A stretch of DNA of 64,000 nucleotides. Source: Auanema rhodensis. Its lineage: Eukaryota > Animalia > Nematoda. The stretch is taken from the NCBI GenBank assembly GCA_964057225.1, contig OZ059898.1, forward strand, positions 11,222,001 through 11,286,000. Direction: 5' to 3'. Each line of letters opens with the position of its first letter. Position 1 is the stretch's first letter. Shown one piece after another: positions 1 to 64,000 of the stretch. The notes beneath the pieces were generated by a model. That model was given only the letters and a program-made list of their open reading frames with translations. It did no database searches and was not told the origin of the DNA. Position numbers and translations under genes: made by a program.

Positions 1-1356
1 GATGCCTGAAGTCAGTGTTTCTATTCAACAAGAGAGCATATGTCCAGCTGGATACACAAGTATCAACGGGTTATGTACTGGTACGAACAAAAATTAACAC
101 ATAAGACTAAACGATTATTCAGGAGCTAATCCAAATGGAACTAACCTTAAAGCCATTCCATACATTACAAATGATAGATGCCCAGAAGGCTTCTTTTTAC
201 ATGATACATTATGTGAAGGTATACATGAATCAAGCTTTTATAAGCATGTTCGACCAAACAATCTTCAAAACAAAATTCAGATATTGACGAATGTGCTTTT
301 GATCGGCCTTGTGATTATCAATGTTTCAATACCGTTGGTTCATATGAATGTAGTTGTCCAGATGGTTACGATTTAGATGAAATTTGCAAAGGTAAATATA
401 TATAAACATATATATTTTTAGAAACAAACAGTTTTCTCCTTCACTGGCTATATAAAATAAAGTTAAAGCTACGAAAGCTGTATTAGAATAGCTCATTTCA
501 AACACACAAAAAAACAAAAAAACAATAGCGGAGCCTATCATGTTAAGCTTGAATGCTGATGTTATCCCAGCATTTCCACTGAGGAGCATTAGAATAAAGC
601 ATTGAGCAGAAGGAAAAAATCTAATTAATCAAATATTCTTTCAAGATATTGACGAGTGTGCGGAAAATCCCTACATTTGTGACGTTAGCGAAGTATGTTT
701 CAATACTTTTGGAGGGTTTGAATGTATGCCAGATCCATGTCCTCAAAACTATACCGTAGAAGATAAAAGGTTTGTGTACACCATTGCAGAGCATTAAAAG
801 AAAAATAACTCTGTTTCAATGCCATAAATTTACTTTTTATTTCAGATTATGTGTTCCGGAATGCACAGATTGTGATGACCCACCAATTCAACTTCAAATG
901 TTGGCTGTACAAGCAGGTCTACCACCAGGTATTTTCAGAGATATCTTGTTGATTCATTATATTTCGAAATTGCTTTTCTATTTCTCTCTTTTTATAAATT
1001 ATAAAATATAATTATATTTTTCTTTATAGGAACACCTCTTGCTCAGTTGACAGCATATGATAAGAATGGAAAGGTTTTAACAGATACCAAATTCTCAATT
1101 GCTACAACATTAGAGGGATTATCTAAAGGTATATTTTAGAATATGAAAAGAAAAAAACTGCTACTTCTCAGGATTGTCACGATCTGGACCATTTACCACA
1201 CGAGCTAGGAATGGACAAGCCACCGTAATCACAAACAAATTGTTGGTAGCGGGATCTAGACATCGTATTCGTGTACGAGCCGAATCAGACGCTCGTCATG
1301 CTCACCGTGAAACACATTTCCTCCTTTTGATTGATGTTGGGCAATTCGATTTTTAA
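1..1356 (+). CDS. him-4: Hemicentin C-terminal exons (cbEGF repeats plus fibulin-type C-terminal module); gene begins upstream of the window
   Basis: Spliced translation gives [30 protein letters not shown] and [27 protein letters not shown] (two cbEGF domains), then a fibulin/hemicentin-type tail ending [12 protein letters not shown]. Introns are GT-AG. Confidence 0.75.
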
Positions 1357-1772
1357 TATTAAAAGCAGGAAACCAAGAATATATTCAAGAGCAATTTACC
1401 GATTCCAATGTTTGTGTTATTGTTTTCTTTTCTTTACTTGTATATCGGTCTTATCTTAATTTTTAATTTTATAATTTGATCTGAAACTTTACATTTATTT
1501 TATAAAGTCCTAATAAATATTGAGCACTATCATTATTATCAACAACTATAACTAATGAACAAATAATTTTAGACAAATTGATTGACTTAAAAATTATAAG
1601 TAAGCGAAAATATTGTTGAAACATTCTTTATACTCTATATGATAATCACAACCAATGCTTAAAAATTGAAAATGCTGTTGACCAGGAAACATAGAACACC
1701 GCATAAAACTAAAAACGGATCATCCAAATACAAATGGAAACTGAAATGCATTCACAGAACACGTGAGAGAAT

Positions 1773-3058
1773 TTAGAGACGAGCTTCGATAAGTTGCTCC
1801 AGAAGTCTAGCATCCTTAGCGAAATTGCGGATTCCTTCAGCTAATTTCTCAGTAGCCATAGCATCCTCATTCATAGCCCAACGGAAATATTTCTCATCAA
1901 CAGTAATAGCAGGAATATCGAGAGAAGCGACTGAAAAAAAAACGCTACTTAACTTGATCGTAAACAAATGCGATACCGTTTTCACTCTTGAGAACATGAG
2001 GAACGCTCTCGTTGTCAGCGGACAACTGCTTAAGAAGGCCAGGGCTAAACATAGCATTAACAGAAAGAACTTAAATAAATTGTAAATTACCTGATAGTAA
2101 GAAGGTCACAACCAAGAAGTCCCTTAATTTCCTCAGTGTTACGGAAAGAAGCAGCCATAACTTGAGTATTATGACCATGCTTTTTGTAATAATTGAAAAT
2201 ACGAGTAACACTCTATCAATCACATAATAAAGTATCATGTACTAATTATAATAATACCTTGACTCCTGGATCATCATTTCTGTCATAACTCTTCTGTTCG
2301 GTGTTCTTAACGAACCAATCCATAATACGTCCGACAAAGGGAGAAATCAAAGTAACTCCAGATTGAGCGCAAGCAACAGCTTGTTCAAAATTGAAAAGAA
2401 GGGTCATGTTGCAGTGAATTCCATGTTTAGATTCCAATTCTCTATAAAAAAACATTGGTGAACAAACCAATTAACATTTAATAACTCACTTAGCAGCTTG
2501 AATTCCCTCCCAGGTGGAAGCGAGCTTGATGAGAATTCTGTCTTTAGAAATGCCTTCCTTTTCATACTGCTCAATAAGAGAGAGAGACTTAGCAATAGAA
2601 CCAGCGGTATCAAAAGAAAGTCTAAAAGATTTTTCAATATAAAAAAAATAAACAAATAAGCCTCACCTAGCATCAACTTCTGTTGAAACACGTCCAGGAA
2701 TTACCTTCAAAATTTCTCTTCCGAATACAACGAAAAGACGATCCATTGCTGAAGAAATAACCTAAAAGAAAACCATATAATAGATATTGAAATACCGAAT
2801 GAAATTACTCTTTTTTTGCAATCAGATCCAACTGTAGTTTTAGCATAGGTAATAGCTTCATCAATAAGGGTGGAGTAAGCTTCGATTTTCGAAGCTTGAA
2901 GAATAAGGGAAGGATTTGTAGTGGCATCAGTTGGCTGGAACTCCTTGATAGCTAAATAAGCATCATATGAATGAAAAAAATTTTTTCAAATTACCATTGA
3001 AGTCACCGGTATCAGCAACAACTGTTGTGACTTTTTTGAGTTGCTCCAAAACAGACAT
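1773..3058 (-). CDS. tald-1: Transaldolase
   Basis: Starts [20 protein letters not shown]. Contains [50 protein letters not shown] and MAASFR, and ends [28 protein letters not shown]. Confidence 0.97.
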
Positions 3059-4401
3059 GCTGAAAAAGGAAGTTGGTTACATATATTATATATTAATCAA
3101 CATGATAGCGTGTGAATAAACAGAAACTTTCTAGATGCAAAAGAAAATGATCAATACGAATGCAGATAAAGAATACTAGAAAAAGAAGATAACTATCTTT
3201 ATATCAATTTTTCGCTTTTTCTCTCTATATATATTACAAGGCAAAAGGGACCTTCCTTTATCACATACAGGTCATTTTTGTAAACGGAATGCATCTAGTA
3301 AACAGCAGGCATAATGATAAATATTATTATTAGCATTGAAAGAGATAAAAATGCTCATTTTGAAGCTCAGCATTTGTATCTTGTTCGATATATCATATTG
3401 AAGGAGAAAAAGGGAAGTGTTCAAATGTATTAAAATTTTCAAAAACAAAAGGAATTCACTATTTGGAAAGCAATCAAGAATCAATTCTTAGTGAGCGAAC
3501 ATTAATCGAATCAAAATGAAAGTTGAATCTGTTAGAACTCATCATACGAGTGAAAACGAGTCATCTTAAGGTGGCCTGACAACTAAACTCTAATGATAAA
3601 CGCTTGTATCATATCAAAAAATATTCCATTGGATTACTGTATTCGCAGTTTTTAACCCCAGATATTATATTATAAGTGAAATTTTTTGAATTATTAAACC
3701 GGTTTTTGTATGGTTGAAATATTGATATATAAGCACAAAAACAAATGATAAGATGCATAGTATTATATTTTTAATATGTATGTTCATATATATAAAAGTA
3801 ATTGCCTTCTATGATCGATGACATGTTTTCTGAAACTGTTTAGAGAAGCCCATCAAAGCTTTAATTCCGAACAAACTAATAGTGTCACTTTCAATACTAC
3901 TCAAGTTTGTCTTGGCCTGTTGTAGAAACCGTAAAAAAATTGTCGCAAATCCATATAACTATGTCAGACTATTACGGTCTGATCATAAGTCAGAGATCCA
4001 ATATCCTTGTGTATTTGGAACTGAATAAAAATGAATAGTAAGTTGATAACATAAAAAGAAAGTCTATTTCGGTTTTTAAAGATTACAAGCTTACAAACAT
4101 GTGATTAACTCTCCAGATCTGTTTAATCTCTCGCGTAATATCGCTCTTTTTTATTTTTATTTTATACATATGATAGATTAAGAAACAAGAAAATATCTGT
4201 TCACAGTAAGATCAAAGTAATTGAGCGGTTTGTATTAACGTGAAGATTCAACCCACTTTCTATTTTATTCTGCTTGACCCAAATAATCCGAGTGACTGTT
4301 TTGCTGATTATAGAAGTTTCATGAGTTCAAACAATATCTGACTTTGACTATACTAGGAATAAACGGAGGAATATTGTCTTTTTTCATTTTTAGCTTTTAC
4401 T

Positions 4402-6959
4402 ATGTATATTTTTTTATTTTGTTATTTCGTGTTTATCTCGGTTGTCCCAAGTGTTCAATCTGAGGATGACAATAAGAACCATCGTTATTCTATAGAGGTT
4501 TGATTAAATTCATAAATACTTTATTTTTATGAAACTTTAGAATCAAGTAATATGTAAAGAAAGTATGTTACCATTAATTCGTTCTAAACGAGCACAGGTT
4601 CTTGGCTTTAACAATGTTCTGTTTCAATAAATTTTTTTTTTGAGAGGATTAAAGATATAGTTCCTACATTTCCAACAAATGTCCTGGAATGTATGTCTTG
4701 GAAATGTGTCTGTCATCATGTAAAAGGTTTATAAAGTCTATTTTTATCATGCAGAGTATTGTATCATTTTATAGGCGCAGTTTGGAAACATGATACTTGT
4801 CACATGCCTGGAGGAACCAAAATGAGAAAAGAAGTTAGAAAGGAATATCGCATGCTGTCTACTGCTGAGAAGCATTTGTAGAAGAAAACAGATTTTCGTT
4901 AATATATATATTTTTCAGATATCGTAGAAGTTTTTTAGCAGCTAACAAACGTGGGTATGTTTACAACACTCTTAGTCGAGCTCATTCCGAATCATCTCTC
5001 TCACCAGCAGCTCACAATGGGCCGCATTTCTTACCATGGCATCGAGAATTTTTGAAACGGTTTGAAAACAAATAGATCTCTGTTTATCAGGCGAGTACTA
5101 TTTCATTCAGTTTAATTATTGGAATTCGTATAATGGAGATAAATGGAAAATATCCTTTTGCTTCTGTATCTTTACCATATTGGGATTCAAGTTTAGACGA
5201 TAGTATAAGGCAATCACTGAATATCAGTTCAAAAAATTCTGTCTTCTTCTCGCCATACTTACTTGGCTCAGCTGTAAACGGAACTTTAAAAGATGGCGAT
5301 TTCGGTGGTTATGTAGGGCGCCAAGTATTGACATCTCTCAGTTTATTTAAAATCATGATGATTATATTCAGGGACCAACTAAACGTGAATTAGATAGATT
5401 TGGAAAAACACTAGGTTTATTCAAAAGATCAGATATAGAACGTATAAGCTCGTATAATATTTCGGGAATTCTATCTGCAACAGCGGGTAGTTCACAAGTG
5501 ACAATAGTATTTAAACTCAAAGTGTAAAACATGCTTGTTAAGGAATGCAGAAAAAAATTGCCAAGAAATGCATTAGAGCTTCTTCATGGAAATGCTCATG
5601 TCTGGGTTGGAGGCACTCTATCCTCTTTAATTTGTTGGTTCTTAATATGATTTTTAGGAAGTATGAAGCTTACACGAAATGCAACAAATGATCCAATTTT
5701 TGTGCTCCATCACACATTTGTGGATATGCTTTGGGAGAAATGGAGAAAGGAGAAGCAGGTAATGAATAAGCTTCTTTTGCACTAAATTTAATTTTGTTTT
5801 AAAAAATACAAATTAGTATTGAAGTATCATTGTATTTTTAATATATCTGATTATTTAATCGATCAAATTAAGAATATAAAGGAACGGGAAACTCAATGGA
5901 ACAACTTGATTAGTTGCTATTCATCTCACCACAAGTCATCAGCTATTCTGAAGCCTTTCGGGTTTTTCACACATATGGTTTTTAAAGATCATTAAAAATA
6001 TTTTTATTTAGACTTTTAACTGGTTTAGAAGGATGTTCTAATAAATATGCGGAAATGACTACTTATATTAAAATTCCCAGATGTAAATCTTATTGTAGAT
6101 CTAAGTTGGTCTAAGTTTCATCTAAAATTTCCTGATATTCAAAGTTTTCAGATATTTATACTGTAATAAGGGTTATTGTGTTTCTCGGGTGAAGCCTAAC
6201 GGAAGTTGTCGTCTTATAGATGGTATAAAGCTGTTTATGTATTCTGATGGCGATCTCTTGTTGTTAAGGAATTGATCCCTGTTTCCAAAGCAAATGTTCA
6301 TCTAAAAATGCAAATATTGGAACCTGTGTTTCTACTCATCCGGTCAGATATCCTTTATTAAATACTTATTTCGAGTTTATTCAGAAACCACGTGATTCCA
6401 GAAGAAAAGGCAAGATTAAGTCATCACATGTACCCAAGAAAAATGTTGAAGTAGATTCGCCAAAAAAAGTTTTATATGAGTAAGCTATTATTCAGACATG
6501 CTTCAATTTGCATGAGTGTTGTGATTCTTGGGCGAATCGTGAACTATGCTTTAAGAACTCAGTAGTAAACATTGCTTGCCCATACAGTTGTGGGGACTGT
6601 AAACCTACAACATATCAAAAAACTAATGGTAATGACTATGTTTTTGAAAACATTGAAGACAAATATGTTTTTCTTTCTTAGATTGTAAAGATCGTCATTT
6701 TAACTGCAAAGAGTTGAAAAGAAACAATCAATGTAAATTTAATCATGTTTGGATGGCGGAGAACTGTCGAGAAACTTGTGAATTGTGCAAGACACGTCGA
6801 ATATGTTCGGGTAATCAACTAAAATATTTATAGAACTTTATATATGTATATCTGATTCTAGCCGCAAACAACTCGAAACAAACCAATGAGTTAGCAAAAC
6901 AACTAAGAAATAATCGAAGTTCGAAAAATAGAATTCGATTACGATCTCTGTTCATGTGA
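4402..6959 (+). CDS. Secreted tyrosinase (di-copper) with two C-terminal ShKT domains
   Basis: Signal peptide MYIFLFCYFVFISVVPSVQS. CuA site AH...AAHNGPHFLPWHR and CuB site LHGNAHVWVGG...DPIFVLHHTFVD. ShKT motifs CFNLHECCDSWANRELC...CPYSCGDC and CKDRHFNC...NCRETCELC. This is the nematode tyr-family architecture. Confidence 0.92.
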
Positions 6960-7368
6960 ATAAAGCTTTTGAAGTTATAAATCTATTTTGATTATAAGTT
7001 CATGTTATTGTAAACGGAAATTGACGAAATAAATTCTAATTATATGTTGCCATAGTTACGATTATAGCTTATGACTTCAAAACTGAGCATGTTTGTACTG
7101 TCACTTACGTACATGCTGATATTTTCAATTTCGATTAGAGATGGAACCAAAATTCTGCTATTTTATATTAACATTATGATTTAAAAAGAATTAAATAAGA
7201 TAAACTGATATTTTAATTTTTTTTTTAAATATACGATAAACACTCTTTGATTTTTTAAAAAAAAATATGATTATCAATATACACAGATAGAATGAGGAGA
7301 ACATCTGAAATCTAAATGAAGCAGCCAAATTAATAATGATGAGCGTTCAGACAATTCTTTAGTTTAGT

Positions 7369-10300
7369 CTACCAGTCAGTACCAACATTTCCAACATAAA
7401 CGTTCAATTGATTTTGTGAAGTAGAAGTTTGTAATTTGGATGAAATCTAAAGAAGAGCTGTCAAGAATATGCGATCGTTTAAATTAGTCACCTGACACAA
7501 TCCTGCGTCATAGATGCACTGAGAAATTTGTTTCCATTTTTCTGTAGTGAAAACGTGTCTGTATTCTGGTCGACTTACAACCTTAAAATAGAATATGCGT
7601 ATTGAAAATGTTGCAACTGTATAGCATACTTGTTCAATTTCATGAACTGATGAAGCGGTTGTTATTAAATCTACGAATGTGGTATCACGGCTTACTAAGT
7701 TTCTCCACCGCCCTGAATTGATTATACTAGATTATTAAAACGTTTTAAGAAGAATAGCTTACCCATTTCTTGTTCTGTGAGACGTCGTGCACCAAAACCT
7801 CGTATTGGTAGCACACATCGAGCTAACTGATCGGCTACACTTAGAGGTCTATTTTCAACTATCAACTGGCCTGTAGTAAATATTAATTTTGTTTATTATT
7901 AACTTAAAAACAATTATCACCTTCTTCAGACATTTCTTTCATTCCGTTCTGGGCTGTTTCAGCTGCTTGATATATCTCTGTTATAGATCTATATGAAGAT
8001 ATGCCAGAACCATCATCAACAGGAGGTGCCCCTGCTTCTAGTTCTCTTGAGGTGACCTAGAAGAGTAGTTTAAGTTTTTTCGATTTTTCATTTTAATAAT
8101 ATTAACCTTCAAGCTAGAACCTCTATCTACAGCAGTTCCAGTTATCACACCGCGGCGCCATTCAGAGTATGATGTTGGAGGATCCTGAAAAGGCAATTAT
8201 GAAGAGAAAAAAATTAATAAGCATACTTCTTTAACAGTTCCACCAATATCAACCCCTCTTTCACTGTATTTAGGATATTCCAAGTATCCAGAATACTTAG
8301 CACGCTCTTGAGGAGGAAGTTCCGATATGTATTCATCCAAATTCGACCTCATGTTCAAAACATTACGTCCACTTCCTCGGTCTAATGTGCTCAGATAATC
8401 CGCACGATTTGATGAAGGCTGGCGACTTGGACCATCGTTTTCAAAGCGACGTCTTCCGTATAAGCCAGCAGTAGCATAATGTGAACTTTCTCTGAAATTA
8501 ATAAAAAAGTATATTGGAGAAGGATTGCTAGAAGTTTTACTTGTCGATATTTCCATTTTTCTTTCCTTTCGTAGCTGACGAAGCACTCCGCGTTGCCTGA
8601 GCCGTTGAAGAAGTAATTTGAGATCCATTAGGTGATACAGGTGATGATTGATTACGATGAGAACTGAAAAAAATTTCAGTTTGATCAAAACTGTTAGGTA
8701 AATCTCACTCAGCAACAGCGTATTCCCCATGAGTATTATTTCCTCTATTCCACCAAAATTGCCCGATACCTATCTTGTTTAAATCAGCGGCTGAAACAAT
8801 TTTTTTTTATATGAAAAATATCAATACTTACTTGGTGGTATTCCTAACAATAATCGTTTTCTATTTTCCTCTTGTACAGTGTAACGACGAAGACAGAAAT
8901 ACAAACAACACAGCAAAAAGAGAATAATAATAACCTTTAAAATTAAAATTAAATATTATATATTTATCTTAGAAAACATACAGCTGCAGTAAGACCAAGA
9001 ATGAGCCATAAAGAGAGACTAGATCGACGACTATCTTTCTCTCCTTGCAGTGCTGTATTTTCCACGTTGAAAGAGCTCGAGGTTGAAGCTTCCGATGTGC
9101 TTAAATCGTCTAACTGAAAACATCATATATAATTAGGGATCACAAGTTATTCCTCTACATTTGTACTAAGAGTAGCTGTTCGTTCGTTTGATACTGTTGG
9201 AATTATAAACTGATTTGTACGATCAGGTATGATGCTCGAATGCCTTCCATCAATTGCAGCATTAGCATTAAGTTCTTTCGAAGATTCAACAGGCTTATTT
9301 GGGCCAATATTTAATCCAGCGAAAATATCTGAAATTGTTTTACTTAATATTCAATTTTCATGTGCATGGTAATACAACCGCTCAGCTACATTGAATGCAC
9401 AAAATAAATTATTTTGTAATTTCGAAAAGATTCGAGCTTAGCATACTTTTTGAAGTTTTTTCCACAAACTCGTGCTTGTAATTTTCAAAAAAATAACCTT
9501 GTATCTGATTTTTTTGATTTTGATCTTCTTTCTGAGCATTTAAATCTGGTTTGAATTGATCAATATCTATTGTTGAAGGCTGCTGATTAGACGAGCTTAA
9601 AACTCCATGAGAAGACGATGATGATATCATCTTGGATTGTTCATTCGTTTCTTTAAAACAGATATCAATGAAATACGATGTACTGAATAAATTTCCTACT
9701 GTCTTCAGTTATTATTACAGATGTTTTATTAGCACTATTTGAACTTTGAATTGGAATATTTGCATTTGCAGAAATTGCTTTTTCTGAAACAGCTGAATTC
9801 CAATTCTGATTAGTGTTCACGATAGGCTTGATGGCTCCTTCTGGTAAACGATCTGTAGACGTTAAAGTTAAACTTCCACCCCCGGCCCCTACAGCCGAAT
9901 TACTTCCACTATAAAAGAAGAATATGAGTATTGGATTAAGATTTCAATGAAATACCTTTCAATATTAAAGTTTGGATTTATAACAGGTAAAGGAAGTGTA
10001 TCAACTTCCGGAAGACCATAAACGCACTTGACCGTCAAAGTCTGATCTCCATGAAGGATTACGGCTGGATTAGCACCTATTCGAATACGATTTTGGAACA
10101 CTCCAGGAGCTGGCTAAAACAGATCATAAAATGATGAAGAATAATAGGAACTGAAGAAGTTTCCGGAAAACCAGGTTGCTATTCACTATCACTTTGGTTC
10201 TTACCATTTGTGTGAGACACGGATCATTAAATACAGCAATATCTATCACATACTGCGTTTCGCCGTTTCCTCTTAGACGACATTCCGGTCTACCTGAAAG

Positions 10301-11961
10301 AGAACGAAAGTATGATTGTTGTGGTTTGGTCTTTATAAAACAAAGAAAAAATATAAAACTATATGAATAAACAAAAGAAACTGACCCGAGACTCCCACCA
10401 CGATCCAGTCGGTGAATTTGCCATCCGGATAGTAATTAGGATTAAACTTGACCTCGATTGTAATGAGTTGTGATCCACAACGGGGTGTAACTGAAACAGT
10501 AAAAGAAAAATGAATATAATTATAATTAGAATATCTCATAATTGTAATATCTATTTAATATTAAATATATTAAAATAATAAAATTTTTTGTTTGTTAAAA
10601 CATCGATTGAATTCTTTTTCAGATCTAAAATACATATCTGGGTTTGCTTTAACTTCTCCATTTTTCCACAGACCCATAACTATGACAGTTCGTAGACAAA
10701 TTCTGACCATAATTGCAAAGTAGCCAAGAAAAGAGTGAAGGAGAGAATGAAAGGTAGATGTGTTCCGGTTATCGTAATTAGTAGTCGGATAGACGAGAAG
10801 GAACTGTCCATTGTTAAGATTCAGAGACAAGGCAGCATATAACTGTGAAGATGGAGGTTGGATGTCTCATTTGCATATCCAAAAACGAAGAATACACTCA
10901 GTTAGATGGTCATAAGAGGTAATTAGTGGCAAGGATGAAAGAGGAAAAGATTTTACGTCAGGTTGCAAATCTGAACTGGTTCTTACTTTGTTCGTCAATC
11001 TTGAATTGGCATGATGGATAAGTTTCTAAAGACATCTATTGGGTCATGAAATTTTTTTAAGTCTATATGTGTTTGTAATGAAAATAGTTTTATTTTAATC
11101 AATTGCTTTCATTGTATCTACGGATGCATATACCCTGCTAGCCCAAAAAATGGATCAGAATCTATGATGTGACGTGTATATCAGTTTGTATATCCTACAG
11201 TCTATACATAATCTCCATGAATATTGAAGAGAAACTCTTCAGTATGGTTCAGAATAACTGGATCTCCAGATTCTGATAATACTAGTTCGATTCAGAGGTA
11301 AAATATACTCTATTGAACAACGGATGCAACCTCGGCGCTGTAGGTAAGATATACAGACAATTGAGAGAGTAAAAATGGAAAAAGTGAACTAAGGAAGAAA
11401 AAGAAAAATAAGCCGTACTATTTGAGTAGCTAATACGATTTATCTCTATTCAAATGGATCAAAATACAAATGTAACTGACCAGTCAAGCTAATCTTTCCT
11501 TAATAACGACCATTACAGTTTTTTTTCACAAAAAAAAACAGAAAAAAAAACTAATTAAACCATTATAATAGTAGTGGCCAGAATTTTATGTTTATTTTAA
11601 TATATTTCTAAGAATAAAGTAAATAAGGAAAAAACGAAATAGGTAAAACAAGTATTTTGCGGACTGCTATTTACTATAATAAGGTTTAACTGAAACGTTT
11701 TCCTTTTTTTTGAAGTGGTTGACGTAAAGAAGAGTGTGACTGTAATATAATGGCAAAATATATTATGAGAATAAAGTAGAAAGAAGAGTTATAATTAGAA
11801 AATTAATCCTTTTCATTATATTTTCGTTTATTCCTTTTTTGAATATTATTTTACTTTGTGTGTTTGAGAAAAAAAAGAAACAAACCTTGTACTCTGGGAG
11901 GAAGAGAAAATTGACTATATGATAGTGAAAAGACTGAAGATAATAATAGATATATTAGCAT
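7369..11961 (-). CDS. ZP-N-only single-pass membrane protein with a long cytoplasmic tail (papillote-like)
   Basis: Signal exon [17 protein letters not shown] (11961-11886). ZP-N region [16 protein letters not shown]...[12 protein letters not shown]...DPCLT...FQNRIRIG...LTVKCVY, then an S/T/N-rich stalk, a TM helix ([10 protein letters not shown]|[15 protein letters not shown]) and a long tail ending VGNVGTDW*. Confidence 0.8.
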
Positions 11962-14900
11962 CTTTCTATCGATTTGGAAACATTCTATGAAAAACTAATC
12001 ATCTAGTAGAATCTTTGTTTCTTAGTTAAGCACTTGAATAAAAATAAAAATAAATTGAAATGATCTGAAATAATTGAAAATTAATAAAATAACAACAATG
12101 AATGTAAATAAAGTTTTGCAGAACTTTGACCAAGATCAACGACAGACAATACTTGAACTGTTTGGAATTAGAAAAGAGGAACATTTCGAAACTACACAAT
12201 ATGGAAATAAAAAAAAGTTGATAATATTTGGATGTTTTCATACAGTATATCTAGTTTGCAATCATTTGTATATAGGGGTAACAGTTTTAGCCTGATGATT
12301 TGTTACTCGTGCCTCAATCATGACTATTGATCACAGCAAGAACTTTTCACGGCTAACTGGGTAAACTTGCTGATCTTTCGTGGAAAATGACAAACACTGT
12401 AGGTAGATGCATGTTATGGATAATTATACCTCACAAAATTCCGAGAATGTTTTAGAAAGGTGGAAATATGAGTCAAAATTCACAATTTTTGAAAAAATAA
12501 GAAAAGAAGAATAAATGCAAAATCAGAAGAAGAATAATACAGAATTTTTTAAAGTGAAACGATTAAAGTTAACTGGGAAAAAAAGAACAGAAAACAGCTT
12601 TAGTGTTAACGGTTCATCGAACACAAAAACGAACTAGAAATTGGTTAGAATGAATGAAAACAGAAAAGGTTTATTCAGATGTGTTATAACATAGTATCTA
12701 TATTCATAAAAGACGGAAGAAAAGTAATGAAACATGAACATAACGTTAATGACTATAATAGAAATCGAAAAAAAGGTAAAATTTCAAAAAAAAGAAAGAG
12801 GGCGATGATTTTAAAGAAATAATACTCTAGATGAACTTATGTTGAAAATTTTTTATTAGCAGTGCGAGAAAAGGCATGAAGAAAGGTCGGATAGGTTGCG
12901 TGTCATCATACCCGCATCTTTCAACTTTCATTCACTTCTAGGTGAAACCAGAAGAATTCTTCAATTCAATTCCTCACACGTCTTAAAAATATTTCTTATA
13001 GAAAAAAAATCTTTTGTATATAAAAGAAACTGGTGGAAATAATATAAGGAATGCAACATGTATCTTTTAAGGTCAACAATCTTTTTTTTTAACGTAAAAC
13101 CAAGATATCTTAAACATGGTAAAGCTATACTAATGTTCGTAACGAGCTATTTTGGGATGAAAAAAAGCTTTGACTGATAGAATTGCAAAACTTTTTAAAA
13201 CGTATGGACCGGAATATCGCTCATCTATTACTGTTGAAGCTTTATTTGGCCATACTATATGATCTGACAACGTAATAAGCTCGACTAGAATGAATGAATC
13301 ACGATGTTAATATGTATTCTCATGATAGATACAACAAACTAGACAATCAGGTCAATAAGATCAGAGCCTAATCTCGAAAATCCGCCAACGATGGCAAAGC
13401 AGAAACTAGCTAGTTTCGGATGGTGAAATAACTCATGACAGTTCTTTGTATCATACTTCCGATGAAGCAGCATGACACCATTTCCAAAGGTAACTCAAAC
13501 ACTGTCTTGCAGAAATATTTTTCAAATATGTAATGAAAAGAGATGAGCATTTTCATGAAATAGTTTTGCAATGATTATAAAATGATCTAGCAAACAACAA
13601 CAGGCTAAGTGAAGAGGTAGAAATGGGAAGGAAAGAGATGAGAACGAGGGAAAGGACGACCCTCAATAAACATGATCGGCGGCCCTGGTAATTGGTCTGG
13701 TCGGACTGTTCGTCTACTGTTTCTGAATGAATAGTGGATAGAGGATATGTATGTAGATGAATGTGAATCTGACAGACAGACAGCATTCCTTGGCAAATTT
13801 TATGTAAACATGGCCTATCTGACTGCCACTAAATGATTACAAAAAAGAAAACACTGTCAACCATAAGGATTGGGCAAGAAAAAAAGGACATGAAGCCTGT
13901 GAAACGACATGGGAACAAACTCATATAGTAAAATAAGTATGTGGTTTTTAGAACAAAAGTAGTACATAGAGAATATAATGAATTTGCTAGAATAGAAAGG
14001 TACAAAAAAGTCCTTTGTGGTTACCGTTCAATATACTCAACGCTTTCTCAAGAATGATGCTTGACATGAAATTGACTTGAAGTACATGATGAATTGAAAA
14101 AGTAAAAAGAGCCAGCTGCTTGTTTGAAGCAAAAAAAAACATGATCCAAGGCCGTTTTCGATAGATAAAATAAAAAATGTATCTTCACTTATATAAGATA
14201 TCCATTCAAGCTCTTCATTCAAGTCATCAACAAGCAATTATGCAGGTGTTCCAAGTTATTGAATAATCTTCTTAATCTAGATTTTCGAGAACAACTTAGG
14301 AAACAAGTAAGTTTCAACAAACTTCAGTCATAAATAGCTACTTAAAGTAATATTATAGAAATATTAATAAGAAAATTAGAACTTAGTTTATTTTTGGCAA
14401 AATGCATAATGTTGGACATATTAGATGAAGTTGAAATACTGGTAATTCAACCGAACTATGAGTCAATCAATTCAAAAATGAAAAAATACGAGGGGGGGGG
14501 GGAATATGTTAATTAGCATACTGTGAGAATTTGTTCTTATAAAGAAATTTTTCAATAAATTGATCGGTTGTGAAAATATTTTCTAACTCCTAGTCGAAGA
14601 GTTATAGTGATACATTTATTTAGTAGAGTATTTTACAACAGTATAAAATTCTCAAAATGAGAAAAATGAATCAAATGGAATTAAAAAGTGAAGTCAGTAT
14701 TTGGTTCGATTCATATGCTCATATTCATAGATATATCTCAAAAGTGGCTATAATACAACGCTTCAATGAACACTTAGAAAATGAACAAAAACGATCATAC
14801 AGCAGCAAAACTACTGACCAATATCTTCATGAACACTGTACCAATTATTCTACAACTTATTTAGCTATAACCTATACATAGAAATAGGTATATGCCAGTA

Positions 14901-15186
14901 TATGAAACTGAAAACATTGAATTTAATCTAATAGTCAAGATGAGGTTGGCGACTACCATAGGTGGAGTCAGCTACAGAGGTAATTGGGCACTGTCTATTC
15001 CCGGAACACCATAATTAGTTGGAAGATGAGTAGGAATAAGGTCATAGTTATTTTGCGACTTCAAAACAATTACAGTCAACATTGAATTCAAGACAATTTT
15101 TTATTTAGTTATCATAATCAAATGTTTAAACAGTTACTTTTATGAGAAAAGATTTTTTTTACAACAAAACTCTCAAAATCAAAATT

Positions 15187-15813
15187 TTAAACTCCAGTCG
15201 ATCCAAACCCACCAGCACCACGAGCAGTATCTTCTAAAGATGAGCATTCAACATAATTACAATGAGCAATTTTTTCACAAATAAACTGGGCAATACGATC
15301 TCCTTTCTTGACCTATAAGGAAAAATGGTAAGAAAAGATTTTTAGAAAACAACATACAGAGAAATCAGTATCGCTGAAATTGAATAGAAGAACCTTGAGG
15401 ATTCCTCTATAGTCACTATCAACTACTCCAGCTCCAACATCTATGAAATTTTTAGCAGCTAATCCTGAACGTGGAGCGACTCTACCATAATACCCAAATG
15501 GCATTTCTACATTAATATCAGTAGAAACACAGGCTTTTCCTGATTTAAATAAAATATACAACATTTATTTCATTATTATACCTTTCGCAGGAACAACCAT
15601 ATCCTCAGCACTGTAAAGATCAGCTCCAGCAGCGCAAGCTGACCCATAAGTGGGGGCATGGGCGTTATCAGTAGTTCTAACGAATCGAACAGTCAAGCGC
15701 TGAATATGAAAAAATCAAACATATATTCAGTATTTCATTACCTGCTCGGTAGACTCAGAAGAAGACATGGTCTTTTCCTTAGTTGGAGATGCAACAACAG
15801 TTCCAAATGCCAT
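15187..15813 (-). CDS. dut-1: dUTP pyrophosphatase, single catalytic domain
   Basis: All five dUTPase motifs are present: [31 protein letters not shown] and [10 protein letters not shown]. Four exons. Confidence 0.96.
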
Positions 15814-15919
15814 TTTAGAAAAGAAAAATTGGTTAGTAAGCAATCTAGTTAGTATAGCACCGTTACCAATGATGATTCTTGATGAATACCAGGAACAATC
15901 TGAAATTAAGAAAAAAAAC

Positions 15920-15935
15920 CCGCGAAATTTCCCGC
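15920..15935. promoter_or_regulatory. Back-to-back E2F/DRM-type sites in the dut/suox divergent promoter
   Basis: CCGCGAAA (TTTCGCGG on the - strand) directly abuts TTTCCCGC, about 110 bp upstream of the dUTPase ATG, in otherwise AT-rich DNA. Confidence 0.6.
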
Positions 15936-16118
15936 TCTTTCTCTCTTCTCTTCTCAATCCTATCTTATGTCCTATCGCTAATCGGACAGGTGGAGAGAGA
16001 ATTGATTGTTGTTTGTGTCCCAGTTTTACCACGTGAAAACACGACTATTTTCTTTAAAAATTTATAAATTTTCAAACTATAATTAAAATTTTTGATTATT
16101 ATATATTTAGTATTTCTG

Positions 16119-18617
16119 ATGACTCTTGCTAGGCATCTACGTCATCTTTGTCTCACAAAAAAACCTTTCACAGGTGCTTTGGCTATAACAGTATCCCAGA
16201 ACAGTCGACAGCATAATCGATCGAAAGATCAATACTACAATTTCTCTGACTTAAATGGTACATAAATATTCTGTGTCTATAAATCTACAGCTTTAGTATC
16301 AACATTACCTCTTATTGTTGGAGCTGGTCTTCTTGGAAGTTATTTCATTTATAATAAGACTAGAATAGCTTATGCTAACGCTGTCATAAATAATACTGTT
16401 CTTGATCGCCCAAGAAGGCCAGAATTGCCTATCTATAGAAGAGATGATGTGAAAAAACATGGCAAAACTGCAGACCGAATTTGGGTTACATTTATGGATG
16501 TGAGTATTTCATGAAAACTCAAGCGTAATTTGTGATCCACATTTAAATATTCAGGGAGTATACGATGTTACGGATTTTGTAATTTCACATCCAGGTGGGG
16601 ATAAAATTCTTCTGGCTGCTGGTGGGGCAGTGGATCCTTTCTGGGCTTTGTATGCCCAACATAAAACTGCCGAGGTAACAATCTCTATGTGAGCATATTT
16701 TCTAAGCAAGACCATTTGAGGTTTTTGAAATCCTGGAAGGTTTAAGAATAGGCACACTTCATCCAGATGATGTTACTGCAACCAAAGAAGTAGAGTTAAA
16801 ACCAATTAAATATAGAGTGGGTTTTATTCCTTTATTAGGTAGATGCCTCCGATCCTTTCTCCACTGATCCTTTACGTCACCCTGCGCTTATTGTGAACAA
16901 TGAAAAACCTTTTAATGCCGAGAGTCCACCTTCGCTTATAACTGATAATTTCCTTACTCCAAATGAGCTATTTTTCGTGCGTAATCATTTACCCGTTCCG
17001 AAGGTCAGTATGTTTTTCCTCCTGCCTATTTGTTGTCTGAAGACTCCACTTGCCTATAATAAAACAAACATCAATTTGCTTATAGACTGATAAAGTAACT
17101 CATGAGCTCAATATTGAAGGACTGGGTGTTCCTAAGGAAACTACGCTGACAATTAAGCAGTTAGAGGAGAAGTTTGAACAAGTATCAATCACATCAGTAA
17201 TACAATGTGCTGGAAATCGTCGTGCTGAAATGCATGAGTAATTGATTCCGAGTATATTTGTCTGGTTTATGGATTATTTAAGATATAAGAAAGTTGCTGG
17301 CTTGATGTGGAAAGGAACTGCTATCGGAAATGCTAAGTGGACTGGTGTCAGACTTAGAGTATGTCTACCTTATAGATCATATAGTTCAAAATGTCATACA
17401 TAGGATGTACTAATTGCAAACGGGGTCGATCCAGAAAGCAAAACAGTAAAACATGTTCATATGGAAGGTGCTGATAGGGATCCAACTGGTACCCCATACG
17501 GTGCTTCAATTCCGTTCGAAAAGGCTATGTCACCTGAAACAATAATCGCGTATAAGATGAATGATGTTGATATTCCTCCTGATCACGGTGCTCCATTACG
17601 ACTTATCGTACCAGGTAAAGTTTGAAGCCTAGTACTTATTATTTATTTTGTTTCAGGTAATGTTGGTGCTCGACAGGTTAAGTGGTTAAAAACTATTCGT
17701 CTTAGCGATGTTGAAAGTCCTAGTCATTGGCAGAGAAAAGATTACAGGTAATTTTATCAGTTGATGTAGATGTCGTACTTTTTTATTGTTTAATAATTAT
17801 TATAGAGTTTTCTCGCCGTCTGTTCAACATGGTGACGAATTAGATTGGGATAAAGTTCACTCAATTCAAGAATACCCGATACAGTGTGCTTTCTGCGTTC
17901 CAAGTGGTCCTATTACTGTTTCTCGAGGTTTGTTTTGGGTATTTACACTATATATTTATTTGATATTTAAAATTATGTAAGTATTAATTTTTTTACTTTT
18001 GTTTTCGTGCATTTTACTGGAATAATATTTTTCTTAAAAACTTCTCTAAAGCTGATAGGCATAATTTCTCATGTACGTGATTCAGCGTTCGTAGATTTAG
18101 TTATCACGCCCTCAAGGAAAATTCTTTTAGTAAAGTACTCTTCATTCCTAACTGCATTCTTCTTAATTTCGCTAATTGGTATTTATTTATTTATTTTGCA
18201 GATGATGAGTATGTTGATGTTGCTGGTTACGCTTGGAGTGGAGGAGGAAGAGGAATCATCCGCGTTGAAGTTTCTGGAGATGGTGGTGAGACATGGGAAA
18301 GCGCTGAATTAGAGCAAGATCCTGAACAAGACATGGTATTACAGATCCTGATAACAGTTTAGAATTGATTTTCTAGAGTCACATGTGGGCCTGGACATTG
18401 TTCAAGGCGTCAATTAAAATACCTAAGGAGGGTCAAACAATGGTACTTGTTGCTAAAGCAACCGATAGGTTCATTATCTACTATGTGATCTTCATCAGAC
18501 TCTTTTTTTAGATCTTATAACACACAGCCAGAAAGCCCTTCTGGTATATGGAACGTTCGTGGTCTTCTACATAACGCTTGGCCAAAAATTAAAGTTTCTA
18601 TCACAGACGATGAATAA
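16119..18617 (+). CDS. suox-1: Mitochondrial sulfite oxidase (cytochrome b5, Moco and dimerisation domains)
   Basis: Basic presequence [10 protein letters not shown]. Cytochrome b5 motif [14 protein letters not shown], then [18 protein letters not shown], Moco cysteine motif [31 protein letters not shown] and [11 protein letters not shown]. Confidence 0.97.
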
Positions 18618-19225
18618 TAGAACAGACGCGTTAGTTGACGATTAGAATTTTTCAAGATTTTAAATTTTTTTGTTTTTTTTTTGCATATTTTCTTATGTTT
18701 TATTATGCACGTGATGTACATTAACGCGTATGCTGACTGTGATATTCTCTTGCCTAGAATAGGATTTTTTTAAAATGCGTAACATATTTCACAAGACCTA
18801 TTGTCATACTTCATTGATATTTTCAATCATGATCGTTTGCATTATAAATGTTTAGCGATTGCTGTTTTCACATTTGCGCAGGATGTATCATACAGATTGT
18901 TATCTTAATTGTGTTTTACGAGTTTGATCTATCAAATAAATTCCAAAATGATGCTTGGGTATAATTTTGGAAATGCGAATAATTGAAGAAACGGTTTCCT
19001 CATTTTTTCCTGTTTTTCAATTCAGATTCTCGGTATCAATCAGAGTTATATTGCCGTATTTATTGTGCCTTTAAGGACATGATAGTTTACTTAAACCATC
19101 GACTATTTGACGGCTTTTAAGCACTGATAAGACCCAAGGTGATACATCACCTCAGTTATATTGATTCTTGCCTCGTGAATCGTTCGTAATTTCATTAAAT
19201 TTGAACGTTACATTTAGAAATACAT

Positions 19226-20525
19226 ATGATTGACCAAGTTGTACCTTATCTATATGTTTCTGGTGCAGGGCCCGTTCTCAGCGAAAAGGGACATCAAGCA
19301 ATTCGAGATTTAAAGGTTGGACAATTTTCAAATCATTGCTATTCAAAGAATTTTAGATTAAGCACATATTAACGATATCAGCCATGGCTATTCCTATTGA
19401 AAAACGAATTCCAGACGTCCAGTACAAGTGAGCGATTATTTCATAATATTGTTTTACTGGTATTCGTTAAACAGCTTTATTTTTGCTATGGATTTGGTTG
19501 ATGAAGATCTTTTATCTCACATGGATGAAGGTATTAGTTTAATCGATAAGGCTATAAAGGATAATGAAAGCATTTTAGTTCACTGGTGAGAGTTTCTTTT
19601 TTTCTTATCTAAATGTATTGCTTTAGTGAAGCTGGTATGTCGCGTAGTGTTGCAATCATTGCTGCATATTTAATGCGAAGAAATAAATGGAATGTAGAAA
19701 AAGCCTTAACATATATCAAAAACTGTCGGCCTGTCGCCCAGTATATTCTATAAAAATGTTTATTATATTACAATCAGTGAATTCAGACCAAATGAGGGCT
19801 TTAAAGAGCAGCTCAAGTGCTTTGAAAGAAACGGATATTCTGCACAACAGGAGTCGTTGAATTCTTCACAGGAATATCGACTTTGGAGAAATCGAACAGG
19901 AAATTCATCCCAAAGTTTGTTTTAATACATTCTACGTTTTTCTTATAAATAAATGTAGATAATGGCGAGAACAGTACACATGCAGATCGCAAAACTCAAA
20001 ATAAATATAGGTAAACCTAATACTATGAATAATTTTTGCTATAAAGTTAGTTCTTATAGATGTGGGAGATGCAGACAAGTCGTTTTTTATGAAGAACATC
20101 TGATAAAGCATAATAGAATGGATGACCAGGTATAACGTCTGTTGTTCTGTTTATTCAATTTTTTAAATTTTATAGCCTTGCACTTTGAGTTACTTAATTG
20201 AACCAATGAAATGGATGTCAACAGCAGAATATAACGGAAAGGTGAGTTTGTGATAGTATCATTAAAATTATTAATCTGATAATTGCAGATATCCTGCCCA
20301 TCATGTAATGAAAAATTGGGAAACTATTCGTGGGGAGGTAAACCGTGTCTCGGTGAAGGTTACCAGTGCAAACATTTAAGTGAGTTGTAAACAAAGCTTG
20401 TTGTTTAACACTCAATTCTTATAGTAACGCCATGGGTTCATCTTCACAAATCAAAGATTGATGTCGTTAAAAGTAATCAGCAGTCCGTCGTCACACCAAC
20501 TATCCCAGCAGTTGTTATATCATAG
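19226..20525 (+). CDS. Dual-specificity phosphatase DUSP12/YVH1-like with C-terminal Zn-binding domain
   Basis: Catalytic loop LVHCEAGMSRS and PNEGFKEQL. Zn domain YRCGRCRQ...GKISCPSCNEKLGNYSWGGKPC...PWVHLHKSKID. Confidence 0.92.
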
Positions 20526-20694
20526 ATATTATTCGGGTTTTTTTTTGTGTTTTGAATGTTTCTATTGTTACTAGTTAAAAGTCTATTAAATTTTTTGTTT
20601 TCTTTGCTGTTTCATGACTAGAAAGTTTTTTCTTTCCTGATATTGCCGAAAACTAATTTTCATAGTAATGTAAATTAAATTATTTACTTACAGA

Positions 20695-22183
20695 ATGAAG
20701 ATCTCTGTTGTTCTTGAATCTACCAATCGAATTGAAAGTGTGGAAGTACAGAAAAACGAAAATTTAAATTCTAACGTTCATATTTCAGTTGCCCAACGAT
20801 GAAATGAGTGTTTTAGATTTTAAAGAAATTCTAAATGCGTTATTCGATATTAATATTGATAATAAGTTCTTTTTCTACGTTGCTGGTAAAGCTTATCGTT
20901 ATGAAAAAATTGCTGAACGAAATGGACTTGTTAAAGTATGATTTCATTAAAGTAATATTCCAAATAAGTTTTTATAGGGTTTGAATTTGAAGGATGGAAG
21001 CATTCTTGTGCTTTCTGTACAATACACTGATGCGCCTATACTAATTTCGCTAGGAATAACAGGTGAATATGAATCAGGAATTTCGCAGATATTATGAAAG
21101 TTTCATTTGTAGAGGATTACATGGAAAACTTGATCAAATCGATTAAAGTAAAGCATTCTTCTCAGGGAGAACTTATTGCTTATTTATTGTCTCAAAAGGA
21201 AGGATATAAGGTAGCCATAACGTACTATCTTAGTCAAAATGTTTTTTCAGATTTTTAAAACTCTCCGTGAAAGTACTAATAACTATTACCTTCATCAAAT
21301 TGGTAATAGTTCTCCCGGTCTGTCTAAATTTTATGATCAACGTCCAACTGATGTGGGTAGGTTACTAGAGAATATTCAAAAGTCATCTTATACTATTTTA
21401 TGTGGATTTCTGTTACTTTATACACAATTCTTCGAGGAACAGCGCCAAATCCCTCGAATACAATTAACAGATGCTGAGAAGATTATTATGGAGTAAGTTT
21501 TGAAAAATTAATTTTGTTTGCCGTTTTGGTAAAAAATGTGATTTTAAGAAATCAAAGACAAGCTATCGATGAAAACCCAGAAATTCTATTGAATACAAAT
21601 ATGCTATACCTCCATGTTAAGCTTAACGGTGTTGATATAATTGCATTCGTTGATACAGGTGAGATAATGCTTTTTTTGCTTCTTCATAACCATGACCATT
21701 TAGGAGCTCAACAGTCACTTATTAATCCGGCATGTGTAGCTAAGTGTAACATAGGCCATTTGGTCGATAAAAGTTCTATTCGAGTCTTCTCTGGAATTGG
21801 TGGAACACAGAAAAGTCACGGAAGAATATGGAAAGGTTCGCGAGTTTTCTCAAAATACATAGTCACTAAGAATTATTTAGTTGATATGGAGGTTGGAGGA
21901 CATGATGTTCCCGTAACTTTGAATGTATTGGAGAGCGAACATGAAATGCTTCTCGGACTGGATATAATGTTGCGGCATCGTGCCATCATAGATTTAGCTG
22001 TAAGTTTTAATAATAACTTCTACTTTTATATTTATTATGTAGCATCGTACTATTACATTTGCTGGTACAGCTGTAGGAACATTTTTGACAGACGACGAAT
22101 CATCTAAACTCAATTACGAAGAACAACAACGAAAACAGGATGCTATGGATGTGGATACTACACCTGGGCCATCTTCCTCCTGA
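20695..22183 (+). CDS. DDI1-like protein (divergent UBL plus retroviral-type aspartyl protease)
   Basis: UBL-like N-terminus MKISVVLES. Protease domain AIDENPE...MLYLHVKLNGVDIIAFVDTGAQQSLINPACVAKCNI...GIGG...MLLGLDIMLRHRAIIDL. No UBA domain seen. Confidence 0.85.
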
Positions 22184-22719
22184 GGTGATTTAGTGGTTAT
22201 GCCTTCATTTGGTAAATAATTTCTGTATCATATATTCGTAAGGCTTCATTATTTCTATTCTTTTAACTTATTTCTAAGCCGTTCAATGCCTTTAACATAC
22301 TATTATTTTAAAATCATTAGTTTAACCAAGTGGCTTATACATTGGGTTTGCAAAATGAGATAAGTCATATCCTTCATCTTAATATCAATTGTCTCTTCAT
22401 ATACATATGTTTCCGTTTTTATCAAAAATTTCTGGATGCCTTTTAAAGGTTTATTATTGATAATAGATAACACTCACAAGGTATGTCACAAACTATTTTG
22501 AGCACCGGTCATTTTTACCACGAAGGTTGGAACATATCACAGAAAAGAATATGAACAACGTCTCTCTTTTCTCTACTTAGTTTTTTTTCTTCGATAACTT
22601 CTTTAGATTTTTTAAATTAGTAATGAGTAGTAGCGATTAAATGCAAAAAAGAGCAGAATTATGCACTTTTAGCTTGAAAAAAGAGTACAGTTTAATAGCT
22701 GAAATATAATTCAGAGAAA

Positions 22720-23320
22720 CTAGATGAGTCCCTCTACTGCTACCGGCGCCAAATAGGGCAGGTCTTTAGCATGATTCTGCTCCTCAAATTGAGGTCTATA
22801 TTCCCCGTGGCTTCGTCGACGATCTCTCATGTAGCGGAATGTGAAAAAGGCTACCAATCCTATAACCAATACGAGTGCCTGAAACATTGATATGAAGATG
22901 GTCACTTAAATCATCAAGAAGTGTCTGAAGGAGAGAATATAATAGACAGAGAAAAAAAATTGATTCAATAATGAAAATTTTTGATTGTCTTTCTAAAGTA
23001 TATAAGCATTCAAGTGCTTTATATTGAAGAATAGTTGAGAGAATCGTGAACTAGGGATAATATTCCGCGAATGTGTATCTGTTCGATTTTCTTTTCAGTG
23101 TCTCTTTCAAAAAGGTGAATGGAAAATAAGGAAAAGAAACATAGTTTACTACTAGTACGAGAAAGTCAACTATATTTTAAAGGAAAAAGTGAAAAAGGTC
23201 AGTTGTACTTACAATTATTCCACATACAAGTCCTGCAACAGCTGCTGAACTTAATGAATGTTTCGATAGAGCTTGTGTTGTAACCTCTACTGTATCTAAA
23301 ATTGCCGAGGAATTAGACAT
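22720..23320 (-). CDS. crb-3: Crumbs-3-like short transmembrane polarity protein
   Basis: Two exons encode MSNSSAIL...AVAGLVCGII|ALVLVIGLVAFFTFRYMRDRRRSHGEYRPQFEEQ...AVEGLI*. This has a TM helix, the FERM-binding GxY...E motif and the C-terminal EGLI PDZ ligand known from nematode CRB-3. Confidence 0.85.
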
Positions 23321-26300
23321 GACAGGCCTGTATCTCAAAAAAGTGCTGAAAGTAAGGATAAACCTGAATAATCTTCGAAAGCGGATAAATACTACCTGTC
23401 TAGTATGGAAGTCAGTGGCTGTATCTGGTATCCTGTACTTGATGTGGGAATACGGTTTGTCAACCGAGATAGTTCACGAAGTGAAGAAGTAGGAGGACAA
23501 ACACAGAACAACTCCTTTTCCGGAGTACGACACCCTGTTATAACAGCTGATACTGTGGATGCTGAAAATAATAAAATGTTCAATCAGAATCGTAGTTAGA
23601 GCAAAGAAAGTGATGAACACGAAAAAAAAATAGAATATGAACAACCGCTCGTTATGCCTTATGGTCTAAAAATGAAGTGCAGGCGGTTAACGATGCGAAT
23701 GAGAGACTTTGAGATTTCTGAATGTAAATCAGTCAACTAGACAACTAATGTGAGTCACATGTTTCAAAAGTTTGCAAAAAAATAATTGAAAAAAAAGACC
23801 AAAGGTTTCGGGCGAATAGTTTTCTTCATCTTCAAACCGTTATAGATACCGTTTACGTGAACAGGAACCTATAGTTGCTCGAAATAGGCAAAACAAACAA
23901 TTAGCTTTCCGAAGACAGAAGTAAAAAAAGAGAAATAAACTATAGAAAAAGAAAAAAATTGAAACGGACACAACAATAAGAATTGAAACAACTAGATGAG
24001 TACGAAAAAAAATCTTTCTTTCAAAAAGAAAGCTTCAGAATTTAAAAGAGGAAAAGAAATTGAAAAAAGAGAATGAACCTAAAACTTAATTGATGTCCGA
24101 AATAGTTGAAAACGTCCGTAGCTAAGCAAAAGTGTAATACGAAGCTTGTGGTTCTCAAAAAGTAGCATAAACGATTGAATACTGCTCAGAAAGAATAACA
24201 GAAAAGTAGCGAAAATTATCGGTGTTCTCTTTTTGTAAAGGGTGTTTGAGATTTATTTTTTTTTGTCAAAAGAAAAAAAAGTTTTAAACTAGTGGAATAG
24301 AGCAAAAAGAATGAAAACATAAAGAATAGGAACTGAACAGGCTATATTGTTAGTTGACTGAAGCTTCACCTAAGCCAAATGTAACCTGACACTTGAAATC
24401 GATGATTGAAGCTGCCTAATATGAACATATGTAGCTCTAGCTTTGAAAGACTATAGCTACTGTTTGTTTCTCAAACTGAGAAATAGAAGGCAATATATAT
24501 GATATAGTTTAAAATAAAGGTGCAGAACAAGAGCAATAAGAATAGAATGATGACGAGTGATCTGAACGCCTTAAGTTTTCGGACGGGCGATTGAGTGAAT
24601 CATTCTATCATAATCAAACATTTTTGAACAAATATTATGAAAAGAAAAATGATATAGTTTTGAATAAAAAATAATAAGTAAGAGTGGAAAGTAAGGAAAA
24701 GAATAGCAACTATGCTACTAAAACAAGTGATAAGTGTATAAATATATTTATGAATTCGGATATGTGTTGATTTGAACTTTTGAGATTTTTGAATACACAT
24801 CTGATAGGGTTATTCTGAATTTATCTTTAATCTAATGAAATTCAATTAAATTTTTCTGAAGTAGCAAGAAATTTTCCTGATTAAAAAAAGCTCACGCAAC
24901 AGAATATAAAAACCGGCTGAAGACGAGACTAAGAAGAGAGATGAAGTGAAGAGAGAACGAGAGAAATAGAAATAGAAAGATATGATAAACGGCGACTGAA
25001 TCTCACACGTATTTGATTAAGATGAAGAAAAGAGGAAAACAGTAGATGTGTAGTGAAGATAAATTTGCACGGAAAGACATGGAGAGTAGGGAATGAACAA
25101 GTAGAGACGGAATGAAGTATTATAAGTTAGAGTACAAAAGATTATCATGTATTTTGATAAAAGACACTGAATATTGTTATCAAATGAAACATGCAGAATA
25201 CATGAGGACTTCACTCTTTGTTGACAAGAAACTATGACCAATAAGCTGAAGTATGCACGTCCCGCCTTGCTTTTAGGATACATATTATTATTTTTATAGC
25301 AATATTTAACTTATATAGATAATAAAATTTTTAAACAATATAAGACTCACTAAAAGCGTTTAGTTACATCACAAGAAGTACGGATAGTAGCACGAGTGAT
25401 GTTGTCATAGCAACCCTTATGGAACATAAGCAGTCACTACTAAGCGCTAAGAATTCACGGTTATGTAATGAAGCAGAAAAATATCGTGAAAGAAAAATTA
25501 TGAATATCATTTCGTTTTTTAAACGAGATACAACATAAAGAAGAGCTATATGTCATATAAATATTTGAAGAGAAAAGAAAATAGAAACTAGAACTAAAAT
25601 AGGAAGAGTTGTAAACATTTCTGATCCAGTTCCTAATTGCAAAAATGGCTTTTTGAAAGGTTTGAAAGATCCATATTGCAGTTGAAATAAAGAAGAATCT
25701 GCGCAACTAGACGAAAAACGACGTAATGCAGGGCACAGTGAAGAAAAGTTACATTTAAATTATATTGCGAGAGGAAAGAGTTGTCAATGTCGCAAACCAC
25801 AACACGGACATCGTTTGTGAGATGAGAAAAGAGGACAATATGAGGTAAGCGAAGCATTGAGGTTTGTACGTAACAGGAAAAGCAAAAGTTTTCTCTGATT
25901 CATCGAACACGAAGGTCTTGTGTCAGGTTTATTGCAAACTTGTGAAAAAGAAACAAAATTTTCAAATATAACAAAGACGACCAAGATTGCGAGATCTGAG
26001 AGAAAAGAAACAACATGTGAATAACTATTGAAAGATTTTGAAATCTCTTTTTAATCTTACCTTCTATTCTGAGCTTTTTCTGAAATTAATTGAATAGAAA
26101 AAAAGAAAGCAAAAGAGAGAGATAGTAAAGAAGGTAATAATAGCAAGGAGAGTTGTCGGCCGTCTATCAGGCTGGCAAGCTGCCGATAGACAACACACAA
26201 AGAAGACACCACTACGAGGTAGTGTTGCTTAGCCGACTGGTTTTTTCAGAAGGACATATTTTCAAGAGTGAGGAATTAGCTATTTTTGGTTAAAAAAGGT

Positions 26301-29300
26301 ATTTTTAATCATCTTGTTTGCAGGAAATCATAAAACTTTGGAGGTTAGCACAAAAGAAATCGGTCAAGACTGCAGTTGGTCGTGCTCTTACAACAGATTA
26401 TTATTATAGAATGTGGACGGTAATGGGTAACTGCTGTGCTCGTTTGTTAAGTTGTTTGACTCATAATATTCACTCGTTCCTTTTCTCTATGTCTCTGATT
26501 CTCGTGCTTTTTCAGAATTTTGATTTGTCTCTCGTCGATCCTCTTAATCAAATCCTCTCATATTCTATTCACTATTGTACGTATCTCTAATCTTCTTCAA
26601 ATATATGATATTGTCTTCTCTGTGACTTCTAGCCTTGGTGATAGATCTGCCTTCCGAATTGATTCTGTTTGTCTCTTCTATCCCTAACGTCATCTTGCAA
26701 GCAAATAACTAGTCGGCTACGCAAAGCAAAAGTTCGAAACCGTCTTAGTGCATACCCGTAGCATCTGAAGCTAATAATCTAGGTAGCACCTAGAAACATC
26801 AAAAGAACGGTCGAGAGAGCCGGAAGTGAGAGGTAGGCGCATCATTGACAAGCTGCACTCATAAAGAATCCGGTAGTATACTTGGAACTTGAAAAAGCTT
26901 GTTTCCGCTTGCTTAAACATAATGAGAACATTTTGTTTGAACTCGATGATATGAACACAAAAATGTAAAATATCATTCCGGAAATGAAAAAAAGTCAAAA
27001 TATATAGCAATTTGAACTCGAAATGATTTAAAAATTAAATATTTGTAAATAAATTGTAAGAGTTGTATAATAATAGCAATGATCAATTCTTCGTTTTACA
27101 ATAAGAAAAGAATATTTCAAGACTAAGAAAAATTACAAATAAAATGGACCGAATACAACCGCTCAGTACGATAATTCAAACAGAAATGAAATTTTCTCAA
27201 TGTACCGCATTATAAGACGATATTACGATTTGGTTCTGTTAATAAAAGTTTTTTTTTCCAGTTCAACTCATGTTTGTCTCAGAAATAATCATGGGAGAAG
27301 GTAAATTTCGATGAATAACAAGAATACACAACATATTTAAGTTATTTTCAGAAATAATAACGATTTAAGAAAAATTTAAAAACAGTGATGTCATCAGTCG
27401 TAGGAGGAGTTGCTGTTAAGAAAAGTTGAAGTAGTATTGTATTCTAGGGTCAAGAAATCACATTCAATCAGCGCAAAATGAAAAGGGCGCACAGTTGACA
27501 GTTATATGATGGGGAGAAGAACAACGTTTTGGAAGAGAGAGAAAGAGAGAAAAAAACGAAAATCAAATCACTTACTTCTTTCTATAACATGATAAATGAA
27601 GGAAAAGATGTCAAAAAGAGACTTAAATAAAATTCATGGTCACGAGAAGTTGGACTGTAAGGATAAGTAGAGAATACGAAAAAATCGAAGTTAATTACAA
27701 AAACTGATGATTGCCTTGTGAATTTAATAAAAAATTGTTTATATTCTTCATTAAAACTTCTAAAATATATGAAAAAACAGTGCAGATTTGAAGAAAATGA
27801 AGGTTTTCAATACATGACTTTAAACGAGTTGTTGACATCTTTTCGATGATCAACGACAGTACCTGCTTCAGATGTTTGTCACACGATCTATACAGATGAC
27901 ATGGGTGTGTCAGATGAAATTTTACAATAGATAAAAATAGTATAAATATGTAATGATCATAATATATGTTATGTATAGTACGAGCTACACTAATTTAGAT
28001 AAAAAATTTAAAAAAAACAAATTATCAAATACATTAAGGAGAAGAGAAAGGAAATCCTTATATTGATGTCAGGCTAAATGAATGATCAAAGAATTCTCAC
28101 CAAAGGGATAGGGCTCGCTGGGGTGCGAACAGACAATTCGAAGCTATGGAGGGCATCACATACTCGCACTTTGGAGAAATTCCACTATCGACTTCAAAAG
28201 CGCCATATACGATGATAAATTAGTCTCCTTTCCAGAATTTTGAGACAATCATTTCCTGCATTTTGTCACAATGCCATTGAGAAAATAATAATCTTTGAGA
28301 TTTTAGAAAATTTTAAGTACAGGAAAGAAAAGAAATGTTTTGAATTATTGCTCGAATAATACTTTCCGTCATCAATTAGATTGTGAAATCAATGATGAAT
28401 ATAGTTTTGTTTTGTTTTTTAGAAGAAAAAATCAATGATATTTGAAACGATTAGATATGAATGTGAATATGAAGGCTGAGGAGAATGTGTTTACATGTGT
28501 ATAGATGAGTGTAACTGTAACTAACTGTTAATATGATATATGCTTTCGTTTAAGCAAATGTTCAATGTGATGTGAAAAATAGAAATAAATTTATAAAAAT
28601 TTCAAAATATTTATGAATTTATGATGAAGATAATTGACTTTTGAACTATTTCGAGCAGAAATGTATGACTTGCACAGACGTAGGAGTGTGAGAACAATCC
28701 ATATTCATCGCAATTTCAATGTGTAATACATTCAATACAGTCTTGCTTTTTAGTATTAATTGATGTTATCTATATAGTTGTTCCATAAATTATAGATTTT
28801 TGATAGAAATAGATGTATATTTCTTGAAAAAAAAAACAAATAGAATATAGATTGAAATACAGAGTGTGTATCAGAGTGTTAACTCTAGGATAATGCTCAC
28901 ATAAAAAACTTAATACTTGAGAAGAACATAAGTAAAATAATTATTCCTGTTTTATTTCATGTAGTACAAGGTTAAGTGAAAGTTTGTAAACAAAATCGAA
29001 ACTATTTGAGCTTTTAACATTTATATTCAGCTGAAATATGTAGGTGGAAGAATGTGATAGTATGACAAGCTATTAATTTGATAACAGGAAAGATAATTTG
29101 AAATCCTAATAACGGACAGGCTAGCCAACAATTAATCAATTTTTCAAATTTTCTTCTTTCTAAATATTATATTAATCACAGATATGAAGTAATGCTATAA
29201 ACCATATGTTGATTATGCAAAGAGAACATGACGTGTTAAGAAAATGAAAGTAATAAATCTTATATTATTTGATTCTTAGCATTTTTATACGAAATTAAGC

Positions 29301-31885
29301 TGTAGAAAAGGGGAAACGAAATCAATTTATCGAGTTTTAATTTCAAATTTTTTTTTATTCGTAGAGGAATGAGATAGCTAAACGAATAGATTACAAGCAG
29401 TTTGTTGTTCAATTTACAGCAAAACATTGATCGTTCTAAAACATGGAGTTTCATGTTATAGGCATAAGATTGCGTTCTTCATTCTGCTAATCTGCTGTTA
29501 CTACTACTATTGCTACTTCAACTGTTACAAACTATAGCTTTATGCTGTCATTTTAAGAAAAAAAACAGAAAACAATTCTCGTGAGAATTCAATAAAAATC
29601 AAACACAAACTTGTCATGAAATGTTATAAACACATATGAATGATGAAAGCCTTATATGAGCAAGGGTTGGTTTTGATTTAACTTAAAATAAAATACTGCT
29701 AATTCATCATTTTGAAGAAATTGTGTGTCTAAAGATGAAACGAAAAAACGAAATATATCGAGAAAATGATGATTCTGAAGGTTTTGTAGGCAATGTTTGT
29801 TTAAATATATAAGCATGTATGACAAGAATAGAGAAATGACCAATCGGATACAAGATACGAACAAGAAAATAAGCCGATGACCATGAAAAGAATTTCCGAA
29901 GAATAACAAGAGTATAATGAAAAGAAGGAACGAATCGAATATTACTATTTGATTATCAAAGTGGATGCACGCACAACCTCAGCATGTTATAAGTTGAACT
30001 TGGGAACTATAACTTTTTACTACAACTAAACAGTTAAACTTTTTTTTTCATTGACAATAAAATGAAAAATTAAAAACAAAGACAATAATACTCAATATAG
30101 GAATATATTTAAAAAAGATTTAACAGAATAATTCAGTATTTTCTTGCACTATTCCGATTTACTCGGCAGTGGTCAGAGGTTCAAAAAATTGATCATCTGG
30201 TTAACCGTTAGTGTTTCATGTTTTTTTAAATTGTTTCTAAAAAAAATTGCTTTAAAACATAAAAATAGTGAGAAAACAAAACTAGAATATCTAGATGTTA
30301 TATTTGTCAGTTATTGAAAACTAAATATCCCATTACAATGACATGCTAGTTGTCAGTAAAAGCTTGTCTTGTCTCCAGACTTTTAAGGAAATATGAAAAT
30401 AAACACAATATTCTATTGAAAGTTTAACTCTTTTTAGTTAGGGAAATATATATAACGATCAATGTTGTAATAAACAAGATGATCAACTATAATATAATTG
30501 AAATATTTACTTATGAATAACTAGAAGATGAAAGAAAACAATATAAAATAGAAATATTATAAACTAACCTAATAAGCAGCGTATTTGAGTGAAGCACAGG
30601 ATATGGGTACATGGTGGTGATTCAGCACAACTTGTATGTTCGGCCAGAAGAACGAACGGTTCGGCAGCGCACTGCATTGCTATGAAGGAAACTCTGAATA
30701 TTGAATTTTGACATATAAAGAACATCACCGATATTTGAACAAAAAGGATAACATTTAAAAAGAAAATAGGAAACAGGATAGTCAGAGTGTGAATGATATA
30801 GAAAAACTTGGAATTCCGAAACGGAGTTGGTGCAATACAATAAAGGTAGAAAAAGGAGCAAGAATTTAAGTCGGGATTGGTGCCAACATAAAGAAAATTG
30901 TAAAGCTTTGAAAATTCATAAAATCTACTTATTAATTGTTCTGAAAGATGAAAAAGCTTAATTCTTTTGTGTGGGCATTGCGACAACTGACTAAGATTAC
31001 TGGAGCATTATGCTCAAAGTTTGAAAAGTTTGTATAGAGATAGAGCGATAAATCTATGATGAAAAGAAAATAGGCACATGCATGAACTGAATGTGTGATT
31101 GAATAGAATAATTCAGGCTCTTAACGTATCGGAACAGAGATTGTAGAACAATATGTGTGGGACCAGTAGATTTAACAGAGAATAACATAAAGATGAAATC
31201 GAATTGAGAAGAGAAAAGGTTATGTGAGGTAAAATGAATAGATAAAGAGAGAGAGCGAGCGAATTGTCAGATAGAAAAAGATGAAAGTTGTAAAAGAAGG
31301 CTAGAAAGGTTTTATTGAAATGAACATCACTCCCTTAGGGCATTTGGATACTTAGTTTTATTAGAGAGGGACAGATTGAAATCTAATTCAACTGGTTATT
31401 TTGTTGAATATGACCATCACCTCATCATTATATATTGGTATATAGATTAGACTTTCCTCTTACATAGAAACACCGACAAAGTCGGTTCAATATGTCAACC
31501 TTACGTGTAGTACTCTAGCAGCAAGAGCACGTCGTACCACTTCAGAACAAGCTGAATGAATGACTTGCTCAAACAGCCTAACGGTCAATTCCACTTGTAT
31601 TGGGCTATTCCTTTGAACAATTGCAAAAGCATAAATAAATTAAAAGTATAAAACATCTTTTTACAGTAATTGTTATGAATTTCAAAATTTATTGAAACAT
31701 TATACAAATCAATAATCATTCAAAATTATACCATTGTTCTTTAAAGAAAAATATAAAACATAACATAATTTTCAGTACTTATAAATTATATAGTATGTCA
31801 TAGAATTTCATTTGGAAATGAAAATTCATGAACAATGTAAATATAGTTATTTCCACGAGTTTATACTTTGTAAAAATACAAGTAA

Positions 31886-33643
31886 TTACATAAATGAGCT
31901 GACTAATCTAGTAGTAGTCACAGAAGAAATCGACATACTTTGGCGCTGCATCTTCTTAACATTCATTGAGTTACAAACAAAACTGTAATTGAAAAAAAAA
32001 AGAAAAACGTACGTGTCCTAACATCCAATGAATTAGGCCAATCACTCCATTACGGATTGTTTGATTCATCACTATATAAATGATAGCCGGAAATCCTTCA
32101 AGTATGCATTTTTTTAAGTTTTTCAAGTTTTTATAGTTTTGATTGATATTTCTAAAAAGTAACAAGACACATTTAATAAGCCACCATAAAGCTAAAACTC
32201 AAACTAATATAAACTTAAAAAGTTCGACATAATTGATTTGCTCTCCTCTTCTGTATTGGAATTTCTACAAATCTGAGAATTGTAGAAATTCCAATACAGA
32301 AGAGGAGAGCAAATCTAGCAAATGTAGAACAAAACCAAAAATATGTTTTAATGAATCAAAAAAGTTTTCGAAAACTTCTAGTTAAGAAAAAGTGATTTTC
32401 AGATAAAAAATCTAAGTAGTCTTCTTGTTGTGAATAATACCTTGTATTAGTTGATAAGCAAACATCACGAAAGGAAGTATCCATTCAGGAATCTTCACAA
32501 AAATCATTGAGATATATGTAAAGGATATCCATAAATTTAAAAAGGACAAGGTAACAGATTGAAAGAAAACCTAGAAAAATTATTTTTATTCAAAATTGAT
32601 ACAAAATAATATTCATATCTAGGAATCACCTGTCGTTGATATCGCCTGATAGATCGTTTTACATTTTCGATTTTCAACTTTTGAAATACAGCAAAAAAAT
32701 AGATAATATATATGATATATATTAAACAAATTGAGAATACGACAATTCCATTATTAAAAAACATGAGGTTATCCATGTACTGCAAATCTATTTAGCTGAT
32801 TACAATTGATGACTTTGATACCGGGGATTTATCTTCGTAAATTCCAGGATGAGGTAATATGCATGCAATAATATTAGAGTATAATGGAGCTTTATCAAAA
32901 AATGCATAAATTAAACCGTAAGTATATCCCAAAACAATCAGTATGTAAGTATATTTTTCGAGAAATTCCAATGATTTCGGACTTAAATTCATTAAAACAA
33001 TATATTGATTAATCCTGTGTCTACCTTACTCCAGAAACTCCTAATAGACGTTCAATGGATAAGAGAAAACACAAAAAACAGTTTGAACCCCATACAACTA
33101 TAAAAGCATTTTAGTTTTTTTTTCAGGAAAATAAAAAAACAATAGAAACCCACAGTTGTGCATAGAACCCATCGAATATAAAAAATTAGGATAATCACAA
33201 AATGATATTCCATGATAAATACATGCAGCTAAAATATTAAAAGTTGAAAGTTAAAATATAAAAATTTCATAAACAATAAATAAAATTGATTAGAATTGAA
33301 GAACACATGTCAACAATTCCAAGGTAGAACATAATCTTATAACAAGAATGTCGGAAGATGTGCTTTTGAGTCATGACAGATAAGCATAGAGCGTAGAGAA
33401 CCTAGAAAAGCTTCATCTTTTCATATTTCAAATGTAAATTTCTGAATACATGTGTTAGAACCCCATACGTGAATGTGATTGTTCCCCATGTAGGACGACG
33501 AATTGAGTGAGTGATATTGACATCTCTCTCACTCATCGCACTAAATTTTCTTTTTTTTTGTTTCTCAAATACAAAAAAAGGATTTACCTGCAGTTATACA
33601 GTGGATTAGCTTGTAAGGAACCGTAATAGAACATCTCATACAT
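31886..33643 (-). CDS. Serpentine chemoreceptor, srt-type (copy A)
   Basis: Contains MYEMFYYGSLQANPLYNCS, CYKIMFYLGIVD, CDYPNFLY, LSIERLL and GFPAIIYIVMNQTIR. The last-exon acceptor is uncertain. Confidence 0.8.
32235..32315. repeat. Perfect 36-bp inverted repeat with 9-nt spacer, intronic in srt copy A
   Basis: GATTTGCTCTCCTCTTCTGTATTGGAATTTCTACAA (32235-32270) and its exact reverse complement (32280-32315). Confidence 0.95.
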
Positions 33644-33977
33644 GGTTTTATTTGATGAATAGTGTATAGAGAAATTTAAATTCATATGATAACTGAGATT
33701 TGGTGTTACACTTCCGATTACAGGTGTTATACTTTCTCATAATAAATCTTGAATGCCCACTTTGACAGATAACACAACTTGAAATAATAATGTTGTATAA
33801 GAATATATGTGTGATGTCGTTCTAGTAAATGTAGAAATAACGGATGAGCCATAGTTTGATATTCACAAACGAAAAAGTTCAGAAAATTCCCAGTAAGACT
33901 AATACATAACACTATTCGAATATTGTATGATATATAGAAATCTGCAAACTAATTTTAAGAGGATGAAAAATGTAAAA

Positions 33978-34063
33978 ATGTGTTTTTGAGTTATGACAGA
34001 TACTTCTACAACGATACTGTATGAAAAACTAATTATTCCTCATCTGATTGAATGACTGATATT
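33978..34063 (-). pseudogene. Deleted srt remnant (pieces of exons 3 and 2 joined)
   Basis: atgtgtttttgagttatgacagata, cttctacaacgatactgtatgaaaaactaattattcctcat and attgaatgactgatatt match, in order, separate segments of srt copy C between about 38888 and 39048. Confidence 0.75.
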
Positions 34064-34881
34064 AACTCAAGAACTCCCTGTTGATGGTGATTTGGCTGCT
34101 TCAATTGGACGATACGCTCTCTACTACCATGTAAAGAAGGACAATTACAAGAGAAGTGCTATTCCGTTGACTCCAAGACTTGCGGCAACTTTTCGTCACG
34201 GAGATAACAAATCAATCGAAATAGGTTTGTTAGTTATGGGTTTATTTCATTCAATTGGCTATTTCTAGGTGATACAATTGTAATCCGTTATTGGTCCGAC
34301 GAAGAACTTAAAGTTTCAACTCGTGCTGTGAAAATCGTTGAAGAACTGGACACAATCATCTTGGAATCGGACGAAGCAGATCTTTGTGACAAAGATCTAA
34401 TTTCCAATTCAATATTACCTCAAAAGGGAATGCAATACCTGCTGGTAATTTTTTTATCAATTAAAGCATTTTACTAAATTATTCCTAAAAATGTACTTAT
34501 TTAGATGGGATATTCGATTCTTCATAAAAAGACAAGTCATCTATCGCTTTCAACTGGAATTATTGTTAGTGATGTGACTCGAAGATTTCGATATACGGGA
34601 TCAAGCGGCTCATTAAAAGGAGATAGCGGTGGCAGCTGTTGGAACGAAAACGGGCAACTGATAGGAATGCAAGTTGAAGTACAAAAAGTGCCACACACTC
34701 AAGATGAAAAAGGACGACCGGCTTCACCTGCTTCTGGAGGCCGTTGCTGCATTGTGGCGATCATATCCATTCTTGCTAACATTCAGGTAATATTAACTGA
34801 TAATTCATGTGAACAATTTTCGGACTTTAGGATTTGTTGCCACCGGCCGACTCTGATGGAGAATATGAATGGAATGAATGA
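34056..34881 (+). CDS. Intracellular trypsin-like serine protease (wosp-like); 5' end truncated or disrupted, possible pseudogene
   Basis: Four exons with GT-AG introns splice to about 225 aa with catalytic-triad motifs ATFRH, ELDTIIL and GDSGGSCW, ending GEYEWNE*. An in-frame TGA at 34053-34055 separates it from an upstream ATG at 33993. Confidence 0.8.
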
Positions 34882-35301
34882 ATTTTCTTCTTTTTCGTTT
34901 AAATATTTCGTTGCTGCAAGTTTGTTAGCGCAGTCAGGTCCTTGGAGAAGGTGATCATTTAATAAGAGAATTTTTATTAGCGCAATTTGTGACTCGTATT
35001 GTTGCATTGCCGGAATTCTTTAAAACCTGGAAACTTGCTATAATGGTTGATTTTTGGTTCGTTAGAGCTTCAAAATCGTTGAAAATATGTAGAAAAGCGT
35101 CAGAAAGCTTTGATAATCATTCATGAAAGGTGATTACCTTCTAGAAGCTTGCCAAATTACTTCAATAGGAAAAGAAGTAGAGAAGTTTTATGAAACAATT
35201 GTTAACAAGGTTATACTTTATACAAATGTTTGCATGAAAGTCAAAAAACATCAAAATGGTTGTTATTCTTGAATTGAATATTCATTGTAAAGTCTTGATT
35301 A

Positions 35302-36767
35302 TCAAAGTTTGTAAAGATCTGTGTTAGTTGTTGCAGTAATTGAAATAACATTTGTCTTCCATATTTTCTAGAATAAAAATTAATTAATTTTATATTTCTA
35401 TTTTTACGTTGTCCTATATATACCTTTCCAGTTATTTTATTTATATATAACTGAACAGCTTCAGTTATTGCTCGATTCATTGAAATATAAATAATGGCTG
35501 GCAATCCTTATTTAATCATTCAAAGAATAATATTATTAATAATTAAAAACCTGATGCCGTTTGATAAGACTTCATGGCTAGCCTTGAAACTTCTTCAGGT
35601 ACATTGATGAATAAGAACGAGCAATACATCATAGCAGTACCGAAGTTCATCATGGAAAGAACAAGAGCTTGAATTAAAATCTAAAAACTATCATGTTTCA
35701 GGAAATTTTTCGAAAAATATTTTTTCTAAACTTGTCGTTTATATCTTCGACATCTGTCATTTTGCATGATTTCTAAGCTTCCTAGTTTGCGACACATATA
35801 GAAGCTGTATGTAATATAGATTAATAAAGTTAAAACCACAACACATCCGTTATTAAAAAATAAAAAACGATCTATATACTGAAATAATAATGTATTCAAT
35901 TAAATTCTTAATAGTAACCTTACCTGTACTTTATCATCAATTATCAGAGGATCAGGAAATAAGCAACCGACAGTATTTGAGAATAATGGGGCCTTAGTAA
36001 GCATACCAAAAAGGAATCCATATACAAAGCCAATACAAATAAAAATATACGTTCCGGTTTCAGAGAATAAAAATTTCAATGTTCTTGGGCTAAACTATGA
36101 TCAATTATCCTACTCACTAAATTTTAGTTATGATTCACCTTATTTCTGAGGCTTCTAGTAAACGATCCAGAGATAAAATAAGACATAAATAACAAGATAT
36201 ACCCCATCCACCTAGAACAACAAAAATTATTTCAGTATAATAACGATAACTTACAATTTATACCAGAACCAACTGTATATAAAAAATTAGGATAATCACA
36301 AAATGAAATTCCAAAATAGAAACAACCTGCTATAAATTTCAAGAAAAAATTAAAATCTGTTGAATATATGAGAAATATATAAGAACTGTTTAATATACCT
36401 AATATAGTATTATTCAGAAAAGAAGATATCATATCAACAATTCCAAGAAAGAACATAATCTTATAACAAGAATATTGATAAAAATGGTTTTGAGACATTA
36501 CTGGTAAGCATAGAGCATAGAGAACCTGGAATTTCAATGCGTTACAGCTTTAGAATCATGTAATCAATGCTACTTCTACAACTATACTGTACGAAAAGCT
36601 GATCATTCCCCATATAGGACGACGAATTGAGTGACTGATATTTACATCTCTCTCACTCATCGCACTAAATTTTCTTTTTTTTTGTTTCTCAAATACAAAA
36701 AAAGGATTTACCTGCAGTTATACAGTGGATTAGCTTCCAACGAACCGTAATAGAACATCTCAATCAT
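35302..36767 (-). CDS. Serpentine chemoreceptor, srt-type (copy B)
   Basis: Contains MIEMFYYGSLEANPLYNCS, CYKIMFFLGIVD, CDYPNFLYTVG, LSLDRLLE and GLPAIIYISMNRAI. Confidence 0.82.
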
Positions 36768-36951
36768 TGCAAATAGCTTTAGAAAAATGTTTTGGACTTT
36801 TAATTCTCACTTATTATATACCATGCTTACTATAATTAACTATTCTATAATATATCTTAACACTTATTGTATAGTACACAGAAAGTTCAGTTTATAAATT
36901 TGTAAAACCATATATTAATTTATTATTTATTATATTTTTACAGGTTGTATA
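36518..36951. repeat. 434-bp near-identical duplicate of 38924-39357 (srt promoter, exons 1-2 and introns)
   Basis: Both segments run from tagagaacctggaatttcaatgcg to tttttacaggttgtata and differ at only a few positions. Confidence 0.92.
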
Positions 36952-37443
36952 CCACATACATATATTCGAGAAACAAAAATTACATTTTTTCTATGTATTG
37001 ATAAATTTAGATATTACAAGCACTCTACATTTCTGAATTGTTTTACGTCATCAGAATCCATATTCATGTAGTTAAATGAATAAATTGAGAATATGGAGTA
37101 AAACAATATTGGAGAACTTGCGTCATTAAAACTAGACATTTGTAGTGTATTGTAAAATCTTCTTTTCTTCTTCGAGTACTGTTATCATTGAATTTGCTCA
37201 GTTTAAAGCAACGTAACTTCTATATAATGTCTTTAATGAACCAAATTTACAATAACTTAGAATTAGAAAAAATTATTGAAAATTATGAAAAAGAGTATTA
37301 TGATAATAATAATATTAAAAAGTGTTAGTTTCGAACTCAATCGCATTCTTCACTGAGTATCGAACTCAATCAGATCATTCTTCTTATTTATTTCAGAAAA
37401 ACTAAAACGTGCGTACGTTTCTTTATAAAAAATTGTTTTCCTT

Positions 37444-37622
37444 TCAATATTCTTGTTATAAGATTATGTTCTTTCTTGGAATTGTTGATATGATATCTTC
37501 TTTTCTGAATAATACTATATTAGGTATATTAAACAGTTCTTATATATTTCTCATATATTCAACAGATTTTAATTTTTTCTTGAAATTTATAGCAGGTTGT
37601 TTCTATTTTGGAATTTCATTTT
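37444..37622 (+). pseudogene. Inverted 179-bp duplicate of srt copy B (36300-36478), intron included
   Basis: Reverse-complement match by eye. The ORF track shows the same QYSCYKIMFFLGIVD...GISF peptide on both strands. Confidence 0.92.
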
Positions 37623-37759
37623 TTGTGTGTTTATATATAAATCTTCAACGTTTTGTGAATATTTAAATTATTATTAACAAATATTTTTTGTTCGTTGAAT
37701 ATAAATAAAAAATGTTTATTCATTATGTTAACTATAATGGAATGAAGAATGTTCTATGT

Positions 37760-39173
37760 TTATGACTGTGTATCAAGAAACTGTCCGGCAGATCCAATAG
37801 TGCTACCATCAATTGCCTTTTTCCAAACTTCCTAAACGTTTTTCAATATTATTTATTTATTTACTCAATATATCTTACAGCTCCAATTATTTTATTTATT
37901 TTATTTTGCACTCCATGACGTATTGTTTGATTCATGGAAATATAAATAATGGCTGGAAATCCTGTATTTATTTGATATGATCCCATTAGGAATATAGGAA
38001 TTTCTTGTGGAACAGTGATATAAGAAAAGAATACATAGAATAATGCAGAACATAAATTCATTCCAGACAAAACTAAGGTTTGAGCAAAAACCTGAAAAGA
38101 TCATATTTCCTTTTTACCTCAATTAAAGGAAACAATCGCACCTGCTGTTGGAACCGTTTGTTTGAGTTTTTCAAATTTTCGACGCTTTTTAGTTTTATAT
38201 AGACAATTAGCCAATAAAGAATATAAAATAAAGTTGTCAAGATAACAACAATACAATTATTAAACATTGTAAAATAGTCTATATACTAAATATCAGTTAT
38301 GTTATGTTAAAAAAATAGTTTAAAATTTTTCTGACCAATGATTTATCTTGCAAATTCAAAGGATCAATCACGCTACAGCCTAAAGTGTTGGAAAATATTG
38401 GTGCTTTGCAAAATATAGCAAAGAAGGCCCCATAAAAACATCCAATAGTCATTATTATGTATATTCTGTTGTTCGAGAAGAAAAAGTTGAACACTTTTCG
38501 ACTTAAAACACGGCAAATTGAAATAGTGTTAAAGCTATCACCTCATTTTAGAAACTTCCAACAATCGGTCAAATGAGAGAAGAAGGCACAAAAAACAGGT
38601 ATTTCCCCAAGCAACTAAAATTGAACTATTTGAATATCAATAGTTTCAAATTGAGAATTGAAAAAAAAATAGATTAACTTACAAATGTGCAAACATCCAG
38701 CTAGATAAAGAAAATTAGGATAATCACAAAATGAGATTCCATAATAGAAACAACCTGCTATAAACTTATTTTTGAATATATGTTCAAAATTTTAAGAAAA
38801 TCACAAATTATAACACCATTAACAAAAGCAGATATCATATCAACAATTCCAAGGAAGAACATAATTTTATAACAAGAATATCGGAAGATGTGCTTTTGAG
38901 TCATGACAGATAAGCATAGAACGTAGAGAACCTGGAATTTCAATGCGTTACAGCTTTAGAATCATGTAATCAATGCTACTTCTACAACTATACTGTACGA
39001 AAAGCTGATTATTCCCCATGTAGGACGACGAATTGAGTGACTGATATTGACATCTCTCTCACTCATCGCACTAAATTTTCTTTTTTTTTGTTTCTCAAAT
39101 ACAAAAAAAGGATTTACCTGCAGTTATACAGTGGATTAGCTTCCAACGAACCGTAATAGAACATCTCAATCAT
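37760..39173 (-). CDS. Serpentine chemoreceptor, srt-type (copy C)
   Basis: Contains MIEMFYYGSLEANPLYNCS, CYKIMFFLGIVD, CDYPNFLYLAG, LSFDRLLE and GFPAIIYISMNQTIR. Confidence 0.82.
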
Positions 39174-40030
39174 TGCAAATAGCTTTAGAAAAATGTTTTG
39201 GACTTTTAATTCTCACTTATTATATACCATGCTTACTATAATTAACTATTCTATAATATATCTTAACACTTATTGTATAGTACACAGAAAGTTCAGTTTA
39301 TAAATTTGTAAAACCATATATTAATTTATTATTTATTATATTTTTACAGGTTGTATATTTCATTCTCCTATTTTAAACTTGTTTATTAAGTTAATTCAAT
39401 ATTATGTAGATTTTATAATATAACGACGTACATAAGATATTCTTTTCAAATTTTAATTCAGACACTAAAACCAACTCTAACATCATAGAAAGAACATTTC
39501 TGGTAATATAAAGTAGTATTTATGTGCGTTCAATGACAATCTTGTAGCTTCATTGATATCACTGTATCTTGCGTTCTGTAGAACGAAAGAGTAAGTGTTC
39601 TTCGAGAAGAGACCAGATATAATAGAATATTGTACTTTTGAAATCATAACATTTAAAGTTTGTTTAATCATTCAATCAGCATTATTTCATTGAATAGCAG
39701 AAAATTGAAGCTTGTTATATAAATATTTGGTTGTATTATTTTCATTGGTACATACATGTATGCTAATTTGAATATGTCGATTTCTATTCAAATAAGAATA
39801 AATCAACTTGAAATAAATAAAAAAAATAAAAAATTATTAAATAATCTTTATTATATTAAAATATTTTATAATTTTAAACAATATAATACATTAAAATATA
39901 AATTAAAACTTTTCTTTTATAAAATTATGTTCATTTCTTGTAATTTCCAAATCATGAACAGCCGATTTTTGTTTTTGAAATTTTTAAAATTTCACGTAAA
40001 CGTGGTTTATGTCGTCTGAGCGTCAAGGGG

Positions 40031-40065
40031 TATATAAGCAAATTGTTTTCAGTTGACAGTCATTC
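40031..40065 (+). promoter_or_regulatory. TATA box plus initiator-like element
   Basis: TATATAAG at 40031 and TCATTC with its A at 40062 (31 nt downstream). GT-AG-bounded exon-like blocks follow. Confidence 0.5.
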
Positions 40066-40459
40066 GTCCGACTGTAGCCGTCCGAATAGGTCGACAGCTC
40101 CTGGGCTTTTCAGACTCTGAAGTCTTTTGCCAGCTCTGAAGTACTGCGTGGAAAACAAAAGGTAATTTCTTATTTAGCTAAAACATTTGATATATAAGCT
40201 TGTTCAATCAATTTTTAATCTTGAAATTTACAGAACTTGGAAATGTCTAACATGCTACGCGTCTTCAGCTCTTTTCCGCCACGGATTGCCTGGACCACGG
40301 ACTTTCCGAACTACGTATATCCTGAACCATGGACCTTCTCTCTCTTCGTATTTCTGATTACTAGGTAAGAATTTGAAATAATAATCTATTGGTAATCTTG
40401 AAATTTATAGAACTTGGCAATGTCTATCACGTCATGGTTCATTGGCTACCTCCAACCAC

Positions 40460-41400
40460 GGATCTTTTCCTTGGCTTCTCCTCGGCTCTTCGGTTTTTCC
40501 AGGTCCCTTCGGCTGCTCGGTTCTTACTTGGTTATTCCTCGGTTCTTCCTCGGCTTTTCGGTTTCACCTCAACTCTTCAACTTCTGCTCGGTTCCTGGTT
40601 GGTTCCTGCTCGGTTCTTCCTCGACTCTTCGGTTCCTTCATGGTTCTTTGAGTTTTGTGTTCGTCCTCGACTCCTCGGCTCTTCCTAGACTCATTGGCTC
40701 CTCCTCAGTGTTTCCTCGGCTCTTCCATTTCTCCTCGATTCTTCTGTTTCTCCTAGGTTCTTCCTCGGCTCTTCGGTTTCTCCTCGACTCTTCGACTCCT
40801 GCTCGGTTCCTGCTTGGTTCCTGCTCGGTTCTTCCTCACCTCTTCGGTTTCTCCTCGACACTTCGACTCCTGCTCGATTCTTCGGTTCCTCCTAGGTTCT
40901 TCCTCGGCTTTTTGGTTTCTCCTTGACTCTTCTGTTCCTCCTAGGTTCTTCCTCGGCTCTTCGGTTTCTCTTCGCCTCCTGCTCGGTTCCTGCTTGGTTC
41001 CTGCTCGGTTCTTCCTCGCCTTTTCGGTTTCTCCTCGACTCTTCGACTCCTGCTCGATTCTTCGGTTCCTTCTAGGTTCTTCCTCGGCTCTTCGGTTTCT
41101 CCTTGACTCTTCTGTTCCTCCTAGGTTCTTCCTCGGCTCTTCGGTTTCTCCTCGACTCTTCGACTCCTGCTCGGTTCCTGCTTGGTTCCTGCTCCGTTCT
41201 TCCTCGACTCTTCGTTTTTTCCTCGACTGATTCTTTCTTGGGTCTTGTGTTCCTCCTAGTCTCCTCGATTTTTGCTCGGATTCTTCTCGACTCTTCGGCT
41301 TTCGGTTTCTGCTCGGTTCTTCGGTACCTGCTCGGTTCTTCGTTCTTCTGTTCATCCTCAGTTCCTTTTCGGGTCTTTTTCAGTTTTTTCTCGGCTTATC
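40460..41400. repeat. C/T-rich degenerate minisatellite with a 180-bp higher-order repeat
   Basis: Built from 8-11 nt CTCGGTTC/CTCGACTC-type subunits and strongly A-depleted on the + strand. 40801-40980 and 40981-41160 are near-identical 180-bp units. Confidence 0.9.
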
Positions 41401-41549
41401 ATTTTAAAGCATAAAGCATAAAAATATGATATATGGATAATAAAAACATTGTTGAAAATCAAATTATATTGCAAATCGCAATATTCTTCCCAAAAATCAT
41501 AAACAGTTTAATTGAATATTATCTATTGATACTATAATTTATATAATTG

Positions 41550-41657
41550 ATTAACTTACAAATGTGCAAGTCACCAATTATATTAAGAAAATTAGCATAA
41601 TCACAAGATGAGATTCCATAATAGAAACAACCTGCTACGTAATAGAACATCTCAATC
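41550..41657 (-). pseudogene. srt remnant: exon 4 fused directly to an exon 1 fragment
   Basis: ttaacttacaaatgtgcaa...gagattccataatagaaacaacctgcta (compare 38674-38760) is joined to cgtaatagaacatctcaatc (compare 39152-39171). Confidence 0.8.
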
Positions 41658-41990
41658 TTTCTTCATGTTGGAGGATGTATTGATATTCTTAAAGAAGTTG
41701 CTATAAACCTAGAAGTGCAGATGAATAAAACATTTTTAAAGCAATTTTAGTATATAATGATTGATTAATAGCGTTATGACTTTAATTAAACTGAAAAAAA
41801 CTAAAATCTATTAACAACTGATATTCATTGTCTACAAACACAAGATACGTATCATCAATAGGCGAGAAAAAACAAAATTTTGAAGAGATATTTTTAGATC
41901 TTCAACTGAGAACACAATGTATATTTCTATTGCATAATTAATTATACAATAAAACAATTTAGAAGAAAATATTTAAAGAAATTTTTAATT

Positions 41991-43980
41991 CTATGCTAAA
42001 ATTCCAATTGGTTCATCTTCGATACCGCAAGCATTAACTCCACGTCTAAATTTCACATATCCATGCTGGTCTCCTCCCCAAGTATCACCCCAAGAATTTT
42101 TAACAATCCAGTATGGTTCATATTTTTCGGACTCTCCGTAACCAACGATGAGAAGAGCATGAAGCCCAATTACCTGAGATATTGAGTTAAACGAGTGAAT
42201 AAAACGAAAAAAGCACTTATACCTTGTTTTTGCAGTCGTCTTCATTTGGAGAAAAGACTCCGCCCTTATAACTTCTCATGTCTTGGGTAACCGAAATACC
42301 AATGTTAACTGGACCAAAGTTAACTAACCAGTCCATTATAGACTTCTCATCAGGATGAAGGAAATAGGCAGCCTAAATATCAAGTTTCATGTTTAAAAAA
42401 TAAGAGAGAACTTACTTCTATCTTAGTAACATTGTTACCGACATGACATCCATTCTGACGATGAGCTACGTATGGAAGATCAACAGCGTAAGCAAGACCA
42501 TTACGATGGATGTATCTGAAAATTAGATTATACTCAAATTGAATTTGAAAATCACAATCTACCTGAAAGCCTTATCTTCGTCTCCGCCATCACAAGCATT
42601 ATCTTCCAAGTCACAATCCAGAAGTGTCTGCTCAGAAAGGTTACGCTTCTCTCCATGAGCAATAGCGAAAGCTGCTTCTACGGTTGCTGTCGCAGCGAAA
42701 GCCCAGCATGATCCGCATTGTCCTAGAAAATATTCAATGATGTTTATAAAAGTACCTACAAGAAAAAAGTACCTTGAGCTTTGACAGGGGTGATAACATT
42801 CTTATCTCTCCAATCGAAATGGTCAGGAAGTGGTGCAGACCTTTCTCTAGTGGGAGGGTCAGAGCGAATAAAATCAGCTTCTTTGCGAAGTTTTTTGTAG
42901 AAATGTTTTGGAAGAAGAGTCTGAATACAAATTCTCATATACAATAAAATTCTCATTTAAAGTAATGGAATGGAAAAGCGAACCTTAGCGAATTCTTCGT
43001 CAGACCAGTCAGAAAACTCATTTTCTCCGTAAACTGCTCCATTTTTCTTTTCCTTGTTAAGCTGATCAACATCTATATGATAAGGTTATGTCTCTAAGAT
43101 TGAAAATATTAAATTCACATTTCATTGTCTTTTCATAATTTCGGAACCTATCCATTGAACGGTTGTCATTATCCTCACGTGAATATCTAAATTTAAAAAA
43201 TAACTAAGGTTTTTTGTATAAATCATGCGAACAGATGATTACAAGATAATAATATATTGAAAATTGATATAAAAACTCACTTTGACATAAAAGCAATGTA
43301 TCTGTCAACATATGGGAGGGAATCAGTGTCAATTTCTGGGTTATTAACATTAGATACGGAATCAATCTCTTCAACTTCTAACTGTCTTTTTCTAATATCC
43401 CTAAAATATTTATTTGTTATTATAATAAATATGGTTACGTTTTCTTATTTTTCTGTTTCTTGTTTTTAATCTTATGAATTGCTTTTTTTACTCGGCTTGG
43501 TCAGTTGAACATGATATACACAATTATATTTTCTTATCTTTCATTGAATCTGATAACGAATTTGAGAACTGATAACTAAAAAGTAGCGAAACGTTTAAGA
43601 AATTCTGTTTTGCCACCGACCAAAGCCCAAAGATTTTTTTTACACTGAAAAAAATTATAAAAAAACTCACGAATATTTGGCATAGACGAAGAAACTAAGA
43701 GAAACACAGAGAACAACAAGTAAAGGAGTGAAAGAAAAACGTCTGAAACATTAGTATTAATAAATTAAACCTTTTTTTAAAAAGTATACATTTTTCTCTT
43801 AGGTTTCTGCTCCTGAGGTTGTTCTACAGAATTCTCAATGAGAAAGACTGTGTCCTTGGGCTGTTGTGCCCTGCAATATAAGCTAATTAGTGGGAAAAAA
43901 TAAGTTTGAGTTAGGTTTCCAAACAAAAAAAAGATTTGAAAAGGAAAAACTTATGTTGAAACATACCTAATTGCAACCAT
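41991..43980 (-). CDS. Papain-family (cathepsin L/F-like) cysteine protease with N-terminal signal-anchor
   Basis: N-terminal TM ([18 protein letters not shown]) and prodomain [14 protein letters not shown]. Mature domain [39 protein letters not shown] and [13 protein letters not shown]. Confidence 0.95.
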
Positions 43981-44414
43981 TCTGTGCTATGAGACTGCAC
44001 AGGTTGACAATCAATAGATGAAATATTTAAAATCTTATCAGGAAAGTCGAAAAGAGAGCTGAGGAAGGGGTGGTGTTAGAGTCTAGAGGGACAAGTATTC
44101 AAACTTCACCCTCTGCGCCTCTGATTCTTCCACATTTCTTATCAAAAGATAAACGCAAAGTTCTGTATAATATTTCCCAGCTACAGCACGAGCAAGCAGC
44201 ATTATCTTTTTCAATTTGGTATCTACGTTTTTTCCATTATGAAGTAGAAGTAAAATGTATAAAAATAAATAAATTTTATTAAAGCTCTGTGACACTCTAA
44301 GAGTATCAAATACAAATTTATGTACAGTAATTATATAAATTATATATATATTGTATATAGTAATATAAGTATTGAGATCATAAACCGGAGTAAGGCACTT
44401 CCAGGAAACTGTGA

Positions 44415-44473
44415 GTGAGAGAGAGAGAGAGAAAGAGAGGGAGAGAGAAAAAGAGAGAGAGAGAATGAGAGAA
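44415..44473. repeat. Imperfect (GA)n microsatellite
   Basis: GA-dinucleotide-rich tract. Confidence 0.85.
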
Positions 44474-44753
44474 AGATTTTCTGGGTGTATTAGAAATAGT
44501 AAAAATTTTTTAAAGACGTTATACCCGTGTAATAAAACCAAAAATTTCAAATTCCTATGCGAATATAAGGATGTTTGTACAAGTATATGACAGCATAAAG
44601 TTAGCCTCAAAATTTGCTATGAAATTCTGAGACGAGCCACTTCTGATCCAGAAGTGAAATCACATATTAAGGGATGGTTAGTTTTCTGAGCGTTTCGAAA
44701 ACCTTACAAGTTGTCATTGCATAGTTAGATGGGGTGAGGAGAAATTTAGACAA

Positions 44754-46990
44754 TTAGGCATAGGAATCTGTCAATTTGGTTGACTTTTCAGATACACGAA
44801 CAGGGCATTTTTTGGATAAAGTACAACGAAGTAAGATAATAATGAAAAAAATAAGAGTGATACACAGAGCAATAAATACATATTCCCATTGGAAAAATGC
44901 AGAGATATGGGGCTTTTCAACTTGCACGTGAGTTTCACTAACAGCTTCACGTCCTAAGAGATCGTAGTTGATAACACGAATAACATATTCGCAGTTATCG
45001 CCTTCCAATTGAACTTGATTCTGTGTGCTTGCTGAGTTGGTATAGATGCTTTGTGGTTCGGTTTGGCATCCAGAGTTTTGGCTGGAGCTGAAGTATTCGA
45101 TCTGGTAGATGAGCACATTGTCAATATTAGAAGATGGTTTCCAGGAGATCAAAGCTGATCCGTTACTACGAACATCAACACGAAGATCGGAAACAGATTC
45201 TGGAGCTAAAAATAAAAAAATTAGAAATCAGTATCATATATTTAATCTCTTACCACAATTAAGGCTGCCTTTGCCGTGTACCTTGGAACATTCGAAAGAT
45301 CGGAATTTCGCGGTTAATGGACGGCTCGCTACTGGCTCTTGTCCATCACGAGTTAATGGCAAAGCAGACACAGATACACTGTATTGACTGTCGAACTCCA
45401 AGTGAGTTATGAGAATGGATACAGAGGTATCAAGGACAATTTCCTGACTCAGTTGATGAGTGCTGTTGGCATACTCAAGACGATGACGACAGCTATCGTA
45501 AGAGGTACGTGGCCAGTGAAGATTAGCAGCAACACCTTGCTCAGAGTTGTATCCATTCTTCACAGTTAATGGTCCTCCTGAAAAAATTATTAATAAAATA
45601 AGATCAAATTAGACATTATGGGTACTTACCAGGAGATTTGATAGCTGGTGAAGCACTGATTTCAGCCCATTGGCTAGTTACTGTTTCTCCTAGACGACCA
45701 TTGGACCCAACAACAGTTATCATGAAGCGGTATTGAACACCGGGAATTAGTCCTTCAACAGCAAATTTGGTTTTGGATTCAATTGAAGCTGTTATCCATT
45801 GGCTTTCATCGTAGAATCCCATAGCATAAGTACGTTGTTTCCATTGAACAATATAACGTACGGCTCCACTTGGTCGAATTAATCTAAGACCAATAAGTCC
45901 TGTAAAGTGAATTTATGAAGAATGGAAGCTAAAAAATAGGACAATTACCTTCGGCGGAGTCTTCGATTTCGTCATTTACAGAAGGATTCTGGCAGAGAAG
46001 TTCAACAGATTGAATTGGAGATGTTCCAACTTTAGCTGAATCAGCGGAGCTTTCAGTCCAAAATTTAGATCCTTCAAGCATAGCAGATTTGGTGGATCGA
46101 GTAACTTTTTTGTGTGAACGACGATGTTGTTGACAACCGTATTCGCACATTTTTCCTTCATCTGATTGAATCTCGATGTATTCTTCGATAGTTCCATCCA
46201 AAAGTAGTCGCCTAGATGCTACTCCATACTGAAAACAAGACTATTAGTAATTGATACTTTACATGATATATATAAGATATTATGAATTATTAGTTTAATA
46301 ATGAAATAAATATTCAAAGAATGTTGTCATTCTATGTCGGTGAGCAGATGCTAAAACGCTAGTTTAGTTAGCGAACTGCTCAGATGAACATCAACAAATG
46401 CCATATTTGGATTTGAAAAGTGCCGAAGTAAACAGAAATTCGACACCTATAGGAAGGCCTATGTTCATTTTTCTTTCAAATAACCTTGGCCACTCTTGTT
46501 ATGAGCTTAATCCCTTCATTAGCCTTCACAGCATATGGAGAGATCAAAACATAGCACAGGGTTAGCTTAAACCGAGAGATATCCGACGGTAGTCTGCTGC
46601 TAGCAGATATAAGCCTGTCCGCTTCGTTAACCGGTTGCACAGAGCTACTCTAAGCGGAAAGCAAATGGTCAGATGCCTAATCAGCAGTCAGTTGTCCTCT
46701 TAGAGCTAATCTGACTCGATTTTTCACATACTTATAAATGACACGGTTGCTCGTTAGCTATTTAGAGCTAATCAACAAGAAAATATTTGAAGAATTCATC
46801 AAAAACGAAATTTGGAAAATAAGTGTTACAAGAACTAAAGTCTCAATTAAAAATAACAAACCTTTTCAGCACATTTGGCTTGACATTGTGCCAAACGGAA
46901 GTAGTGAGCATAATCAATCTGGATATAAGGAAGTACAGTGAAAGACAATGTGGCAATTGGTAAGAAGGCAAACACCAGTAGATTCACCAT
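44754..46990 (-). CDS. Type I membrane protein with a Cys-rich N-terminus and about three FN3 domains
   Basis: Signal peptide MVNLLVFAFLPIATLS. Cys-rich segment LAQCQAKC...CEYGC. FN3 signatures VEGLIPGVQYRFMITVV, ITHLEFDSQYSVSVSA and LISWKP...YQIEY. TM YVFIALCITLIFFIIILL and a short tail ending TDSYA*. Confidence 0.85.
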
Positions 46991-48070
46991 GTTCTGCAAA
47001 TAACAAAATTATAATAAACTATATGTACATAGAGAACAATTAGTACAAAAGAAGTTATTGACAATAAGAAAATAAATATTGTAATGAAATTGTACGGAAA
47101 AAATACTCAACGTTAATATAATTTAGAATATATTATAAAATAAAGAATAGTGAATATGTATATATATATAGAAAAGTAATTAAAGAGTAATTCATGGATG
47201 AAAAGTAGAAGACGAAGAATGAACGCTTACACAACAGCGTCGGAATCTGAGTCTTAAAGTCTCAAGTAGTAATAGATAGATTACTTTAGGAGTTGTGGCT
47301 TTGAGGTCTTATGCTTTAAAATAGAAAGAAAAAGTTAGAATTATCAAATTATTTCGGAAACAATGAATTCAGAAGTTGATGTCTAGAACATCGATGACCA
47401 TGCACATGTGTGATACTTGAAACGCGAGCATTCACGATGAAGAACACAAAAGCTTTCAGAAATACAAAGCTTCTCAGATCAAGAAACAGAAAGAAACAAG
47501 AGACATAAGAGAGCAGCAGGGATTCTAGAAAGTAAATGGAAGAACACAAGTTCTCCCACCATCTAAGGGCATCTCTCTTCATGAATGTTTAAGAACTTAA
47601 TTGATCAAACCATTAATAGAGCCCGACTACACTTTTCAATATTTGAACAGAAGTAGAGTGAGAACAGATGTTGGAAGAATGAAATTATAAATGAGCACAG
47701 AATTGAAATAAGATTTAGATGAGCAAGTGTGAAAGTGTTAAGATTTTTGATAATGATAAGAAAAAATAAAATGTGAACTTGATAACTTGAAAGATCAAAC
47801 GACAAAATATATGAATAAAAGTTTATGAACAAGCTTCAAAGTAATAGTAAGTGGTTCAGGTGGTTGAGCCTAATATTAATAGGAATAGTAGTAATAGATG
47901 TAGTAGTAGAATAGCTGTATGGAATAATTTGAGATGTGAACTGAAGAAGAAGATTCGTTTTAGTTTTCTCCTTGCACTATCTGTACAATTGAGTTCATTC
48001 GTCTTCAAAAGTCAGAATGGAGCTCAGTTGACATGGACAAACATATCCATATACTGAAGACAATGGTCCA

Positions 48071-48122
48071 CCACGAGGTGGGCGGAGAACTGCCTGCACC
48101 CTGACCACGGACAGGGGCGGAG
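48071..48122. promoter_or_regulatory. Duplicated CCACG...GGGCGGAG (GC-box) element
   Basis: ccacgaggtgggcggag and ccacggacaggggcggag in tandem, about 1.1 kb upstream of the FN3 gene ATG. Confidence 0.4.
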
Positions 48123-51100
48123 CTAGAACAGACAACAATGAAGATGAGACTGCTGTTGTCAAAGATGATGATGATAGTTGGGATGAGCTAATATACAGAT
48201 GACCAGTAGGTCGTTGATATCACACATTAGGTGACGATAAATTAGGCAAATCATACAGAATAGATGTTAAAATGAATTCGGTTATTGTGTTTTTATAGTC
48301 TAGATCATGTTCACGCCTTCAATAGATAGCCAATGGCTAGGTGAATTACATGTCAAGTCATAGTATGTTTAGAGCAGTAGTGGAGGGAACGAACGTGTGA
48401 ACATGAAAAGTGCCAGAGGTTGACCCAAGCTGGTGGATTATCAGTTTTCGTGAATAGATGACGTGAAAATGACTGTAAGAGTGAATGACCCCAGTTATTG
48501 CAACTCGGATTTGAGCCTGCGGAAAACAGCTTGACTTCCTTGCTTAGCACTTAGTTCGAGGCATTTTTCCGCAAAATCAAATAACGTTTATCAGTAAAAA
48601 GAAGCAGATATAAGACAAGTGTAAAGCTGTTAATGAAGTTTCAAAAACGTACTTAAGAAGAAACTTTGCGGACAGCCTTTCATGTGAGATCGTACAGCAA
48701 ATGTAAAAAATAGGAAGAAGGTCAGTAAATCAACATTGGAAATGAAACAACTTGGAAATGAAAGGTGATTACAATTAAGTCAAGAAATCCGTGCTAGAAA
48801 TCATAGAATAAACAATAAACAATATGGTTATTATCTGTTGAATTAGAAGTTTTTTTGGTTGACTGAGGGAGCAAACGATGAAAGAAGCCATTCAATAGCA
48901 AAAAGAAAAAAATATTTTTCAATAAAATATGTAATATAAAGTCAATTATATGAATAGCTAACTGTAAGATTATAAAATGACGTAATAAAGAAATAAAACG
49001 ATGTGGTTATATTGCCAGAATGCTGTTATTCACGGCAGGAGGTCAAGAAGAATCTAAGTAAAAAAAGCGAAGATAGAAGGTAAGCCTTATCTCATCCTCT
49101 TATCTGTGTTTTGAGTCTGTTATTCGCGTATAACTAATAGCAATGGTCTAAACAGCTGAAGTACAACAAAAGCATCTTAGAAGTTAATAGGAAATTATAT
49201 GAAAAAAAAAGTGAAATTGATGCAGAAAACGCAAAATATAGCTGGAGGCTATAGTAAGTAGAAGCGAATTAACAGCTGGCTATAGCTTTAATCATTTTTC
49301 AATTTCTTCAGATGTTTCATTCACATAATCTAACTTAGAGATCAGATAAATATTTTAAAAAAGAGTGAAGAAATGGGAATGATGAGTGTGATAATGGGTA
49401 ACAAAGTGTTGCAAGACAATTAAATTAATTTGTAAAAATGTAATTGATTTAATGGACAAATGTTGAATTTATAGCTTTTTTTGGGTCAAAGAAGAAACTT
49501 CAAATAAATAAATATAAAATGTTTTTTAAAATTCATCAACAATAAGAAAAAACGATCTGGAAGACATGCTCTACAGCTTAGATATGTGTATGTTCATGAA
49601 AAGCTTATTAACTATGACTTGGTAGATAGCAGCGAACAACAGAGAGTTCCAATTGAAATTATAAATAAACATCTAAGTATGAATATATGAGAATCCAAAC
49701 ATGAAGTTCTAAAATAATCTGCTATATCTTACTAAAAGCTTCTCCCAATCAATGAATTAGACTAGAAGAAAGGGAATGAGTTTGGTTTGGGGTCTTAAAA
49801 AGCCGGAAGAGTTTTCATGGAGGTGGAGGAGAGAAGATATAGAGAAGGAGGTAGAAGAAGAAAAACGAAAAGAAGACTAAGATGTGTAGTTGATTAAGTA
49901 TTGGAAGAGCGATAGAGCGAAGGAAAAAATGATTAGATTTCATTAAATTCAATTAAAAGTATTGAAAAAAGAAAAAAATAGAAAGAATATAATCAAACCA
50001 AATAATACTATACTATTTTAAATTCACATACATATTACAATTCATAAGTCGGATGAGAAGGTCAAAGGAAAAACTACAATTTTTTTGTGAAAAAAAATAA
50101 AAAAGATGATATAAAGAGAAAGATATTGATTGAGTGTAGTATGTTGAAAATGTTTTTGATTACAGGACCAAAAAACATAAAAAACCAAAAGAAAACATTG
50201 TATAATTAGTTAGATCATTCGAATATAATGCTAGAATTTTTACCAAAATTTGAATGAAAATATGTGACAGTACGAGGATAACGGCTCAAAGAATTGATGC
50301 CTTCCGTTACCACATGAATACAAGACGTTTCAGATGATGAGAAAAAGAGAGAAGAAGAAGAGCCGACCATCTAGAGACATCACTCGAATATGAACTGATC
50401 AGATGCTATGAATGACGTATGGTCGAATGGATGATGAGATGAAAGATGGATGGACTGTCATGAAAAAATCGGAGAGTTGAGCCTATAACCTCTAGTACCA
50501 TTGGGCCCACCGTTGAGCCGGAAGGTATGCGGTCAGCCTTTACAACTGCTACCGGTCTAATTGAGCTATTACCGCTGGTAATACCGTACGAGCTGAAGCT
50601 TTGTGAAGTGGCCAGGTGACCGATTAGCCTGATGAAATGTCGGGAATCACGATGATGGTTATAATGATAGTGGAAAATTATGTGAAGTAAACCGAAAAAA
50701 CATAATTTTGTTGATTTAGGGTAGGGGAAAAGTAGTAAATGAAAGTAGTTAAAGGAAGAATACTATGAAAACCTGAAAGTTCTTATAGATTAATATTTCG
50801 ATGGAAAATACTTTCATGAATCAAAAGAATAGAATTAAAGATAAAGAGCTCTTTGGTTGTATGTGAAGTAGTATCATCTTGAGAACGTCTGATGGTCTTA
50901 AAACTAAATGAATCGACGCTTGAATTATTAATCAGAAGAGAAAGCTAGAAAGGTTGCTTCCTCAACTGAATATAGATGAAAAAAAGCTTGAAGGGAATGA
51001 AGATGAAAAAAAAATGTAGTATTTGAAGCATTTGAAACACTGTTTTAGTACAGACAGCAATAAGAACTCGAATCAAAAAAGAATAAATATGATGGGTGGC

Positions 51101-53036
51101 TTAAATAGCACAGCAGGAAAGTTATTTTTTTGATAGAAATGTGGAAAATGCCATGCTGATTTCTAATAGAACAAACATGAGTTTGAATTATATTTATATG
51201 TATGTATCACAGGTAATTTGATAGACAAGTCCAGATTGAAATAGAGGTCGTTGAGCATCATTATGATTTTCATAGTCAAGGTCTTTTCTATTATCCACTT
51301 ATTGTCAAAGCGATTTGTTCGTACGACATGCAAATCATCGACGAGAATGAGGCTAGCTAGCTAGCCTATCAAATCGGAATTTTTACCAAAAAACCAGTCA
51401 AAATCTACTGAAGACAAGCAATTGAATTTCAAATTTTCAAGCGACGGAGAGTAATGTAGAACTGTGCAGTTGAAAGCGATGAAAATGAACAGCTTTATAA
51501 AGGAAAAAAGGCTGACGAAGTGAGAAAGTAGGAAGCAGATGAAACATCGGAAATAATGTGCTTTTTGACATTTTCGGATGGTTAACAAGCCAACGAACGT
51601 ATATACATATATAGAAACTTTATAGTAAAACAAATAAGAATGATGAAGCGAAAAGAGGAATAAGCGAGGGATTCAAAAAAACGAGAGGTACAAATTGAAT
51701 GGATTAACTCAGGAATAAATTTTAAACTCAAACGAAATAATGATGATGTGATGAGGTGCAGTGGCATACAAGTCTGACGGCAAGGATAAAGCTGACAACG
51801 ATGATGAAGACTGAAGTGATGAAGTAGCTGATGACACTTGACACATCTCGGCTCTTGACTTTTATTCTGTTCTTTTTCATTCAGCTTCATAGCTCAATTG
51901 ACAAAGAATATATGAAGATAAGAAGATGAACAACAAGCTGAGAATATGAGAATAGACATAATTATTTCAGGAGAGAAGACATGCCATAGATAAAACAGAA
52001 GTGGGAGGCTCTTTCAGCCATTAGCTACATTCCACAAATTATTATTATCTCAAGAAAGAGACACTCGATGAGCAAGAGAAATAATCAAAAAGTTGTGGAA
52101 ATAGAGCAGAAAACATCACAATTGTATTCTGATAAGATCGTTATATAGATGTGCTGGCTGATCAGGCACATGAGCCAGCAGGACTAAACCGTGGGAGACT
52201 AGACATTTTCCTGTTTGATTGCAAGCAGATTAGGTCAAATATCTAAAGAAAATATGAAACAATACGTAATAAATTTGAGCATAAATTAGAGTAACACTAT
52301 ATATCTCTATATATACCAGAGAATATGCGTATTTATTGAAATGGAAATGTGCAAAAATGGAATTTTCATTGTCCATATAAGCCTATTCAGGTTCAAACAC
52401 ATATCCGTCTCCCGCCCAAACTGTGTTCAGTTCAGCCTTTTTTGGCGGCAGCCGACAAGTCTTTCTATTCAGATGACTCGAATTGGATTACGTGCCACTG
52501 CTCTCTTCACTTCTTACTCTCTACATATATTTACTAGTCTTTTCTCTCTTGCAATGTAGTACACTCTCGCATATGCTTTTGCAAGTTATTGCTGTTGATT
52601 ATTGGTGGAAACGAGTAAAAAATGCAAAAAAAGTGTTTGAAAAGATGGAAAATAAGGTAGAACAAGCCAGCGGTTAGTCTAAATCTATACTTTTTATATG
52701 TAGATGAATTCGAGACACTTAGGTCAGCACGTATTGTAACGTTGACAGTGCAGACAGGCTGTCAGATGATGGATTGATTTCCCTCTATAAATGAGAATAA
52801 CGTATAGAATATAACATAAAATTGGAGAGAAAAGATAGATTAGAAAAGAATGGAACTAGGTAGCCAGAACAGAATATCAGTTGAAGCAGCTGGAAGATGC
52901 AGCTTACGGTACTGCTACGGGTTTTTTTGAATCTATTAACAGGCCAAGGAGTGCATTGACCGGATCAACGATTAGCTATCTTACTTCTTGTTACTATCTC
53001 TATCTCTCTTTTATCTGTCCCTGTGGTATTTCCCTC

Positions 53037-53091
53037 TTCTCTCTCTCTTTCTCTCTCCCTCTCCCCCCCTCTCTCTCTCTCTCTCTCTCTC
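53037..53091. repeat. (CT)n microsatellite
   Basis: Pyrimidine/CT-dinucleotide tract. Confidence 0.85.
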
Positions 53092-56000
53092 TTCATTTTG
53101 GTCTGCTGACAAATGTCGTCGGTAGTCCTTCAGCCATTTTCTCTTTTATGTCTCCTTATATAGAGATCATTCATCCATTCCTCATGTCCCGGATGTTGAT
53201 TTCACGTTAACTATGAATACGTCAAACAAGCTGAAAAGATGGCAATTTTCTATGTTTGTTATATTTCTATTGAGAAATATATGTGAAATTACATACGAAA
53301 AAAGGCAAAATATTCAAATCAAAAATATAAAAAAATACAAAATTCATGAGGAAGACATGGAATAATCAAGTGACAAGTAAAGCAGGATATGATACACTCG
53401 ACCTATAAAAGTATTTCAGAGTTATGTGTGTGTGTGAGTGAGAGAGAGAGGGAGAGACAAAGAGAAATCGGAAAAGAGCAAGGAGTGAAAAGGGAATCAA
53501 CGAAAATATGTTTTATGATTATCCTACTCAATAAGTAAAAATATAAAAGAAGAGTAGCACGTATAAACATTGACAGATAGTCATGAAGAGATATAGAAAT
53601 AGTAAAGAAAAGATAAAAGAAGGTCGATATATTGTTTCATAGTGGACACATAACTGTTATGTAACAATAGAAAAAATATGGAAGGAAGCTTTCAATATTG
53701 TCGGCAAACCTGTTGATCATCAAACCAAATTGAAAAGAAGAAATAAAAAAAATAGAATGGTTAGTAGTTACGAAGAAGTAGGTAAGTGTTTGAAGATTAA
53801 TAGAAGAAAGAAAAGGAGAGGGGAGTTGGGAAGGACTGGAGAATGACTGACAACCGTTTTGCACGCATGTTTCTTTAGAAAATGAGCCATTTACAATCAC
53901 TTAGCATACACGTGGAAATGATTTTAAAAATTTGAATGAGAAATAAACATGAAAGGAAGAAAATGAATATTGATTATTACATAATATAGGAATGAAAATT
54001 GAATAATGATTATCGTGAGATTATTACTGTATTTTCAATAATATATGGCTAGAACAATTTTCAAGCAATTCTCAAGTATTTTCGGTATTTATGAAAAAAA
54101 TAAATAATTTTTATAGTAAGTCATCATAAACCTCATTCTTGTCTGATCATATTACTTCATGTTTTTGGTGTCTTTGTAGTTAATTAGAGACTCAGATAGC
54201 TGAGAGCACAGCTGGATTCTTTGCTTTGTTGCGTAGCTAAGGAATGAGAATCATCTACATATATGATTCCTATATGTGTATATATGGTCAAGAAATAATA
54301 GAAAAAAACAAACAGTTGCATGTAAGATATATTATAATAAAGAAGAAAAGAAATAACGTAATATGAGTGTATACATATGGTATAATTAGAATTAAAAACC
54401 TTGGAATGATCATGTAAATGAATGACAAAATTGATGAACAGATACGCATATGCATAGTTAAATGTAAAAGAAAAAAATATTGGTCATAAGGTCTATGTAA
54501 TTATCAAATCTAAATGACATAAGTTAATGAAATGATATTAATTACAAGAATTTTTGATAAAAAAAGTCAAAAACTGAATAAAATGCTTGATGAATGTGAA
54601 CATTCCGACGATTAGATGACCACTTTATGTTACTTCAAATCTACTTATATGTGTTTGAATAGATGACATGTTAGGACCAAAAGAAACAGAGAAAGGGGAA
54701 AGGAGAGCTAGAGAAAGAGAGAGAAAGAATGAGAAGAAAAATCTTTAGCTCGAACAGACGTGAAGCAGCCGTAGTAATCCAGTAGGTCGACAGAATCAAC
54801 GCGACATGGACATATTGAGCTAATTATATACAATATATGTGTATAAGTTAGGGAAAATTTTAATATTTTTCATAATTATGAAGAGTAATGGTGAAATAAC
54901 GAAGCAGGCGTGAGTTGTCCATATTTCTTCAGTATGCATAGATGTAAATGAGATTATATATAGTAGCGTGATTTGTATCACTCATATAAGATATGGATTA
55001 ATGATGCTTTAGGCAGATTTTCCATTCACTTTGATTCTTCAAATCTTTTTTTTTTTCTTCATTTCTATTGGCAATTATGGGATAAGATTTGGTCAAGTCA
55101 ACTCCTTCCTTACTGCTATCATAAGTCTCATGTCAAGTTGACGACGAGTTTGATTGACGTGAACATAGCTTAAATGGAATAACGGAACTAATTCAGAAAT
55201 CAGAATAAGAATAATATTTTTTGTCAAACTTTTATGACCTTTTTAAGTTTAAAAAATATATTCTATCAAGTATAGTATAATTTAAATAAAATTAAGTGAT
55301 AACAATTAAACAAATGAGAGGGGGGGGGATAAGAGTAAAGTTAAAGTATTTGAAAGTTATTTTAAGGTGTATATAAACTATTTCTTTAACTTATATTAGA
55401 AGTATTAACTTAAATATCGATCTGAACAAGCTGTACGCCGGTTGAATGGTTGAATGCTTAATTTCAATTTTCGTTTATTCTTTCTAAAACTAATAAAACT
55501 TAACATTATTAAAGTTTTTTTCAAAGAAAACGATTTAATTCAGTATAAAAAACAAAAAAAAAGTTAAATTCAATAAAGGCGGCTTCAATTGACTTCATAG
55601 CACACGATAGAATTACGAGTTAACGGATGACAAACGAAAAAAAAGTCAAGTTGAAGATTAGTGTAGCCTTGGGAATGTTTTTTTTTCTGGAATACATGCA
55701 GAAAATCTGAATCAGATACTATGACCTTTAAGATAAAATGGCAAATACGAAAAGAAGATCTTTAAAGCTACACTCTATGATGTTTTTGTATACAAAAGAA
55801 ATGAATATGGGGTGTGCTTAGCAAAATGTTCTTGTATTGTTTTGAAATAATCAAATAAATCTTTGAAACTTTGTTCATTCATCTATTATGTATATGATTT
55901 TGTGGTTTATCTATATAGTTACGATGGAAATGACAGATTTCTGAAAAAATGTTGTATTCTTTTTTGATAAATGTTTCAGATGCATCTGGAGCAACAAACA

Positions 56001-59000
56001 ACTGTCATCAGAATGAAAAAAACCTGTAACAGAGCTAGATAGATAGATAGAGGACTCAGGGAGAACAGAGAAGAGAAAGATAAAAAGGAAATGAGACAGT
56101 AGGCTGGGAAAGCTCATCCGTCGATAGATTTTCTGGCTTTGGATGACCTAAAACATGACAAGTAATCGTAATTTACATCAGAACGAGGTTTTCGCTTTAC
56201 TGTGAAGTTGAAACAGAAGACACCTGTGTCTGTTCTTCTAATCTCTTGTACACCTTATTTCTGTCTAATCATTGATTCCAAAAAATGCTTTAATCATCAC
56301 CGGCACACATATCATTGAGTATTTGAAGAAAGATGAAAAGAGATATTTAAGGCTGAAAGGAAAATGTTGCCAACTGTTGGAAGCGATGGCTGGTTGGCTT
56401 GTCCATACCATTGCCAATTGAGCAGACAATTCAGCTACGAGTTGTCTCATTAATCTCTTACTGTCTTTCTCTCTCTCTCATCTCTTCATAAATACTATTC
56501 TTTTTCGATCCACCTGTTCTCGACTGGCTGTCAGTGTTCAATGAAACTCAAAGGCTTAACGAATAATTCGGTCAAATGTCATCAGAAAAAGAACTCCGAA
56601 ATGGATAGCTGACAAGAAAAGGACACGAGAACAACTAGCAAAACAAAAACAACAACATCAACCATCCGCAGATTAATTATTATTTTAGGAATGAAGACTG
56701 ATGATAGATCACATATGTATGTAGTACAAATACTTTATGTTTGTACTATTTCTTTTTTTATATTCCGACTAACAACACTTTCAGAAGACTTCATAGCGAA
56801 AAAACAAAGGTAAATTCAGAAATTTCTTTGAAGAGAAAATCATTAAAATCAAAAGTCATTATCAATGCATTATTGAGAGTTTGTTTCAGCAGCATTTCTT
56901 TTATGAAACTTTTCTCTAGCTTGCTCATTGAAATCGTTTATGTCTACGTTGAAACAAAAGACTGACTTGCGGAAGTCAGCAGACGGACCAAGTTTGACGC
57001 AACTTTTCCAGGCGATCTTGAGCAAATTTTCATATATGCATATCCCGCAGCGACATACATGTTATTTTTGCCACATTTATTAAGGTCAGAATATTTAAAA
57101 AAGAGGAATGAGGTGATAAACCTCAATAAAATGGAAAAATCTTTTTTTGGGTCATGAGTTGGATAAAGCAAATCCTATAATGATTCATGTATTGTAGAAA
57201 ACCATAAAATCATATTATATACGGATATACGGATATAACCATTGTCTAAGATATATTTGGCTAATCTTATATGATAAAGTTAGTATTTGGATGGTTGGAT
57301 TCTAGTTGGAGGAAAAACAAAAGAATATTGCGATAGTGTTTCCGGTAGTTGCATCACCATGTGATTCATGCATATCATCCAAAAGTAAATTGAAGTATAC
57401 TATATTTGTCTATGATCTCCATTGAAAAATAGAAAAAAAGTTTCTTTTTAAAAATTATGACGTCATTCTTTTATTCAGACTTGCATTTCTGAATGAAAAT
57501 AAAAAATATCATAAATATAGAATACAAGTAGAGATTGTGATGATAGTTGCATGTCTGTATGTTGGTACATGCCATTGGCTGACAAGGGACGTGCATAGGT
57601 CAGAAAACATTAACTTTACCAATACAATGCATAAGATTATTGTATTATTTCTTCAATATTTGCAAAAACAATAGACAGGAAAATTATACTTCTCACCTTT
57701 ATTCAGGTATTTCTTACACACCATCATCTATTATTGTATAAGATATTGTATAAGATATTGAATGATTAGGTCATCAAGTCAGAATTAATCTCGTCTTTCG
57801 TATACCCTCACACGCTAACTTCGAAAAGTGCATTGTGTCTGTTCAGCATAGTTACATAAGGTTGTTGCCAACAGACAGTGGCTACTGCTATTCATATGCA
57901 CATCACTGTAGTCTGTTTTTGTTGTAAAAAGAAGGGGTTTTTCGTTTTAAGTTTAGGGAAAGAGAAATATATATTTTTTTATGTTTCCTATTGAGTATAT
58001 TTTCTTGTTTGCAACTTCATAAACACAGTTTAAAGTTGCATAAGTTGCTCATAAAAGTTTAGAATATTCGTTAGAGTTGAGCAGCAGAGGTTGCAACAGA
58101 TGTACAAATCAAATTAGCTAAACATATGTATGAGTTGTTTGAATAAGATATACAACAGATCATCACATAGTTAATAATCTTATATGGCTGTTAGAACTGA
58201 CAGGTTTTAATGGTCAGGTTGATCAGTTTATGAACTTTTATCTATTTTTCTTCTGACTCGAGAAACAGATGAGGGATTTTAATATAATTTATTGACTACC
58301 GTAATCAACTAAAATAAGGTTAGTAAGATAAAGGGATGGATTGAGGACTACTGTTTCAGTTAAGACCCACTGAATACATTGGCCTTTTAAGTTTCGGATG
58401 AATAAAGGATAGTGAAAGAGAATCTGATTCACAACTGTTCTTTAGTTTCTTTCTATTTTCTGAACAGTCTCAAATGGTATATAGATTAAGTTGAAAAACG
58501 TTTATATATTAGAATTAAAAGACAAACATTTGTTTATAAGATTCTGATTTGATATAAACAATTTCATCTTCTAACCAACCATCCATGTTGAGTTATAATT
58601 ATTCATAAGAAATTTATGATATTTTTATTTTGAAATGTTGTGTGGGCGATATATCCTCAGTTTCTAAAGATAAGAAGGAAGAATATGAAATCTTAATTTT
58701 TTGATTTCAAGAGAGAAATAGAGATCGAGAAAGATAGAAAGGAATTTGTATAATATTAACAGGTAAATAGAAATGATGTTTTTCTATAAGTGTAATAAGA
58801 AAAATGTCCGACTGTCTCTAGTTGTATCCATAACTCATCAAAAGAATGAACTAAACAGACTTCTGTTTCCGATTAAATAGATAACTCCATCAGCTGTATA
58901 CCGGAAAAAATAGAAAATTGAATAATCGAACAGGAGGTTTGTAGCTATAATGAACGAGAGCATAAATCAGATGACACGTGACAGAAGACTAATGAGATTT

Positions 59001-62000
59001 AGATGAAAAACTGAATGAGCTGAATGTGCGCGAACTGTAAAACGGAAGGAAATTAATCTTAGACGACGACAACGAGGGCGTCTTTCAATTAGTGATCAGC
59101 AGTGGAGCAATTCATTGAATGAGCATCAGTATGGTGAACGCTAATATCTATTCCAAATGTCATCAGAAGCTAATGTCTAAGAAGAGTTCTTTAGCTTTCT
59201 GCGAAAAAACGTAAATAGTTTTGAGTAGATTGATCAGCAGATGTTAGAAGATCGTAAAGTTTCTGACAGATTTAGAAAATAAGTAAGATCAGTGCTGGAA
59301 TACAAAAAGAAAACATTGGTAAAAGTGTGTTACGAGAAGAAACGATATAGACAAGCTTAATGACTTGAAACGATCAAGCAACTAGTTGGAAGAAAGGGTG
59401 TGAAATGATGAAAATATATAACAAGTAAGTTGTAGAAGTATGAATGCGAGGGAGTAAAGAGGGTAAGAGAATGAGAGAAATAGGACACTAAAAGAGAGGA
59501 ACAGAAAAGCTGCGATCTGCACATTAGAAAGGCAATGATGCGTAGCTTACATATAGGACAGAGCCTCCATTTAGAGAACCATTTATGGAAGTTGAATTTG
59601 TGGTTCGCAGGCAGGTTGTTGAACATGAAGGGAGAGTTCATGAGATAGAAAGAGTGTGAAAGAAAAAAAAATAAAAGAGAGAGTGAGACAATGAGTGAGA
59701 AAAAGAGAGTGAAAGAGAAAGAGAGAAAGAGGGAGAGAAAGATGTTGTGATTCATCAGGAGGATGACGCTGATGATGATGATGTTTCTAGGTAGTTCAAT
59801 CTGTGCCTAGCCCATGTAAATGAGGCAGAAACACCTTCAACTAGTTTTTTGATTTAAATATGGGCAGGAGAAAAATAGTTAATTGTAAAAACCATATAAA
59901 AGAAATAGCTGAGAAGTCTTTACTGTGGATATTCTATTGACACGGAAATCATTGGGTAATGATGATGATAATGATCCTTCTGTGACAGATAATAGGTGGT
60001 TTATACATAAGAAAAGGATTCTGATCTGCCAGTTTACTGTTATTTCATTTTCTAAAGACCTTGACACTCATGAGGGATTTATATACTCAGTAAATAAAAA
60101 AATTTCCTTTTTCAATTTATTTACTTTTTTTGATTATAATAATTCTAAACTAAAAATTTCAGAAGGTAATATAATATTATTATCATTTAAAAAAGAAAAA
60201 TTATGGGAGAAAAAGCATAACATAACAAATCAAATCTCACTTTCTCAAAGAATACCGTAGTTAGCTTAGGATGCGGATTCTCGTTTATTTTAAAACTAAT
60301 AAAGAAACAATCAAGACAAATGTTTCAATTTGTTTCAAAGTCTTTTCATGTCGATTAACTATGCTGAAAGGGATGCGCGGCAATTTATGCCAAACAAGGT
60401 TTGATGTGAAATCTCTGAATTGCATGTTTCTCTCTGCTAACACATGGGCAAACTCATCAATGCAATACTATAAGTTTCATCGGATAAACAATCTATTTAA
60501 GATTTGTGGTTAGCGTATCCTCATCCTAAAATATAATCAAATACCCAAATTTTGGCAAAAATATTTTTAGAATGAACAGCTTGGCTGTTAAATGATTGAG
60601 CATTTTTCTATGTTTCAGTTATGGATAGATATGTGGTAAGATAATCATGATGAAGGTATTCATGAATCTTTCTCATGACTCTTTATCTGACTCAATAATT
60701 CAGCAAAAAATGCTAAAAAATCTAGAAAAAAATTTCCAACTTGAAAATTTAAATGAAATGAGACAAAGAGAAAAAAAAACCACAAAAGAAGGTCTGGGGT
60801 GGTCTGTATTTTTCCTTTTTTTTTCAATTTTTTTGAAAAAAACTTTGTCGACCAGAAGATGGAAGCCTTGAAAGAAATAAATTTCTTTTTCTACAATCAG
60901 ATAAAAATATTTGAGACAACTAAGAAAAATGCATCGCCGAGACAGAGACGAATGTATTTTAAAATTATTATATAAAACTTCTTTCATTTTGATTGCAAAT
61001 TCAAATATATAGTTTCTTGAAATAATTCTTTAAATCAATCAAATGGTAATAATAATGATGCTGACAATCGCCGTGGAATTGGTCAAGATTGAAAGAAGGG
61101 TAAGATGTTATCGTTGTAATTGCAGTTACTTTGGATGAGACGAAAACTCAGCAGGACCTCTGACGGCTTATTATGCATAAAGTTAACTAAAAAATGAACA
61201 GAAGGTCAAACATATTGTGTAAATCTGATCTAAAAAGAGCGTACAATTTTCTTTAGAAGGTTGAGAAAGTCAAGAAAGTTAGTGAAGTGAATGCAATTAC
61301 TGACTCATTTTGATTATGTTATTGTTTATGTATAAGATAGTTAGAACAGGCTACTAATAAGTTTTCATTAAAAACTTATCCATTTAAACGGGGACTTTAT
61401 ATTTAAATATAAATAGAATATATAAGAATAAATAGAATAGTTTAGGAATAATATAAATTAAGTCAATATGAATTTAATGTGAATGTTGTTGCAAACCATT
61501 TGTAAGATATACATGAATCAAACAATATTTTAAGATTAAATATATAATAAATTAGAAAGATTATTTTAAAAATTTAAAATTATATACTAAAATCAAATAA
61601 TGATAATACTTTATGATTTTTGGCAAAACTCTTTCTGATTTGACTTCAATTTGATCTGAAAATTATATGTTTTCTGACAAACAAATTCCAAACACAGAAC
61701 AATATACTTTCGAATTCTAAAGCATAAGCCAAGCTAAAGCCGAAAACAGCTAAGTTCTAACCAGAATTGCGATGATGCTATAGGTGACAAATGAATCAAC
61801 TTAAAACGTAAAAAGAAGAAGAGGAACGAGGAGAGATTGAAAGTGTCTTTGCCAGATGGAGTCCATCCGTTTTGCTTCTTCGGGATACCAAACAGCAGTC
61901 TTGACTTGAAGACGAATGGCTTGGCTGGTTAGCTGGCTGGACGCCTGGCTGGCCAGATAGGAGCCCTAACCAATGAAAAGATGTTTTATGCCAATTAGAT

Positions 62001-64000
62001 TTTTAGAAATGTCTCTTCTAGTTTTTTCAAAAGAAAATACAAATGAGAATTTCACCTTTTTTGGATGTTAAAAGTGCTTGTGAATGGAATTGGTAAGAAC
62101 TATTGTGAAAGAAAAAACAAATCGATCAAGTTGACATGCACATTAAGTTACATGAGAAGGTCATTTTAAATTTTTCAGGTAGGTTATAAACTTTTAAATG
62201 AAAACCTCAAATTTCTGTTAAATGTTAATGATGAATATAGCGGAAACATGAAAGGCATCTTGAATAAATAGATCATTAAGCTTAAACCATTAATGATGTG
62301 TATCAAGTCAGAGATATAAAATGTGAAAATATTTAATTCTTTCTCTCTCTCTCTCTCCCATTAAATGTTTTGTTCGTAATTTCAAGTATTAAACAGATAT
62401 CAACTAAATTTTTATTTCTATTTATGTTAATTCAAGATAAGAAAACGTTATACGAACTCGAAAAATAAAATTTAAAACAAACTTTTTATGAATAATTCTA
62501 ATCATTTTTTAAAAAAATATATTGAAAGATCTTCTTTCTATATTCAATACAAAATATGTTTGGCAACAAAAAAGACTGACATCAACACTGGATATGACAT
62601 GAAAAATAAAAATAAAACTTTTTTTGAAAACTTTTATTTTCTAAAATTTTCATATGAATATTGGTTAAATATTTTAAAATTATAATTATACGTTTAAATG
62701 AATATTTGAAATCGGCAAGTTCAAAAAGTTGATAAAGAAAACGATTATTTTTTTTTTCGCCCATTCACTCAGTTTTATGAGCTAATCATTGAAGCCAAAC
62801 GATATTTTCAGAATTCTATAAAAATTTTAAACTCTCTCATACTACGTCTTGAATACTTCATCCAATAGCTTTTTTCCTGAAGTTAAAGCCAATTGGTGGT
62901 GATTCTTTTTTTTAATTCTTTTTTTTTTCTGTTTCAAACACTTGTCACCTTCCGGGTGTATCATACGATGTGTTTTATAGATATTCATTACAGTTATACT
63001 ATATTTTATGAGTTATAAAGGCTAGTATAGTTAACATTTATAATAATAAAGTAAAAGTTAATAGATTTTGAAAAAGTGGGAGCAGTTAAGCATTTGATGA
63101 CATGTTATAACGATGTGTGAAATAGATAACGATGATTGACTGACTGTAAGTAATAAGTAGTAAGCCAAAAGATTTTATAATCTTATGGGTTATCTAGGAT
63201 CTCAATCGTTGTCTGAATTAGGCTTCTTGAGTATCGATGAAAGTATTGACAGTGAAATGTGTGATACATCGATATGAAACATCTATCCATGCATATGTCA
63301 ACAGAAATCGGATTAACAGATCCATTTTCACCTATATTTTCACAGTTATATTCTGACAAGTAATATTTCTAAATAGTATAAATATATATATTCACATATA
63401 ATTGAAAATAAATGATATATATCTACATTAGGGTTCAAATAATGAATAAACTATGAAATATATTATATAAAAACATAAACTACTACAAGTTTTATAATTT
63501 AAATTATTATTTTGTAAAAAAGCATGTTATTATTTCATATTCAGATAATTTATAAGATTACCAAATACTATAAGTTCTATTAGTTGTTAAGATCAAAAAG
63601 AATAACAAAGAAAACTCATTTACATCCTTGACCGGAAATCTTAATAGTCTGTATATTAATGCTCATCAAAGTGATATAAACTTAATATTTGATGTATTTT
63701 TTATAAGAAATTGTTATCAGATGAATACTATTTGATTGACATGATTTGTCGGAAGTTTATTCATTTTACCATGTTCTGTTATCAATTTCTCGTAATCTTT
63801 GAGGAAGTTATTAATGTTTCTTTTATTTTGCTGTCGGATGAGGACACTCGAACAAAGGGAAAAACAGAAATGTTAAGGTCACTCTTAGAAAGAAACACAC
63901 CGATTACCTCTTAATCTTGCTTTGTATCTCGCTTGCTTGTCAACTTATCCTTATTATTTTCTTCTATACCTATCGTTCTATCCTTTTTTATCCGTTTACT

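Follow-up and report, generated by a model that had tools for sequence, protein, structure and literature searches.

The closest described relatives of the locus analyzed here are the WOSP proteases, a nematode family for which a preprint uses the name WASP, 'worm HtrA-like serine protease' (Widen et al., 10.1101/2022.07.12.499685). For the member MSFT-1, a toxin of C. briggsae, the preprint gives the landmark residues Lys8, Lys12, Lys25, Lys29, His148, Asp184, Ser256, and Gly273, and a substitution near the active site that is specific to MSFT-1 is tied to toxicity. The N-terminal part of the WASP proteins is reported to be modular. A Maverick core gene occurs within 6 kb of about 20% of the family members, and a gene tree that cuts across species is attributed to horizontal transfer. 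Pseudogenised msft-1/WOSP copies and decayed Mavericks are also described, for example on chromosome V of C. briggsae, in C. auriculariae, and in C. parvicauda (10.1101/2022.07.12.499685). As for how msft-1 arose, an earlier note on this DNA had named fusion with a host gene, whereas in the same preprint a MULE transposon captured the protease.

The copy in the window (the whole stretch of DNA that was analyzed, 64 kb) shares the whole protease module with the WOSP/WASP proteins including MSFT-1, with identities from 71% for P0028 up to 93% for other members. The His/Asp/Ser columns are the same, a PDZ domain is absent, and the gene bears introns in the window copy too. The patchy, nematode-only distribution is likewise common to the family of the window copy. 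However, the active-site-proximal substitution of MSFT-1 is absent from the window copy, which keeps the family-typical residue. No MULE or Maverick was detectable around it, nor was an antidote-like neighbour recognized, a kind of gene that similarity searches would not reveal. A toxin-antidote element of the msft-1/tlpr-1 type would have an undamaged toxin gene linked to an antidote, together with a MULE transposase and long inverted repeats. The protease gene of the window copy is truncated, and neither a transposase domain nor long flanking inverted repeats were found there.

Two further groups were compared. The pseudogenised WOSP/msft-1 copies and decayed Mavericks resemble the window copy in that a partial protease gene outlives the surrounding element. 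Those copies keep inverted-repeat fragments or Maverick genes, whereas in the window the traceable part is limited to the protease module and approximately 50 nt on its 3' side. The bacterial and eukaryotic HtrA/DegS/DegP proteases have the same order of the catalytic triad, and the model of the relative P0020 matches DegS protease domains best. However, the sequence identity is 13–18%, and the WOSP side has no PDZ domain and no signal peptide.

Structure of the protease fragment

The protease segment and its 3' flank were delimited as follows.

34065 to 34881, plus strand: 5'-truncated fragment of a WOSP/WASP-family serine-protease gene, consisting of the protease module only, with four exons, three GT-AG introns, and a natural stop codon at its end
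34882 to 34933, plus strand: 3' flank still common to the contigs of relatives, with the read-through ORFs P0001 and P0023 aligning to 34912 and 34933

The window protease was searched exon by exon or through natural relatives, and identities were counted over the four exon pieces. The plus-strand reading frame spans approximately 34056–34881 and is interrupted by three short introns at 34225–34268 (44 nt), 34445–34504 (60 nt), and 34787–34830 (44 nt), each starting with GT and ending with AG. All splice-site dinucleotides were canonical (6/6). The first exon piece ends at 34224, and the others cover 34269–34444, 34505–34786, and 34831–34881. Against the annotated full-length nematode relatives of about 318 aa, the exon pieces aligned gap-free across every junction (alignment A1).

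The splice model is independently supported because intron 3 is shared with relatives, whose contig ORFs P0001, P0002, P0007, and P0008 run into the same translated intron, and because P0005, an intron-less and probably transcript-derived relative, is continuous over junctions 2 and 3. Exon 3 by itself retrieved relatives at E values of 1e-49 to 1e-25, which rules out a chance ORF for the protease frame. All three introns of the fragment terminate in TAG, not in CAG. In C. elegans, CAG is the usual intron acceptor.

Over its 222 codons, the fragment showed a single break, the 5' truncation, with 0 internal stops and 0 frameshifts. The catalytic His, Asp, and Ser fall in family-conserved columns (alignment A1). 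Only one of 55 family-invariant columns was altered (54/55 kept), compared to 0 to 12 altered columns among intact relatives. The intron-containing trypsin-fold ORF with H/D/S motifs that was noticed earlier is therefore confirmed by its four exons, conserved columns, and family relatives. The frame stops 16 codons past the protease module. Since the read-through ORFs of P0001 and P0023 align up to 34912 and 34933, the donor-derived segment reaches at least position 34933.

The GC content was 42% in the protease exons, 24% in the introns of the fragment, 28–29% in the flanks, and 34–45% in other host exons of the window. The earlier observation that the protease is richer in GC than its flanks was correct for the exons. 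As a foreign signature, the GC excess was rejected, because the introns of the fragment have 24% GC and other host exons are equally GC-rich. The excess is an effect of coding versus noncoding sequence.

Family assignment and predicted fold

P0028 (C. briggsae, 325 aa) bears K8, K12, K25, K29, H148, D184, S256, and G273, that is, 8/8 of the MSFT-1 landmarks, and belongs to a 90%-identity cluster that mixes C. briggsae and C. auriculariae proteins. A tblastn search with P0028 matched the window at an E value of 3e-81, with 157 of 220 residues identical (71%). Because P0028 matches all of the published MSFT-1 positions, the window protein was assigned to the WASP/WOSP family. The earlier 'Wosp-like' label is thus borne out, and by sequence homology the window gene is an HtrA-like protease of this family. 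The identities of selected relatives to the window copy were as follows.

P0020 (C. sp. 36): 93% (206/221)
P0030 (C. japonica): 89%
P0018 (C. bovis): 82%
P0028 (C. briggsae, matching MSFT-1): 71%

Within Caenorhabditis, relatives came from C. sp. 36, C. japonica, C. bovis, C. auriculariae, C. briggsae, C. remanei, C. nigoni, and C. tropicalis. Outside this genus, they came from Mesorhabditis belari, M. spiculigera, Auanema, Halicephalobus, and Panagrellus.

For P0020, the AF2 model (mean pLDDT 74.7) showed a beta-grasp-like N-terminal domain at residues 1–74, a disordered linker at 75–98, and then the protease domain. In a Foldseek search of this model against the PDB, the best matches were DegS/HtrA protease domains (DegS delta-PDZ) with an E value of 5e-8 and a TM score of about 0.7 on the target. 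An HtrA-like chymotrypsin fold without a PDZ domain is predicted from this model, P0020 being 93% identical to the window copy. The architecture agrees with the published WASP description. Intact members of the family carry a ubiquitin-like domain at the N-terminus, which a basic linker connects to a protease module of the DegS/HtrA type that lacks PDZ.

In Pfam searches performed exon by exon, Trypsin_2/Trypsin appeared only below threshold. The Trypsin_2 scores of the window exon and five relatives were 16.7–25 bits versus a cutoff of 27.6. Because full-length relatives also score under the threshold, Pfam fails to capture the WOSP family. The PDB sequence search returned weak exfoliative-toxin matches on exon 3, and the family profile had no match among PDB sequences. 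Membership of the HtrA/Deg family by sequence criteria was rejected, as Trypsin_2 stays below the cutoff and the PDZ domain is absent, although the module would resemble an HtrA protease domain in the way it works.

Loss of the N-terminal region

In each of approximately 40 relatives, the match to the window began at 34065–34068, corresponding to their own residues ~93–106. About 95–105 N-terminal codons are gone from the window copy, and with them its start codon, its ubiquitin-like domain, and its basic linker. When the N-terminal modules of 19 relatives, covering both kinds in the family, were searched against the 64-kb window at E ≤ 10, none was found beyond noise. The sole repeated match, at 28026–28214 on the plus strand (E values of 0.38 and 6.3), was discarded because it crosses stops and has no ORF.

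After the upstream stop, the frame reaches the codon of the catalytic His without any ATG. Because the first in-frame Met lies past both His and Asp, ordinary initiation on this DNA, as judged from its sequence, cannot yield an active protease. Because the relatives match only from their residues ~93–106 onwards and no N-terminal module was found in the window, the copy is a fragment of a WOSP/WASP member and not a complete member. The earlier remark that the ORF has no signal peptide is true, but it is uninformative, as the real N-terminus is missing.

Two unrelated kinds of N-terminal module occur among the relatives, and both meet the protease module at one and the same position in the linker (alignment A1). 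The cut of the window copy at ~34065 coincides with this point, where the modules of the family swap. The position may be a recombination-prone site or an exon boundary.

Junction with the srt chemoreceptor array

The neighboring chemoreceptor genes and the srt sequence that adjoins the fragment were located as follows.

31974 to 33736, minus strand: srt-A chemoreceptor gene, with its 5' end towards the fragment, recognized by protein and DNA paralogy with srt-B and srt-C
34001 to 34066, minus strand: srt exon remnant of about 66 nt (perhaps slightly longer at its low-coordinate end), directly abutting the protease fragment
35244 to 36891, minus strand: srt-B chemoreceptor gene, with its 3' end towards the fragment (Pfam 7TM_GPCR_Srt, E 4.7e-12 on 36235–36537)
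37864 to 39297, minus strand: srt-C, the third tandem paralogue, recognized by paralogy at the protein and DNA level

A spacer of 1.5 kb separates srt-A from srt-B, and the protease fragment sits in it. The plus-strand orientation of the fragment is opposite to the minus-strand srt-A, srt-B, and srt-C genes, in agreement with the earlier note. The srt remnant that had been reported to adjoin the 5' end of the protease was also recovered. Its 34001–34066 sequence matches one exon stretch of the paralogues, with blastn hits to srt-B (36571–36645, E 2e-8) and srt-C (38977–39051, E 5e-10). On the minus strand, it gives a 17-aa match at 88%.

The end of the srt homology lies within 1–2 bases of the start of the protease homology (alignment A2). 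The best explanation of such a clean junction is a deletion whose two ends lay in the protease linker and within a fourth srt gene. A rearrangement, most simply this deletion, would have welded the start of the protease module to the srt exon piece in the srt spacer. Everything on the 5' side of the module, including the initiator codon, the N-terminal domain, and the linker, is gone.

Other rearranged pieces were observed in and near the array. A 182-nt inverted repeat (36297–36478 and 37444–37625), 99% complementary, represents a piece of an srt-B exon copied into the srt-B/srt-C spacer. This shows that the inverted copy is very recent and that the array is under active rearrangement. Inside srt-A, positions 32235–32315 form a near-perfect palindrome with 40-nt arms (98%) and 1 nt between them, which could be a small foldback or MITE-like insertion. 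Past srt-C, another isolated srt exon fragment was found at 41522–41662 on the minus strand, with 74% identity to srt-C over 31 aa.

Several features elsewhere in the window were also recorded. Exons of host genes were recognized for a DDI1-type aspartyl protease (21514–22104, plus strand; Pfam Asp_protease, 1.5e-17), a transaldolase (1776–2057, minus strand; 4.7e-7), and, weakly, a fibronectin-III domain (45237–45563, minus strand). The segment 40377–41414 is stop-free in several frames on both strands. Within it, the minus strand at 40753–41355 carries an ATG ORF of 200 aa, which is composed of highly charged residues in tandem repeats and has no match in Pfam.

Search for a carrier element and family distribution

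Mavericks are virus-like transposons by which WOSP genes are carried from one worm species to another. A Maverick was defined by core genes (polymerase B, integrase, ATPase, capsid proteins, and protease) within ~6 kb together with terminal inverted repeats. Pfam searches of 50 stop-free window segments gave no integrase, polymerase, capsid, ATPase, or transposase domain, and no ORF above 208 aa is present in the 64 kb. The only inverted repeats flanking the protease fragment were srt-derived or short pairs. Nearby Maverick genes or terminal inverted repeats, for which the earlier note had proposed a search, were accordingly not found in the 64 kb; this result refers to coding domains, ORFs, and inverted repeats.

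The family distribution was compared across species. The C. sp. 36 genome contains at least four family members (P0006, P0020, P0031, and P0041), which are 48–71% identical to each other. However, individual C. sp. 36 members share 84–93% identity with C. japonica, C. bovis, and Mesorhabditis proteins, so that cross-species and cross-genus pairs reach 84–93% against 48–71% for the paralogues of one genome. The clade of the window copy includes C. sp. 36, C. japonica, C. bovis, and one Mesorhabditis at 82–93% identity. The gene tree of the family, which cuts across species and genera, thus repeats the published pattern. Taken together, WOSP genes behave as cargo that moves horizontally, which is a statement on the family and not on the window copy.

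As the likeliest route, the protease gene would have arrived as Maverick cargo, or from another WOSP locus, by inserting into a fourth srt gene. After the insertion, the carrier would have been largely deleted.

Evidence for a probable young relic

The window copy is most probably a young, 5'-truncated, start-less WOSP relic and not a new gene, with a probability of roughly 0.75. Its youth, here a relative term, is indicated by the undamaged state of the 222 codons and three introns. We infer that the window copy is not translated. The earlier suggestion of a 'decayed selfish-element gene' comes near to this reading as a dead relic.

Relative-rate tests were performed between the lineages of the window copy and of P0020. 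With P0030 (C. japonica) as the outgroup, 13 amino-acid changes were assigned to the window lineage versus 1 to the P0020 lineage (p 0.002). With P0018 (C. bovis) as the outgroup, the counts were 11 versus 3 (p 0.057). The tests use few sites and depend on the assumed tree. Furthermore, the window copy was compared with the near-identical P0001. Differences were found at 8 of 94 codons in exon 3 and at 3 of 42 in the read-through that the splice model treats as non-coding. The two rates are thus similar, although the numbers are small.

The relative-rate results and the coding versus non-coding counts point to relaxed constraint, and the relic is already accumulating amino-acid changes faster than its intact sister. 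Because these counts are joined by the missing start, a young pseudogene fragment is the best reading. The good preservation of the protease module, with 54/55 invariant columns, canonical splice sites, and no stops or frameshifts, runs counter to a relic. The intact module fits selection as well as youth.

Alternative explanations

The earlier note had proposed that antisense srt sequence provides the start of a protease fusion protein, as a nascent or just-lost chimera. The ATG-led antisense stretch of 20 codons is real, its srt origin is confirmed, and it stands in the protease frame with one stop in between. However, this stop is itself srt-derived. It occurs at the homologous position in 3/3 intact srt paralogues, where it is held by the srt coding strand. 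Since it is shared by the paralogues and so predates the junction, the fused frame was never open, and the idea that the locus is one substitution away from a chimeric gene fails. The ATG is absent from the srt paralogues, and nothing suggestive of a promoter was seen. Because 3 kb of this AT-rich DNA contain 30 ORFs of at least 30 aa, a short ATG-led stretch is common background. A tblastn alignment of P0018 that extends upstream over the stop into the stretch was set aside, as the srt-paralogue DNA match explains the stretch better. A chimera of this kind is extremely improbable. A start could also come from an unrecognised upstream exon, either host-derived or a new N-terminal module, which would make the locus a live WOSP gene that consists of the protease module only. 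The intact frame and splice sites and the kept invariant columns are in line with this, and similarity searches would miss an upstream exon of a new, unrelated kind. The two unrelated module kinds at one linker point indicate that N-terminal modules are interchangeable in the family, as the preprint likewise reports (10.1101/2022.07.12.499685), and most of the N-terminal domain is likewise missing from the annotated P0006 of C. sp. 36. On the other hand, the family homology extends as far as the srt-derived sequence. The junction lacks an acceptor-like site, and the AG closest to it falls within conserved codons in a poor pyrimidine context. Nowhere in the window was an N-terminal module found. 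The accelerated amino-acid change on the window lineage and the about equal coding and non-coding divergence from P0001 also speak against selection on a working gene. A live gene is therefore unlikely, and the more specific case, in which the fragment is transcribed from the spacer shared with srt-A and takes its start from an invisible upstream exon, is very unlikely.

A different alternative concerns the arrival route only and is compatible with the dead-relic reading. Here the fragment would derive from a vertically inherited host paralogue, through local duplication or ectopic repair from another WOSP locus of the same genome. Its own history would then include neither a Maverick nor horizontal transfer. 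The 64 kb hold no Maverick trace, only about 20% of family members were placed near a Maverick core gene in the preprint (within 6 kb; 10.1101/2022.07.12.499685), the introns of the fragment are AT-rich like the host, and the srt array has undergone other recent small rearrangements such as the 99% inverted copy of 182 nt. However, the clade of the window copy spans C. sp. 36, C. japonica, C. bovis, and Mesorhabditis at 82–93% identity, versus 48–71% among the paralogues of C. sp. 36, the kind of pattern that the preprint ascribes to horizontal transfer (10.1101/2022.07.12.499685). Purely vertical descent of the fragment is improbable.

Biological meaning

Read as a young relic, the window copy is an ordinary decaying copy of an already described family and opens no new question. 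If the locus were a live gene, it would represent a domesticated or newly selfish protease without the ubiquitin-like domain. It would then be a WOSP freed of its regulatory ubiquitin-like domain, and a horizontally derived cargo becoming a host or selfish gene in a chemoreceptor array.

As a relic, the locus contributes a single data point on the way in which Maverick-associated cargo genes settle in nematode genomes. The surviving piece is a protease module cut at the module-swapping linker and joined to part of a chemoreceptor gene of a fast-evolving kind. If its arrival route could be traced, the locus would show how fast the carrier vanishes while the cargo lingers.
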